A stretch of 64,000 bases of DNA from an uncultured Gemmatimonadales bacterium. GTDB lineage: Bacteria; Gemmatimonadota; Gemmatimonadetes; Gemmatimonadales; Gemmatimonadaceae. This document shows, piece by piece, positions 1-64,000 of this stretch (the stretch's first letter is position 1; each line of letters starts with the position of its first letter). The notes under the pieces are model-generated. The model was not told the origin of the DNA, did no database searches, and saw nothing but the letters and a program-made list of their open reading frames with translations. The stretch covers positions 4,672,001 through 4,736,000 of the forward strand of contig OY969695.1 of assembly GCA_963701965.1 (NCBI GenBank). Reading direction: 5' to 3'. The translations under genes were made by a program, and so were the position numbers.

Positions 1-1910
1 TGACGCTCCCCAGTCCGTATCCGCTGCTCTCGTCCCTGCACTCGACCGCCGATCTCAAGCGGCTGAGTCGCGACGAGCTCAAGGCGCTGGCCGCCGAGGA
101 GCGCGCCCGTCTCATCGACGTGTGCTCGCGGACGGGAGGCCACATCGGCGCCGGGTTGGGAGTCGTCGAGTTGACCACGGCTCTGCACTATGTGTTCGAT
201 ACGCCGCGCGACCAGATCGTGTGGGACGTCGGCCACCAGGCGTACCCGCACAAACTGCTCACCGGCCGCGACGGCCGGATGGAGACGCTGCGCCAGGAGC
301 ACGGGCTCTCCGGTTTCTTGAAGCGCAATGAGAGCGAGTACGACGCGTTCGGCGCGGGGCACGCCGCCACGGCCATCTCGGCGGCGTTCGGGATGGCCGT
401 GGGCCGCGATCTCAAAGGCGAAGCGTTCAAGGTGATCGCGGTGTTGGGCGACGGGGCGCTGACGAGCGGGATGTCGTACGAAGGGCTCAACAACGCGGGC
501 GCGACCAACCGCGACATCATCGTGGTGTTGAACGACAACGAAATGTCGATCGCGCCCAACGTTGGCGCGATCGCCAAGTATCTGAACTTCGTCCAGCGCC
601 ACCCGCTGTACAATCGCGCGCGCTCGGTCATCGGCTCGGCCGTGGATCACGCGCCCGGACCGCTGCATGCGGTGTCCACGCTGGTCAGAAAGTGGGAAGA
701 GAGCGCCAAGGTCTTCCTGACTCCGGGCGCGTTGTTCGAGGCCCTCGGGTTCCGCTACTTCGGCCCGATCGACGGACACGACCTGAACGAGCTCGTGGAC
801 ACGCTGGCCGCCGTGCGGGACCTCAAGACGCCGCGGCTGGTGCACGTGGTCACGCAAAAGGGGAAGGGATTCCCCGCCGGCGAACACGGCGAAAAATGGC
901 ATGCGCTCCCGCCCGGCCACGATCCGGCCACGGGCAAGCAGCTCAAGGCGTCGACCGCGAACGCGAATTACACGACGGTGTTCGGCACCGCCCTCACGGC
1001 CCTGGGCGAGGAGCGCGCCGATCTCGCGGTGATCACGGCGGCGATGCCGTCGGGGACGGGGACCGGGATGTTCGGCAAGAAGTTTCCCGAGCGGTTCTTC
1101 GACGTCGGCATCGCGGAAGGGCACGCCGTCACCTTCGCGGCGGGATTGGCGACGCGCGGGATTCGTCCCGTGTGCGCGATCTACTCGACGTTTCTCCAGC
1201 GCGCCTACGACAGCGTCATCCACAATGTGGCGATCCAGCATTTGCCGGTGGTCTTTGCCATGGACCGCGCGGGGTTGGTCGGCGAGGATGGCCCGACCCA
1301 CATGGGCCTCTATGACATCGCGTACATGCTGGCGGTGCCCGGCATGACCGTGGCCGCGCCCAAGAACGGCACGGAGATGCTCGGCTTGCTGCGGGCCAGC
1401 GTCGAGCATTCGGGTGGCCCGTTCTGCTTCCGCTACCCGCGCGACAGCGCGCCAGACGTGCCCCCGCCAATGGCCAGCGTGCCCGCCGTGCCGTACGGGA
1501 CGTGGGAGGTCCTGCGCAAGGGGAGCGAAGTGGCGATCCTGGCGGTGGGCACCATGGTGGCGCCTGCGCTCGAGGCGGCCGAGACGTTGGCCACCGAGGG
1601 CCTGCGCGTGACGGTCGTCAATTGCCGGTACCTCAAGCCGCACGATGAGCTGACGCTGGCCGCGCTGGTCGGCGATCACAAGCAGTTCCTGGTCGTGGAG
1701 GAGGGGACAGTCGTGAACGGGTTCGGGGCCTACATGTCGGCGGTGATCGGCCCGATGGACGGCGCGGTGCGCGTCCACACGCACGGCGTGCCCGACCGCT
1801 TCATCGAGCAGGCGTCGCGCACCAAGCAGCTGGCGCTGTGCGGCCTCGATGCGACGGGGATCGCGGAGCGGGTCCGGGCGCTACACGAGTCCGAGGCTAT
1901 CGCCGGGTGA
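1..1910 (+). CDS. dxs: 1-deoxy-D-xylulose-5-phosphate synthase (start codon cut by window edge)
   Basis: GHIGAGLGVVELT, WDVGHQAYPHK, GDGA..NDN TPP motif, DRAGLVGEDGPTH. The frame is open upstream of 120 to position 3 (TLPSPYPLLSSLHSTADLK). Confidence 0.97.
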   Translation, partial: TLPSPYPLLSSLHSTADLKRLSRDELKALAAEERARLIDVCSRTGGHIGAGLGVVELTTALHYVFDTPRDQIVWDVGHQAYPHKLLTGRDGRMETLRQEHGLSGFLKRNESEYDAFGAGHAATAISAAFGMAVGRDLKGEAFKVIAVLGDGALTSGMSYEGLNNAGATNRDIIVVLNDNEMSIAPNVGAIAKYLNFVQRHPLYNRARSVIGSAVDHAPGPLHAVSTLVRKWEESAKVFLTPGALFEALGFRYFGPIDGHDLNELVDTLAAVRDLKTPRLVHVVTQKGKGFPAGEHGEKWHALPPGHDPATGKQLKASTANANYTTVFGTALTALGEERADLAVITAAMPSGTGTGMFGKKFPERFFDVGIAEGHAVTFAAGLATRGIRPVCAIYSTFLQRAYDSVIHNVAIQHLPVVFAMDRAGLVGEDGPTHMGLYDIAYMLAVPGMTVAAPKNGTEMLGLLRASVEHSGGPFCFRYPRDSAPDVPPPMASVPAVPYGTWEVLRKGSEVAILAVGTMVAPALEAAETLATEGLRVTVVNCRYLKPHDELTLAALVGDHKQFLVVEEGTVVNGFGAYMSAVIGPMDGAVRVHTHGVPDRFIEQASRTKQLALCGLDATGIAERVRALHESEAIAG

Positions 1911-2764
1911 TCCATCTCGGCGTCATCGGGCACCGCGGGTACGAGCGGTTGCCCGACGTCATGCGCACGTTATCGCGATTGGCGCCCGAGCTCGAGCTGG
2001 CGCTGTACTTCGAGCCGGACCTGCACCAGGTCGCACAGAAAGGCGAACTGCTCACCGGCCCCGCGGCGTTGGGTGGCCTCATCACGCTCGGCGGCGATGG
2101 CACGCTGCTGCGCGGTGCCCGGTTTCTCGCGGGCGCGCCGGTGCCGATCCTGGGCGTCAACTTGGGCCGGTTGGGGTTCCTGACCAGCTGCGGCGTCGAC
2201 GAGCTGGAGGATGGCGTGCGGCGGTTCGCGCGCGGCGAGTATTTCGCCGAGGCGCGGATGGCGCTGGAGGCGGGCGCGCACGATCTCGACGACGCCACGC
2301 GCCGCCGGTGGTATGGGCTCAACGACGTCGTGCTCCACAAGGGTGGTTTCGCGCGGGTGGTGCGGCTGGAGCTTTTCTCCAACGGCGAAGAGGTCGGGGC
2401 CTACACGGCCGACGGGATCATCGTGTCGACACCGACGGGATCGACGGCGTACAGCCTGTCGGCCGGTGGCCCGATCGTGCATCCGACGGTCGAGTCGATC
2501 CTGGTGACGCCGATCTCGCCCCATTCGCTGGCGCTTCGCCCGCTGGTGCTGCCGCCCAACGCCGAGATCGCGGTGTACGTCGAGGATGGGCCGGCCGAGC
2601 TCCTGGTGACGATCGACGGGCAGGTCGGGACGACCTTCTCGACGGGCGACACGCTGCACGTGCGGCGCGCGGGACGTCCCGTGATCATCGTCCAGTTTCC
2701 CGGGACGACGTATTTCGCGCGGCTCCGGCGCAAGCTGGGATGGGGCAGCGTCCCTCACGCGTGA
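1907..2764 (+). CDS. nadK: NAD(+) kinase
   Basis: LGGDGTLL, NLGRLGFL, LND, ADGIIVSTPTGSTAYSLSAGGP. GTGA overlap with the dxs stop. Confidence 0.95.
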   Translation: MIHLGVIGHRGYERLPDVMRTLSRLAPELELALYFEPDLHQVAQKGELLTGPAALGGLITLGGDGTLLRGARFLAGAPVPILGVNLGRLGFLTSCGVDELEDGVRRFARGEYFAEARMALEAGAHDLDDATRRRWYGLNDVVLHKGGFARVVRLELFSNGEEVGAYTADGIIVSTPTGSTAYSLSAGGPIVHPTVESILVTPISPHSLALRPLVLPPNAEIAVYVEDGPAELLVTIDGQVGTTFSTGDTLHVRRAGRPVIIVQFPGTTYFARLRRKLGWGSVPHA

Positions 2765-2774
2765 TCGGGCCGCT

Positions 2775-4481
2775 ATGCTGACCGAGCTGCGCATCCGCCA
2801 TTTCGCCATCATCGAGCAATTGACGCTGCCGCTGGCGCGCGGGTTCAACGTGCTGTCGGGCGAGACGGGGGCGGGGAAGTCGATCATCGTCGACGCGATC
2901 GGGTTGCTGCTGGGCGACCGGGCCAGCGCCAATGTCGTGCGCACGGGCGCCGAGCGGGCGACGGTGGAGGGCGTGTTCGACGTGGCCGACCATCCGGAGT
3001 TGGCGGCGCTCCTCGACACCCGCGGCATCAATGTCGACGAGTCGCGCGTCGTGCTCAAGCGGGAGGTGTCCTCGGCGGGTCGGGCGCGGGCATGGATCAA
3101 CGGCTCCACGGTCACCGCCGCGGTGCTGGCCAATGTCGGCCGCTGGTTGGTGAGCTTGCACGGGCAGCACGAGGCCGAGACGCTGCTCAATGCCGATGCG
3201 CAGCTGGCGATCCTGGATACGTTCGCGGGTGCCGGCGAGCTGGCGGCGCGCGTGCGCGCGGCGTATGACGCGCTGGTGGCGGTGCGCCGGGAGCGGGGCG
3301 AGCTGGCGGCCCGCCGGGTGGAGGCCGAGCGCCGCGCCGATTATCTGCGGCATGTCGTCGAGGAGATCGACGCTGCCAGACTCGTGGCGGGGGAAGATGC
3401 GCGTCTCGAGGAAGAAGTCCGGCGGCTGACGCACGCCGACGAGTTGCGGCAGCTGGCGGGCGGGGCGGCGGCGGCGCTGGATGGCGACGACGAAGCCGTG
3501 CTGCGACGCCTCGGCGCGCTGCAACGCGCATTGGCATCGCTCCGGCGCATCGATCCGGCGCTCGACCGGTTGCAGGAGCTTTACGATTCGGCGTACTACA
3601 ACATCGAGGAGCTGGCGCGGGCGCTCGAGGAGTACGAAGAGGGGATCGAGCTGGATCCGGATCGACTGGTGGATGTCACGCGTCGGCGGGATCTGGTGTT
3701 GCGGCTCATGAAAAAGCATGGGGCGTCGCTCGACGACGTGATCGAGACGGGGCGACGGGCGCGGGCCGAGCTCGATCTCGTCGACTCGGCGGCGTTCGAT
3801 TTGGCGCGGTTGGAGCGCGCGGAGGCGGCGGCGCTGGCGGAGCTCGCGGCCGGCGCGGAGCGGCTGACGGCGGCGCGGCGCGCCGCGGCGGACCGGTTGG
3901 CGGAGTCGGTCGACGCCTTGTTGCCGGAGCTCGGCATGGGGGGCGGCCGGTTTCGGGCCGAGCTCGTGCCGCGGGGCGAATCGGGGGCGCACGGGGCGGA
4001 AGACGTGACGTTCGCGGTGCAGCTCAACGTGGGGCACGATATGCGGCCGCTGGCCCGCGTGGCGTCCGGCGGTGAGCTGTCGCGCGTCATGCTGGCGCTG
4101 GAGACCATCCTGGCCCGGGCGGACCGGGTGCCCACACTGGTGTTCGATGAAGTCGATGCGGGGATCGGTGGGCGGGTGGGGTTGCAAGTGGGCGATGCCC
4201 TCCGGCGTTCCGCGGAGCATCACCAGGTGTTCGCCATCACGCATCTGCCGCAGATCGCGGCCCGCGCGCATCATCACATCCTGGTGCGGAAGGACGCGGC
4301 GGGCGGCGTCACGACCGCGGATGTCACCGTGGTCGAAGGCGACGCGCGAGTCGACGAGATCGCGCGCATGTTGGGCGGCGACCCCGAGAGCGACGTCAGC
4401 CGTGCGCACGCCCGCGAGCTTCTCGCCGCGGCCGAGCCTGTCAGCAAACGGGCGCGGGGTTTGCACAAGAGGCGGTCATGA
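2775..4481 (+). CDS. recN: DNA repair protein RecN
   Basis: Walker A GETGAGKS, ASGGELSR signature, FDEVDAGIGG, ITHLPQIAA. Typical nadK-recN order. Confidence 0.97.
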   Translation: MLTELRIRHFAIIEQLTLPLARGFNVLSGETGAGKSIIVDAIGLLLGDRASANVVRTGAERATVEGVFDVADHPELAALLDTRGINVDESRVVLKREVSSAGRARAWINGSTVTAAVLANVGRWLVSLHGQHEAETLLNADAQLAILDTFAGAGELAARVRAAYDALVAVRRERGELAARRVEAERRADYLRHVVEEIDAARLVAGEDARLEEEVRRLTHADELRQLAGGAAAALDGDDEAVLRRLGALQRALASLRRIDPALDRLQELYDSAYYNIEELARALEEYEEGIELDPDRLVDVTRRRDLVLRLMKKHGASLDDVIETGRRARAELDLVDSAAFDLARLERAEAAALAELAAGAERLTAARRAAADRLAESVDALLPELGMGGGRFRAELVPRGESGAHGAEDVTFAVQLNVGHDMRPLARVASGGELSRVMLALETILARADRVPTLVFDEVDAGIGGRVGLQVGDALRRSAEHHQVFAITHLPQIAARAHHHILVRKDAAGGVTTADVTVVEGDARVDEIARMLGGDPESDVSRAHARELLAAAEPVSKRARGLHKRRS

Positions 4482-4801
4482 TTGCAACGGTCCGCGCGCT
4501 GTGTGTCATCGTCCTGTGCGCCGCGGCGCCCCGTGTCATGGTGGCGCAAGACACGACCCATCACGATTCGTCGGCCGTCAAGCGCAAGGCGAACAACACG
4601 GTCGACAACGCCGGCGAAGGCGTGAAGAAGGCGAACGATCAAGTCGGCAAAGGGGCTTACGACGCGGGCACGGGTGTGAAGAACCTGTTCCGGGGCAAGA
4701 AGTCGACGAAGGCCCATGTCGACTCCGCGGGGGTCAAGCACGACTCCACGAAGGTGAAGCGCGATACGACGAAGGTGAAGCGCGACGCGACGCCGCCCTA
4801 A
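4478..4801 (+). CDS. Small secreted hypothetical protein with C-terminal heptad repeats
   Basis: Signal-peptide-like N-terminus, ATGA overlap with recN, D(S/T)xxVK(H/R) repeats. Confidence 0.65.
   Translation: MIATVRALCVIVLCAAAPRVMVAQDTTHHDSSAVKRKANNTVDNAGEGVKKANDQVGKGAYDAGTGVKNLFRGKKSTKAHVDSAGVKHDSTKVKRDTTKVKRDATPP
4721..4792 (+). repeat. Imperfect 21-bp tandem repeat, about 3.5 copies, in coding sequence
   Basis: gactccgcgggggtcaagcac / gactccacgaaggtgaagcgc / gatacgacgaaggtgaagcgc / gacgcgacg. Confidence 0.8.
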
Positions 4802-5358
4802 CGGGCGCGCGTCGTCGCTCCCTGCTGCGCGTCGCGGATCGTGTCGTAGACCTTCTTCGCGGCCGGGATCATCTCGAAGCTCGGCACGTCTGGTTTGCCG
4901 GTCCACATCCTGGTGGATCGGCCCCAGGCCTGCACGGCCGGGCGCCCGAAGGTGATCGTGCCGGTGCCATCGGGACTCTCGTTCAGCGCGATGTCCGTCA
5001 CGGTGCCGATGTTGAGCGACTGGAGCGACGGAGCGAAGCCACGGGCGGCGATGAGAATGCGTTGCGTGGTGACCCCGTAGGTCGTGTCGCGCCGGCGGCG
5101 AGCGTCCCAGAAAAAGCGTCCGACCGTGATGTAGAGGCCGACCAGCACGAAGGGGATGCCCCACAGTTTGAATAACCAGGGCGCGCGGGCGGTCACGACC
5201 GTGGATTCCCAGAAGACGGCGAAGCCACCCCAGAGGAGGCTGAACGGGATGGCGAGCGCGTCGGAGGGGCGAAGCGCAAGGCCCTGACGGGGGACGCCGG
5301 ACCACAGCAGCTGCTCACCCGCGGCGAGCGGGAACTGCACCGACGTGGGGCCCGGCAT
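4798..5358 (-). CDS. Membrane protein with bacterial PH-like domain
   Basis: GEQLLWSGVP, two hydrophobic helices, TTYGVTTQRILI, DGTGTITFG. Confidence 0.75.
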   Translation of the reverse strand: MPGPTSVQFPLAAGEQLLWSGVPRQGLALRPSDALAIPFSLLWGGFAVFWESTVVTARAPWLFKLWGIPFVLVGLYITVGRFFWDARRRRDTTYGVTTQRILIAARGFAPSLQSLNIGTVTDIALNESPDGTGTITFGRPAVQAWGRSTRMWTGKPDVPSFEMIPAAKKVYDTIRDAQQGATTRAR

Positions 5359-5367
5359 GGTACCCGC

Positions 5368-7059
5368 CTAGAATGAGAAGTCGCGCTTCCCTAGTAGACG
5401 AAAATACAGGCGCAGGGTGACCGAGTCGACGAATGTCTTGGGGAGATAGCCGCCGGTGGCGGTGATCGTCTCGTAGTGCAGGTACGAGATATCGAGCGGC
5501 AGCCAGGGATGCTTGCGGAGGGCCGCGGCGGCGACGGTCGAGAACGTGAGGCCGAACCCGACCCGTTGGGTCGTGTAGTCGGTGTTGAGCCCGAGGACGG
5601 CGGCGTTGAGCTTGACCGGGCCGATGCCGGTCTGCGCCGAGTCGAGCGAGAGCGTGCCGGTGTAAGTATCCGCGTCCTTGTGGCGGAAGAGATAGAACCC
5701 CGAGACGACGAAGTAGTCGTTGACCGTGTAGTGCGGGTCGACCTCGAGCTCCAGCGCGTTGCCGAGGCGCCGGCTCACGGTGGTGAGCGAGTACAGCGGG
5801 TTGAGGACTTCCCCCTCCGCGCCCGGGATGCGCGTGACGATGTTGTCGCTCAGCTGATAGGTGCCGCGCCCCACGATGGTTGCCCACAGGTGCTTGCCGA
5901 AGAGCAGGTCCGTCGCCACGTGCCCTTCGACCGCGTTCTCGCCGGTGCCGGTGCCCGGGTCGAGCAGCACGTTCTGCGCGGGCGGCGCCCCGGTGCCGAG
6001 CCGGAACAACCCGGTGACGGCGAGGCGATAGTTGAACCCATGCGGGTGCAGGCGCAGCGTGTCATTGCCGTGGAACGAATCGAACAACTGGTACGTGGCG
6101 CTGACCTCGGCATCGCCAATGCCGTAGGTGTCAATGTCGCGCAGCGAGTCGACCGCGAATCCGAACGTTGTGTCAGTGAGCAGCGAGTCGAACTCGGCGA
6201 CACCGGCGCGGGCCGGCGCCGCGACCGGTTGCACGAGCGTGATGACCGGTAAGCCGATCGTGCGGAACGCGCTGTTGAACTGCGCGGTGAGTGACGAATC
6301 CCGGCTGTTGATCTGATTCTGGACGGTGGATCCGTTGACGGGGACGACGAGGGCGCCGGCGCCGCCGGGACCGCCGTAGACCTGGGCCACGCCATTGGCG
6401 AACGTGTTGCCCTGGGCGACGAGATTTTGCAGGGCGCTGCGTTCGCTATTGATGGCGGCGCAGTGCGGCGCGGCGGGATTCGCGGCGCAGGAGGCCAAGG
6501 CTTGCTGTAAGGTGCGGGCGGCGTTTTGGAATTGCGTGAACACGCCCGCGTCGGTCGCCAGCGCTTGGGCCGAGCCGAGCGCGGGGTTGAAGGCGACGTT
6601 GCCTTCGAAGCGCGTGGGATTGACGTTCAGGAAAATGTTCTGGCGCGTGTGCACGATCGGCAGTCGGGCCCGGATCGTGAGGTGTTTCGTGATCCCGGCT
6701 TCCAACGAGATCGGGAACGACTCGACGCGCACGTCGGAGCCGGTCACAACCTTGCCAAAGTTGAGGACGAAGTTCTGGTCGCCGGTCAGCGTGCGGATGC
6801 CCGCTTGCGACGGCGCGAACGCCGGCACCTGGGCGACGCCGAGGGTGTCGAAGTTGAGGGCGGCGGCGCGCGGTTGGAGCGAGCCATCGGGCGCCCAGAA
6901 CTGGTTTTCGCGCGTGTTGTCGTCGCCGAACCAGAGGCGGACGACGCCGCCCGGCAGCGTGCGCGCCTCGTCGCCGGGGACGGGCACCGGCTGGGCGCCC
7001 ACCCGGAATGCGGCTACGAGCGCGACGAGGAGTAGTGAGCACGCGGCTCGAAGCGGCAC
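5368..7059 (-). CDS. Exported hypothetical protein, probably outer-membrane beta-barrel
   Basis: 563-aa ORF with signal peptide, amphipathic beta-strand pattern and terminal Phe. Confidence 0.7.
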   Translation of the reverse strand: MPLRAACSLLLVALVAAFRVGAQPVPVPGDEARTLPGGVVRLWFGDDNTRENQFWAPDGSLQPRAAALNFDTLGVAQVPAFAPSQAGIRTLTGDQNFVLNFGKVVTGSDVRVESFPISLEAGITKHLTIRARLPIVHTRQNIFLNVNPTRFEGNVAFNPALGSAQALATDAGVFTQFQNAARTLQQALASCAANPAAPHCAAINSERSALQNLVAQGNTFANGVAQVYGGPGGAGALVVPVNGSTVQNQINSRDSSLTAQFNSAFRTIGLPVITLVQPVAAPARAGVAEFDSLLTDTTFGFAVDSLRDIDTYGIGDAEVSATYQLFDSFHGNDTLRLHPHGFNYRLAVTGLFRLGTGAPPAQNVLLDPGTGTGENAVEGHVATDLLFGKHLWATIVGRGTYQLSDNIVTRIPGAEGEVLNPLYSLTTVSRRLGNALELEVDPHYTVNDYFVVSGFYLFRHKDADTYTGTLSLDSAQTGIGPVKLNAAVLGLNTDYTTQRVGFGLTFSTVAAAALRKHPWLPLDISYLHYETITATGGYLPKTFVDSVTLRLYFRLLGKRDFSF

Positions 7060-7134
7060 GACGGGGAAGGGGGTTTAAGTTCTTGTGGGAGAAAGAGTAA
7101 AGTACGTCGTTGGGACCGTTGACGCAGGCCGCGG

Positions 7135-7164
7135 AGAGTAGCAACCTTCCCACCGCAATGTCAA
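7135..7164 (-). promoter_or_regulatory. Sigma70-like promoter for the 5368-7059 gene
   Basis: Minus strand TTGACA-N18-TACTCT. Confidence 0.55.
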
Positions 7165-7180
7165 CCCGAGTGGCTACCCC

Positions 7181-8947
7181 GTGAGCCTACGGCCGATCCC
7201 TCCCGTCCGGTGGCACGTCACGGGAAACCACTGGCTGGCGCTCCCCTGCATTCATCCGGAGACGGCGGCCATTCACGCGCTGGGTTTGCTGAACCGCGGC
7301 GCGCGGTCGGCGATCGAGTTCGCGGGCGACGCGGGGTTCGTCGACGGCGTCGGCCCCCCGCTGTTTCGCCTGACGCTCGCGGTGGACGGGGCGCCGGTCT
7401 CGGGCGCATTGACGTGGGAGCGGGCCCAGGATTGGGTGCCGGCGTACACGTGGTCCGCGCGGGATCTCGTGGTGCGCGGAGCGATCTTTTCGCCGTACGG
7501 CCGGGACATCAATGTCCCGGGTGCCGTGCACGCCGTGGCGATCGAGAACCGGGGCTCCGCTCCCGTCACCGTGGCGGTGACGTTCAATGGGACCTTGGGG
7601 CATCGCCAGCATCGCGTGCGGACGGCCCGGTCGTTCGACGACGCGCATGTCGTGGCGCGGGTCGGCGACGCGGTGATCTTGGAGGGGGCGTCGCTGCCGG
7701 GCGCGGCGGCGCTCGCGGTGAGTGCCGATGGCCTGGTCGGCATCGAGACTGCGGGCGCTCCCGCGTTCGCGTTGCGCCGTGCGGTGTCCATCGCCCCGGG
7801 CGAGTCAGCGGATGTCGCCTTTTACATCGCGGCCGGTCCGGAGCGGGATGGCGCGGTGGCGACGGGGGTGGCCATGCGCCGGCGGGGGTGGCGCGATCTC
7901 TTGCAGGCCACGCGCGAGGCGTTGCGGCGGTTGGGGCAGACGACGGGATCGGAGGCGCTGGACACGGTCGTGAACCGGAATCTCGTGTTCGCTTACTTCT
8001 ACGCGATCGGGCGGGCGCTGGACGACGCGCACTATTACTTCATGCGGTCGCGAGCGCCGTGGAACGGGCGGGGCGTGACGGTACGCGACTGGGATGCGCT
8101 GGCGCTCGCGCTCCCCGCGGTGCAATTGGCCGACGCGCCATTGGCGCGCGAGCTCTTGCTGCGGGCCTGCGAGCTGCACGGGTACGCGCCGGGGCGCGGC
8201 GTGAACTATCTCGACGGGACGATGTTCGAGCCGGGGTTCTCGCTCGAGGGTGTGGCGTCGTACGCGCTGGCGACGGAGCGGTACATCCGGGAGACGGGCG
8301 ACGACCAGATCGTCGAGGAGCCGGTGATCGCCGACACGTTGTACGCCAGCGCCGACGATCTCGCGGCGCGGCGCAACGCCGGCGTGCCGCTCTACGCCAC
8401 CGAGGTCTCGCCGTCCGGCGAGCGCGTGGCGTTGCCGTACACGTTGCACGCGAATGCGGTGGCGGCCATGGCGCTCGACGTGTTCCAGCGGACGTTGGAC
8501 GCCGAGACGGCGAAGGGCGTCGAGGATCCGAGCGCGGTGCGGGCGGCGATTTTGCGGCAGTTCGCGGTGGAGCGCGGCGGGAAGCCGACGTTGGCGGCGG
8601 CGATCGACTTGAATGGCGGGGTGTCGACGGTCGACGATCCCGTGGCGTCGGCGCTGTGGCTGCCGTTGTACGAGACGTTCGACCGGTCGGAGTCGGTGTT
8701 TCGCCGGACGGTGAAGGCGATCCCCGCGGACCGGTCGTCGCTCATCCGCCAACTGGCGCGTCTCGTGGGGCCCGACGCATCCGGTGTGCTGGCGTGGCTT
8801 CGGGACGCGCCGTTGGACAACGGTCTGGCTGCGGAGCAGCTGGACGAGACGGGGGCGGCGGTGGCCAACGGCGGGGACGCGACGTTGGCCGGACTGCTCG
8901 CCTATACCGTATGGTATGCCATCCATGCTTTGGGGGTGGCCCCGTAA
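7181..8947 (+). CDS. Six-hairpin glycosidase-like protein (possibly GH125-related)
   Basis: 588-aa ORF. Beta-rich N-half and helical C-half ending DNGLAAEQLDETG..GGDA. Family assignment tentative. Confidence 0.55.
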   Translation: MSLRPIPPVRWHVTGNHWLALPCIHPETAAIHALGLLNRGARSAIEFAGDAGFVDGVGPPLFRLTLAVDGAPVSGALTWERAQDWVPAYTWSARDLVVRGAIFSPYGRDINVPGAVHAVAIENRGSAPVTVAVTFNGTLGHRQHRVRTARSFDDAHVVARVGDAVILEGASLPGAAALAVSADGLVGIETAGAPAFALRRAVSIAPGESADVAFYIAAGPERDGAVATGVAMRRRGWRDLLQATREALRRLGQTTGSEALDTVVNRNLVFAYFYAIGRALDDAHYYFMRSRAPWNGRGVTVRDWDALALALPAVQLADAPLARELLLRACELHGYAPGRGVNYLDGTMFEPGFSLEGVASYALATERYIRETGDDQIVEEPVIADTLYASADDLAARRNAGVPLYATEVSPSGERVALPYTLHANAVAAMALDVFQRTLDAETAKGVEDPSAVRAAILRQFAVERGGKPTLAAAIDLNGGVSTVDDPVASALWLPLYETFDRSESVFRRTVKAIPADRSSLIRQLARLVGPDASGVLAWLRDAPLDNGLAAEQLDETGAAVANGGDATLAGLLAYTVWYAIHALGVAP

Positions 8948-8954
8948 CGGCCGG

Positions 8955-8983
8955 TTGATCGGCTGTGACGCGATCGCTATACT
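8955..8983 (+). promoter_or_regulatory. Promoter of tRNA-Gly
   Basis: TTGATC-N17-TATACT, 12 nt before the tRNA. Confidence 0.7.
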
Positions 8984-8995
8984 TTTTCGGCAGTT

Positions 8996-9068
8996 GCGGG
9001 AATAGCTCAGTTGGTAGAGCACAACCTTGCCAAGGTTGGGGTCGCGGGTTCGAGTCCCGTTTCCCGCT
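8996..9068 (+). tRNA. tRNA-Gly (GCC), CCA not encoded
   Basis: Acceptor stem GCGGGAA/TTCCCGC, D arm GCTCAGTTGGTAGAGC, anticodon arm CAACC-TTGCCAA-GGTTG, T loop GGTTCGAGTCC. Confidence 0.98.
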
Positions 9069-9087
9069 CTGTTTCGCAACAACCTCC

Positions 9088-9115
9088 GGGCCTAGCGGCA
9101 CCAGCCGCTGGGCCC
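9088..9115 (+). terminator. GC-rich hairpin after tRNA-Gly
   Basis: gggcctagcggc-acca-gccgctgggccc, with no strong U-tract. Confidence 0.5.
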
Positions 9116-9185
9116 GTGGCACTAGTGTCCGGCACTATCGCCGTTGCATTCGGCACCACACAGCGCTAGCGGCTGGCTGATCCGA

Positions 9186-9239
9186 TTGACCAACTTGACC
9201 AATCGCGCCAGCCTGGGGTAGATTGGTCTACTAGACCAA
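9186..9239 (+). promoter_or_regulatory. TA operon promoter and operator
   Basis: TTGACC(9195)-N18-TAGATT, perfect palindrome TTGGTCTA-C-TAGACCAA at 9223-9239, and TTGACCAA twice upstream. Confidence 0.7.
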
Positions 9240-9252
9240 CCGGACTGCTGCC

Positions 9253-9516
9253 ATGGCCGCTATAAATCTGTATGACGCCAAAACACATCTGTCGGCGCTC
9301 GTCGATCGCGCAGCCGAAGGCGAGGAGATTGTCATCGCCAAGGCGGGGACTCCGCGCGCGCGCCTCATGCCCTTGGAGTCCTTAAAACCCAATCGGGCTC
9401 CGGGCGGCTGGGAGGGCGCTGTTTGGATGTCTGAGGACTTCGACGCGCCTTTGCCTGCCGAGATCTTGGCGGGATTTCAGGGGGTGCCGAGGCGACGTCC
9501 GCATCGCCATAAGTGA
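9253..9516 (+). CDS. Phd/YefM family antitoxin
   Basis: INLYDAKTHLSALVDRAAEGEEIVIAKAGTPRARL, ending DFDAPLP. Confidence 0.93.
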   Translation: MAAINLYDAKTHLSALVDRAAEGEEIVIAKAGTPRARLMPLESLKPNRAPGGWEGAVWMSEDFDAPLPAEILAGFQGVPRRRPHRHK

Positions 9517-9887
9517 AACTGCTACTCGATACCCACATCGTTCTCTGGTGGCGGTCGAATGATCGCCGCCTTTCTCGCGAGGTGCGACGCGCCATCTCGA
9601 CGGGCGACGCTGTCCTGGTGAGTAGTGCGTCGGCGTGGGAAGTAGCGATCAAGTCGGCCCTCGGCAAATTGCGGATCCCTGGCCCGTTTGAAGCGGGCGT
9701 GGACGACAGCGGGTTCACACAACTGCCGATCACATTCGCCCACGCCGCGGCGGTCGCGGTACTTCCACCCCATCACGCCGATCCATTCGACCGGATGCTG
9801 ATCGCTCAGGCCGTCGTCGAAGGATCCACGATCGTGACGGCCGACGAACAGTTCCGGGCTTACGGTATTCCAGTGCTTTGGGCCTGA
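9513..9887 (+). CDS. vapC: VapC family PIN-domain toxin
   Basis: LLLDTH, SAWEVAIK, HADPFDRMLIAQA, IVTAD. Overlaps the antitoxin stop. Confidence 0.93.
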   Translation: MKLLLDTHIVLWWRSNDRRLSREVRRAISTGDAVLVSSASAWEVAIKSALGKLRIPGPFEAGVDDSGFTQLPITFAHAAAVAVLPPHHADPFDRMLIAQAVVEGSTIVTADEQFRAYGIPVLWA

Positions 9888-10166
9888 CCTTCTCGGCCAA
9901 TCGCCACGCAGTTGAGCGGCTTGGCGAGCCGGCTCACGAACAGAGCCGGCCGCCACGTGACCAAGATCTCGAGAGCCGCTCGATTGGCACCAGAGGGTGC
10001 GCCAAAGTCGGCGCCGCGGCGAAGCAGGACCGAGGTGCTTCTAAGCGGGCACCAAGGGCACCCTGGCCCGTAGACGTGTCGCGGCCTGCCTGTTGTTCCC
10101 TGCACGGCAGGCGCGCTTGGCTGCGTGGGGCGCGCACTGTGGTGACGGCCGTTATACACTGGCGCC

Positions 10167-11375
10167 ATGACGACACTCGCGACTCCAACATCCGAGTTCC
10201 GCGAAGCGACGAGTGCGCCGGTCTCTCCTCCGCGCCAGCGCCTCGATTCGGTCGACCTCCTGCGCGGCGTGATCATGATCGTTATGGCGCTCGATCACAC
10301 GCGCGATTTCATCGCCGTGCCGGTCGATCCTACCGATCTCGCCCACACGACGGTCTTGCTCTTCTTCACGCGCTGGATCACGCACTTCTGCGCGCCGGTG
10401 TTCTTCTTGCTGACCGGGACCGGCGCTGCTCTCTCGCTCCGCCAGAAATCCAAACGCGAGCTGTCCCGATTCCTGGTCACGCGCGGTCTCTGGGTGATCG
10501 TCCTCGATCTCACGCTCTTCCGATGCTTCGGGTTTCAGTTCACAGTCGACTACCGCGTGACCTTGCTGAACCCCTTGTGGGCGCTCGGCTGGTCAATGGT
10601 CGTGCTGTCGGCGCTCGTCTATGTCCCCACGGCGGTGGTCAGCACTATCGGACTCGTGATGATCGCCGGTCATAATGCACTCGATCCCATTCAGTCGGCG
10701 AACCCACTCTGGGCCGTGTTGCACGCCCCCGGGTTCATTTGGAAGACATCGAGTCACGCCGTGTTCGTCGCCTACGTCCTGATTCCATGGGTCGGCGTCA
10801 CGGCTGTCGGGTACGGTCTGGGCCAGGTGTTCGCGTGGGCTGCGCCCCGGCGGCGTTCGTTCCTCCTGCGGACTGGCCTCGCGGTGACGGCCGCCTTCGT
10901 GGTCCTTCGCGCGAGCAATCGTTACGGCGACCCATCGTCCTGGACGAGGGAGAAATCGGCGGTGTTCACGGCGCTGTCATTCCTCAACACCAACAAATAC
11001 CCACCGTCCCTGCTATACCTGCTCATGACACTCGGCCCCGCACTCGTCCTCTTGTGGGCCCTGGACGGCCGAACGCCCCGCGTGTTGCGCCCCGCGCTCA
11101 TCTTCGGCCGGGTACCATTGCTCTATTACCTGGCCCACGTACCGCTGATTCATCTCGTGGCAATCCTCATCTGCTACACGCGCTACGGCCAGGTGCATTG
11201 GATGTTCGAACCGACCCTCGACAATTTCCTCATGACCACGCCGCCCGGGTGGGGATACTCCTTGCCGATCGTCTACGCGATCTGGGCCCTGGTCGTCGTC
11301 GCGCTCTACCCGCTGTGCCGGTGGTTTGCCGAAGTGAAGCAACGCCGGAACGATGCCTGGCTCGGTTATCTCTGA
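10167..11375 (+). CDS. DUF1624 / heparan-alpha-glucosaminide N-acetyltransferase-like membrane protein
   Basis: RLDSVDLLRG..MALDHTRD, TRWITHFCAPVFF, KYPPSL. Confidence 0.88.
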   Translation: MTTLATPTSEFREATSAPVSPPRQRLDSVDLLRGVIMIVMALDHTRDFIAVPVDPTDLAHTTVLLFFTRWITHFCAPVFFLLTGTGAALSLRQKSKRELSRFLVTRGLWVIVLDLTLFRCFGFQFTVDYRVTLLNPLWALGWSMVVLSALVYVPTAVVSTIGLVMIAGHNALDPIQSANPLWAVLHAPGFIWKTSSHAVFVAYVLIPWVGVTAVGYGLGQVFAWAAPRRRSFLLRTGLAVTAAFVVLRASNRYGDPSSWTREKSAVFTALSFLNTNKYPPSLLYLLMTLGPALVLLWALDGRTPRVLRPALIFGRVPLLYYLAHVPLIHLVAILICYTRYGQVHWMFEPTLDNFLMTTPPGWGYSLPIVYAIWALVVVALYPLCRWFAEVKQRRNDAWLGYL

Positions 11376-11448
11376 GCTGACGCCGCGGCGCTGGGCTGAG
11401 AGTTCCCCGCGTTGACGATGAGTCGCTCGCACAGGTGGCCGATGCCCA

Positions 11449-11712
11449 CTAACCGCGTCGGCGTGGCGCCAGCGTGTGTAGGGGTGCGTACCACGGCCCA
11501 AGGGCGCCGCATCGATCGCCTGTTGCCCGTACAGTCACCGCGTCTTTGCGACCGAGCAGGTCGAAGAGCCGGGCGAGCCCGTGCCGCTCCGTTTGGCGCA
11601 CGAGGTCCAGCTCGCCGGCGTCCAGCTTCGCGCGGTGCGCCTTGATCAGTTCGGCGTCCAGCTTGTGGAAGTATTCGTCCTCATTCCGGCTGGGCTTCTG
11701 TTCGCTCAGCAT
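11449..11712 (-). pseudogene. zf-TFIIB-type small protein lacking its zinc ribbon
   Basis: KPSRNEDEYF N-terminus joins directly to LDAGELDL. The CxxC pairs I expect between them are absent. Confidence 0.6.
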
Positions 11713-12080
11713 ACGCGCCTCGCGGGCCGGCAGGGGATGCCACGCTGACGCATCCCCCGCGTGCCATGTTTCAACACAAACGACCGTACCGCCAAGCGGT
11801 CATAGGCGTACGCCGGACCGTTGTTGCACTGTCTTCCCGTAGACGTGGCACGGGCGAGTCGTGGCCGCGCCGGCCAGGGACAGAGGGTGTGCGTGACGAT
11901 CGCGTTCGGCCCGTGAGTGGCCAGCCGACGCTCGGATCCTCCCTATCGGACAAGCCCGTTGTCGGTGACGATCACGCTGTTGCGTGCCGTCTTTAAGGGG
12001 CCGTCACGGCTGCGCCGTCACTTCGGATGCGCGGGACGCACATGTGCGTGGTGAACTCCCGGCGGAAAACCCACGCAACA

Positions 12081-12291
12081 TCACGTCTGCTCGGTAAGCC
12101 GTGGTTTGCCGAGGATATTCATGGCGATAGGAATCGTCGTGACTGCGCCGACGGCGACCAGTGTCCAGCCGGCCCTGCCGCGCATCGTGGCTGAGCTTAT
12201 CGCCAATCAACAGACCCAAGCCTGCACCGAGGACAATACGCGTCCCGACGATCACCATGATCTCAGGCATCGTAAAGGTTCATTCTCCCAA
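12081..12291 (-). pseudogene. Small two-helix membrane protein with in-frame stop and frameshift
   Basis: GTRIVLGAGLGLLIGDKL continues in another frame as AGWTLVAVGAVTTIPIA. TGA lies in the 4th codon after TTG. Confidence 0.6.
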
Positions 12292-12430
12292 CGGACCCGC
12301 GTTCGTCGTGTTGGTGAACCTCTAGCGAAACTCATCGATGTTCGGCATCGTTACGATCGATCATCGGTGGGCGGCCGTTGCAGTGAGCATTCCGTCGGAA
12401 ACCTGGACTCGATCATCACGGACACTGCAC

Positions 12431-12904
12431 ATGCGAAATGACCTCAAGGTGGCCGTTCGGTCCCTGTCGCGCGCGAAGGGTCTGACGATCACGGTTGTCC
12501 TGACGCTCGCCCTCGGCATCGGCGCGAACGCGGCGATCTTCACGCTCGTCCACGGTGTGCGCCTTCGTCCACTCGTGAACCGGGACGAGAATCGCCTCAT
12601 CTACATTCGCCAGAGCGCCCCCGGACTCGGTACCGAAAACACCAACTTCTCCGTTCCGGAGCTCAAGGATATCGAAGCCGGCGTGCACGCGATCGACGCG
12701 TTCGGCGACTTCTCGCAGATCGACTTCGTGATGGTGGGGCTCGGCGAGCCGCGCGAAGTCCGGGCCGGCGTCGACCCGAAGATGCCGAGTCCGCCGCCGG
12801 TCGCGGCATCGGCGCTCGTTCTTCTGGCGGCGGCAGTCGCCGCGTCGGTGCTCGCCGCTCGCGCGGCGCGCGTCGACGTCATCCAGGCCTTGCACTCGGA
12901 GTAG
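12431..12904 (+). pseudogene. ADOP/MacB-like ABC permease with internal deletion
   Basis: N-terminus DLKVAVRSL..TLALGIGANAAIF joined to C-terminus ARAARVDVIQALHSE in only 157 aa. Confidence 0.85.
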
Positions 12905-12910
12905 GTCACC

Positions 12911-13630
12911 ATGAGTGGCGATCACCACGACGCCCACCCCCACGCCATGCCGTCACTGCTGTCGCTCGCGGCGGTCTACACGCTCCTAGTCATCGCGAGC
13001 GTGGCGGCGATCGCGTTCCTGCGACGCGATACCGCCCTGAGTGGCATGGTTGCGCTGAATCCATTCGGACCAGCCGAAGTCGCGCGTAACTTTTTCGCGG
13101 CGAACCCGGAAGCCATCCGCGTCAGCGCCTTCTTTTGCTTCGCCTCGGCGATCCCGTTGGCGATGTACACGGCGACCATCGTTGCCCGCCTCCAACTCCT
13201 GGGGTCTCGGCACGCCGGAGCGTACACCGCATTCGCCGGCGGATTGGTCGCGTCCGGCGGTCTGGCGGCCGCGGGCCTCTTCCTCTGGGTGTTGTCGGTT
13301 CCTGAGGCCAGTGCGTCGGTGCCCGTCGCTCGCGCGCTGCATTTCCTGGTCTTTCTCTGTGGCGGACCTGCCTTCGCGGTTGGACTGGGCCTGCTGGCTG
13401 GGGGTGTCTCGGTGTCCGGTCACTTTGCGCGCCTGTTGCCAGAGTGGGTCGTCTGGCTCGGTCTCGTGATCGCGGCCGCCGGCGCGCTGTCGGCGTTCGG
13501 CTTGCTGAGCCTACCCATGACAGTCGCCATTCCTGTCACGCGCGTCGGCGGCTTCGGCTGGCTACTCGCCGCGGGGATGTTCATACCCCCGCTTGGTATG
13601 GCGCCGCGCAAGGAACTTGGCACTACCTAG
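12911..13630 (+). CDS. Integral membrane protein (DUF4386-like)
   Basis: 239 aa with about 6 hydrophobic helices. Confidence 0.65.
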   Translation: MSGDHHDAHPHAMPSLLSLAAVYTLLVIASVAAIAFLRRDTALSGMVALNPFGPAEVARNFFAANPEAIRVSAFFCFASAIPLAMYTATIVARLQLLGSRHAGAYTAFAGGLVASGGLAAAGLFLWVLSVPEASASVPVARALHFLVFLCGGPAFAVGLGLLAGGVSVSGHFARLLPEWVVWLGLVIAAAGALSAFGLLSLPMTVAIPVTRVGGFGWLLAAGMFIPPLGMAPRKELGTT

Positions 13631-13643
13631 GTTCCATGTCGCG

Positions 13644-13735
13644 TCGAGGCGGTGCTCGTGACCAACAACGCCGCCGACTTCCGGCGTCTTCGCCGTCACA
13701 TCCGCGTGTGCGCCGTCCCGCCGTTTCCGGCCGGG
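13644..13735 (+). pseudogene. 3' remnant of a VapC/PIN toxin
   Basis: AVLVTNNAADFRRLRRHIRVCAVPPFPA matches the C-terminus of 17034-17459. Confidence 0.85.
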
Positions 13736-13839
13736 GGTGGACGTTGGGAACGGTGATCATGCTCGTCGCGTTCATCCCACGACTACCGGTGATCGAGTAC
13801 GCGAGGCGAATCAGCCAATAACAGACACGCTGTACCTCT

Positions 13840-14331
13840 TTGAAAACGCGGCAGAGACGCAATGGTGTGCGCTCCGCGACGAACATCAGTGGAAGAACCA
13901 CGGTTGAGGCGCAGAGGCTCACGACCTGGGGAAAGGTGTTCTTCTCGGACGGCAATCCATTGTGGATGGACTCGGTTCAAGATGATGATCCTGGCGCGGG
14001 CGATTGGTCTATCGTCGACCATTATTATTGCGATCAAGACCTGCGTCTGACCGAGCTGGCGAGAACGATCAATGTCTTGCCGGGTGATCGATCGGTGGCG
14101 AGTGTCTATGCGATCGCCGGCGGCCGGGCGCGGCCGGTGATGACGACGACGGCTGAATTGAGAACTGGAAAGCCCGCGGTGTTACCTGATGATGGGTGGC
14201 TCCCGGACCTACCGATCGTGTCGGACGCCAAGGCGTTCCCGTTTGTCGCGCTCTTGCGACGCCCGTCCGCGCCGACCCACGCCTTGTCGTGCGTTAAGGC
14301 AAATCGAACGAAGGACCGCTCCAGCGGGTAG
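13840..14331 (+). pseudogene. Hypothetical protein with degraded 5' end, paralog of 22201-22566
   Basis: Shares GAGDWSIVDxYYCDQDLRLTxLARTINVLPGD. Upstream part has a stop and a frameshift. Confidence 0.6.
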
Positions 14332-14370
14332 CCTGGTGCCGATCACAACCCGCGCTCCGGCAAGCTCAGC

Positions 14371-14618
14371 ATGGCCTATGCACAGCATTCGCGCGTGAAA
14401 CGCGAACTCGCCGGATGCGCCCGCGCCAAAGCGGGCGACGCGCAGGCCGTTGTCGCCAACGCGCTCGAGGGTGGGGTCGATGCTCTGCGTACCGGTGTCA
14501 CGCGGGGCCCGGGCGTCGCGCTGGCGAAGCGGGCGTCAAGGCAGCTCGAGGCCGCCGCCTATCGACTGCGAGAAGACGATCTCCTGGAGGCGCTGGAGGC
14601 GTTGGCCGCGAAGATTCG
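14371..14618 (+). pseudogene. Hypothetical protein, 3' truncated, paralog of 22608-22955
   Basis: Homology to copy 2 ends at EALAAKIR. Confidence 0.55.
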
Positions 14619-15998
14619 CTGCCACGGATGCGCAGACCCCGCAGACGCCGGCCCCCACATTGCTTGTCCGGTTATCTGGCCGCACACGACCAGCGGCTGT
14701 CCGGAGTCAGGCGTCACTCGCCGCGGCGATTGAGGATACCGACGTACATGGTCAATGATGAGATTGGCGTAGTACGCACCAGACTTGATGTTGGGGGCAA
14801 GATCCGGGATGCTGTCAAAATCATCGTCCACAACGCCAATGGTGGTCATTGTGTCTCCAACGGAGCAGCCCCAGGCAAGTGGTGCGGCAACCGCGGTAGG
14901 TCCCCAATTGAGACCTGCTGCGTCAGCGGGGTTTAGAGGCCACGAGGTAAAGCCGGTACTGTCGGTCGGCCGCAAATAGTTCGACATGGGACCACCAGGC
15001 ACATCGAGCGTTACCCCGTCCACGCCTGGCTGCTGTTGCATAACAGACATTGCGTGGACGACTTCTGCGCTACTGTGACCGCCTTTTCGTACTGGAATGC
15101 GAATGTAGTAGTCCCCTACAGAACCTCCAATGACGATGCCATTGATCGCGTCGATTGCTGCCTGACGATCCTCCATTGACGCCGAGGTCTTGAACCTGAC
15201 GAGAAGCTTGTCTCGTGCATATGGCGACGCCCGACCACCGGCAAAGTGTGACGAGTCGACTGACTCCCGAATGATCGAATCAGGCGTCGAATGCGGTGGT
15301 GCTCGAGGCACGGTGAAAATCCACACGCCCCCTGCGTGTACGGTGAGCCGCAAGTTAGTAGCGGAGCGTGGAATCACGATCCGAAGTGAGCGCGATGGTG
15401 AGGTCGCACCTACGGCAAGCGCCGTAGTATCGGAACGGCTCGTCGCGTTCGACGCTGTGGTGAGGCATCTCATCGCCGCTCGACTACCCGCCTGCGTGAC
15501 GAAATCGCCGGCGTGTAGTTCGGACAGCGCAAAACGCAGCGCACTGCCGTTCGGTGAACCGGTGACGATTGCGCTGTCAGATCGGAAGGACAGGGATAGC
15601 GGTCCGTGGAGACGGAGTCGCCCTGGATTGCGAATGGCCAATGTAAGCATTAGGGTCGAGTCCTGACTCCCCCGCTGGACCCGAAGAACGACAGGGGCGA
15701 TCGGACCGCACGATTGAGTGGCGACCGGAGCTATGGACGGGCTAGCCCCACTGAGCGAGATGTCGAAAGTCGCGCACCCGTGAACAAGCTGGGGCGGCGG
15801 TACTTGAGAATCGGTCGCGGCCTGTTCTCTTGGCGCCACGAGATGTGAGAGCGAATCACTGCACGCCAAGACGCACAATAAGGCAGCTAGCATGCTCTTT
15901 CTCCGGTCCAGAAGTCCCTGCGGCGATCCGTGCATGGCGGCGTTCTCCGGTCGAAGTGCGTCGAGGCGCCGCACACCAATCGGTGGCGGCAGGCCCAC
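14559..15998 (-). pseudogene. Subtilase (S8)-like exported protease, N-terminal part only
   Basis: Lipobox-like VLAC, propeptide-like KLLVRFKTSAS..IDAINGIVI, then NWG..APLAW..IGVVDDDFD (catalytic Asp region). No His or Ser motifs follow. Confidence 0.65.
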
Positions 15999-16113
15999 GA
16001 CGATCTCGGTCCGAAGGCAGTGCTACAAGTGTGTTATTGGGCAGACTGTAGTCAAGTACGAACGAACGTGTTGTCATGTGCCCGGCCAGGTCTGTTTCAT
16101 TGTGGCCCGTGGC
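15982..16113 (-). repeat. 132-bp conserved upstream block, copy 1
   Basis: Matches 20534-20665 without gaps; 8 mismatches counted by eye. Confidence 0.92.
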
Positions 16114-16670
16114 GATAGGTACTCTAGGATCGCATTGGTGAGCGATCACCACGTTCGATACGGGATTTGCGAATCCTCAACATTGGAACCGGGGACGCGC
16201 GCATTGAGGAGAAATCGAATCGCCGTCCGGGATGCGGGGCGGTCACTACATGGGCCAACTACGACGCGGAGCGTTTCATCCAACACATTCCCAGGGTGGA
16301 AATTCGTCATCCTTGAGGCGAAAGCAGATGTACGGTATCACCTTCGTGGCCGTCGCGCGAAACCCGCAACTGGCTGCGGATGTTCTGTATCCGCGCTATG
16401 CCTCGCTCGAGGCGTTCTTGACAGGCGCCGAAGTCCGCGTCGCCTCTCATTGATCGGTCGTGGCTGGCCGGCATCCAATCGGGATCTCGCGCCACCCGGA
16501 GGTCGCGATATTCTCTGTAGGCGTTGACGTATGCCTCGGAAGCGGCAACCGCCTGGAACACCATCGCGCGCTGAGGTTGTGCTCTTTCAGGCGCGGTCCA
16601 CGGGGACTCATCGAAGCGCATGCCCGTGCGATTCGGCCGGGCCAATGACGCGCCCGCGCATGGCGTGGAC

Positions 16671-16701
16671 GTATGATACCGCTATATTGTACATATCATA
16701 C
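16671..16701 (+). promoter_or_regulatory. Operator and promoter of the second vapBC
   Basis: Inverted repeat GTATGATA-N15-TATCATAC around TATATT, in an AT-rich patch 30 nt before the antitoxin. Confidence 0.65.
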
Positions 16702-16730
16702 AGCTGGCACTGTGCCCGGGGGATTTCCGA

Positions 16731-16988
16731 ATGCCTATGCGCACCAAGTCGAAAACCAGAGCCGCGGCCGGCATCCCTCGCTTGGCTGGCACACCGGCCG
16801 GGCGCAAGAAGACCCTTCGGCTCGACCAGGACCTGTTGGACCGCGCTCGGCGTGCGCTCGGTGCTCGCACGGAAACCGACGCGGTGACAAGGGCCCTGGA
16901 AGCGGTCGTTCGCCGTGAGCAGCAAGTGCAAGGGTTGCGCACGCTGGCAGCGCTGGGACCGATCAATGCGGCGCGGATCGTCGACTGA
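16731..16988 (+). CDS. vapB: VapB-like ribbon-helix-helix antitoxin
   Basis: KKTLRLDQDLLDRARRALGARTETDAVTRAL, upstream of a PIN gene. Confidence 0.82.
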   Translation: MPMRTKSKTRAAAGIPRLAGTPAGRKKTLRLDQDLLDRARRALGARTETDAVTRALEAVVRREQQVQGLRTLAALGPINAARIVD

Positions 16989-17033
16989 TGACGTGGCTGG
17001 TGGCCGTCTCTCGATCCCTCTGACCACATCGCC

Positions 17034-17459
17034 GTGCCTGCGTACGTGGCCGACACGAACCTCTATATTGCGGCCGCCAACGACAGTGCGTTCAGAGTTC
17101 GTTTCGAGCAGTTCGTCCAGAGTCACGGCCCGTTGCTCGTCAGCGTCGTGGCGGTCGCCGAGGTACTGATCGGCGTCCCGGACACTGCGCGCCATGCGGC
17201 CGTGGTTCGCGCGCTGAGCGCCGGCGCCGAGATTGTGGCGCCGACTGCCGATGACTGGGTGGTTGCCGGTGCTACCCTTGCGCGCCTCGGTGGTGAGGGC
17301 GTCACGAAGGGGCGGTCGTTCTGGAACGACGCGTTGCTGGCGGCCCAGTGCGCTCGCCTCAGGGCAGTGCTCGTGACAAACAACGCTGCCGATTTCCGGC
17401 GTCTTCGTCGCTACATCGGCGTGCGCGCTGTCCCGCCATTCCCGGCCGCTGCGCGCTGA
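17034..17459 (+). CDS. vapC: VapC family PIN-domain toxin
   Basis: YVADTNLYI, VAEVLIG, NDALLAA, LVTNNAADF. Confidence 0.88.
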   Translation: MPAYVADTNLYIAAANDSAFRVRFEQFVQSHGPLLVSVVAVAEVLIGVPDTARHAAVVRALSAGAEIVAPTADDWVVAGATLARLGGEGVTKGRSFWNDALLAAQCARLRAVLVTNNAADFRRLRRYIGVRAVPPFPAAAR

Positions 17460-17639
17460 CGCTTTCTCAAAGCAAGCTTCCCCAAGGCAAGCATCGGTAT
17501 CCTTCCTGCGACCATGCCGCCCTGATCGCTTTCCGATCTCTAGATCCAATAGCGCGACATCGTGTGCGCCAAGGGCGGAGTAGGCCATCTATGATGGCTG
17601 CGAGTTCGCCGCGATGGACCAGCATCGTGCCAAATACTG

Positions 17640-17671
17640 AGGGCCCAGCGGTGTCAGCCGCTGGGCCCTTT
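17640..17671. terminator. Hairpin/terminator between converging genes
   Basis: agggcccagcgg-tgtcag-ccgctgggccct followed by tt. Confidence 0.7.
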
Positions 17672-17685
17672 GCCGCGAAGGGGAC

Positions 17686-19107
17686 TCATTCGCCCTTGGC
17701 TGGCTGTCCTGGAGCGGGCAGGCTCGATACCGGCACCCCCGTCGGGCCGTGATCATAGTCCTGCACGCTCGAGATATTCGGCATGCCGTAGTCGCGCCCG
17801 TTCCATCCGTTGAAGCCGTCCATGTGGAACAGCCAGAGACCCGTCCGCATGTCCGAGATCGCGATCAGCCCGTCGTAGTTCCGCACATCCACCCCAAACG
17901 CTCCCTGCTCGACGCTCGGTACCATCGTGTGCCAGCCATTGCTGGGACTTCCGCCGAAGCCATCCTCGTGCTGGCATTCGCAGGTAAAGAAGTGGCCTTC
18001 GGTCTTCGGGTGTTTCGGATCCTTGAGGCTGAAGACTTGGAGTCCATCTTCATACGCTGAGACGAACACGAACGGCCAGCGCACCTCGTGATTGTGCGCG
18101 AGATCGTGCCAGTCCGCCGCCCAGGCGCTGATCGGCACGTCGATATTCTGCCGCTTGCCCCCTTGCGCCTCCGTCAGGTCCCAGATGCGCAACGGCGTGT
18201 ACTGATATTCCGTCTCCGTTACGGCGTACTTCCCATCGGGCGACGGCGTGAACGTGTGCGCGATATCTTGGCCGAAGGACGTGATCGTGAAGAGTTGCTG
18301 CGGCTTGTCGGGGTGCGTGACATCCCAGGCGGAAAAGCCGCCGAGGCCTGCCCCGTAAAACTTGTCCTGATGGGTCGCCGGATCGTACGCGATATAGAAG
18401 TCGTGATACATCCCGCCAAAGAACTGCGGATTGGGTGTCGAATTCGGCACCTCGCCGACGATCCACGTGCTCGTGTCGGCGCCGCTCAAGATCTTCGAGA
18501 GGTCCCAGATGACCGCTTTCTTGTCGCTCACGGTCGTGAAGTACAGCACGCGACCGTCCGAATGCTTGTACACGAACGTGTTGTGAAAGCCGCCGAGACC
18601 GGTCGTTTTTCCATAACGGACGCGGGCGACGATTTTCACCTTGTTCGGATCCGGCAGGCCGGTCACGTCGAAGATCACGGCGCCGAGGTCCGCATCGGGG
18701 CTGCCCTGCGCGAACTGAAACGACTGGGCGTAGTAGTAGCGATTGCCGATCTTGAAGTACTTGCCATCCAGGGCGCCCAGTCCACGATGCAGCTCGGCGT
18801 TCTCGATGGTCCAGTCGTAGATCTTCTTCGGGCTCGCGGGACTGCCGACGTCGTAGATCTGCGCGTCGAAGTTCACGAATCCCGAGATGTACGCGTACGG
18901 GCGTCCCCGATCCTGTTCGATCTCGACATTCGCCGCATTCCAGCGCGCCCCGGGATGCGTGACGATGCGCGAGAGCGCGTGAATGTTCGCGCTGCCACCA
19001 CGTTTGGCCGCTTCGTCCGGCACCATCATCCCGGGGTCCTGCGCTCGCGCGACACCGGCCGCAATGCTGAACAGGAAAACCACGCGCCACGTAGCGCCTC
19101 GCCCCAT
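17686..19107 (-). CDS. Secreted LVIVD-repeat beta-propeller protein
   Basis: Signal peptide, repeated (I/W/F)DV-x-x-P motifs, His motifs FHN, YHD, AHT and AHNHEV, AYEDGLQVF. Confidence 0.8.
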   Translation of the reverse strand: MGRGATWRVVFLFSIAAGVARAQDPGMMVPDEAAKRGGSANIHALSRIVTHPGARWNAANVEIEQDRGRPYAYISGFVNFDAQIYDVGSPASPKKIYDWTIENAELHRGLGALDGKYFKIGNRYYYAQSFQFAQGSPDADLGAVIFDVTGLPDPNKVKIVARVRYGKTTGLGGFHNTFVYKHSDGRVLYFTTVSDKKAVIWDLSKILSGADTSTWIVGEVPNSTPNPQFFGGMYHDFYIAYDPATHQDKFYGAGLGGFSAWDVTHPDKPQQLFTITSFGQDIAHTFTPSPDGKYAVTETEYQYTPLRIWDLTEAQGGKRQNIDVPISAWAADWHDLAHNHEVRWPFVFVSAYEDGLQVFSLKDPKHPKTEGHFFTCECQHEDGFGGSPSNGWHTMVPSVEQGAFGVDVRNYDGLIAISDMRTGLWLFHMDGFNGWNGRDYGMPNISSVQDYDHGPTGVPVSSLPAPGQPAKGE

Positions 19108-19232
19108 CGTATCCTCGCCAGGTCAGGTTTCGGGGAAAGGTGGGCAACGGCCGCGATTCCGGCTAGTCTCCACGCGAGCCAAGGGTGATTGTCCTTGGAA
19201 GTGGACACGACAGTGACCAACGCGGACCGACG

Positions 19233-19382
19233 ATGCCCGTGGGGATTGATCTCGCGGTGCTGGTCTTACTCGCAGCCAGCGCATGTTCGCCGGACTATCG
19301 CGGCGACACGGTCAGTCTCGAGACCACTCCGTTCGCCATTGCCGACCAGACGGTGCGATTGACGGCATCGTCCGGCATTCCA
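19233..19382 (+). pseudogene. N-terminal remnant of a lipoprotein
   Basis: MPVGIDLAVLVLLAASAC lipobox; runs into the truncated S8 copy on the opposite strand. Confidence 0.4.
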
Positions 19383-20550
19383 GCCAATCTTGGTCAACGT
19401 GTCCCCGACCGAGCCGCCCCACGCGAGTGGCGCAGCAACCGCACTCAGCCCCCCAGTTGATACCTGCCGCATTTGCCGGGTTGAGTTGCCACGACGTGAA
19501 TCCCGTGCCATCGCTCGGTCGCAGGTAGTTCGGCATCGGTCCACCTGGTACGTCGATGTTCGCGCGGTCCACGCCAGGTTGTTGACGGATGACCCGCAGT
19601 GCTTGCGTGACGGTCGCGCTGCTTCTGACGCCCTTCGGCACTGGAATACGAACGTAGTAGTCACCGAGTGCCCCACCGATTACCGTGCCGCCAACGGCAT
19701 CGATGGCCGCTTGACGGTCTTCCATGGACGCCGTCCGCTGGAATGTCACAAAGATCTTATCACGCGCCAACCGCCTCGATGCCGGACCCGTCAAGTACGA
19801 CGTATCACGGCCCTCCTTAATGATCGAGTCTGGCGTGGAACGTGGAGCGAGACGTGGGACCGTGAAGACATACGTGCCCTGTGCGTGTATTGTCAGACGG
19901 AGATCTGTGGCCGTCTTTGGCATCGACACCACGACGACTCGTGAAGGCGTCGTTGAACCCACGGGCAGTGCCGCAGTGTCAACGTGCACGTTGGACGGGC
20001 GACTCGGGATCGCATTGAGGGCCAGGTGCGCCCGGCTGCCGTCGGCAGTCACCGTATCGCCGTCAGTCACCCGGGGGAGCCGAAAGCGCACCGCAACTGC
20101 CTGCGTCGGGGCCAGGACGACGGCGCTATCAGACCGGAGGGACAGCGTCAGATGTCCGTGAAGGCGTAGACGACCCGGATTCCGAATGGCCACGACGAGG
20201 TTCAGTGTGCCCCAGTTTTGGCCCGCGACCCGTACGCGCATCAACACCGGAGCAATCGGCCCACAGGACACGTTACTGACGGGTGTAACGGAGGCCTTTG
20301 AATCCTTGAGTGAAATGTCAAACGTCGCACACCCGTGAACGAGTTGCGGCGGAGGTATCTCTGAATCACCGGCTGCGGGCTGTCTTGGCGCTACGAGGGG
20401 GGATAGCGCGTCGCTACATGCCACGACGCAAAGCAGTGCAACGAGCATACGCGTCCTCCGGGCCAGAAGCCCTCGCAGCGACATCCGCAGGGCGTTTCTC
20501 CGGTCGAGTGGCGTTGGAACACCGCGCACCAACGGTGGCGGCAGGCCCAC
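19383..20550 (-). pseudogene. Subtilase-like protease paralog 2, frameshifted and truncated
   Basis: Paralog of 14559-15998. INWG shifts frame to LSAVAAPLAWGGSVGDTLTKIG, then homology ends. Confidence 0.65.
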
Positions 20551-20665
20551 GACGATCTCGGTCCGAAGGCAGTGCTACAAGGGTGTTGTTGGGCAGACGG
20601 TAGTCAAGTACGGACGAACGTGTTGTCACGTGCCCGGTCAGGTCTGTTTCATCGTGACCCGTGGC
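20534..20665 (-). repeat. 132-bp conserved upstream block, copy 2
   Basis: Matches 15982-16113. Confidence 0.92.
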
Positions 20666-21176
20666 ATTGATTACGTGAAGGGGTCGCTCTTGATTCGTGC
20701 GGTCCGTGTGTTGAACGCGGATAGTCCGTGGCCAACGTACAGTGGCGCACTATACAGCGGTGCGCAGACTTAACAGACATTGCAATTCGGCAAGGTCACG
20801 CTGCGGTTCGAAGAATTCGTTCGTAAACACGGGCCTTAGCGCGGCGCCAACACGAAGCGGACGGCGGAAGGGGCCAGGCGCTGCTCGCCCAATGCCACCG
20901 CTTTGGCCACCGGTCATCCCTCCGGCCAGGTTTCACCCTTCTTCGGCATGCACACTTTGGCCGCGCCTGGTGTGCAGAGTGGGCAGATTCCTTCTGATTG
21001 GCGGTTGGTACGCGCCGCTCGAATTCGCGCGTCACGTCCGGCCAGAAGTGCGCGAGGACGATGCCTTGTCCTTGGATCGCCGGATCATTCGGGCCGGCGG
21101 CGTCTCTGACCCTGGAGCGCTCGAGGATGTAGCGACTGGGTTGGTCGAACATGGCTTGGAGGCCGTAGTCCCGGCG

Positions 21177-21854
21177 TCAAGCTTCCAACAATGTCACCTT
21201 GCCTGTGGCCAGCTCATAGTAGCCGGCGAGAACGCGGAGCGTACCGTGGGTCACATGCTCGGCGATGACCGGTGACGATTCGCGCAGCAACTTCGCTTGG
21301 ATTCTGGCATTGGCCGCGATCGTCGAGTCGAGATCGGGACCCGCTTCATTGATGGCTGGCCGCATGTATCGGTACAGCGCACTGATCTGACCGGGCGCGG
21401 CTTTACCACTGAGTGCCGCCTTGACCGCACCGCACCCTGAATGCCCGATCACCATGAGGATCGGTGTTCCAAGCACCGCCACGCCGTACTCGAGACTGGC
21501 GATCACTTCCGCGCTCGCGACGTTGCCCGCGACGCGCGCGACGAAGATGTGGCCGATGGTCTGGTCGAAGACCAGCTCCACCGGTACCCGGGAATCCGAA
21601 CAGGACAGCACGGCTGCGAATGGCTCCTGCTTCTCGACTGTATTCTGTTTCAGCACGGCGAGATCGTCCTGGAGTGATGTCAATTGCTTGGCGGCGAAGC
21701 GGCGGTTCCCCTCCAGCAGTCGTGAGAGCGCGGCGTCCGGGGAAAGTGGCGTGTGTTGAAATGACGACCACGCACCGCGCACTCCCAATCCGGCGCCAGC
21801 GATGAAGGCGGCCGCCGTGGTGAGGAACCGGCGCCGCGATTCCGCTTGATGCAT
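21177..21854 (-). CDS. Beta-class carbonic anhydrase with Tat signal
   Basis: SRRRFL, LLEGNRRF, CSDSRV, RVAGN, HSGCGA. Confidence 0.93.
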   Translation of the reverse strand: MHQAESRRRFLTTAAAFIAGAGLGVRGAWSSFQHTPLSPDAALSRLLEGNRRFAAKQLTSLQDDLAVLKQNTVEKQEPFAAVLSCSDSRVPVELVFDQTIGHIFVARVAGNVASAEVIASLEYGVAVLGTPILMVIGHSGCGAVKAALSGKAAPGQISALYRYMRPAINEAGPDLDSTIAANARIQAKLLRESSPVIAEHVTHGTLRVLAGYYELATGKVTLLEA

Positions 21855-22011
21855 TAGTAATGTCCTCCATGTCCCATTGCGCGCTTGGCGACCTCTGGTG
21901 ACCGGTCAACTCGGCCCCTGGGCCCGCTCAATTCATTCAATTGGTGACACTCGCGTCGCGTCGGGCGACGCACTAGTGGACTTTGGTCTAGCCACGCATC
22001 AGGCGCGCGGC

Positions 22012-22855
22012 TCGAGGCGGTGCTCGTGACCAACAACGCAGCGGACTTCCGGCGTCTTCGCGGTCACATCCGCGTGCGCGCCGTCCCGCCGTTTCCGGCC
22101 GGGGGTGGACGTTGAGAACGGTCATCATGCTCGTCGCGTTCATCTCCACGACTACCGGTGATCGAGTACGCGAGGCGAATCAGACGGCAAGCCATCGTGG
22201 ATGGAATTGGTTCAAGATGATGAACCTGGCGCGGGCGATTGGTCCATTGTCGACCGTTACTATTGCGATCAAGACCTGCGTCTGACCAAGCTGGCGAGAA
22301 CGATCAATGTCTTGCCAGGTGATCTATCGGTGGCGAGAGTCTACGCGATCGGCGGCGGCCAGGCGCGGCAGGTGGCGCCGACGACGGTTGAATTGAGTAC
22401 CGGAAAGCCAGCAGCGTTACCTGATGACGTTTGGCTCCCGGATGTACCGATCGTGTCGAACGCCAAGGCGTTCCCGTTCGTCGCGACCTTGCGACGCCCG
22501 TCCACGCCGATCGACGCTTGGTCGTGCGTCAAGGACAATCGAACGAAGGACCGCTCCAGCGGGTAAGCCTGGTGCCGACCACAGCCCGCGCTCCGGCAAG
22601 CTCGGCATGGCCTATGCACAGTATCCTGGCGTGAAACACGAGTTCGCGGAACTCGCCCGCGCCAAAGCGGGCGATGCGCAAGCGGTCGTTGCCAACGCGC
22701 TCGAGGGTGGCGCTGAGGCCATTCGTGCCGGTGTCACCCGTGGTCCCGGCGTCGCGCTGGCGAAGCGTGCGTCGTCGCATCTCCGAGGCCGCCGCCTACC
22801 GACTGCGAGAAGACGATCTTCTGGAGGCCCTGGAGGCTCTGGCCGCGAAGATTCG
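22012..22855 (+). repeat. Segmental duplication copy 2, lacking the segment equal to 13815-13948
   Basis: gaatcag (to 22183) joins acggcaa (22184), which are 134 bp apart in copy 1. Confidence 0.92.
22201..22566 (+). pseudogene. Hypothetical protein with 5' deletion
   Basis: Paralog of 13840-14331. Confidence 0.6.
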
Positions 22856-22955
22856 GGCAATGCCGGTGCTCGCCGTCGGAGTGGCACTCGGCATCGGCGT
22901 CGCGGCTGGCGTCGCACTCGGCCGGCGGCGTCCGTCGAAGCGCTGGCTGCGATAG
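22608..22955 (+). pseudogene. Hypothetical protein with C-terminal TM helix, frameshift near 22785
   Basis: MAYAQYPGVK..ASSHL then shifts frame to EAAAYRLREDDLLEA..GVALGIGVAAGVALG. Confidence 0.55.
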
Positions 22956-23012
22956 TTCGCGGCGGTAGCGGGCTCCCACCGCCGGGGCTGGTGCCCTGCG
23001 AATGGAGGATGG

Positions 23013-24059
23013 ATGGCAACCGTGACCGCACCGACTAAGCAAGGGGTGGCCCAAATGACGGTCGCTCAGGTCGCCACACCAGGCGCCGACTTCGAGATCG
23101 TCGAGCGCGACATTCCCGAGCCCGGACCAGGGCAGGTGCGCATTCGCGTGCAGGTCTGCGGGGTGTGCCACAGCGATTCATTCACCAAAGAGGGGTCCTG
23201 GCCCGGCATTCAATATCCGCGGGTGCCCGGACATGAAGTCGTCGGCATCATCGACGCCCTCGGCGCCGGCGTGACCGGATGGCACAAAGGCCAGCGCGCC
23301 GGCGTTGGCTGGCACGGCGGGCACGACGACACGTGTCGGGAGTGCCGGCGCGGCGATTTTACCCACTGCGTCAATCTCCAGGTGCCCGGCATCAGCTACG
23401 ACGGCGGCTACGCGCAGTACATGGTCGCTCCGGTGAGCGCGCTGGTCGCCATGCCCGACAGTCTGCGCGATGCCGAAGCGGCGCCGCTCCTCTGCGCGGG
23501 CATCACCACGTACGATGCGCTGCGGCGCAGCGCCGCGATGCCGGGCGATCTGGTCGCGGTGCAGGGCATCGGCGGGTTGGGACATCTCGCGATCCAGTTC
23601 GCCAGCAAGAGCGGCTTCCAGGTCGCGGCTATCGGACGCGGCGCGGACACGGCGTCGCTCGCGAAGACGCTCGGTGCCCAGGTGTACATCGACACCCAGG
23701 CGACCAGCGCCGCCGAAACGTTGAGGCAGATGGGTGGCGCCAAGGTCATTGTGGCGACGGCGCCGAGCGGGAAGGCGATGTCGGAGTTGGTGAACGGGCT
23801 GGGACCGAACGGTGAGCTCATCGTGATCGGTGTGTCGCCGGAGCCCATCGAGGTCACAACCGTGCAGCTCATTGTCGGGAGCAAGCGGATCAAGGGGTGG
23901 GCCGCGGGATCGCCCGCGGACGCGGAGGACACGCTGCACTTCGCCGAGTTGACGGGCGTTCGGCCCATGATCGAGACGTTCCCCCTCCACCGGGCGGCCG
24001 AGGCCTACGCCCGCATGATGAGCGGTCAGGTTCGATTCCGCGCGGTGCTCACGATGTAA
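23013..24059 (+). CDS. Zinc-dependent alcohol dehydrogenase
   Basis: CGVCHSD, GHEVVG, PLLCAGITT, GIGGLGH. Confidence 0.95.
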   Translation: MATVTAPTKQGVAQMTVAQVATPGADFEIVERDIPEPGPGQVRIRVQVCGVCHSDSFTKEGSWPGIQYPRVPGHEVVGIIDALGAGVTGWHKGQRAGVGWHGGHDDTCRECRRGDFTHCVNLQVPGISYDGGYAQYMVAPVSALVAMPDSLRDAEAAPLLCAGITTYDALRRSAAMPGDLVAVQGIGGLGHLAIQFASKSGFQVAAIGRGADTASLAKTLGAQVYIDTQATSAAETLRQMGGAKVIVATAPSGKAMSELVNGLGPNGELIVIGVSPEPIEVTTVQLIVGSKRIKGWAAGSPADAEDTLHFAELTGVRPMIETFPLHRAAEAYARMMSGQVRFRAVLTM

Positions 24060-24108
24060 GCACGGGAGCGGGCTGGCGGCCCCGCTCGCAATGCGCTATT
24101 CCTGTCGC

Positions 24109-25128
24109 GTGAGCCGCGCTCGCCTCGCGCTGACCCGGTCGCAGATTCTGGATTTCAGGCAGCGCGCCAGCCTACTCGACGCGCGGGTGCCGTTAGGAGC
24201 CAAGTCGCTGCAGCGCGCGGCCTGGGCCGGATTGCAGGACTCCATGCCGCGCGCGGCGTTGCTCTCGATCCATGCCCGGGTCGACGGGGCGCGGCCGACG
24301 AGTTGGGAGCATCCGTCCCTCGTGCAGCTATGGGGGCCGCGGTTCAGTAGCTACGTCGCGGCGGCGAAGGACCTGGCCCTCTTCTCACTCGGGCGTTTGC
24401 CGGAGGACGCGCGAGGGCATGCGCGGGCGCACGAAACGGCGGCCAGGCTGCACGCGTATCTCGACGGCCGGCGCATGCCGTGCGAGGAGACGGGACGCGG
24501 CATGGGCGTCCCGCCGAATAGCCTGAGGTACGCCGCGGCGACGGGTCGCGTGCTCATGCGCTGGGACGGGGCGCGACAGCCCGTGGTGTGGACCGGGCCG
24601 GCGCCGCGGATCGATCCCCGGCAGGCGCGGCTGGAGCTGGCGAGACGCTACCTCCATATCTTCGGCCCCTCGACCGCCGCGTCGTTCAGACACTGGGCCG
24701 GGATCCGGCCCCCGGAAGCCCGGTGGGCGTTCGATGCCCTCGGCGATGCCCTCGTGCCCGTGCGGACGCCCGTCGGCGATGCGTGGATTCTCGCCGAAGA
24801 CGAAACGGCATATCGGCGGCCGGCCGCGCCTGTGGCCAACGTCCGACTGCTGCCCAGTGGCGACGCGTACTATCTGCTGTGGGGCGATGATCGCGCGCTG
24901 CTCGTGGCGGATGCCAAACGGCGCGCCGCGCTCTGGACGACTCGCGTGTGGCCGGGCGCTCTGCTCGTGCACGGGGAGATCGTCGGTGTCTGGCGTCGTG
25001 CGGCGGGGAACGTATCGATCGAGGTGTGGCGGCGTCTCACCGCGACGGAGCGCGAGGCCGCGGAAGCGGAAGCGGGCTCGCTGCCCCTGCCTGGTGTCGA
25101 CGGTCCGATCGTCGTTCGCTGGAGCTAG
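24109..25128 (+). CDS. AlkZ/YcaQ-like winged-helix DNA glycosylase family protein
   Basis: GLQDS, LARRYLHIFGPST..FRHWAG, VRLLPSGDAY, LLVHGEIVGVW. Confidence 0.8.
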   Translation: MSRARLALTRSQILDFRQRASLLDARVPLGAKSLQRAAWAGLQDSMPRAALLSIHARVDGARPTSWEHPSLVQLWGPRFSSYVAAAKDLALFSLGRLPEDARGHARAHETAARLHAYLDGRRMPCEETGRGMGVPPNSLRYAAATGRVLMRWDGARQPVVWTGPAPRIDPRQARLELARRYLHIFGPSTAASFRHWAGIRPPEARWAFDALGDALVPVRTPVGDAWILAEDETAYRRPAAPVANVRLLPSGDAYYLLWGDDRALLVADAKRRAALWTTRVWPGALLVHGEIVGVWRRAAGNVSIEVWRRLTATEREAAEAEAGSLPLPGVDGPIVVRWS

Positions 25129-25134
25129 CAGGCG

Positions 25135-25335
25135 TCAGGTTTTCTTGGTCGGGATACGAAGGACGGTATAGACCGGACAGAAGCCCGTCAGTCCGGAGAC
25201 GAGCTGCAGGAGACCGGCCACGATGCAGACGATGCCGAGCGACCGCCCAACGGCCCCCGTGGCTCCGAGCGCGATCAGGGCAATTCCCACGAGCGCCCGG
25301 AGGACCCGGTCCCAATCGGCCATGTTCCTGCGCAT
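25135..25335 (-). CDS. DUF2892 (YgaP-like) membrane protein
   Basis: NMADWDRVLR..GFCPVY, with GGAGG RBS. Confidence 0.85.
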   Translation of the reverse strand: MRRNMADWDRVLRALVGIALIALGATGAVGRSLGIVCIVAGLLQLVSGLTGFCPVYTVLRIPTKKT

Positions 25336-25447
25336 CTCGCCTCCCTTGATGATGTGAGGACAAGACAACAGTCGCGCCTGACGACTTGTGCGTCCCGGCA
25401 TGCAACACTAAGTCTCCCTGGACTTCACCACTCGAACCAGGGGGCTC

Positions 25448-25579
25448 GTGGCGCTCGAAAGTCAGAAGCCGACCGTCGTGCTCGTTCACGGGGCGTGGGC
25501 CGATGGATCGTGCTGGCAGGGCGTGCAGAAAGCCCCCCTCGTCAAAGAAGCGGCGAGCTCCGTGATGGCGGGTCGGTAA
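25448..25579 (+). pseudogene. Alpha/beta hydrolase remnant: N-terminus fused to a probable C-terminus
   Basis: 43-aa ORF MALESQKPTVVLVHGAWADGSCWQGVQKAPLVKEAASSVMAGR, not in the ORF track. Confidence 0.75.
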
Positions 25580-25585
25580 CCGGAG

Positions 25586-26017
25586 ATGTCCGACTTTCCG
25601 ACGTACCGCGGCATTGTGCACACCTGGGAGTGCGATCACATGGGCCACATGAACGTCATGTGGTATGTCGGCAAGTTCGATGAGGCGACGTGGCAGGTCT
25701 TCACCCAGATCGGGGTCACCCCGTCGTACATGAGGGACGGAATGTTCGGCATGGCCGGCGTCCAGCAGAACCTCACGTACAAGCGCGAGCTGATGGCCGG
25801 TGACGCCGTCGAGGTCCGCAGTCACATCCTCGAAGTCCGCGAGCGCGTGATCCGGATGGTGCACACCATGCGCGAGATAGAAGGCGGCACGGTGGCGGCC
25901 CTCTGCGACTTGACGGCGGTCCATCTCGACCGGCGGTCGCACAAGGCGTGCGCGTTTCCCGACCGGGTGAGACGCACGGCCGCCGGGCTCATCACTCCGG
26001 CGGCCGAAACGACCTGA
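25586..26017 (+). CDS. Acyl-CoA thioesterase (4HBT-like)
   Basis: WECDHMGHMNV, YKREL. Confidence 0.9.
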   Translation: MSDFPTYRGIVHTWECDHMGHMNVMWYVGKFDEATWQVFTQIGVTPSYMRDGMFGMAGVQQNLTYKRELMAGDAVEVRSHILEVRERVIRMVHTMREIEGGTVAALCDLTAVHLDRRSHKACAFPDRVRRTAAGLITPAAETT

Positions 26018-26086
26018 ACCGGTCGGCCCCACGGCCGCGGATTTGCGACGGTGGACCTCGGTATCACTAGAGAGGAGCCACACACA

Positions 26087-26434
26087 ATGGAAGCGACTTG
26101 GCGACCCCATGTGAAGCACGGCGAGCTCACCGAGCAGAGCGATCTGCCGGATAGCGTGTATGCGTTTCCCAAACAACGGAAAGAGCCGCTGACGGACGCC
26201 AGCCACGTCCGTAACGCCGTGGCCCGATTCGATCAGGTCATCGACGTCTCCGACGATGATCGGGCGTTGGCGTTCGCCAACATCAAGAAGGCCGCGAAGC
26301 ACTACGGTGTCGAGATGTCGGAACAGTCGTGGCACGACCTCGGTGTCCATCCGCAAACGCATCGGAAGGAAGCGGCCGCGAAGGGCGCCGCGACGCGCGC
26401 GCGCCATCGGCAGGAAGAAGAACGTCGCGAATAG
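26087..26434 (+). CDS. DUF6582-like conserved protein
   Basis: DLPDSVYAFPKQRKEPLTDASHVRNAVARFDQV, with GAGGAG RBS. Confidence 0.8.
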   Translation: MEATWRPHVKHGELTEQSDLPDSVYAFPKQRKEPLTDASHVRNAVARFDQVIDVSDDDRALAFANIKKAAKHYGVEMSEQSWHDLGVHPQTHRKEAAAKGAATRARHRQEEERRE

Positions 26435-26444
26435 GAGCTTTTCC

Positions 26445-26714
26445 GTGACGACCCATCGGCACCTGAGCACCGAAGACCAGCACACGCTGGAAGCCATCTT
26501 CCGGCCACACGACTCGGCGACGCTCGAGTGGACGGAGATCGTGCGGCTCATCGAGGAGGTAGGCGCCGTCCACGACAAGGGGCACGGCCTCTATCAGTTC
26601 CTGGTCAACGGCGAGCACCACGAGTTCCAGCGCCCGCGCCACGATGTGCTGACCAACGCGGACGAACGGGCCGCGCTACGCGGGTTTCTGGAACGGGCGC
26701 GCATGACGCCCTAG
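26445..26714 (+). CDS. HicA-like small protein, no adjacent HicB
   Basis: TLEAIF..LEWTEIVRLIEEVG..VNGE..FQRP..LRGFLE, with AGGAG RBS. Confidence 0.6.
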   Translation: MTTHRHLSTEDQHTLEAIFRPHDSATLEWTEIVRLIEEVGAVHDKGHGLYQFLVNGEHHEFQRPRHDVLTNADERAALRGFLERARMTP

Positions 26715-26804
26715 GCCGGCGTCGTACGCGCCGCCGCGCGAGGAAGACGAGTCGGTGGCGTGCGCCCCGCCTCGATCACGGGATTATCAGGGAGGACCGA
26801 GCCC

Positions 26805-27233
26805 ATGAAAGTTGCGGGAAAGATAGAGGTTCTATTTATCGTAGGTTTTGGTCCAATTGTTCGCGACATGGCCACCAGCCGCAAACTCTACGGCGAAGCC
26901 CTCGGCATTCATTTCAAAGAGGAGAGCGGCGGGTATCTTCACACCGAAGCCCTTCCGGGAGCAAAAACCTTCGCGTTGTGGCCTCTTTCCGAGGCGGCGC
27001 ATTCCTGCTTCGGTAGCGATGCGTGGCCTCGAGATATTCCTGTCCCACAAGCGTGGCTGGAGTTCGACGTTGACCATTTAGAAAACGCAACGGCAGATCT
27101 CGAATCGCAGGGATATCGGATTCTTGTCAAGAACCAGAAGGAGCCCTGGGGCCAAATCGTCACTCGTCTCCTCTCTCCCGAAGGATTACTGGTCGGCATC
27201 ACTTTCACTCCTGCCATGCGGAAAGGCAAATAG
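26805..27233 (+). CDS. VOC/glyoxalase family protein
   Basis: VRDMATSRKLYGEALG, WLEFDVD, EPWGQ..SPEG. Confidence 0.9.
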   Translation: MKVAGKIEVLFIVGFGPIVRDMATSRKLYGEALGIHFKEESGGYLHTEALPGAKTFALWPLSEAAHSCFGSDAWPRDIPVPQAWLEFDVDHLENATADLESQGYRILVKNQKEPWGQIVTRLLSPEGLLVGITFTPAMRKGK

Positions 27234-27239
27234 GGCCTG

Positions 27240-27424
27240 GTTCATGACGGCCTCGCACCGTCGGTGGCTTGTCCACGCGCGACGTCCGCGGCCGAGATGC
27301 CTTCCCGTGCCAGGCCATAGCCGACCGTCTCCTCGATGAGGCGGCGCAGCTTCTGCGTCAGCGCCACGCGGGTTTCTGGAACGGGCGCGCATGACGCCCT
27401 AGGCGGCGCCGTGCGCGTCGCGGC
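27240..27424. repeat. Chimeric duplicate: enoyl-CoA hydratase 3' end fused to HicA-like 3' end
   Basis: 27240-27372 resembles 28448-28581 and 27366-27424 resembles 26680-26737. They join at a shared cgcgggt. Confidence 0.9.
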
Positions 27425-27612
27425 CCCCGCAGTACGTGGCGGAAGTCGCAGCACGCAATGATGACGCACGGTGCAGTAGCGCTCTTGTATCGGCGCTGCC
27501 AGGTCGTTTAGGCTCGACAGGGCGGCCCACAGCGACGCGTACATGTGCGCCGCGACCACGACCCAAACTCGGGTGCGTGTCGACAAACCCAACAGATAGG
27601 TTTAGGTTACCA

Positions 27613-27861
27613 ATGCCGTCCATCACGGTCGGGCCATGGCGCCTCGTCGTTATTCCCGGTGATCACGATCCGAGACATGTGCACGCGCGTTACGGCAGCG
27701 ACGGTGCCTATGAAGCGGTGATCCGGCTGGAGGCCGGTGGTACAGTGACGTTGCGAGAGGCCGACCGTGGCCTGTCGCGTGCCGAGATCCGCGTCGCGCT
27801 CGCACTCGTGCTCGAACATTTCGAGGCCTTGGCGGCGCTTTGGGAGGAATACTGCCAATGA
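27613..27861 (+). CDS. DUF4160 family protein (putative toxin)
   Basis: DHDPRHVHARY, ending LAALWEEY. ATGA overlap with the next gene. Confidence 0.82.
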   Translation: MPSITVGPWRLVVIPGDHDPRHVHARYGSDGAYEAVIRLEAGGTVTLREADRGLSRAEIRVALALVLEHFEALAALWEEYCQ

Positions 27862-28352
27862 GTTCTACTGCACGTGGAGGCAAAGGAGCCGCTGCCAGGA
27901 GCGCGAACCGTTCGGTGACCATATCGGACGCCGCGATTGAGGCTGCGTATCGACGGCGCGACGAGCAAATCGCGACGGAGCCGCTCGCCGCGGACGTGCG
28001 ATACGACCGCGCTAGTGATGCCATCATCGTCCAGATGAACAACGGCGCGGCGCTGGTGGTTCCTCGACGACTGCTTCAGGGACTGCGCGGCGCAACGGTG
28101 GATGAGTTGCAGAGCAGTGTGATCGCGGGACAGGGGACCGCTATCGCCTGGCCATTGCTCGATGTCGACTTCACAGTCCTCGGTCTGCTCCGCGGCGTGT
28201 ATGGAGGTCGGCGCTGGATGTCGGAGTTGGCACGCCATGCCGGCGCGACCACGTCGGAGGCCAAGGCCGCCGCGGCACGGGTCAACGGTCGCAAAGGCGG
28301 ACGCCCTCGGCGCAAGCCGACGCCGGATCGACCATCATCGCGGAAGCGGTAG
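27858..28352 (+). CDS. DUF2442 family protein (putative antitoxin)
   Basis: IAWPLLDVDF..GLLRGVYG, SEAKAAAARVNGRKGGRP. Confidence 0.88.
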   Translation: MSSTARGGKGAAARSANRSVTISDAAIEAAYRRRDEQIATEPLAADVRYDRASDAIIVQMNNGAALVVPRRLLQGLRGATVDELQSSVIAGQGTAIAWPLLDVDFTVLGLLRGVYGGRRWMSELARHAGATTSEAKAAAARVNGRKGGRPRRKPTPDRPSSRKR

Positions 28353-28449
28353 CGGCCCTCGTCGCTCGCTTATGCGCCGGCTCCTTCGTTAGCGGCGTGA
28401 TCCAGCGGCTGATTTGGACGGCGCCCCGTCATTAGCTGGATCAGCGCGT

Positions 28450-29238
28450 TCATGAGACCCTCGCACCGTCGGTGGCTTGTCCACGCGCGACGTCGGCGGC
28501 CGAGATGCCTTCCAGCGCCAGGCCATAGCCGACCGTCTCCTCGATGAGGCGGCGCAGCTTCTGCGTCAGCGCCACGCGGGTGTAGCTGGCGGTGAGGGGC
28601 GGAAGGGCGGCGAGGCGTCCGGCGATCTCGCGCGCCCGATCCCGCAAGCGGTCGCGCGCGACGATCTCGCTGATCACGCCCAGCGTCCGGGCCTCCTCGG
28701 CGCCGATAATCTGCTGCGTCAGAACGAACGTGCGACCGCGGATGGAGCCGATGACCTCCGGCCACAGGGAATGAATGCCGTCGCCCGGCACGATGCCGAA
28801 CGCGAAGTGCGGCTTGTCTTGGAATACCGTGTTCGGTGTGGCAATGACAATGTCGGCCAACAGCACATACTCCGAGTGGACCGTCGTCGGGCCGTTCACC
28901 GCGGCGATCACCGGCACGGGGATGTCGATGAGATTGGCGAGGATTTTCTTGCCCTGGCGATAGATCTTGTCGTACCCACGCGGCGTGAAGAAGTCGAATC
29001 CCTCCGGGTCGATCTGATCGATAAAGGCATCGCCCGCACCCGTCAGAATGACCACGCGATTGTCCACATCTTGACCAATCTCGTGGAAGAGTTCGACAAA
29101 CTCTTCGTGTGCGTAGCCGTTGAAAATCAGGGTCCCGCCATCGGTGTGGAGCACGACTTCGAGGATGCCGTCGGCCGAGCGGTCGAGCTTGGCGTGCGGG
29201 AACGCATTCCGGTACCTGTCGAATTCAGCCATCGCCAT
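28450..29238 (-). CDS. Enoyl-CoA hydratase/isomerase family protein
   Basis: VVILTGAGDAF, PVIAAVNGP, ADIVIA, GIVPGDG. Confidence 0.9.
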   Translation of the reverse strand: MAMAEFDRYRNAFPHAKLDRSADGILEVVLHTDGGTLIFNGYAHEEFVELFHEIGQDVDNRVVILTGAGDAFIDQIDPEGFDFFTPRGYDKIYRQGKKILANLIDIPVPVIAAVNGPTTVHSEYVLLADIVIATPNTVFQDKPHFAFGIVPGDGIHSLWPEVIGSIRGRTFVLTQQIIGAEEARTLGVISEIVARDRLRDRAREIAGRLAALPPLTASYTRVALTQKLRRLIEETVGYGLALEGISAADVARGQATDGARVS

Positions 29239-29389
29239 ACTCCGTCTAGTGGGTGGCCCATAAGCAATCCAACGCCGTGCGCCGACGCAACACCGCTCGC
29301 CGGACGGCGAACGTCCACCGCACTGGCGCTCTCGACGAAGCTCTGACCGACGGTGGCGCGCGGTTGAGAGGGGCCGTTCTCGACTGCCC

Positions 29390-29803
29390 TCAATGGCGTA
29401 GCAGCCCACCATAGTCCAGCGTGAACGTGGCGATGCCGCTATTGCTCGTTCGGCCAAATAGAGTCCCCACGCGACTGGACGCCATATCGCGCACGTAGGC
29501 GACATCCAGACGACAGGGTGCGATCCGGAATGTCAGGCCGGCGGTCGGGGAGGTCTCGTCCAACCCAAACCGCACCGCGAGGTGCTGCTCGGCCAACGTC
29601 TGTTCGAAACCCAAATTCGGCTCGACCGCACTGGTCTGCGTCGCTGTCCGAGTGTTGCTCCTCGTGAGCCACGTGCCGCCGGCATCGAGAAGCGCCCCGG
29701 TCCACGGGCTCGCCGACACACCGAGTCGGTACTCGTTGCTGCGAGCCGTCCCCTCTGTCGCGCCGGTACTGTCGCTCCGCCGATCGAGATCCCGGTTCAG
29801 CAT
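29390..29803 (-). pseudogene. C-terminal fragment of a probable outer-membrane protein
   Basis: Beta-strand pattern ending TFTLDY, no signal peptide; abuts the chrB remnant. Confidence 0.4.
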
Positions 29804-29814
29804 ACCGGCCGCGT

Positions 29815-30024
29815 GACCCCGCCCTGGCTATCATGGCGCGGATCGTCCACGGCGCTGATTTCGCGGATGCGGTCGACTGTACGCCGGAGTCGGCGGGATT
29901 GCGGGCGATCTCGCAAGGGTTCCCGCTAGTTGCTCACCACGACAATGACACTGTCGAGCGGGCCTCGTTTCTGTATGACGCGCTCTATGCGTCCTTGAGA
30001 CAGCGATGCCAGCGGGGATCGTGA
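29815..30024 (+). pseudogene. chrB: ChrB (chromate resistance) C-terminal remnant
   Basis: DPALAIMARIVHGAD..PESAGLRAI..LYDALY. Confidence 0.7.
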
Positions 30025-30091
30025 CGCTGCATCATCGCGTGCTTCGGCCCACGCTATCGTTCGGCGTCGGCACGCCCATCACGGACCGGGT

Positions 30092-30152
30092 TTGACGAAA
30101 CCGAGGGCAGCCTCGTATTCCAATAGCGAACGAAAGTCGAGGCGACCCTCGA
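30092..30152 (+). promoter_or_regulatory. Promoter with two operator palindromes
   Basis: TTGACG at 30092; CGAGG-N4-CCTCG at 30102-30115 and 30138-30151. Confidence 0.65.
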
Positions 30153-30183
30153 TTGTATCCCGTCATCGTCGGACCGAGGAATC

Positions 30184-30747
30184 ATGCCCGCGCTCCAGCT
30201 CGACCCCCAGAAGACCGCGCTCGTTCTCATCGATCTCCAGAACTCCGTCGTCGGCATGACCACCGCGCCGTATCCCGCCGCCCGCGTGGTCGAGAACGCG
30301 AAGACGTTGGCCGCGGCCTTTCGCGCGCATGGCGCCCCGGTCGTCTACGTCCGCGTCAATGTCAGTGACTTCATGAGACTGCCCGTGGACCAGCCGCCGA
30401 ATCTGGGCGACAGGCCCGCCGCCGCGTCGGAGATCGCGCCGACCGCCGGTTTCCAGCCTGGCGACATCCTCGTCACCAAGCGCCATTGGGGCGCGTTCGC
30501 GGGCACGGACCTCGAGCAGCAGCTCAGGGCTCGGGGCATCGACACCGTGGTCCTCACTGGCATCTCCAGCAGCTTTGGCGTCGAGTCCACGGCTCGTCAG
30601 GGCACAGGCCTTGGCTTTGCCTGTGTGCTGGTTGAAGATGCCTGCGCCGCCCAGAGCGCCGAGCAGCACCGCTTCGCCTTTGAGCAGATCTTCCCGCGCC
30701 TGAGCCGCGTCCGCTCCACCGCCGAGGTCTTGGCCGCCTTTGCCTGA
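30184..30747 (+). CDS. Isochorismatase family hydrolase
   Basis: [33 protein letters not shown]. Confidence 0.93.
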
Positions 30748-30857
30748 GGCCTCGATCGGCGCCGATCGGCTCGAGCGCTCCGTCTGGAAGATCGTCTCGG
30801 TGGCGGTGCTCGACTCGTTCCTCTGGAGCCCCCCACTCCCACTATTCTTCTCGAGAC

Positions 30858-31908
30858 ATGATGCAGATTGGTATCGATAGCTTCGCGGCGGCCCACGACG
30901 ACGCAAGCCGGGCGGTAAGCCCGGCGCAGCGCCTGGGACACCTGATCGAGGAGATCGCGCACGCCGATCAGGTCGGACTCGATGTGTTCGGCATCGGCGA
31001 GCATCATCGGCAGGATTTCCTCGATTCGGCGCCCGCCGTCATCCTCGGCGCCGCGGCGGCCCGCACGAGTCGCATTCGCCTTACCAGCGCCGTCACGGTC
31101 TTGAGCGCCGCCGACCCGGTGCGGGTCTTTCAGGAATTCGCCACGCTCGATCTCCTGTCACAGGGTCGTGCCGAGATGGTCGTCGGTCGCGGCTCGTTCG
31201 TGGACGCGTTTCCACTGTTTGGCTTGCGACTCGAAGACTACGACTCGCTCTTCGCCGAGAAATTGGGCCTGCTCCTCGCGATCCGTGACCACGAGCACGT
31301 GACCTGGTCCGGCGCGCATCGCCCGCGGCTGACGGGGCAGGGGGTCTACCCGAGACCCGTGCAACAGCCGTTGCCGATCTGGCTGGGCGTCGGCGGGACG
31401 CCGGAATCCTTCGCCCGCGCCGGCACGCTTGGGCTTCCGCTCATGGTCGCGATCATCGGCGGGGAAACCCGCCGCTTCCGGCCACTCGTCGATCTCTACC
31501 GCGAGTCGGGCGCGCGTGCAGGGTTCTCGCCGGACCGGTTGAAGGTTGGGGTCCACTCACTGGGGTATGTGGCGCCGACGACCCAGGAGGCGGCCAATGA
31601 TTTCTTTCCCGGCTACGCGCGGGCCATGACGGACATCGGCAAGGAACGCGGGTGGCGCCCGATGACGCGGGGGGCATTCGACGCCCAGCGCGGGCCGCAG
31701 GGCGCGCTGGTCGTCGGCAGTCCAGACGAGGTCATCGAAAAAGTCCTGCGACACAGCGTCGCGCTGGGCGGCGTGTCCCGGTTCACGTTCCAAATGAACG
31801 TGGCGTCCTTGCCCCACGCCGAAGCTGATGCAAGCGATCGAGATCCTCGGCACGCAGGTCGCCCCCGTCCTGCGCACAGAGCTGGTCACAGCGGGGCCTG
31901 GCACCTAG
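30858..31908 (+). CDS. LLM-class flavin-dependent oxidoreductase, frameshift near 31820
   Basis: [28 protein letters not shown]. The likely C-terminus [15 protein letters not shown] is in the +1 frame, stopping at 31908. Confidence 0.88.
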
Positions 31909-32500
31909 CGAGCCAGACGGTGTGTCCGTTGCAGTCGGGGTCTTCAATGACATGCTGCACGACCCGAAATCCATTCGCCTCGAGCAGCGCCCGATACTCC
32001 TCCGCCGCCAGACTGGCGTGGTACAGGGGCTCGCCACGATAGACGCCCATCGCCTCGCCATGCGATGGCCCGCTCGTGAACATCAGCGCGGCGCCGGGCG
32101 CGGCGTGTTGGCGGAAGATCGGGAACATGCCGCGCTGGTCATCGCCCGACAGGTGAAAAAAACTGTCCCACGCCAGGAGCCCGTAGAACGCCGTGTCCAG
32201 CGCGAGCACGCGCATATCCGCGGTATGCCACTGCCGATCGGGAAACCGATCGCGACAGACGGAGATCAGTGTCGGGGATGCATCGACACCGTCGACCGCG
32301 AATCCCTTGTCCAGGAGATGTCGCGCGATGGGCTCACCGGACCCGCAACCAATGTCCAGTATCGTCGCCCCTCGCGGGAGGAGCGCAATGAATCGCTCGA
32401 GCCAATCGCCTTCGTTCCCGACCTGCCGCCCGCGATCGGCAACGTAGTCCCGCGCGTGTCGCTCGTAGAGGTCGATGATGCGGCCAGCGTGTGGATTCAC
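31886..32500 (-). CDS. Class I SAM-dependent methyltransferase
   Basis: [22 protein letters not shown]. Confidence 0.92.
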
Positions 32501-32781
32501 CGTTTTTTCTTATCGATCGTAAACCCGAGCTTCTCCAGCACCCGGACCGCACCGGTCTTCCCGCCCTCGAAGTCGCCGGAGTCCAGTCGCTGGCCCGTCG
32601 CCAGCTCGTACGCGGTGCCCAAAATGGCTTTCGGCGGATAACGCCGGGTGCCCCTGACCAACTCGTACGTCGTGGTCGGAGCGAAACCGTGCTCGGCGAA
32701 AAACTTCTCCGGACCCAGGTCGTCGTACTCGTCCAGTGCGCGCAATACGTCACAATGGGTCACGTCATCCCAGTCCAACAT
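32497..32781 (-). CDS. Small protein resembling the N-terminal head domain of ScoMcrA-type nucleases
   Basis: VLRALDEYDDLG..HGF..YPPKAILG.AY..DFEGG..LGF, with GGAGG RBS. Confidence 0.6.
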   Translation of the reverse strand: MLDWDDVTHCDVLRALDEYDDLGPEKFFAEHGFAPTTTYELVRGTRRYPPKAILGTAYELATGQRLDSGDFEGGKTGAVRVLEKLGFTIDKKKR

Positions 32782-32819
32782 GACAGCCTCCCTCCCTGAC
32801 TATTGTTGTCTGTAATACT

Positions 32820-33299
32820 ATGGAAAGAATGCTCCGTTCTGCGCGCTACACCCTGCTGCCGCTCCGCTTGATTGTCGGCGTCGGCTTTGTTGCCCACGGA
32901 CTCGCGAAGTGGCACCGCGGTCCGGAGCACTTTGCCGCGTTGCTCCAGTTCGCCGGCGTCCCGCTGCCTTCGGTGATGGCCTGGATCGGCATAGGCACCG
33001 AGCTCCTCGGCGGGGCGGCCGTGTTGGTGGGAATCGGGATGCCGATCGTGTGTCTGGCGCTCATCGGGATGATGCTGGTCGCGACCCTGTCCGTTCAGAT
33101 CCACTACGGGTTCAGCACGATCAACACCATCGGCCTCACGGCCGCGGGGCCGCAGTTCGGCCCGCCCGGGTATGAGATCAATCTCCTCTACATCGGGGCC
33201 CTGCTCGCGCTGGGAGTCAGCGAGCCCACCGTCCTGTCAGTCGATCGGTATCTTGCCCGGCCCAATCGACCGACTACAACCGTTTCTGCTCGGCCGTAG
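32820..33299 (+). CDS. DoxX family membrane protein
   Basis: [33 protein letters not shown]. Confidence 0.9.
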
Positions 33300-33351
33300 C
33301 TATTTTACGAGAGATACCGGAAGATCACCGTCCAGCAGTCGAGGCACGGCA

Positions 33352-36300
33352 ATGGCCCCAGTCACCGCGAGTCCGTCACACCGTCCGATCGTCGCCGGCG
33401 CCCCCAAACCCGGGGTCTACACCGCGAACTACAAGATCCGTATCGTCACGGCCGCATCGCTGTTCGACGGACATGATGCCGCCATCAACGTCATGCGACG
33501 CATCCTGCAGGCGAGCGGGGCCGAAGTCATTCACTTGGGTCACGATCGCTCGGTCGACGAAGTGGTGAACTGCGCGATCCAGGAGGACGTCAACGCGATC
33601 GCGATGACGTCGTACCAGGGCGGCCACGTCGAATATCTCAAGTACATGCACGACCGCCTCGAGAACGAAGGCTGTGGACACATTCGGATCTTCGCCGGCG
33701 GTGGCGGCGTCATCCTCCCGGACGAGATTGCCGACCTGCACGCCTACGGCATCGAGCACGTGTATACCCCGGACGACGGCCGCGCCATGGGCCTCCAAGG
33801 GATGATCAACGATCTCCTGCGCCGTAGCGATTTCGCCACCGGCCGCGATATCGGGCCACCCGATGTGGAGCGCGCGCGGCAGCGCGATCCGCGCGCCATC
33901 GCGCGACTCATTTCGGCCGCCGAGAACTGGCGCGACGAATACGCGAGAATATTGGACGCGGTGCGCGGCGAGGCGGCCGACCGGGCGACCCCAGTGCTGG
34001 GCATCACCGGCACTGGCGGCGCCGGGAAATCATCCTTGGTCGACGAGCTCGTTCGCCGCTTCCTGCTCGACTTTCCCGACCGGACCATCGGCATCGTGTC
34101 CGTCGATCCCAGCAAGCGCAAGACCGGCGGCGCCCTGCTCGGCGACCGGATCCGCATGAACGCGATCCACAACCCGCGCGTCTACATGCGATCCCTCGCC
34201 ACCCGCCAGGCCAACCTGGCCCTTTCCGGCCACGTGCGCGATGCGGTCGCCACGCTCAAGTTCGCCGGCTTCGACCTGGTCATCCTCGAAACGTCAGGCA
34301 TCGGGCAATCCGACACGGAAATCGTCGATCATTCGGATGTGTCGCTGTACGTCATGACGCCCGACTACGGCGCCGCGACCCAGCTCGAGAAGATCGACAT
34401 GCTCGATTTCGCGGACGTCGTGGCCCTCAACAAATTCGATAAGCGCGGGGCGCTCGACGCCCTGCGCGACGTGCGCAAGCAATACCAGCGCAACCACAAG
34501 CAGTTCGACCTCCCGGTCGACCAAATGCCGGTGGTCGGCACCATCGCGTCCCAATTCAACGATCCGGGCACGACGCGCCTCTATCGCGCGCTGATGGATC
34601 GGATCGTCCAGAAATGTCAGGCGCCGTTTGTGTCCTCACTCGGCGCCGGCGTCGACGATCCGGAAAAGATCAACATCATTCCGCCGGAGCGGAGCCGCTA
34701 CCTCTCCGAGATCACCGAGACCATACGCCGGTACAACGCGTGGGCGGTCGACCAGAGCACGGTCGCGCACCAGCTCCAATCCGTCATCGAGGCCGAGCGG
34801 GTCGTCGGCGACGCACCGGCCCTGACCGCAAAACGCGCCGAGCTGGAGCGACGGCTCGATGGCGACAACCGGGCCCTGCTCGCCGACTGGGAACCGCACC
34901 GCGCGAAATACGAGGGTGACGAGTACGTCTACCAAGTGCGCGGCAAAGACATCCGTGTCCCGCTGACCAGCGAGAGTCTTTCTCATCTCCCGGTCCCCAA
35001 GGTGGCCCTGCCATCGTATACGGGATGGGGCGATATCCTGAAGTGGAGCCTGCAGGAGAACGTCCCGGGCGCGTTTCCGTATACCGCCGGCGTCTTCCCC
35101 TTCAAGCGCGAAGGGGAGGATCCGACGCGGATGTTCGCGGGCGAAGGGGGTCCCGAGCGCACGAACCGGCGCTTCCACTACGTGTCGGCCGGACTCCCCG
35201 CGCGCCGGCTGTCTACCGCGTTCGACTCGGTGACGCTCTACGGCAACGACCCCGCCGTCCGTCCTGACATTTATGGAAAGATCGGTAACGCCGGCGTCTC
35301 GGTGTGCTGTCTCGATGACGCGAAGAAACTCTATTCCGGGTTCGACCTCGCCGACCCCAAGACATCGGTGTCGATGACGATCAACGGCCCGGCCCCGATG
35401 CTGACCGGCTTCTTCATGAACGCCGCCATCGACCAGCAGTGCGAGCGGTACATCCTGGCACACGGGCTCGCCGACGAGGTGAACCGCAAGATCGACGCGC
35501 GCTTCGCCGCGTTGGGGTTGGAGCGCCCGCGCTACGATGGTCCCCTCCCCGCGGGGAACGACGGTCTCGGCCTCATGTTGCTGGGCGTGACCGGTGACAT
35601 GGTGCTGCCGCGCGACGTCTACGATCGCATCAAGGCGGACACCATCTCGAAAGTCCGCGGCACCGTCCAAGCCGACATCCTCAAGGAAGACCAGGCCCAG
35701 AACACCTGCATCTTCTCGACCGAGTTCTCGCTCAAGCTCATGGGCGACATGCAGGAGTACTTCACGCACCACAATGTGCGGAACTTCTACTCCGTGTCGA
35801 TCTCCGGCTATCACATCGCCGAAGCGGGCGCGACGCCGGTCAGCCAATTGGCGTTCACGCTGGCCAACGGGTTCACGTACGTCGAGTACTACCTGGCGCG
35901 TGGCCTCCCCATCGACAGTTTCGCGCCTAATCTCTCGTTCTTCTTCTCCAACGGGACCGATCCGGAGTATGCGGTGATCGGCCGCGTCGCCCGCCGGATC
36001 TGGGCCAAGGCGCTCAAGCTCAAGTACGGCGCCGCCGCCCGCTCGCAGATGCTCAAGTACCACGTGCAGACGAGCGGTCGATCGCTCCACGCCCAGGAAA
36101 TCTCGTTCAACGACATCCGGACTACGTTGCAGGCGTTGTACGCGATCTTCGACAACTGCAACTCGCTCCATACGAACGCGTACGATGAAGCCATCACCAC
36201 CCCCACGGAAGAAAGCGTGCGCCGGGCGATGGCCATTCAGCTGATCATCAACCACGAGTTCGGGTTGGCGAAGAACCAGAACCCGCTCCAGGGATCATTC

Positions 36301-36756
36301 ATCATCGAGCGACTGACCGATCTCGTGGAAGAGGCCGTCCTGCAGGAGTTCGATCGCATCAATGAGCGGGGCGGCGTCCTCGGCGCCATGGAAACGATGT
36401 ATCAGCGCGGCAAGATCCAGGAAGAGTCGCTCCACTATGAAACCCTGAAGCACACGGGCGAGCTGCCGGTGATCGGAGTCAACACGTTCCTGTCGTCCGA
36501 CGGCTCGCCGACCGTCTTGCCGCGGGAAGTCATTCGATCGACGCAGGAAGAAAAAGACGGTCAGATCGCCACCGTCGCGGCCGTCCAGGCCCGTTACGAG
36601 GCCGAACGACCGGCGGCGCTGGAACGGCTACGGCAGGCGGCCCTGCACAATGCCAACGTGTTCGAGGAGCTCATGGAGACGACGAAGGTGTGCACGCTCG
36701 GCGAAATTGGGCACGCGTTGTTCGCCGTCGGCGGGCAATATCGTCGCAACATGTAA
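33352..36756 (+). CDS. icmF: Fused isobutyryl-CoA mutase/GTPase IcmF
   Basis: B12-binding FDGHDAAIN, MeaB-like GTGGAGKSS, mutase domain [14 protein letters not shown]-terminal VGGQYRRNM. Confidence 0.95.
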
Positions 36757-39408
36757 TCACTCCGCCCGCATCGTCGTCGCGGGATCCACCCGCGACGCGC
36801 GATACGCCGGGACACTCGTGGCCACAACCGACACGCCGGCCAGGAGCGCGAGCACGCCCAGGTAGGTGACGGGGTCGAGGCGCGACACGCCGTAGAGGAG
36901 CGTGACGATGGCATGACTCGCCAACGCCGCGCCGCTCACGCCGATCGCCACGCCGAGCCCCGTAAGGGTCAGCCCTTGGCGCATGATCAGGCGGAGCAGT
37001 TGGGCCTGTGATGCGCCGAGTGCCGACCGCACCCCGATCTCGCGCACGCGCTCGGTCACGCTGCCGGACAGGACGCCGTAAAGGCCAATCGCCGCCAACA
37101 CCAAGGCAACGACGCCAAACGCCTCGAACACGACGAGCGCGAATCGCCGCGAAGCGGCCGACGCCGCGACCAGCCCGTCCATCGTGATGACCCGCGCGAT
37201 CGGCTGATCCTTATCCACCGACCAGATCGCGGCCTTGATCGCCGGCGTCAGGGCGCCCTCGGACTCGCGGGTGCGGACGACCAGCGAGAACCGGCTGTCC
37301 ACCCACGCCCACTGCGCGGGCGTCATGTACACGGCGTCGACTTCGCTCACCGCCAGCGACGTCTGCTTGACGTCACCGACTACGCCGACCACGGTGGCCC
37401 ACGCCGTGTCCGGCCCAAAGCGCAAGCGCTGCCCGATCGGGTCGATCCCCGGATAGTTGCGTCGGGCGAACAATGCACTGACCATCACGACCTTTGGCCG
37501 CCCAGCGACATCGTGGTCGTCGAGTAGCCGCCCGCGCCGCAACGGAATGCCCATGGCGTCCGTGTAGCCCGGCGTCACCGCGTAGCGCATGGCGTTGCGG
37601 TCGCCCTCGGGATTGTCGGATGGACTGGATTCGAGGTGGGCGCCGTATCCATCAATGTCCCCACTCAGCGGGAGCTGGCTGGTGAACGCCGCCGCAGTCA
37701 CGCCAGGCACGCGTCGCACGGCATCGAGGGCTTGGGTGAAAAACCGATAGCGCGCGACATCGTCGCGATACTGGGGGCCGGCGACCTGCACTTGCATGGT
37801 CAAGAGCCGGGAGGCATCGAACCCCGGGGAAATCGCGAACAGCCGCTCCAGGCTGCGCAACAGGAGCCCGGCGCCGACGAGCAACATGAACGCCAACGCC
37901 ACCTCGGCGACCACCAGCACACCGCGCGTATTCCGTCCCCCGCCGGCGGAGCGCCGCGAGCTGCGCTGAAGGGCGGTGTGCATGTCCCTGCCGCGCGCCT
38001 GCAGCGCCGGAATCAACCCGACGGCCATGCCACTGAGCGTGGTCAGACCCAATGCGAACACGAACACGCCGCCGCTCAATCGAATGGCGTTCACCCGCGG
38101 CAACTCGGGCGGGCTGAGTGCCACCAACGCGCGCACGCCGATCTGCGCGAGCAGGAGTCCGAGCACGCCGCCGACCAGGGCCAGGACGAGACTCTCGGTC
38201 AGCAGTTGACGCATCAGTCGCAGGCGCCCGGCGCCGAGCGCGGTGCGCATCGCCAACTCGCCCCGGCGCTGGACGCCGCGAGCGAGCAACAGGTTGGTGA
38301 CGTTCACGCAGGCGATCAGCAGCACGAGTACCACGCCACCGAGGATGGCGAGCAGCGCCGGCCTGACGGCGGCGGTAATGTCGTCGCGCAACGGATGCAG
38401 CATGAGACCATCACTGAGCGACGCCCAGGCCGGCCTGGTCAACTCCGGCACCGGCGTGCGGGCGATCCTTTGCAGCTCGCGCCGGGCCTGGTCGGCGGCG
38501 ACGCCCTGCCGCAACCGGCCCACCATGATCAGGTGATGCCCCCACTCGACGCCCTGAATCGAGGGCAGGGACGCGTTGTACTGCAATAGCGACCAGACCT
38601 CGGCCGACGGCGCGAGGACGTTTTCGAACGTCTTCGGCATCACGCCGATCACGACGTAGCTGTCGCCGTTCAGTCGCACCGGGCGTCCAACGATCGTGGG
38701 GTCGGCGCCCAGGCGTCGCCGCCACAGCGCGTCGCTGACGATCACCACGTGGGGACCGCCGATCCGGTCATCGCCGGCGTCGAAGTCGTGCCCGAGTTGG
38801 GGCGCCACCCCCAACGTCTGGAAATATTTCGCGCTGACGCGTTGGCCATCCAGCCGCTCGGGCTCGGCCAGACCGCTAAAGGTTGGTTGCCACCCCCTCA
38901 TGACCGCGAGCGCGGAGAACGACCGGCTCCGCGTCGCCAGCTCCCGGTAGGTCCCGAACGTGACGTCGAACCGTTCGCCGTCGGGACCGTAATCCGAGAC
39001 CATCACAATGCGGCCCGGCTCCGTGTACGGGAGCGGCTGAAAGAGGATCGGATCGACCGCGCCGAAAATCGCGGTCGTCGCGCCGATGCCGATCGCCAGG
39101 GTCAGCACGGTCACCGTCGAAAAGCCCGGCGCGCCCAGGAGTCGCCGGACGGCGTATCGGAAATCGGCGACGACAGAATCGACGACGTGCTCCCATCCGT
39201 AGGCGCGCACCTCGTCGTGGACCGCCGACGCCGAGCCCAGTTCGCGCCGGGCGGCGCGCACGGCCTCGTCGCGCGACAGGCCCCGCGCTTCATGGGCGGC
39301 GATTGCTTGCTCGAAATAGTGCCGCACCTCGTCCGCCAGGTCCCGGGCGGCGGCCGACCGGTGAGTCAGTCCGCGCAGGCCGTGGGTGAGCTGGCGCCAG
39401 AGTGACAC
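36757..39408 (-). CDS. ADOP family duplicated MacB-like ABC permease
   Basis: TLAIGIGATTAIF, LIACVNVTNLLLAR, REIGVRSALGA; follows padR. Confidence 0.93.
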   Translation of the reverse strand: MSLWRQLTHGLRGLTHRSAAARDLADEVRHYFEQAIAAHEARGLSRDEAVRAARRELGSASAVHDEVRAYGWEHVVDSVVADFRYAVRRLLGAPGFSTVTVLTLAIGIGATTAIFGAVDPILFQPLPYTEPGRIVMVSDYGPDGERFDVTFGTYRELATRSRSFSALAVMRGWQPTFSGLAEPERLDGQRVSAKYFQTLGVAPQLGHDFDAGDDRIGGPHVVIVSDALWRRRLGADPTIVGRPVRLNGDSYVVIGVMPKTFENVLAPSAEVWSLLQYNASLPSIQGVEWGHHLIMVGRLRQGVAADQARRELQRIARTPVPELTRPAWASLSDGLMLHPLRDDITAAVRPALLAILGGVVLVLLIACVNVTNLLLARGVQRRGELAMRTALGAGRLRLMRQLLTESLVLALVGGVLGLLLAQIGVRALVALSPPELPRVNAIRLSGGVFVFALGLTTLSGMAVGLIPALQARGRDMHTALQRSSRRSAGGGRNTRGVLVVAEVALAFMLLVGAGLLLRSLERLFAISPGFDASRLLTMQVQVAGPQYRDDVARYRFFTQALDAVRRVPGVTAAAFTSQLPLSGDIDGYGAHLESSPSDNPEGDRNAMRYAVTPGYTDAMGIPLRRGRLLDDHDVAGRPKVVMVSALFARRNYPGIDPIGQRLRFGPDTAWATVVGVVGDVKQTSLAVSEVDAVYMTPAQWAWVDSRFSLVVRTRESEGALTPAIKAAIWSVDKDQPIARVITMDGLVAASAASRRFALVVFEAFGVVALVLAAIGLYGVLSGSVTERVREIGVRSALGASQAQLLRLIMRQGLTLTGLGVAIGVSGAALASHAIVTLLYGVSRLDPVTYLGVLALLAGVSVVATSVPAYRASRVDPATTMRAE

Positions 39409-39411
39409 GGC

Positions 39412-39747
39412 TCAACCCTCGGCGTTGAGCAGCCGGGAAACGGCGGCGATCCGACGCGCCCAGTCCGACGTCTCGGTCTCGAGTTGTTTGCGGCCGCCGC
39501 GCGTCAGTGCGTAGATCCGCGCGCGCCGCGCGTTCTCGGTCTGACGCCACTCGGCGTCCAACCACCCGGCGCGCTCCAGGCGGCGCAGGGCGGTGAGGAG
39601 TGATCCCGGGTTGACCTTGAACACGCCGCGGGATATCTGCTCAATGCGGCGTGCAATGCCAAAGCCGTGCATCGGCTCGAGGCTGAGCGTTTTGAGGATC
39701 AGCATGTCGAGCGTACCTTGGATGACGTCCGTGTTGGGCGAGTCCAT
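39412..39747 (-). CDS. padR: PadR family transcriptional regulator
   Basis: QGTLDMLILKTL..HGFGI..GSL..L.RLE..GW. Confidence 0.93.
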   Translation of the reverse strand: MDSPNTDVIQGTLDMLILKTLSLEPMHGFGIARRIEQISRGVFKVNPGSLLTALRRLERAGWLDAEWRQTENARRARIYALTRGGRKQLETETSDWARRIAAVSRLLNAEG

Positions 39748-39752
39748 GGCCG

Positions 39753-39785
39753 AGCATAGCCACGCGTCCTCTTGATTGTCAAGAG
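39753..39785 (-). promoter_or_regulatory. padR promoter with operator palindrome
   Basis: TTGACA-N18-TATGCT, 5 nt before ATG. Palindrome CTCTTGA-TTG-TCAAGAG (39769-39785) covers the -35. Confidence 0.75.
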
Positions 39786-39816
39786 ATGAGCGTCATAAGG
39801 AGCCACGGGTGAGAAA

Positions 39817-40738
39817 CATGTGGGATAGCCTGCGGCAGGACGCGCGGTTCGCGATCCGCCAACTGGCCAGCGCTCGATCGTTCGCCGTGGCCGCGGTCGG
39901 CACGTTGGCGATCGGTATCGGTGCCACCGTCGCGATGTTCAGTGTCGTCGAAGCCGTCATCCTGCGGCCGTTTCCGTTTGCCAGCCCGGATCGCGTGGTC
40001 AACCTGCATCCCGCCCGGGACGGCGTTCCGCTCACCGTGGCCTCGAATCTCGAGTTCGCCACGTGGCGTGCCCTGCCGCGCGGGTTCGACGGCGTGGCGG
40101 CTCTCTACTCCGGCCTGTCGTTCGTCCTCACGCGCGGGGACGCGCCCGAGTTCTACATTCCGTTCGAGCAAATGCCGCCGCCGCTGTGGAGCGCGATGCA
40201 GGGCTCGCTCACGATCGTCGCGCGCACCGCATCGGATCCCGCGACTATGGAGCGCGCGGTGCGCGGCGCGGTCGCGGCGTTCGATCCCAGCCTGCCGGTC
40301 GCCCAGGTGGCGACAATGGAGAGCTTGGTGGCCACGTCCCGTGCCTCAGCCCGATTCAACACGCTGCTCCTCTGCCTACTGGGCGCGATTGCCCTCGTGC
40401 TGGCCAGCGTGGGGGTCTACGGCGTGATCGCGTATTCCGTCACGCAGCGCACCCGCGAGATCGGACTCCGCATGGCCTTGGGCGCGACGCCCCGGACGAT
40501 CGCGGCGCTCGTCGCCCGCCAAGGGCTCACTCCGATCGCCGCCGGCGCGGTGATCGGAGGCGCGCTCTCCGTGCTCACGACCCGCCTCCTTCGCGAACAA
40601 CTCTATGGCGTGGCACCCGGAGACCCGGCGACGATCATCGCGATCGCTGGCCTATTGATGGTGGTATCGCTGGTGGCGGCGTGTGTCCCGACGCGCCGCG
40701 CGATGGCGATCTCGCCGGTGACCGCACTGACCACGTAA
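39817..40738 (+). pseudogene. ADOP permease with in-frame internal deletion
   Basis: N-terminal part ..LTRGDAPE joins FYIPFEQ of the last periplasmic part. About 306 aa versus 883 aa for the neighbour. Confidence 0.82.
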
Positions 40739-40897
40739 AGCAGTCGTTGCTGGTCGAGTAGGGCGGGTTTCGGCAAAGCATGTTGCGATAACGACTTACG
40801 ATCGCCTGATTGGGAGCCGGATCGCGGTGATTCCGAGCGGCCTGCCGATTGAGGCGGTCGAACGTTGCCTCGACGGCCCGCCTGCCGTCGGGATAGG

Positions 40898-43036
40898 ATG
40901 TCCCGCCGCATCCTCACCGGGTTTCTGCTCGGCCTCCTCGTGCTGACCACGGCCGCGCTGCTGCTCGCCCGGAGCGTCGTGATGCTCAGTGGCGAGCGGA
41001 CGCTGGCCAAGGGCGCGCGCAATGAGCTCGAGGCCCTCATCTCGTTCCTGGCCACAGCGGAGGGAGCGGAGACCGGCCAGCGGGGCTACTTGCTCACCGG
41101 TGACACGACCTACCTGGCGCCGTACAACGAAGCGCGGCGGACGATGGACGAACGGGTCGCCAGACTGGAAGAGCTGACGGCGGACGATCCGACCCAACGC
41201 GCGGCGGTGGCCGCGATCCGGTCTCACATGGACGTCAAGATGGTCGAGTTGGCCGAGACGATCCGTCTGCGCCGCCGGTCGCCGGAGGCCGCGCGGGCGC
41301 TGATCCAGTCGGGAGTTGGAGAGCGCGAGATGGTGGAGGTGCGCCGCATGGTGGGCGCGCTCCGTCTCGAGGAGCGGAGCCGCCTCGATACGCACCTCCA
41401 CATCTACAGTAGTGGGGTCGCCCAGCTGATGGTGCAGATCGCCATCGCCATCGCCCTGCAATTCTTTCTGCTCGGCATCCTGCTCGTGCTCAGTCGGCGG
41501 GACCAGGCTTTTCGGGCCGCGGCCACGGTCCGTTTGACGAACGAGCGCGAATTCTTGAGGGCATTGCTCGACAGTTTGTCCGAGGGCGTGGCGGCGACGG
41601 ACCAGGACGCGCTCCCGACCCTGAGCAATCGCGCGTTCAGCGAGCTGTTTGGCGTCGACGCGCGGACGGCGAAGGACGCGGAGTGGGCCGACCTGCAGTC
41701 GCGCATTCGGCATCCCGGCGCGCTGGGCACGTCCGTGCCGACCTCCGCGCTTCCGCTGCGGCGCGTCGTACGCGGGGAGCACGTGGCCGGGGAGGCGCTG
41801 GCCCTCGTTCCGCCGGGGACCAAGGTCGGCAATGTGCCGGTATCGGGAATCCGCTACATCACGGCGAGCGGACGGCCGATCCTCGACGCATCGGGTGTGC
41901 GGGTCGGCGCCGTGGTCGCGTTCCGGGACACGACGCAGGAGCTGTTGGCCACCGGGGCGCTCCAGGCCAGCGAGGAGCGGTTTCGCCTGCTGTCGAACGC
42001 CGCGGCGGACGGGGTCATCGTGTCGCGGGACGGCATCATTTTGGAGGTGAACGCCGCGTGGTGCCGGATGTGCGCCGCGTCCGAGTCGACGCTGATTGGT
42101 TCGCAGCTCGTCGATCTGGTCAGCCCGCAGGATCGGGACGCGGTGGCGGGCATGGTGCGCGAGAACCGCACGGTCACCTATGCCCTGACCTTGCTGCGGA
42201 GCGATGGGACGACGTTCGACGGCGAGGTCGCGGCGCGACCCATCATGTTTCGTGGGGCGGCGGCCCGGATATCGGTCATCCGCGATGTCTCCGAGTGGAC
42301 GCGCGTCAATCGCCTCAAGAGCGAGTTTGTCTCCACGGTGTCGCACGAGCTGCGCACGCCGTTGACCTCGATCCACGGCGCGCTCGCGCTGGTCGGGAGC
42401 GGCTCGGTGGGCACGTTACCGCCCAAGGTCGCGCACCTCGTCACGATCGCCCGCAACAACTGCGAGCGATTGGTGCGACTGGTGAACGACATGCTGGATC
42501 TGGAGAAGATCGAGGCGGGGCGGCTCGAGCTCCGGCCGACCATGTTGAATCCGGTGGACGTGGTGCGGTCGACAGTGGATGGCATTCGCGCCATGGCCGA
42601 GGAATATCGCATGCGCCTCGACGAACGGGTGGACGCGCAGCGGACGTTCCTTGGGGATCGCGATCGGATCATTCAGGTGCTCACCAATCTGGTCTCCAAC
42701 GCCATCAAGTTCGCCCCGCCCGAGACCGTCGTCTCGGTCACGGCGACGCACGAGGACGGACCGGGGCCGGAGCGCGTGCGGTTTTCCGTGACCAACGAGG
42801 GTCCAGGGATCCAGCCCTCCGACGTCGCGCGCCTGTTCACGCGGTTCCAGCAACTCGACGGATCAGATGCCCGACATCGGGGTGGCACGGGCTTGGGACT
42901 CGCGATCAGCAAGGCGATCGTCGAGCAGCACGGCGGCGCGATCGGCGTGCATTCGGAGCCGGGTGCTCCCACGACGTTCTGGTTCGAGCTTCCCGCCACC
43001 CGCTCGACGGCATCGCTGGCCCAGCTGACGCGCTAG
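40898..43036 (+). CDS. Sensor histidine kinase (CHASE3, two PAS domains)
   Basis: AETGQRGYLLTG, VSHELRTPLTSI, NLVSNAIKF, GGTGLGL. Confidence 0.95.
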   Translation: MSRRILTGFLLGLLVLTTAALLLARSVVMLSGERTLAKGARNELEALISFLATAEGAETGQRGYLLTGDTTYLAPYNEARRTMDERVARLEELTADDPTQRAAVAAIRSHMDVKMVELAETIRLRRRSPEAARALIQSGVGEREMVEVRRMVGALRLEERSRLDTHLHIYSSGVAQLMVQIAIAIALQFFLLGILLVLSRRDQAFRAAATVRLTNEREFLRALLDSLSEGVAATDQDALPTLSNRAFSELFGVDARTAKDAEWADLQSRIRHPGALGTSVPTSALPLRRVVRGEHVAGEALALVPPGTKVGNVPVSGIRYITASGRPILDASGVRVGAVVAFRDTTQELLATGALQASEERFRLLSNAAADGVIVSRDGIILEVNAAWCRMCAASESTLIGSQLVDLVSPQDRDAVAGMVRENRTVTYALTLLRSDGTTFDGEVAARPIMFRGAAARISVIRDVSEWTRVNRLKSEFVSTVSHELRTPLTSIHGALALVGSGSVGTLPPKVAHLVTIARNNCERLVRLVNDMLDLEKIEAGRLELRPTMLNPVDVVRSTVDGIRAMAEEYRMRLDERVDAQRTFLGDRDRIIQVLTNLVSNAIKFAPPETVVSVTATHEDGPGPERVRFSVTNEGPGIQPSDVARLFTRFQQLDGSDARHRGGTGLGLAISKAIVEQHGGAIGVHSEPGAPTTFWFELPATRSTASLAQLTR

Positions 43037-43142
43037 CTACGCCGTCGCGAAGCCAAGGTCAACGCCGACGTGAACCGCCGTCCGGCGGCTCGCAACGGGA
43101 CGCAATTAGCCATTCGACTATATGCCGACTATATTCGATGGC

Positions 43143-44075
43143 ATGACCGATCCCATGCCGGGCGTGCTCGCCCCCGAGATCCGCGAGACAGCAGCGCGCA
43201 TCGCGCCGTACATTCGCCGCACGCCAGTCGTGGAGGCAGGCAGTGGCCTGACCGGTAAGGTCGCGCTCAAGCTCGAGCTCCTCCAGCATTCCGGCTCGTT
43301 CAAAGCGCGCGGGGCGTTTGCCAACCTGCTCCTGCGGCGGCCCGGTGCGGGAGTGGTCGCGGCCTCGGGCGGCAACCACGGGGCGGCCGTGGCGTACGCC
43401 GCCCGCAGTCTCGCCGTCCCGGCGACGATTTTCGTCCCCAGCGTCTCGTCGCCCGCCAAGGTGCAACGGATACGGGAGTACGGGGCGTCGCTCGTCATCG
43501 CGGGGGATTCGTACGCCGAGGCGTTGGCGGCATCGGAGGCCTGGGGCGCGTCGCGCGACGTGATGGCGATTCACGCCTTCGACCAGCGGGAGACCATCCT
43601 GGGTCAGGGCACGTTGGCGGCGGAGCTGGACGAGCAAATCGACGCCATCGACACGGTCATTGCGTCGGTGGGAGGCGGAGGGTTGCTCGCCGGCATCGCC
43701 GCATGGTTCGGACGGCGGGTGCGGGTGATCGGCGTCGAGCCCGATCGCGCGCCGACGCTCACCCGCGCACTCGCCGCCGGCCATCCCGTCGACGCGGAAG
43801 CGGGCGGTATCGCGGCTGACTCACTGGCGCCGCGCCGAGTCGGGGCGCAGGTCTTTGCCATCGTGCAGCCGGTGGTCGACCGGGTGATCACGGTCGCGGA
43901 CGATGATATTCGCGCCGGTCAGATGCGTCTCTGGAGCGACTATCGCATCGTGGCCGAGCCCGGGGCGGCCGCGGCGTTCGCGGCGCTGGCGTCGGGCGCG
44001 TACACACCGCGTCGTGACGAGCGTGTGGTCGTCGTCGTGAGCGGCGGCAACACGGCGGCCGTAAATTTCTCGTGA
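43143..44075 (+). CDS. PLP-dependent threonine/serine dehydratase family protein
   Basis: LKLELLQHSGSFKARGA, SGGNHG, VGGGGL, EPGAA, SGGN. Confidence 0.92.
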   Translation: MTDPMPGVLAPEIRETAARIAPYIRRTPVVEAGSGLTGKVALKLELLQHSGSFKARGAFANLLLRRPGAGVVAASGGNHGAAVAYAARSLAVPATIFVPSVSSPAKVQRIREYGASLVIAGDSYAEALAASEAWGASRDVMAIHAFDQRETILGQGTLAAELDEQIDAIDTVIASVGGGGLLAGIAAWFGRRVRVIGVEPDRAPTLTRALAAGHPVDAEAGGIAADSLAPRRVGAQVFAIVQPVVDRVITVADDDIRAGQMRLWSDYRIVAEPGAAAAFAALASGAYTPRRDERVVVVVSGGNTAAVNFS

Positions 44076-44085
44076 TGAGAAAATC

Positions 44086-44427
44086 ATGACGACCAAGCGA
44101 GCCGCGCGCGCCCGCGAGACCGGCGAGGGGCTGCTGGTGGGACTCCACGCCGTCGACAACGAGCGGCGTTTGCGCATTCTCTATTGGCTCAAGCAGCCGC
44201 GCAGATATTTCCGGCCGCAGATCGATGGCGATCTCGTGGAGGATGGCGTGTGCGGCTTGCTGCTCGCCGAGAAATTGGCCGTGAGCCAGCCCACGCTGAG
44301 CGAGCATATGCGCGTGCTGGTGGCGTCGGGGCTCATCGACGCCAAGCGGATCAAGCAGTGGACCTTTTACAAGCGGAACGAAGCGGCGATCGCCGCGTTC
44401 AAGCGCGCCGTACGGGACGACGTCTGA
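44086..44427 (+). CDS. ArsR/SmtB family regulator
   Basis: RLRILYWLK..VSQPTLSEHMRVL..GLI..RIKQWTFY. Confidence 0.9.
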   Translation: MTTKRAARARETGEGLLVGLHAVDNERRLRILYWLKQPRRYFRPQIDGDLVEDGVCGLLLAEKLAVSQPTLSEHMRVLVASGLIDAKRIKQWTFYKRNEAAIAAFKRAVRDDV

Positions 44428-44460
44428 CCGCGATGCCAGGCGACACCTGCGACCGCCTCA

Positions 44461-45108
44461 TCAACGCCGGATGATGTGACGGGCCTCGGCGCACGTCTCC
44501 TCCCACCCGACGCGTCGGAGCTCCGGTTCGGCGCCGGCGGTGTCGGGATACCCGATGCAGAGATAGGCCACCATATCCCAGGCCGGCGGCACGCCCAACG
44601 CGTCCCGCACGGCGACGTGGTCGAGTATGGACACCCATCCAATGCCGACTCCACACGCGCGCGCAACCAGCCATAGCGTGTGGACGGCCGTCACCACGGA
44701 ATACTGCAGCATCTGCGGGTTCGTCCGACGTCCTAGTCCGTGCCCGGTGGCGGTGGCGGTATCGGCGAACACCGCGAGCTGCACGGGCGCGTCGTCGAGT
44801 CCGGCAAGTTTGAGCTGGGCGTACGCTTGGGCCCGATCGCCGGCATAACCGCCGAGCGCATCCCGGTTGCACGCGGCGAAGTTGGCGCGCACCGCGGCGC
44901 GCACACCATCGGACTCGACCAGCACGAATCGCCACGGTTGGCTGTATCCCACCGAGGGTGCCAGACAGGCGTCGTCGATCAGCCGCTCCAGCAGCGCCGG
45001 ATCGATCGGATCCGGCCGAAAGCGGCGCACATCGCGTCGCCAGACGAGAAGCGCCCGCAGCTGCTCGCGGAACGCCGGGTCGAAGTCGGGAGCGGGCGCG
45101 GCGGTCAT
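44461..45108 (-). CDS. bluB: 5,6-dimethylbenzimidazole synthase
   Basis: WRRDVRRF, APSVGYSQPWRF, LKLAGL, GLGRRT, GIGWVSILD, YLCIGYP. Confidence 0.93.
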   Translation of the reverse strand: MTAAPAPDFDPAFREQLRALLVWRRDVRRFRPDPIDPALLERLIDDACLAPSVGYSQPWRFVLVESDGVRAAVRANFAACNRDALGGYAGDRAQAYAQLKLAGLDDAPVQLAVFADTATATGHGLGRRTNPQMLQYSVVTAVHTLWLVARACGVGIGWVSILDHVAVRDALGVPPAWDMVAYLCIGYPDTAGAEPELRRVGWEETCAEARHIIRR

Positions 45109-45141
45109 CACGAACGATAGCGGTGTGCTACGTTTCACGAT

Positions 45142-46093
45142 ATGACAGAGCCCAAGATCATCGCGGTCGTCGGCGCGACCGGCTCGCAGGGCGGGGGGTT
45201 GGTCCGCGCGATCCAACGCGATCCCAGCGGCGGGTTTCGCGCCCGCGCCCTGACGCGCGACATCAATTCGCCGAAAGCGAAAGCGCTTGCCGCGCTCGGC
45301 GCCGAGGTCGTCGCGGCGGACTTGGACGACCCGGAGAGTCTGGAGCGGGGATTTCGCGGCGCCTACGGCGCCTACTGCGTGACATTCTACTGGGCGCACC
45401 TCTCGCCGGAGCGGGAGGACTCCAACGCCCGGTCCCTGGCCCAAGCGGCCAAGCGCGCGAATGTGTCGCACGTCATCTGGTCGACGCTCGAGGATACGCG
45501 ACGGTGGGTTCCGGTCAGCGACCCGCGGATGCCCACGCTCATGGGCAACTACAAGGTCCCGCACTTGGATGCCAAAGGCGCCGCCGACCACTACTTCACC
45601 GACAACGGGCTGCCGGTGACAATGCTGCTGACATCATTCTACTGGGACAATTTGTATCTGTTCGGCATGGCGCCCAAGTCGGGACCGGACGGCGCGCTCG
45701 TGTTCACCCTGCCAATGGCTGATCAGCCGCTGCCGGGGATCGGTGCCGAGGATATCGGCAAATGCGCGTACGGGATCTTTCGCCGCGGGACCGGACTACA
45801 TTGGAAAGACCGTCGGGATCGCCGCCGAGCACCTGACCGGGACCCAAATGGCGGCCTCAATGAGCCGGGCGTTCGGACGCCCGATCTCCTACGCCGCGAT
45901 CCCACCCGCCGTGTTCCGTTCGTTCGGCTTTCCCGGCGCCGACGATCTAGGGAACATGTTCCAGGTCTATACGGAGTTCGCCAAGGAGTGGGGCGCGGCG
46001 CGCGACGTCGGGTTGACTCGCGCGCTCAATCCCGCGCTCCAGACGTTCGATCAGTGGCTCGCCGAGTACAAGGGACTGGTCTCGCTAACCTAG
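45142..46093 (+). CDS. NmrA/HSCARG family protein, frameshift near 45790
   Basis: VVGATGSQGG, KVPHLDAK; continues in another frame as PDYIGKTVGIAAEHLTG..FPGADDLGNMF. Confidence 0.88.
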
Positions 46094-46094
46094 T

Positions 46095-46334
46095 ATGATG
46101 CGCGCGTATAGGATCACGGTGCGAAACAAAGCGGGCGCGGTAGCGCTCGCGGCCACGACGGTCGTCGTTGGTGGAGCGCTCGTAGTTCTGGGCGTCACAC
46201 TGCTGGCGGGGCTCGTGGTCGGCGGCGCCGTGCTCGGCGGCGGCGCCCTGTTGGCCCGGCGCATCCTTCCCGGGCGTCGCGATCAGCCGCTCGACCCGCG
46301 ACAAGAGGTGTTTGGTCCCCCACCCGAGGGCTAG
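46095..46334 (+). CDS. Small membrane protein
   Basis: 79 aa with a long hydrophobic segment; fills the intergenic gap. Confidence 0.55.
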   Translation: MMRAYRITVRNKAGAVALAATTVVVGGALVVLGVTLLAGLVVGGAVLGGGALLARRILPGRRDQPLDPRQEVFGPPPEG

Positions 46335-47365
46335 CCGAACGTGAACACGTAGGCTTCGACGCCGGGGTCGAGGAATTCAATGTCGAGCGTGCGGTCGTCG
46401 ACGCCTTTGGTTTGCCGAATGAGTTGATAGAGGCGCGGCTCGCGCACCTCACCGGTACCGTCCGGGGCGACATTGATGCCATGTTCGCTGCCCGGCGCGG
46501 CGCCATTCAAGGTCACCTTGAACCGGACGGGCCGCCCGCCCGCGGCGGGTCCCAACACCAGGTGGATGTCGCGGGCGTGAAATCGGTACCGAATGACGCC
46601 GTGCGCTTCCACGAGGACGGCCTTCTCGGCGCCCACATTCCACGATCCGCCCAATCCCCACTCATTGAGTCGAAGCGCCGCCGGCGCGGTGTATCGCGCC
46701 GCCGCACCGGTGTCGACCGGTTCCGGCGACGCGAGACGCTCCGCCCGTCGATACCCGACATAGGTCTCGGGCGAGTCGACGGTTTCGCTCGGCGGCGCTT
46801 CGATGCCGGTACCGGACGCGTCAACCGTGCCGCCGCTCACGCCCGTGGCGCCGTTTTCCTTCAAGAGCTGCTGGATGGTGTGTTCAGTCTCGGCGTAAGA
46901 CCCCTCGCCGAAGTGGTGATATCGAATGCGGCCTTTTCCGTCGATCAGATAGTCGGCCGGCCAGTACTCGTTGTTGAATGAGCGCCAGATGCCGAATTTG
47001 TTGTCCATGGGGACGGGATACGTCACCTGCAAGTGCCCCACGGCCCACTCGACGTTCGCCCGGTCCTTCTCGAACGTGAACTCCGGCGCATGCACGCCGA
47101 TCACCACCAAGCCGGCGTCCTTGTACTTCGCTGCCCAACTCTTCACGTAGGGCAGCTCGCGCAGGGAATTGATGCAGGAGTAGGTCCAGAAATCCACCAG
47201 CACGACCTTCCCCTTGAGCGACCGATCAGTCAGCGGCGCGGAGTTGAGCCACGCGACGGCGCCGGAGAAATCGGGCCCGCCGGCGCGCTCCGCCGTGGCG
47301 GCCGACGCCGCCACGAGCGCTGACACGGTGGCCATGCCGAGACTACGTCGGCTGGCGCGATTCAT
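46331..47365 (-). CDS. DipZ-like thioredoxin/redoxin with C-terminal beta domain
   Basis: WLNSAPL, VDFWTYSCINS (CxxS), GVHAPEF, FGEGSY, ending FTFG. Confidence 0.88.
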   Translation of the reverse strand: MNRASRRSLGMATVSALVAASAATAERAGGPDFSGAVAWLNSAPLTDRSLKGKVVLVDFWTYSCINSLRELPYVKSWAAKYKDAGLVVIGVHAPEFTFEKDRANVEWAVGHLQVTYPVPMDNKFGIWRSFNNEYWPADYLIDGKGRIRYHHFGEGSYAETEHTIQQLLKENGATGVSGGTVDASGTGIEAPPSETVDSPETYVGYRRAERLASPEPVDTGAAARYTAPAALRLNEWGLGGSWNVGAEKAVLVEAHGVIRYRFHARDIHLVLGPAAGGRPVRFKVTLNGAAPGSEHGINVAPDGTGEVREPRLYQLIRQTKGVDDRTLDIEFLDPGVEAYVFTFG

Positions 47366-47858
47366 TTCCATCGACGGCGATGACAGCATCGGCAAAGGCC
47401 TGGGGGGCTTCTTGGGGCACATTGTGGCCGATGCCCTTGAGGACGCGGTGCGAATACTTGCCCGAGAATTTCTTGGCGTACCCCGCACCGTCGGCCGCGG
47501 CGCCGTCGAAGTCACTAGCCATCGTGATCGTCGGGACCGTGATCACCGGACCGGCGTAGAGTCGATGCTCGAGGTGATCGTATTTCGATTCGCCGTCCGC
47601 GAGGGCCAGTCGCCAGCGATAGTTGTGCATCACGATGGCCACGTGATCCGGGTTGTCGAACGACGCCGCGGTGCGGTCGAAGGTCGCATCGTCGAAGGCC
47701 CACGTCGGCGACACATTCTTCCAAATGAGTTTGTTGAAGTCGTGCCGGTTTTGGTCGTACCCGATCCGACCGCGTTCCGTGGCGAAGTAGTATTGGTACC
47801 ACCAACCCAACTCGGCCGCCGGCGGCAACGGACGCTTCTGTGCTTCGCGGTTCGTGAC
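47343..47858 (-). pseudogene. Alpha/beta hydrolase (epoxide hydrolase-like), C-terminal half only
   Basis: WWYQYYFATERG, HNYRWR, GIGHNVPQEAPQAFA; nucleophile region absent. Confidence 0.8.
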
Positions 47859-48009
47859 ATGGTATCAGTTGCCTCGACGTGAGTGACGCAGAAACCTCCA
47901 AAGCGCAGCGCGTCGGTTGTATTGGACGATAGTCGCGTTTCGCATCGCCGCTACTGGCGAGCAGGTTATAGACGTGCCTGCTGATACATGGTGAACGCTG
48001 TCGCGCCGT

Positions 48010-48066
48010 CCTGACGGCGCCTGGGTGAATGGCCAAGTGCGCCGCGCCAATGGCGGCTTCGCCTGA
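48010..48066 (+). pseudogene. SDR oxidoreductase C-terminal remnant
   Basis: PDGAWVNGQVRRANGGFA* matches the typical SDR tail. Confidence 0.6.
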
Positions 48067-48219
48067 GCGCCGTCCCGCGCGATGCTGGCCCCCGCGGGCC
48101 TCCGGCGATACGTTTGGCGGCGGCCTACCGGTTCGGAAACAGAAACCAAACCACGCGCTGATCCGTACGTGGCAGGCGACCGTGCCCGTACGCCTCCATC
48201 CAACACAAGGGACTCCGCT

Positions 48220-50219
48220 GTGAGCTTGACTCCCCGTTCGTTCTTCCCGTTCGCGCTCGCATCGGCGTGCGCCGTGGCCTGCGCGCACCCCAACGCCTCG
48301 GTGTCCGACACGCCCGGTCCCTCCGCGAAGAGCGACATGTCGACCAACGCGCCGAGCCCGGATCCCCGGGTCGGGCTCAAGGCGGGGAAGTACGACGCCG
48401 GTTCCGCCGCCTGGAACCTTCGGGTCGTCTCGGAGACGCACTCGTCGGAGAAGTTCGACAAGTTCTGGAACTCCGATCTCACGTTCAGCGGCCACTACGT
48501 GATCCAGGGGAGTTTCGCCGGTTACCAGATCTGGGATATCGCCAATCCGAGCCACCCCACGTTGGCGACGGCGTACTACTGCCCGGCCTCGCAGAGCGAC
48601 GTGTCGGTCTACAAGAATCTGCTGATCGTGTCGGGCGAGGACCTGACGGCGCGACTCGATTGCGGCGATGGAGGCATCAAGGATACCGTCAGCAAGGACC
48701 GGTTGCGCGGGGCCCGGATCTTCGACATCTCCGACATCGCGCATTCCCAAGAACGTCGCCAACGTGCAAACGTGCCGCGGGTCGCACACGAACACGTTGT
48801 TGGTCGATCCCAAGGATCCGGACAACGTCTACGTCTACATCTCCGGGATCGGCGCCGGTGCGGTCCGAGGCCGAGTTGCCGGGTTGCATCGCCGCGAAAC
48901 CGGACCAGGACCCCCGATCGGCGCTCTTCCGCATCGAGGTCATCAAGATTCCTGTGGCCCATCCCGAGCAGGCGGCGGTCGTAAGCTCGCCCCGGATCTT
49001 CGAGAACCTGACGGCGCCAGCCGAACATGGCGAATCGAAGGCTGATGTTGCCGAGGCGGCCAAGGATGCGGCTGACGCGCGGGCGCACAAGAAGTTCACG
49101 GTGCCGATCCGCGGCGTGGATGTCATCGTGCCCGACTCGTACGTCCCGGGCTTGCTCGCGCAGGAAGTCGCCGCGCGGAACGGCACCGGCCCGGCCACCG
49201 CCGCGGACAGCGCCAAGCTGCAACAGGACCTGCCGAGCATCGTGGCGAAGATGGTGGGGCCCGATCCCATCCCGGGCAAAAGCCCCGGACCGACACAGTG
49301 CCATGACATCACGGTGTATCCGGCGGTCGGTCTGGCCGGCGGGGCGTGCGCGGGTTACGGCCTGCTGCTCGATATCCGCGATCCGATCCACCCGGTGCGT
49401 CTGACCGCGGCCGCCGACTCGAACTTCTCCTACTGGCACTCGGCCACGTTCAACAACGACGGCACGAAGGTGTTGTTCTCCGACGAGTGGGGCGGGGGCA
49501 CGCAGCCCAAGTGTCGCGCGACCGACAGTCCCCAGTGGGGAGCGGACGCGATCTTCACGATCTCCGGTGGGCAGTTGCACTTTCAGAGCTACTACAAGCT
49601 GCCCGCGCCGCAGACCAAGTTCGAGAACTGCGTGGCGCACGATGGCTCCCTCATTCCCATCCCGGGCCGCGACGTGATGGTCCAGGGGTGGTATCAGGGC
49701 GGGGTGTCGGTGCTCGACTGGACTGACGCCGCCCACCCGCGCGAGATCGCGTTCTTCGACCGCGGTCCGCTGGACTCCACCCGATTGGTGACGGCCGGCT
49801 CCTGGTCCGCCTACTGGTACAATGGCGTGATCGTGAGCTCGGAGATCGCCCGGGGACTCGACATCTTCGCGCTCGTCCCCAGCGGATTCTTGTCGCAAAA
49901 CGAGATCGACGCCGCGCGCTCGGTGCAGCTACCGGAGCTCAACGTCCAAGGCCAGCCGAAATTCGTGTGGCCGGCGAGCTTCGTCCTGGCGCGCGCCTAC
50001 GTCGATCAGCTCGCCCGGTCGAACGGACTCGCCACCGACCGCATCGCCGCGGTGCGCCAGACGCTCGGCGACGCCGAACACGCTTCCGGTGCCGGTCGCG
50101 CCGAGACTCTGACGCAACTGGCCGGGGGCTTGGATCGCGACGCGCAGAGCTCCGCGGACGCCGGGAAGGTCCGGACGCTGGCGGGGACCGTGCGGGACTT
50201 GGCCGCGGCGTCCCGGTAG
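48220..50219 (+). CDS. LVIVD-repeat lipoprotein with two frameshifts (near 48745 and 48848)
   Basis: Lipobox AVAC, NSDLTF, VQTCRGSHT, QCHDITVYP, WHSATFNNDG, ENCVAH, spread over three frames. Confidence 0.82.
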
Positions 50220-50225
50220 CCGCGC

Positions 50226-51790
50226 ATGCGAAGATGGCCAACCGTGGGCGCGGCGAGCGTCCTTGCTACTTTCGCGCCCTGCGTTGGCCTGAGTCAGTCG
50301 GGCCCGGCCGAACGCGTGCCCACGCCGCCGCGGTCTGTCGTGTCACCGCAGAACGCGGCGGCCCGTCCCGTACCAATCGCCGACCTCTTTTTCTCGCACC
50401 GCGTGCTGAGCCCGGCGTGGTCGCCCGATGGCAAGCAGATCGTGTTCACCACGAACGTCACCGGGCGCTACAACTTGTAGAAGATGGATCGTGACGGTGG
50501 GGCGTTGGTCCAGCTGCTGCAGTCCGATGATGGTCAGGAGAACGCGGTGTGGTCGCCCGACGGCAAGTGGATCGTGTATACGCAGGACGCCGGCGGGAAC
50601 GAGATCAACGACGTGTACGCGATCCCGAGCGGCGGAGGGGCGGCCGTCAATCTCACGCACAGTCCGGACACATCCGAGGACAATCCGCTCTTTTCACCCG
50701 ATGGCCAACGGTTGGTGATCGCCGTCAAGGCCAAGACCGCGTCCGACGCCGAAGTGGCGATTCTCGACTGGAAGACGCGGGCGAAACGTATCCTGACGCA
50801 CGAGCAGTCCGCCGACCATCTCTGGCAGCCATTCGCGTGGAGCAAGGATGGCCGCCACATCTATGCCAACCGCGTCAAGGAGAGCTACACCGACTCCGAC
50901 GTCTACGAGATCAATGCCGAGACCGGCCAAACGCGCGATCTCACGCCCCATACCGGCGACGTCCAGTACATGGGCACTTCGGTGTCGAGCGACGGTCGGG
51001 TGCTGCTCAATTCGACCGCGAAGGGTGGATATCAGAACGTCGCCATCCTGGATGCCGCCACACGCCGTCTGGAGTGGATGACCGACACACAGTGGGAAGC
51101 GTCGGCTGCCGACTTCGCGCCGGATGGTTCCCGCTTCGCCTACGTGCTGAATCAGGATGGCCGGAGCACACTGTACGTACGCGACACGGGCACTCGCGCA
51201 TCGAGAAAGCTGGCTTTTCCCGATGGCATTACCCGCGCCGCGGGATTGCCCAGCGCGTTCTCTCCGGACGGCACACACCTGCTCGTGTACCACGAGGACG
51301 CCCGCCGCCCGTCCGATCTCTGGACGTACGACCTGCGGACCAACGCCCCGAAGCAACTCTCGCATTCGGCGCTCGCCAGCCTCAATCCGGGCGGCTTACC
51401 CTCCACGCAGCTGGTGCACTACAAGAGCTTCGACGGGACGCTCATCAGCGCCTACGTGTGGATGCCGTTCAATCTCCAGCGCGACGCCTCGTACCCCGCG
51501 TTGGTGCTCCCGCACGGCGGTCCGACCAGCCAGACGATCGATGACTTCAATACGGTGGCCGTGGCCCTGGCGTCGCGAGGCTATATCTGCATCTCGCCCA
51601 ACGTGCGCGGCTCGACCGGATATGGCTTGGCGTTCCAGAAGGCCAACTACAAGGATTTGGGTGGTGGCGATCTCCAGGACGAGATCTTCGCGACCCGATT
51701 TCTGGTGGAGACCGGAGACGCCGACCCCAAGCGCTGCAGCGGATCGTCGATTGGTTCGACAAGTACCTGAAGCCCGGGACTGACGCTACC
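50226..51790 (+). pseudogene. S9 family peptidase with nonsense codon and catalytic-domain deletion
   Basis: WSPDG repeats, in-frame TAG at 50478-50480, HGGP, NVRGSTGYG. ADPKR jumps to QRIVDWFDKYLK and no GxSYGG is present. Confidence 0.85.
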
Positions 51791-52535
51791 GGCTCTCCTT
51801 CACCGAGCGTCCATTGAGGGGCTGCACCGGCCGGACGTCGTGCGGGTAGAGCGCGGCGAAAGCGCTGATCGACTCCGCTGACGTCTCCACCGGCGTCTTC
51901 AACACGTACCAGATGACGCCTTCCGCGCAGGGCGGCGCCGTTTGTGATCCCGTGTACGTGTAGTAGCTCGCGGTGTGGGGCAGCAGGTCGGCGGGATTCA
52001 CTTCCACGCCGGGTATCTGCTCCGATGGCCCCACGGTCTTGGGCATGTGGGCCCACAGCCGGTCGATCGTCGCGTTCGCGTGTCCCGCGGTCAGGAACAC
52101 CGCGACGCCGACGACCTTGCCACTGTCGCTCACGTGCATCAAGTGGAGCACCATGTCGTACGGTTTGCCGCGAACCTGCTCTTCGCTCGGACGGTGGAAA
52201 TGGAACTGCGTCAGCTCGTAGCGCGTTCCGCCCACGACGAGGAAGTCGCCCGAGTGGGTGTAATCGACGCGGACCGCCGTATAGCCATTGTTGATGATGT
52301 GGAGCGGGCCGCTCCGGTAGTTGAACTGCAGGGCAGCGAGATCGGCTTTCTCCGCGCCGCGGATGTCGATGGGTGACTGTTCCATGCCCGCCTTGCAGGC
52401 CGCGTACTGCGGATCCAAGTCACCCCAGTGCGACGGTCCCTTTTCCCCCTCGTAGCTCCACGGGGTCCTCCACTGGGCCCCCGCGCGTCCGGGGAGGCCC
52501 AAGAGCACGGCGAGTGTCATCCACGTGTATCGCAC
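51786..52535 (-). CDS. Alpha-class carbonic anhydrase, secreted
   Basis: WSYEG..GP.HW, QSPIDI, QFHFH.PSE, GSQTAPPC.EGV.W, RPVQPLNGR. Confidence 0.93.
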   Translation of the reverse strand: MRYTWMTLAVLLGLPGRAGAQWRTPWSYEGEKGPSHWGDLDPQYAACKAGMEQSPIDIRGAEKADLAALQFNYRSGPLHIINNGYTAVRVDYTHSGDFLVVGGTRYELTQFHFHRPSEEQVRGKPYDMVLHLMHVSDSGKVVGVAVFLTAGHANATIDRLWAHMPKTVGPSEQIPGVEVNPADLLPHTASYYTYTGSQTAPPCAEGVIWYVLKTPVETSAESISAFAALYPHDVRPVQPLNGRSVKESR

Positions 52536-52593
52536 GACGCCAATATATCACGCGTCTCGAGACGACGCTTCGTTGTCCACCACAGCGTGGACG

Positions 52594-54048
52594 CTAGAGA
52601 TAGGGTTGGGCCAGCCACGCCACCCCATCGCGCAAGCGCTGGAGAAGAGGGCGGCGCTCCAGGTGACCGAGCGTGAGCAGCCGGCTCGCGGCGATCTTGT
52701 CGTCGAGTAGCGCACCCAAGCGGGCCGCCAACGCCGAAGAGTAGCACTCGATGTTGTACTCGAAGTTGAGCCGCAAGCTGCGCGGATCGAGGTTGGCCGA
52801 CCCGATCAGCGACCAACGGTCGTCAATGAGCAGCAGCTTGGAATGATCGAACGGCGGGGGGGACAGGTACACGCGGCAACCCCAGGCCAAAACCTGCGAC
52901 AACTGGGCGGTCGCCGCCCACTGCACGAGACGCAGGTTGCCGCGCGCCGGCAGGACGATGTCGACCTGCACGCCCCGCAGCGCCGCGACGCGGAGCGCGT
53001 CGATCAGCGACCGGTCGGGGAGAAAATACGGCGTCGAGAGCCGGATCGAGCGCGTCGCCTGAGCGGTGGCGCCGAGAATGACCATCAGCACCGTCTCGAA
53101 GTCGGCGTCCGGTCCGTCGGGAATCCCCCGGGCGAACACATCGCCGGCGGCGGCCGATCCCGGTGACCAGATGTCCGCCGGAAGCGACTCGTGAGTGGTG
53201 AATTCCCAGTCGAACGCGAACGCGTCCATGATCTGGCGCACGACGGGGCCCCGTACCAGAAAATGCAGGTCGCGCGTCGCGTCCGGGCGGTTGAGCGACA
53301 AGAGGCACGCGTCGCGCACATTGAGCCCGCCACAGAAACCGGTCGTGCCGTCGACGACCATCATCTTGCGGTGGTTCCGCAGGTTGAAGTACGGATGCGG
53401 GATGGGGATGAGCGAGGGAAGAAACCGCGCCACCCGCACCCCACGGCGCGCCAGCTCGCGGACGATGGGTGGATGGCTATAGCGGGCACCGACGCCGTCG
53501 ATCAACACCCGGACGGCCACGCCCCGCGCCGCGGCGCGGGCCAGCGCGTCGACGAATTGCGTTCCCACGATCCCGCGGTCGAAGATGTAGCTGGCCATCG
53601 CTACCGTGCGCTCCGCCCCGTCGATCGCCGCCAGCATCGCGGGGTAGGCCTGATCCCCGTTCTCCAGAGGCTCGATCGCGCATCCCGGCTCGAGCGGCAG
53701 CCCCGTCACCGTCGCCGTCAACCGGGCGATGGCGTGCAGAGGGGCGGGGAGATCCGCCGGCAACTCGTCACCGACGCGCGCCGCAGCGCCCCGCAATGCC
53801 GCGGCCTGGTCCGCGGGATCGAGCGCCGGCGGACGCCGGCCCTGGCGCGCCTCCCGGTTGATGCGGTTGATCCCGAATAGCGCATACAACATTGAACCGA
53901 ACACGGGCGTCAGCCACACCAGTCCCGCCCAGCCGATCGCCGCCCGCACATCGTCTTTGGTGAGCACGATGTGCGCGGAGACGACAGCCGCCAACGCGAT
54001 GTGCAGGACCGCAACGAGCGCGGCCGCCGTCGAGGCGCCAATGGGCAT
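52594..54048 (-). CDS. cls: Cardiolipin synthase / phospholipase D family
   Basis: Two HKD motifs (NHRKMMVVDG, HSKLLLIDD) and N-terminal TM helices. Confidence 0.92.
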   Translation of the reverse strand: MPIGASTAAALVAVLHIALAAVVSAHIVLTKDDVRAAIGWAGLVWLTPVFGSMLYALFGINRINREARQGRRPPALDPADQAAALRGAAARVGDELPADLPAPLHAIARLTATVTGLPLEPGCAIEPLENGDQAYPAMLAAIDGAERTVAMASYIFDRGIVGTQFVDALARAAARGVAVRVLIDGVGARYSHPPIVRELARRGVRVARFLPSLIPIPHPYFNLRNHRKMMVVDGTTGFCGGLNVRDACLLSLNRPDATRDLHFLVRGPVVRQIMDAFAFDWEFTTHESLPADIWSPGSAAAGDVFARGIPDGPDADFETVLMVILGATAQATRSIRLSTPYFLPDRSLIDALRVAALRGVQVDIVLPARGNLRLVQWAATAQLSQVLAWGCRVYLSPPPFDHSKLLLIDDRWSLIGSANLDPRSLRLNFEYNIECYSSALAARLGALLDDKIAASRLLTLGHLERRPLLQRLRDGVAWLAQPYL

Positions 54049-54097
54049 AGTGGCGAAGAATGTCCCTCCGCTGGCCGCGATGCTACTTTATCGCGCC

Positions 54098-55780
54098 ATG
54101 CACGTACTCACGGTCGCGATGGTGCTGGGCATGATCGTCACCAAGAACGTCGCGGTGCCCATGCGCGACGGCATCGTGCTGCGCGCCGACCTGTACCGCC
54201 CGGCATCCGGCGGCCCATTTCCGGTGATCGTCTACCGGACGCCGTACGGGAAGCGGGCGATGTCCACGGTTCGCCACGCCGTCGACCGCGGCTACGCCGT
54301 CCTGGTGCAGGACGTCCGGGGCCGCTACGCGTCGGATGGGGAGTTCGCGCCGTACGAGCAGGAGCCGCACGACGGCTACGACACCATTGAGTGGACCGCT
54401 GTCCAGCCGTGGTCCAATGGCGCGGTGGGCATGTTCGGCCTGTCGTACCCCGGCGCCGTCCAATGGCTGGCCGCGATCGAGACGCCGCCGCACCTCAAGG
54501 CCATCGTTCCGGCAATGACGTTCTCCACGCCGCAGAACTTTTTCTACGCGGGTGGCACGTGGGACATGTCGTGGATCGACTGGATCTGGAATGACATCGC
54601 GCCGGACGCGCGCGTCCGGCACCACGTGTCCGGTCCGACGACGGACCGGGAGGCGGCCGCGCAGTGGAAACAGGTCGCCCCGGTGGCCGATCACGAGTTG
54701 CCGCTCTCCGGACTCGCCGAGCTCAAGGGGATCGCGCCCTACTACTATCGCTGGTTGGCGCATCCCCCCGAGGATCCGTGGTGGGAGTGGTCCGAGCTCC
54801 GCGACAAGTATGGCCGGGTCCACGCCGCGGTCCTCAATCTCTCGGCGTGGTACGACGATAACTACGGGCCCGAAGGAGCCACCACCAACTTCGCCGGTCT
54901 CCTCGCCGCGCGGACCGGCGAGCGGGATCCGCGGACGCACTTGCTCCTCGGCCCCTGGACGCACGGGGGGCAGGAGGACACGACGTCGGGGGATCGGGCT
55001 TTCCCCAAGTCGTCGACGATCGACTACGATGATGTCGTCCTCCGTTGGCTCGACCACTACGTGCGGGGCATCGACAACGGCGTCGATCGCGAGCCGCGGG
55101 TCCGCTACTACGTCATGGGCGCCAACGCGTGGCGGACGGCGGACACATGGCCGCCGCCGGCGCGGTCGGTCACCTACTACCTGGCGACGCCGGGCGCACT
55201 GGCCACGGACACGACGACCGGCGCTGGCGAAAATTCCTACGTCTCCGATCCGGCCAACCCGGTGACGAACCCCTACGAATTTTCCGGGGCGCACGACTAC
55301 CGGGCGCTCGGCGCCCGCGCCGATGTGCTGACGTTCGAGACGCCGCCGCTGGACCGCGATGTCGAGGTCACCGGACCCATTCGGGCGGAGATCTTTCTGC
55401 GCTGCGGCTGCCGTGACACCGACGTGTGGGTGCGCCTGCTCGACGTCGCGCCCGACGGCGTCGCGTTCAACCTCATGAGTCCCGGTCTGGACGTCGAGCG
55501 CGCGAGCTACCGGGACATGGCCCGGGGCCGACAGCTGCTGGCGCCGGATAGCGTGTACGCGGTGCGCCTCGACCACCTGATCACCAGTAACCGCTTCGCG
55601 CGCGGACACCGCATCCGCGTGCAGATCTCGAGCACGTTCTTCCCGAACTTCTCGCGCAACCCGCAGACGGGCGAGTCGGAGGCTACCTCCCGCGACCTTC
55701 GGCGCGCCACAGTGACGATCGAGCACCGGCCCGGTGCCTGGTCGCGCATCACGCTCCCGATCACGACGCCTGCTGACTAG
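54098..55780 (+). CDS. CocE/NonD family hydrolase
   Basis: VPMRDGIVLRADLYRP, RTPY, QDVRGRYASDG, GLSYPG, GPWTH. Confidence 0.93.
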   Translation: MHVLTVAMVLGMIVTKNVAVPMRDGIVLRADLYRPASGGPFPVIVYRTPYGKRAMSTVRHAVDRGYAVLVQDVRGRYASDGEFAPYEQEPHDGYDTIEWTAVQPWSNGAVGMFGLSYPGAVQWLAAIETPPHLKAIVPAMTFSTPQNFFYAGGTWDMSWIDWIWNDIAPDARVRHHVSGPTTDREAAAQWKQVAPVADHELPLSGLAELKGIAPYYYRWLAHPPEDPWWEWSELRDKYGRVHAAVLNLSAWYDDNYGPEGATTNFAGLLAARTGERDPRTHLLLGPWTHGGQEDTTSGDRAFPKSSTIDYDDVVLRWLDHYVRGIDNGVDREPRVRYYVMGANAWRTADTWPPPARSVTYYLATPGALATDTTTGAGENSYVSDPANPVTNPYEFSGAHDYRALGARADVLTFETPPLDRDVEVTGPIRAEIFLRCGCRDTDVWVRLLDVAPDGVAFNLMSPGLDVERASYRDMARGRQLLAPDSVYAVRLDHLITSNRFARGHRIRVQISSTFFPNFSRNPQTGESEATSRDLRRATVTIEHRPGAWSRITLPITTPAD

Positions 55781-55813
55781 CCGGCGCCCCTGGCCAGCTC
55801 TACTTTATAGGCC

Positions 55814-56677
55814 GTGGTGTTCCAGGACGGACTGCCCGACGCCTATACGGTAGAGCGCGAGCTGGGGCGCGGGGGCATGGCCACCGTCTACCTGGTGCGC
55901 GACGCGAAGCACCAACGTCTCGTGGCGCTCAAGGTCTTGAACGCCGATCTCGCCGCCTCCCTCGGCCCCCAGCGGTTCCGGCGCGAGATCGCCACCGCCG
56001 CCCGGCTCCAGCATCCGCACATCCTCGGCGTCTACGACTCGGGCGAGACGCCGACGGGCCAGCTCTGGTTCACGATGCCGTACGTCGAAGGCGAGTCGCG
56101 GCGCGCGGCGTACGACATGGCGCTGCGGTACGCGCCCTCCTCGGCCGAGGCGAACCAAGGGTTGACGGGCGCCGAGGCGGGAATGGGCGATTGGCCGGAC
56201 GCGTTGGAGCACGCCAAGCGCGTTCGACAACGACAGGGGCACGTGGTCGGTCATCCGTTCGGAAGCTTCGATCATCTGCGCGGCAACACCGCGCTCGCCC
56301 GGGCCCATGCCGACACGGCGATCGCGATCCTATGACGCGCAACCCGCGTCGCCCGATGATTTTCAACGCCCGTTGTTCCGCGAGCCTGATGTTGGCGCGG
56401 CTCGGACAACGGCAGGCCGGGCCGAGAGCTTGGGCGCGCACGGTCTGGCGTTGGCCCAGGCCACCGGCGACCGCATTCGGGATCATGGCGTATGCCGAGC
56501 ATCTCGCTGGAAACGCGTTTGTACGTCGGGACCGGCGACCACGCGAAGGCGCTCGACGTCCTCGATTCGCTGCTCGCTCAGCCGTATCTCATCTCGCCGT
56601 CGTGGCTGCGGGTCGATCCGACGTGGGCGCCACTCGCCAAGGAAACCCGCTTCCGGCGCATGATCGCGGCCCGCTAG
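55814..56677 (+). pseudogene. Ser/Thr protein kinase with large internal deletion and frameshifts
   Basis: ELGRGGMATVY, VALKVL, HPHI, MPYVEGES, then TPR-like tail ending WLRVDPTWAPL..RF. No HRD or DFG motif. Confidence 0.88.
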
Positions 56678-56747
56678 ACGAGCGCCAGGGTGTGATCGAC
56701 CCCATACCGGCGTTGCGCGTCGCATCACATACCGCCAAGATTGGCTC

Positions 56748-56822
56748 ATGACGCGCACGATGTTCTTTAGCCGCTTCTTCGGTTTCCCCCTGGGGGGCCG
56801 AGGTCGCGGGCGCGCGCGCTGA
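56748..56822 (+). CDS. Phe-rich leader peptide (pheL-like) MTRTMFFSRFFGFPLGGRGRGRAR
   Basis: 24 codons with 5 Phe in an 8-codon stretch, directly upstream of a terminator and pheA. Confidence 0.85.
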   Translation: MTRTMFFSRFFGFPLGGRGRGRAR

Positions 56823-56851
56823 TAGACGGCGAGCACGACCACTCGATCCTC

Positions 56852-56885
56852 GAGGCCCCCGGATGTCCCGGGGGCCTCTTTTTTT
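56852..56885 (+). terminator. Attenuator terminator of pheA
   Basis: gaggcccccgg-atgtc-ccgggggcctc followed by T7. Confidence 0.92.
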
Positions 56886-56907
56886 CATCTCCCATCACGG
56901 TCTGATC

Positions 56908-57459
56908 ATGCGCGTTGCGTTCCAAGGAGAGCCGGGCGCTTTCGGCGAAGCGGCGATCGCCCAGGTGTGGGGCGCCCAAGCCATCGCCATGCCGGTCTAT
57001 GCGTTCGAAGACGTCGCCGACGCCGTGGCGCGGGGGCGCGCCGATGCCGGCGTGCTGCCGGTCGAGAACGTCATCGTCGGCCCGGTCGCGGCGAGCGTCG
57101 CGGTGCTGGCCGCGCGGAATGATCTCGTCGTCGTGTCGGAGACCGTTGTCCCGGTCGATTTGGCCGTGATGGCCATCCCGGGCGTGACTCTCTCCGGACT
57201 CACGCAGGTGAAAAGTCACCCGGTCGCGTTGGCCCAGTGCGCCGCCTGGTTTCGATTCCATCCCGCGGTCGCGCCCGTGTCAGTCTATGACACAGCGGGA
57301 GCGGCCCGTATGATCGCCCAGGACGCCAGCGCTCAGGCTGGCGCGATCGCCAGCGCGGCGGCCGCGGCGCGATACGGACTCACCATCCTCGACCGGAATG
57401 TCGCCGATCGCACAGACAACGCGACCCGGTTCGTCGTGGTCGTGCGCCGCGGCGTTTAG
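56908..57459 (+). CDS. pheA: Prephenate dehydratase without ACT domain
   Basis: [40 protein letters not shown]; ends at 183 aa. Confidence 0.92.
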
Positions 57460-59159
57460 CCCGGACGCCCGTTCGGCGTGGCCAGCACGGCGCCGTTGCT
57501 GGCGTTCGTCACGAGCGCGGTGTAGCGCGCCAACCAACCGCGCGTCACCTTGGGCGCCGGTGCGCGCCACTCGGCGCGTCGCCGCGCCAGCGCGTCAGCG
57601 CCAACGCCGAGGTCCAGCACCCGGGCCGCCAGATCGATCGTCACGCAGTCGCCATCGCGCACCAGGCCGATCGGCCCGCCTTCGGCCGCCTCCGGCGAGA
57701 CGTGGCCAATGCAGAGGCCGCGCGTGCCTCCCGAAAACCGGCCATCCGTGATCAGCGCCACGGATGCGCCGATGGGCATGCCTTTGAGCATGCTCGTGAG
57801 CGCCAGCATCTCGCGCATGCCGGGGCCGCCCCGCGGGCCCTCGTTGCGAACGATGACGACGTCACCGGAGCGAATGCGATCGTGACGGACGGCGTCGATC
57901 GCCTCCTCCTCGCTCTCGAACACGCGGGCTGGTCCCGAGAACGTCATCTCGTGTTGGTCGACGGCGCCGACTTTGACGACCGCGCCCTCGGGCGCCAGCG
58001 AGCCGAACAGCACGGCGAGCGCGCCGCGCGGCGAGTGCGGGCGGTTCACGGGGCGAATGCACTCCGGGTTGACGATCGCGGCATCGGCCACCGTCTCGCC
58101 GAGCGTCATCCCGGTCACGGACCGGGCGCTGGCATCGATGGCGCCGGGCACCTGTATGAGCTCGCGGACGATCGCCGAGATGCCACCCGCGGCGTGCACG
58201 TCCTGCATGTGCCATTGGCGAGATCCATCCCACGCCGGCGAGATCTTGGCCAGGTGTGGGACGCGGGCCGCGACGTCGTTGAAGCGGCTCACCGGGTAGT
58301 CCAGCCCGGCCTCGCGAGCCAGCGCCAGGACGTGGAGGACCGTGTTCGTCGATCCCCCCATCGCCATGTCGAGCGCCATCGCGTTGTCGATGGCGGCAGC
58401 GGTCACGATGTCCAGGAATTTCACGTCGTCGCGAACCAGGCGGAGCACTACCCGCGCGGCCCGATCCACCAGTGCCCGGCGTTCCGGTGTGGTGGCCAAT
58501 ATCGATCCGTTGCCCGGCAGCGCGATGCCCAGCGCTTCGCAGAGGCAATTCATCGAATTCGCGGTGAACATGCCCGAGCAGCTGCCGCACGTCGGGCACC
58601 CGACGCGCTCCAGCTCGTCGAGTCGGGCGTCGTCGATCGTGCCCGCGGCGCGGGCGCCGACGCCCTCGAACACGGAGATCAAGTCGACTTTCTGTCCCCG
58701 CGAGTCGACGCCGGCCGCCATCGGGCCGCCGGAGACGAACACCGTCGGGATATTGACGCGCGCCGCGCCCATGAGCATGCCGGGGACGATCTTGTCGCAG
58801 TTGGGGATGCAGATCATCCCGTCGAAACAATGGGCGCGGGCCATCGTTTCGACCGAGTCCGCGATGAGCTCGCGGGACGGGAGGGAGTAGCGCATCCCCT
58901 CATGGCCCATCACGATGCCATCGTCGACCCCGATCGTATTGAACTCGAACGGCACACCACCGGCGGCGCGCACCGACTCCTTCACCAGGCGGCCAAGCTC
59001 CTGCAAGTGGGCGTGGCCGGGGATGATATCGACATAGGAGTTGCAGACCGCGATGAACGGCTTGTCGAAGTCCCCCTGTTCACGGATCTGCCCCGTCGCC
59101 CGTAGGAGGCTCCGGTGCGGGGCACGTTCGAAACCGCGTTTGATCTGGTCGGAGTGCAT
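57456..59159 (-). CDS. ilvD: Dihydroxy-acid dehydratase
   Basis: [46 protein letters not shown]. Confidence 0.97.
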
Positions 59160-59294
59160 GGGGGGTCGAGGACAGGGTATGTCAAGCTATTCTGAATGTG
59201 CCCAGAATGACACGTTGACGTCCCCTGCGTCACGGTGCATCGTTGCTACGCGTGTTTTTGATGACATCGCTCGATTCTTACACTCTTTGGCGCC

Positions 59295-61826
59295 ATGATC
59301 GATTCGCGTTTGTCCTTGCTCGTGCTGGCGCTGGGCGCGTGCACGCCGGTGGCACCGGCCCCGGCGACCACACCGAGCCCCGTCCGTCTCGCCGGCGACA
59401 GTGCCAAGGGTGACTCCGCCGGCGCCGCCAAACCGTACTCGAAGGTCATCACGGCCAAGGCGGTGACCCAGCGCGGCCTCGTGATCAGCCATCGGATCGG
59501 GGAGAAATTGTACTTCGAGGTGCCGACCCGCGTCCTGGGCGCCGACCTCTTGCTGGTGGGAAGCCTGGCCCGCGCCAGCGCCGGGCAGGAGAGGCAATAC
59601 GGCGGCGACTGGCTCAACCGGCGGGTTATCCGCTGGGAGGAGCGGGACCGTCGCGTGCTCCTGCGCAGCGTGTCGTACGAGGTAGTCGCCGATACGTCGC
59701 TGCCGATCGCCCGGGCGGTCGCGCAATCGGAATACGGCGCGGTGCTCGCCTCCTTTCCCATTGAAACGTTCGGTCCGGACAGCGCCCCGGTCATCGACGT
59801 GACCCGACTCTATACGACCGGCATCCCGGAGATGGCGGCGTTCAAGGAGGGGCTCGATGAGAAGCGCTCGTTCATCGAGCGCGTGTCGGCGTTCCCCGAC
59901 AACGTGGAGGTCGAGGCGACGCAGACGGCCGACGGCAAGGACCACGGTCCGGCGTCGAGCGTGTTGGCGCACTGGAGCATGGTGCGCCTTCCGGTCGTCC
60001 CCATGACCGCGAGGCGCGCCGATCCCCGGGTCGGTTTCTTTCTGACCGAGCAGATCGACTACGGGACGACCGAGCCGCGTGCGGCGAAGCGCCAGTACAT
60101 CGGCCGCTGGCGCCTCACCAAGAAGGATCCCGCGGCGGCGGTATCGGAGCCGGTCGCGCCCATTGTCTACTACATCGATCCCACGACGCCGACCCAGTGG
60201 GTGCCCTGGATCAAGAAAGGCATCGAGGACTGGCAGCCGGTATTCGAGGCCGCGGGTTTCTCCCATGCCATCGTGGCGAAGGACGCGCCCGTAGGAGATC
60301 CGTCATGGTCGCCCGACAATGTCCGGCACACGGTGATCCGCTGGTTGCCGTCGACGACGGAAAACGCGTACGGCCCGCAGATCGTCGATCCGCGCACGGG
60401 CGAGGTGCTCAATGGCTCCGTCCGGGTCTATCACAACGTCCTCAATCTCGTCCGCGACTGGTACATCACGCAGGTCGGTGTGCTCGACCCCAGAGTCAAG
60501 ACGTTGCCACTGCCCGACTCGCTGATGGGCCGCTTGCTGGAATACGTGATTGCGCACGAGGTGGGGCACACGCTGGGGCTCCGGCACAACATGCAGGCCA
60601 GCAGCGAGTACCCGGCCGACAGCGTGCGCAGTCGGACGTGGATCCACCGGATGGGTTTCTGCGCCTCGGTCATGGACTACTGTCGATTCGACTATGTCGC
60701 CCAACCCGAGGACTCGATTCCGGTCGGCGATCTCATCCCCCGCATCGCGCCGTACGACTACTTCGCGATCCACTGGGGATATGCGCCGATCGACGTGGAG
60801 ACTTCCACCGCGCCGGGATCGGGCGGGGCGGGCGCCCGGCCGCTCATGCACGTGCGCGCGACTGATGCCGAACGACCCGTGCTCGACGCGTGGGCGCGGG
60901 CGCAGGACAGCGTGCCGTGGTTCCGCTATGAAGGGGACGAGGGTAACGCCGGCCCCGATCCGGGTGTCCAGAGCGAAGCCGTTGGTGATGCCGATGCGGT
61001 GAAATCCACGACCGCGGGCTTCGCCAATATCGCGCGCACCGTCCCGCGGCTCATGACGCTGGCGGTGCGGCCGGGTGAGCCGGACGACGATCTCAAGGAT
61101 CTGTTCGATCGCCTGATCGGGCAGTGGCAGCTCGAAGTCCGTCAGGTGGTCAAGGTCGTCGGCGGGGAATACGGCCGGGAGAAATCCGGCAGCCAAACCG
61201 GACCCCGGTTCACGCCGGTGCCCGCGGACCGGCAGCGCGCGGCCGTGCGCTTTCTGGTGACGCATGCCTTCGCCACGCCCACGTATTTCCTGGACCCGGC
61301 GCTCCTGGCGCGACTCGGCGCCGATGTGGGCGATAGCGCGCTGGCGCGCGTCAAGCAGGCGCAGAGCGGTGTCGTGCAGTCTCTGCTCCGTGCCGACCGT
61401 CTCGAACGGCTCGCCGACGAGCGGGCGATGGTCGGCCGCGGCGGTGATGCCTACGATCCGGCGGAGCTCATGTCGGACGTGCGCGTCGCGCTCTGGTCGG
61501 AACTCACCGGGGGAAGCGTCAAGATCGACGCGTTCCGCCGGAGTCTGCAGCGGGCGCACTTGGTGGCCCTCGATGCCTTGGTGAACCCGATCAACCCCAC
61601 GAGCGGGAAGCCGGACGACAAGTCGCCCGTTCCCACCGTCGATCGGACCGGCGCGCCGCGCGCCGGTGAAGGCGATGCACGGGCGCTGGCGCGCAGTGAG
61701 TTGGCGGCGATCCGCGACGCCGCGCGTCGCGCGCTGCCGCGCGCGGGCGATGCCGTCACCCGGGCACATCTCACCGAGACGATCGCCGAGGTCACGCGAT
61801 CGCTCGAGCCCGCGCCAGCGGCTTGA
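59295..61826 (+). CDS. Zinc-dependent metalloprotease lipoprotein (EcxA/DUF4953-DUF5117-like)
   Basis: Lipobox LGAC, ADPRVGFF, PIVYYIDP, AHEVGHTLGLRHN, SVMDY. Confidence 0.92.
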   Translation: MIDSRLSLLVLALGACTPVAPAPATTPSPVRLAGDSAKGDSAGAAKPYSKVITAKAVTQRGLVISHRIGEKLYFEVPTRVLGADLLLVGSLARASAGQERQYGGDWLNRRVIRWEERDRRVLLRSVSYEVVADTSLPIARAVAQSEYGAVLASFPIETFGPDSAPVIDVTRLYTTGIPEMAAFKEGLDEKRSFIERVSAFPDNVEVEATQTADGKDHGPASSVLAHWSMVRLPVVPMTARRADPRVGFFLTEQIDYGTTEPRAAKRQYIGRWRLTKKDPAAAVSEPVAPIVYYIDPTTPTQWVPWIKKGIEDWQPVFEAAGFSHAIVAKDAPVGDPSWSPDNVRHTVIRWLPSTTENAYGPQIVDPRTGEVLNGSVRVYHNVLNLVRDWYITQVGVLDPRVKTLPLPDSLMGRLLEYVIAHEVGHTLGLRHNMQASSEYPADSVRSRTWIHRMGFCASVMDYCRFDYVAQPEDSIPVGDLIPRIAPYDYFAIHWGYAPIDVETSTAPGSGGAGARPLMHVRATDAERPVLDAWARAQDSVPWFRYEGDEGNAGPDPGVQSEAVGDADAVKSTTAGFANIARTVPRLMTLAVRPGEPDDDLKDLFDRLIGQWQLEVRQVVKVVGGEYGREKSGSQTGPRFTPVPADRQRAAVRFLVTHAFATPTYFLDPALLARLGADVGDSALARVKQAQSGVVQSLLRADRLERLADERAMVGRGGDAYDPAELMSDVRVALWSELTGGSVKIDAFRRSLQRAHLVALDALVNPINPTSGKPDDKSPVPTVDRTGAPRAGEGDARALARSELAAIRDAARRALPRAGDAVTRAHLTETIAEVTRSLEPAPAA

Positions 61827-61851
61827 CATGCTCATCTCAGTGCTATAGGAT
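61823..61851 (+). promoter_or_regulatory. Sigma70-like promoter of the SusC leader
   Basis: TTGACA-N17-TAGGAT. Confidence 0.75.
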
Positions 61852-61862
61852 TGCCGCTCACC

Positions 61863-61958
61863 ATGACGCCATCCATGTCCATGTGTTGTCGCGCCCTCTG
61901 TATCCGCTCCATCGGGAGTGGGAACAGTGGCTGCGCGTCATCCGGTGGACTTGGATGA
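61863..61958 (+). CDS. Putative Cys/Met-rich leader peptide MTPSMSMCCRALCIRSIGSGNSGCASSGGLG
   Basis: First ATG after the promoter; 4 Cys and 3 Met; overlaps attenuator segments 1 and 2. Confidence 0.6.
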   Translation: MTPSMSMCCRALCIRSIGSGNSGCASSGGLG

Positions 61959-62009
61959 TCGCGTAACATGCGATAGGTCGCGATAGGCCGCGACGCGTCT
62001 CGCGCCACT

Positions 62010-62041
62010 GAGCCCGCTCTCTCCGGAGAGCGGGCTCTTTT
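62010..62041 (+). terminator. Intrinsic terminator in the 5' leader of the SusC-like gene
   Basis: gagcccgctctc-tccg-gagagcgggctc followed by tttt. Confidence 0.9.
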
Positions 62042-62081
62042 GCGTTTATCCCTCATTGCCTTGACTGGAGAATCTGGTTCA

Positions 62082-64000
62082 ATGCCCAGAGTCGTTCGTG
62101 TAGTCATCATCGTTGCGCTCATGCTGGTTGGCCACGAGGCGCGCGCCCAGCCATCGACCCGACGCATCGTGGGACGCGTCGTCCAGGGCGGCGATCGTCC
62201 CGTCGTGTCGGCGATCATCGCCATCGGCGATCGCACCGCGGGCATCGCGGTCGACGGTGCGGGGCGATTCACGATCCACGCGCCGAATGGCCCAGTGGTG
62301 TTGACCGTGCGCGCCATCGGATTCACACCGCGCACGGTGCCCGTCGCCGCTGGCGATTCGGTTCTCACGGTGGAGCTCACCACGCAGCCCTACACACTGG
62401 GCGAGATCGTGGTCTCGGGGAAGACATCGTCCCTCTCCCGCTCGACGGCGACGACGGCCGGATCGACGGTCAGCGCCGAGGAGATCGACCGGGCACCCGC
62501 CCAGTCACTGGAGCAGGCGCTCCAAGGCAAGGTCCTCGGCGCCACGATCAGCATGAACAGCGGAGCCCCGGGCGGCGGCGGACAGATTCAGATCCGGGGC
62601 GCGACGTCGATCCTGGGCAATGGGCAGCCGCTCGTGGTGGTCGATGGGACGATCATCTCGAACAATGCCTTCTCCTCCGGCGCCAACGGCGTGACCAAGG
62701 CGTCGCGGGGCATCGGGACGAACGGGACCAACGAGGACAACCCCGACGGCCGATTGGCGGACATCAATCCCGCCGAGATCGAGAGCATCGAGATCGTCAA
62801 GGATGCGGCGGCGACCGCGATCTACGGTTCGCGGGCTTCCAACGGCGTCGTCGTGATCCGCACGAAACGGGGGAGCGCGGGAAAGACCACGATCAACCTG
62901 AGTCAGCGGGTCGGAGTCAACACGCCACTCAAGGAACTGGGCTATCGGACGTTCGACAGCGTGGCGCAGGTCATCGCGATCCCGTTCGGCGAGGCCAACA
63001 ATGCCGCGGCCATCGCCTATCTCGACCAACGCTTCCCGCATGGAGTGATCCCCCGCTCGGCCAACGTCGATCTCGAGAAATCGTTCTTCGACAACCGCGA
63101 TCCGAGCTACGCCACCATCGTGAGCGCGAGCGGCGGGACCAACCAGACGAAATGGTACGCCTCGGGGACCAACCGCCTGGAAGCCGGTATCGCGCCCAAC
63201 ACGGACGCGCGTCTGCAATCGGCGCGGCTCAATCTCGACCAGGCATTCGGCAATCAGATGGAACGCGTCCTTGAGCGTCGACGTGCTGCGGAACACCAAC
63301 AACCGGGGCCTGGCCAACAACGACAACACGTTCACGAGTCCCGTGTACGCATTCGCCTATACGCCGGCGGTGTTCGACCTGCGGCAACGCGCCGCCGACG
63401 GGAGCTACATCCAGAATCCGATCTTTGGTGGCGGATCGGCGGCGTCGAATCCGTTCCAGACGTACCAGTATCTCAAGCTCACCGAGGACGTGACGCGAGG
63501 GCTGGGCAGCGCGACGTTGAGCTATACGGCGGTCGATGCCGGGGCAAACCGGGTGGTGCTGGCGGCGCTCGGCGGATTCGACCGCTACACGCAGTCCGGC
63601 GTGCTCGTGTCACCTGGCTTCCTGCAGTATGAAGGCGCGGACGGATTTTTCGGACGCAATGAGCAGACGACGGTCGAGGGACTGAATCAGAATGTTCAGG
63701 GCACCGTCACCTGGACGGTGACCCCCGTGCGCGCCCTCACGTTCGCCACCGCGCTGGGCGCCAGTGCCGAAAAGCAGTCGACGAACCAGTACGCGCTGCT
63801 GGGGAAGGGAACGCTGCCCGGCACCGCGACCGCCGCCCAGGGCAATCTCACCGACTTTCAGGCGATCACGGCTTTCGACGACCAGGCGCTCTTCGCCAGC
63901 GAACAGGTCACCGCGCTGGGCGAGCGGCTGGTGCTCAACGGCGGTGTCCGCGCCGATCGATCGAGCGCCAATGGCGACCCTGGACGCTACTACGTGTATC
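62082..64000 (+). CDS. SusC/RagA family TonB-dependent receptor (partial; frameshift near 63257)
   Basis: GGAG RBS, signal peptide, ALQGKV.G, IQIRG, PLVVVDG, DINPAEIESIEIVKDAAATAIYGSRASNGVVVIRTKRG. Continues in a shifted frame (WNASLSVDVL..) to the window end. Confidence 0.92.

Follow-up and report, generated by a model that had tools for sequence, protein, structure and literature searches.

A predicted cysteine-responsive transcription attenuator upstream of a susC-susD pair in an uncultured Gemmatimonadales bacterium

Introduction

The SusC/RagA-SusD/RagB importers of Bacteroidota (TIGR04056, PF07980), of which BT1762-63, BT2263-64 and RagAB are solved examples, are usually controlled by sigma/anti-sigma factors, two-component systems or riboswitches and, to our knowledge, not by leader peptides. 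In Gemmatimonadota such pairs rank among the largest gene families, with 22 susC loci in the genome studied here. Leader-peptide transcription attenuators are classically represented by trpL, hisL, pheL and thrL of E. coli, and the excerpts of PMC4007540 and 10.1101/834739 used here describe their mechanism.

Leader ORFs with cysteine codons have also been described. The mycobacterial polycysteine leaderless short ORFs form a 'Cys ribulon' (Canestrari et al., 10.1101/834739), in which, according to the excerpted text, Ms5788A controls translation by hiding a ribosome-binding site, while the level of control at the other loci is left open there. The predicted actinobacterial Cys leaders are reported without conserved terminator hairpins in the excerpts of PMC1262725, and those of PMC4007540 give the leader of Deinococcus deserti cysS as a prediction of 10 residues before a tRNA synthetase. 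The literature search turned up neither a Cys leader that ends in an intrinsic terminator nor one on susC. The original prediction for the present locus had cited actinobacterial Cys-rich uORF attenuators as precedent; such leaders exist, but the published cysteine leaders described in these excerpts either control translation or have no intrinsic terminator, which makes the precedent looser than implied.

Results

The window analysed here is a stretch of 64,000 nt from an uncultured Gemmatimonadales bacterium (GCA_963701965.1, contig OY969695.1, positions 4,672,001-4,736,000, forward strand), and the features given below in window coordinates lie on its plus strand. The predicted promoter TTGACA-N17-TAGGAT is indeed present at 61823-61851 as a sigma-70-type candidate, with TTGACA at 61823-61828, a 17 nt spacer and TAGGAT at 61846-61851. 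It is the sole promoter-like site in 61300-62300 (shuffle mean 0.1), its -35 box shares nucleotides with the stop codon of the gene before it, and TTGACA-17-TATCAT is found upstream of the L051 and L133 leaders. Transcription would start near 61858-61860. The leader ORF (uORF) occupies 61863-61958 with the expected 31 codons and aligns without gaps to L051 and L133 from Met-Cys-Cys through the stop codon. Met is found at residues 1, 5 and 7 and Cys at 8, 9, 13 and 24, including a run of at least two consecutive Cys codons (Cys8-Cys9). Of the codons at 61884-61901, which had all been presented as Cys codons, only three of the six encode Cys. The predicted sensing codons lie at 61875-61901, comprising Met5, Met7, Cys8 and Cys9 (61884-61889) and Cys13 (61899-61901), with all three Cys codons being UGU. 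Another frame rich in His and Trp (61823-61966) was set aside as the leader ORF because its listed start lies within the -35 box and because Cys is the residue conserved in relatives.

The uORF is probably near-leaderless, as its first ATG lies 11 nt past the -10 box and no Shine-Dalgarno sequence precedes it. The corresponding distance is 5-7 nt in the four other leaders of this genome and, with transcription starts likewise predicted, 7 nt to an ATG in the first G123 leader and 37 nt to a GTG in L051 and L133.

The leader RNA folds with -110.8 kcal/mol (z = -7.7), a stability reached by 0 of 200 shuffles, and the competing helices largely follow the predicted layout. The anti-antiterminator (1:2) hairpin has its core at 61898-61927, where 61898-61910 pairs with 61915-61927 (12 of 13 pairs); in the minimum-energy and centroid folds of the free RNA it is longer than had been proposed, extending over 61865-61963 and burying the whole uORF. 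The 5′ strand of the antiterminator at 61914-61931 consists of GGGAGUGG (61914-61921) and a second segment, and its 3′ strand at 62004-62021 includes the whole terminator 5′ arm (62010-62021); both were assigned from constrained folds, and recomputation of this 2:3 helix returned the 16 of 18 pairs, two of them G-U, given earlier. The two small hairpins proposed at 61934-61963 and 61977-61994 both fold. The predicted 3:4 helix is present as an intrinsic terminator at 62010-62041, with a 12 bp stem and UUUU; the sequence search found it (62010-62037 plus TTTT) as the sole terminator-like site in 61300-62300 (shuffle mean 0.2), and such a terminator, placed after the uORF and ahead of the first gene, is conserved in the orthologues.

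When the Cys codons are masked, the predicted fold flips to the antiterminator, as had been expected. A ribosome modelled as stalled at Cys8, Cys9 or Cys13 sequesters 10 of the 12 nt of the terminator arm, a number that falls to only 1 by codon 16, which makes Cys13 the last codon where a stalled ribosome leaves the antiterminator whole in the model. In L051 and L133 the drop falls on the homologous codon, it is robust to footprints of 9-15 nt, and the TG of Cys13 is invariant in all 10 aligned leaders. In 7 of 7 leaders the modelling predicts an antiterminator that is incompatible with the terminator and becomes favoured once a ribosome occupies the regulatory codons. Considered singly, the window antiterminator does not bind the terminator arm more strongly than chance allows, as 31 of 200 shuffles reach its capture energy, and the antiterminator is clearly above shuffles in only two of the seven leaders (0 and 1 of 200; 11, 15, 22 and 87 in the others); the case for it thus rests on conservation. 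Equilibrium calculations favour the terminator even when a ribosome is stalled (P 0.9996), so switching would have to be kinetic; the truncated RNAs of L051, L133 and L238 adopt the antiterminator even without a ribosome. Across 10 leaders the outer helix of the antiterminator is 96% paired and the inner helix only 62%. The proposed alignment of orthologous leaders bore out the conserved Cys codons, but the covarying stems are thin, with one pair showing two-sided change among 6 leaders (64 of 500 shuffles as high) and three pairs among 10.

A Cys-Cys uORF followed by a terminator lies upstream of 6 of 6 orthologous susC loci and of 0 of 192 other susC loci. The leader is also present at a seventh orthologous locus from another family (G602), fetched after the count, and two Cys leaders stand in tandem before susC in G123. 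The eight orthologous SusC rows form one clade with a support of 100/100. The original prediction had regarded orthologous leaders devoid of the uORF or of Cys codons, or a matching Rfam riboswitch, as counter-evidence; both uORF and Cys codons are kept in the orthologous leaders, and no Rfam family reaches its cut-off in the window leader, with riboswitch, T-box and sRNA families likewise below their gathering cut-offs across the window and five orthologous loci. A direct DNA search with the leader in 61 relatives gave chance matches only, and scanning 61 genomes for a loose Met-Cys-Cys pattern proved too unspecific to be of use; the leader detection rule itself yields false hits, as in 3 of 30 PALP-family loci, none of which is a convincing leader.

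The leader also belongs to a wider family. In searches with R1, a covariance model of the leader, all seven untrained matches below E 1e-5 have a Cys-rich uORF, and the genes behind them encode CysI, a NIR/SIR reductase, CysH (twice), a porin, an SDF symporter and the G602 SusC. R1 missed the G010 and G123 susC leaders. The nine weaker matches that were read (E 5e-5 to 4e-3) comprised three hisG attenuators, three plain terminators, one Cys/Met leader and two non-leaders, and only matches below E 1e-5 were therefore counted. The L133 leader matches those of cysC-cysH-sat operons (E 1.7e-9 to 3.4e-5), and in the genome studied here a sulfurtransferase and a NIR/SIR reductase are each preceded by a Cys leader, and His and aromatic leaders are present as well. 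In the family members before cysH, cysC and sulfite reductase, Cys is linked to the downstream genes; for susC-susD the link is an indirect one, through the low Met and Cys content of the proteins. Altogether, 15 leaders contain 61 Cys and 20 Met among 222 pre-switch codons, compared with 0.7% Cys and 2.0% Met in the genes of this genome. Of the two amino acids proposed to be sensed, Cys is constant among the leaders, whereas internal Met is absent from 5 of 15, including both G123 susC leaders.

Downstream of the terminator, a likely ribosome-binding site GGAG (62067-62070) precedes a gene for a SusC/RagA-type TonB-dependent transporter (Pfam Plug and CarboxypepD_reg) that starts at 62082 and runs past the window end at 64000. 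The search for a downstream susD proved positive, as a whole susD with SusD_RagB (PF07980) and a SusD fold follows (G000:C1:4737214-4738602). The pair thus has a TIGR04056-type transporter followed by a SusD lipoprotein, although the window copy of susC is frame-changed and the score comes from the orthologue L051 (460.6 bits; cut-off 368.25). The lipoprotein metalloprotease upstream, which had been implied as linked, is not conserved beside the susC orthologues and is hence not part of the unit. The genes downstream of the susC-susD pair differ between loci.

Discussion

The locus closely resembles the classical attenuators in having a short uORF with clustered regulatory codons followed by 1:2, 2:3 and 3:4 helices that end in an intrinsic terminator, and in the position of the last regulatory codon about 12-15 nt ahead of the antiterminator strand. 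The uORF is conserved and enriched in the codons of one amino acid, and the competing antiterminator is predicted. Unlike in the classical systems, Cys codons (with Met) take the regulatory role, no Shine-Dalgarno sequence precedes the uORF, and the target is an outer-membrane SusC/SusD importer instead of a biosynthetic operon. As far as the excerpts of 10.1101/834739 go, a Cys-Cys uORF that probably begins close to the 5′ end, the presence of several such loci in one genome and sulfur genes downstream are shared with the mycobacterial 'Cys ribulon', while the strong conserved intrinsic terminator as the output, the phylum and the target gene differ. Short Cys-codon ORFs upstream of cysteine-related genes are likewise found in the excerpted accounts of actinobacteria (PMC1262725) and D. 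deserti (PMC4007540), where neither leader fronts an importer.

These features support the attenuator interpretation, with the regulation itself predicted from sequence and modelling. With a probability of about 0.8, the leader is a ribosome-dependent transcription attenuator that lets RNA polymerase read into susC-susD only when charged cysteinyl-tRNA is scarce. The uORF would be translated from a nearly leaderless AUG. With plentiful Cys, the ribosome would pass codon 14 and cover GGGAGUGG, allowing the terminator to form, whereas with scarce Cys it would stall at Cys8, Cys9 or Cys13 and mask the 5′ side of the 1:2 hairpin; the freed GGGAGUGG could then capture the terminator 5′ arm before the 3′ arm is made, resulting in read-through. 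Met5 and Met7, located in the same region, probably add a response to Met shortage.

A variant of the same switch, in which Met-tRNA counts as much as Cys-tRNA and the signal is total sulfur amino-acid supply, appears improbable, though it is the least so of the alternatives. The share of Met among the pre-switch codons, a Met after the first Cys in 9 of 15 leaders, Met5 and Met7 in the window uORF, the depletion of both amino acids in the importer and a weaker R1 match before O-acetylhomoserine sulfhydrylase all fit it; however, the leaders that lack internal Met do not, and Met5 and Met7 both lie ahead of the first Cys and could themselves be start codons. It is rather unlikely that an intact leader has no functional gene to drive in this strain because susC is a pseudogene. 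The susC reading frame does change between 63248 and 63256, but frame changes affect 5 of the 22 susC loci in this assembly of a single contig, a pattern that fits indel errors; both parts of the gene are 63-64% identical to L051 without stops in the matched parts, susD is whole, and an uninterrupted frame of about 1090 codons is present in the orthologues of G410, G328, G123 and L051. The frame change is thus probably an assembly error. Four low-share DNA sequencing runs gave scattered near-identical pieces, one spanning 61800-61947 with two differences, and none of the pieces listed bridges the frame change.

Clustered cysteines can bind metals, and metals are often imported by TonB receptors, so a nascent Cys-rich peptide might sense a metal or thiol-reactive compound and arrest the ribosome like the CutF- and CruR-type leaders. 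This is very unlikely, since conservation is confined to Cys and the codons forming the RNA helix while the spacing and flanks vary, the Cys codons lie about 6-20 codons from the start with neither a signal peptide nor a conserved arrest motif, and the leader family fronts sulfate-assimilation genes. Least probable of all is that the hairpin merely terminates the upstream metalloprotease gene or a small RNA and that the uORF is incidental. The search did reveal no further terminator in the stretch from the protease gene to the leader, and the leader has a weak likeness to Rfam Xoo2 (31.2 bits, E 6e-4); the score is below the cut-off of 45, and identity with Xoo2, which the excerpts of PMC3039613 report from X. 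oryzae pathovars only, was rejected. The conservation pattern largely refutes such a role, as the leader travels with susC rather than with the protease and is absent from the 192 other susC loci.

While the mechanism of attenuation itself is textbook, the Cys-responsive attenuator could have a broader meaning. At about even odds, the Cys-sensing terminator switch of Gemmatimonadota sulfate-assimilation operons was taken over by a SusC/SusD pair stripped of sulfur, which passes from genus to genus as a single cassette and serves as a dedicated outer-membrane organic-sulfur importer whose cargo class can be read from the leader peptide. The Cys-sensing leader would then mark one SusC/SusD clade as a sulfur-starvation importer, and trp-style terminator attenuation would extend to Cys and to outer-membrane uptake. 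An importer made only when Cys is short would point to a sulfur source as the cargo, and the pair, almost free of Met and Cys, likely takes up an organic one. The absence of cysH in 5 of 5 carriers is uninformative, because cysH is found in only 43 of 151 genomes of the order and 12 of 69 of the family. The pair resembles the Bacteroidota importers in domain content, gene order and SusD fold; however, the fold search retrieved glycan and peptide SusDs alike, and with a structural identity of 11-17% to any solved SusD the cargo is not readable from the fold. The SusC proteins of this clade contain 0-0.36% Met plus Cys compared with a median of 1.07% in 201 other SusC rows, and the SusD proteins have a median of 0 Met compared with 2, with two Cys in 31 of 31.

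The leader and its predicted switch

The susC gene starting at window position 62082 (+ strand) appears, with a probability of roughly 80%, to be preceded by a cysteine-sensing transcription attenuator of the trp style, from which we infer regulation of the susC-susD pair. Classical attenuators operate in this manner for other amino acids. The promoter-like site at 61823-61851 and the intrinsic terminator at 62010-62041 (both + strand) lie where the original prediction placed them and are each the sole such site within 61300-62300, with shuffle means of 0.1 and 0.2, respectively; re-checking of the two helices of that prediction found 12/13 and 16/18 pairs. The uORF (61863-61958, + strand) carries Met at codons 1, 5 and 7 and Cys at codons 8, 9, 13 and 24. 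The free leader RNA is predicted to fold into one long hairpin that spans the uORF, together with the terminator hairpin (z = -7.7). The alternative of a known riboswitch finds no backing in Rfam, where no match reached the cut-off in the window or in five orthologous loci.

With a stalled ribosome modelled as an unpaired block reaching 12 nt beyond the A-site codon, stalls at Cys8, Cys9 and Cys13 leave 10/12 nt of the terminator's 5′ arm captured by the antiterminator, as had been expected from masking the Cys-codon region, and in the model the capture drops to 7, 4 and 1 nt for stalls at codons 14, 15 and 16. In the orthologous loci L051 and L133 the drop occurs at the homologous codon and is robust to footprints of 9-15 nt. 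The capture energy is clearly above shuffles in only two of seven leaders (window leader: 31/200 shuffles), and the antiterminator is predicted to form without a ribosome in three of the seven. At equilibrium the terminator is predicted to be favoured even with the stalled ribosome, so the switch would have to be kinetic, which is the norm in classical attenuators. Across ten leaders the outer helix of the antiterminator is 96% paired and the inner 62%; their overall pairing is matched by 2/500 shuffles, with two-sided changes at three pairs, and covariation in a six-leader alignment is no higher than in shuffles.

The met-zincin (DUF4953/5117/5118) lipoprotein gene at 59295-61826 has its stop codon within the leader's -35 box, and since no terminator of its own was found, transcription of this gene may stop at that of the attenuator. 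The original prediction had made this metalloprotease part of the picture, a suggestion that falls away with unrelated genes in its place in L051, G328, G123 and G602, all orthologous susC loci.

Conservation among orthologous susC loci

The structure of the leader is conserved. A detection rule called for an ORF of 10-46 codons that contains Cys-Cys and stops 30-130 nt 5′ of a strong hairpin followed by a T-rich stretch. Run on 198 distinct regions upstream of susC, each offering at least 230 nt, it matches 6/6 orthologous loci, of which L052 and G328 are near-identical, versus 0/192 others, a pool including one locus from an unpublished genome (G012); the split lies at 55.5% identity, a line set once the data were seen. 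In a tree of 47 chosen SusC rows the eight orthologous rows form one clade with 100/100 support, which makes the grouping independent of that line. The G602 locus, from another family, was located via its SusD and its upstream DNA obtained later; it likewise has Met-Cys-Cys and a terminator, so the Cys codons anticipated in orthologous leaders are present there too. The G410 contig stops within the leader, leaving only the 3′ part and terminator visible. Two Cys leader-terminator units stand in tandem before the G123 susC (L134:4140-4540; G123:C1 about 3722140-3722540), neither with an internal Met.

The cassette is patchily distributed: at 60% identity or more it occurs in 5/401 family genomes, with 1/87 and 2/26 genomes carrying it in two genera, and it is absent from all five other genomes of the window's genus. 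Horizontal transfer is likely, loss being a possible alternative.

Codon content points to cysteine. A count over fifteen leaders related to each other, in hand-drawn windows ending at the last pre-switch Cys (the last at which a stall is predicted to leave the antiterminator whole), gives 61 Cys and 20 Met among 222 codons, against a background of 0.72% Cys and 1.95% Met in the window genome's genes. In six susC leaders, UGU accounts for 15/21 of the Cys codons before the switch, versus 19% of the Cys codons in those genes.

The importer genes

A domain search finds SusC domains in the gene 3′ of the leader, and the orthologous SusC of L051 meets TIGR04056; the susD that had been sought downstream follows as a lipoprotein gene beyond the window edge. 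The reading frame of the window susC shifts within 63248-63256, likely, if unproven, through an assembly error, because 5/22 susC loci of this assembly change frame. A truncated Ser/Thr kinase-like remnant (55805-56335) and a split peptidase-like gene (50226-51770), both named by eye, are possibly further such errors.

Met+Cys amounts to 0-0.36% in ten SusC rows of the clade (some duplicates); among 201 other rows the median is 1.07%, and five reach equally low values. In the clade's 31 SusD proteins the median is 0 Met, and there are always two Cys after the lipobox, versus a median of two Met and mostly four Cys in non-clade SusD (48 aligned of 88 listed full-length hits), a contrast whose significance is overstated since the proteins are kin. 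Proteins made under sulfur starvation are typically low in sulfur. The cargo that we infer for the importer, probably a sulfur source, is named neither by neighbour genes nor by structure comparison of clade SusD. A second susC paralogue at G000:C1:1967261, on the window's contig, is also low in Met+Cys (0.31%) and has no Cys leader under the rule.

Relation to other leaders

In the available text of the sources, mycobacterial polycysteine ORFs are cysteine-responsive and the dissected one controls translation (10.1101/834739; PMC13236596), whereas the window leader has a transcription terminator; likewise, the predicted actinobacterial Cys leaders are there without conserved terminators (PMC1262725), in contrast to the intrinsic one here. 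The accessible part of PMC4007540 predicts a Cys leader upstream of D. deserti cysS, and that of PMC2965389 does not mention TonB. Searches of the accessible literature turned up no Cys leader followed by an intrinsic terminator, nor any Cys leader from Gemmatimonadota or ahead of susC; one might be described in subscription papers or in supplements on bioRxiv.

Among 237 intergenic terminators scanned in the window genome, five have Cys-rich uORFs. Besides the window leader, these include the leaders of a sulfurtransferase and of a NIR/SIR reductase; the remaining two lack a T-tract and are apparently spurious. The sulfurtransferase leader (G000:C1:3577918-3578060) has 27 codons, its ATG 5 nt past the -10 box, and fronts a two-domain rhodanese/sulfurtransferase and an aminotransferase. 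The reductase leader (G000:C1:1107010-1106860, minus strand) precedes a lone NIR/SIR-family reductase with an apparently frame-changed start region; cysH was sought in this genome and not found. A His-rich leader ahead of a hisG-like gene (G000:C1:2566143) and a Tyr/Phe/Trp leader ahead of a DAHP-synthase-like gene (G000:C1:2720478), genes named by eye, each have the ATG 7 nt past the -10 box, and further hisG leaders, also by eye, occur at loci L309, L320 and L323.

The rule also matches 10/30 cysH loci and, spuriously, 3/30 PALP loci. The L133 susC leader is similar in sequence to three of the leaders at cysH loci, with E values from 1.7e-9 to 3.4e-5 for a search space of 1.8 Mb, and the L276 leader sits before cysC-cysH-sat. 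A covariance model built on three susC and three cys leaders matches in 21/151 genomes at E 0.01; it missed the susC leaders of G010 and G123, so the leaders may not all share a single origin. All seven untrained matches below E 1e-5 have a Cys-rich uORF, standing before CysI, a NIR/SIR reductase, cysH (twice), a Porin_O_P protein (L306, G161:C62), an SDF-family symporter (L333, G328:C2) and the G602 susC. The Porin_O_P protein and the symporter, the latter presumably resembling the cystine carrier TcyP, are candidate sulfur uptake proteins because this leader family fronts both. The family also occurs before an O-acetylhomoserine sulfhydrylase gene (L310, G588:C3).
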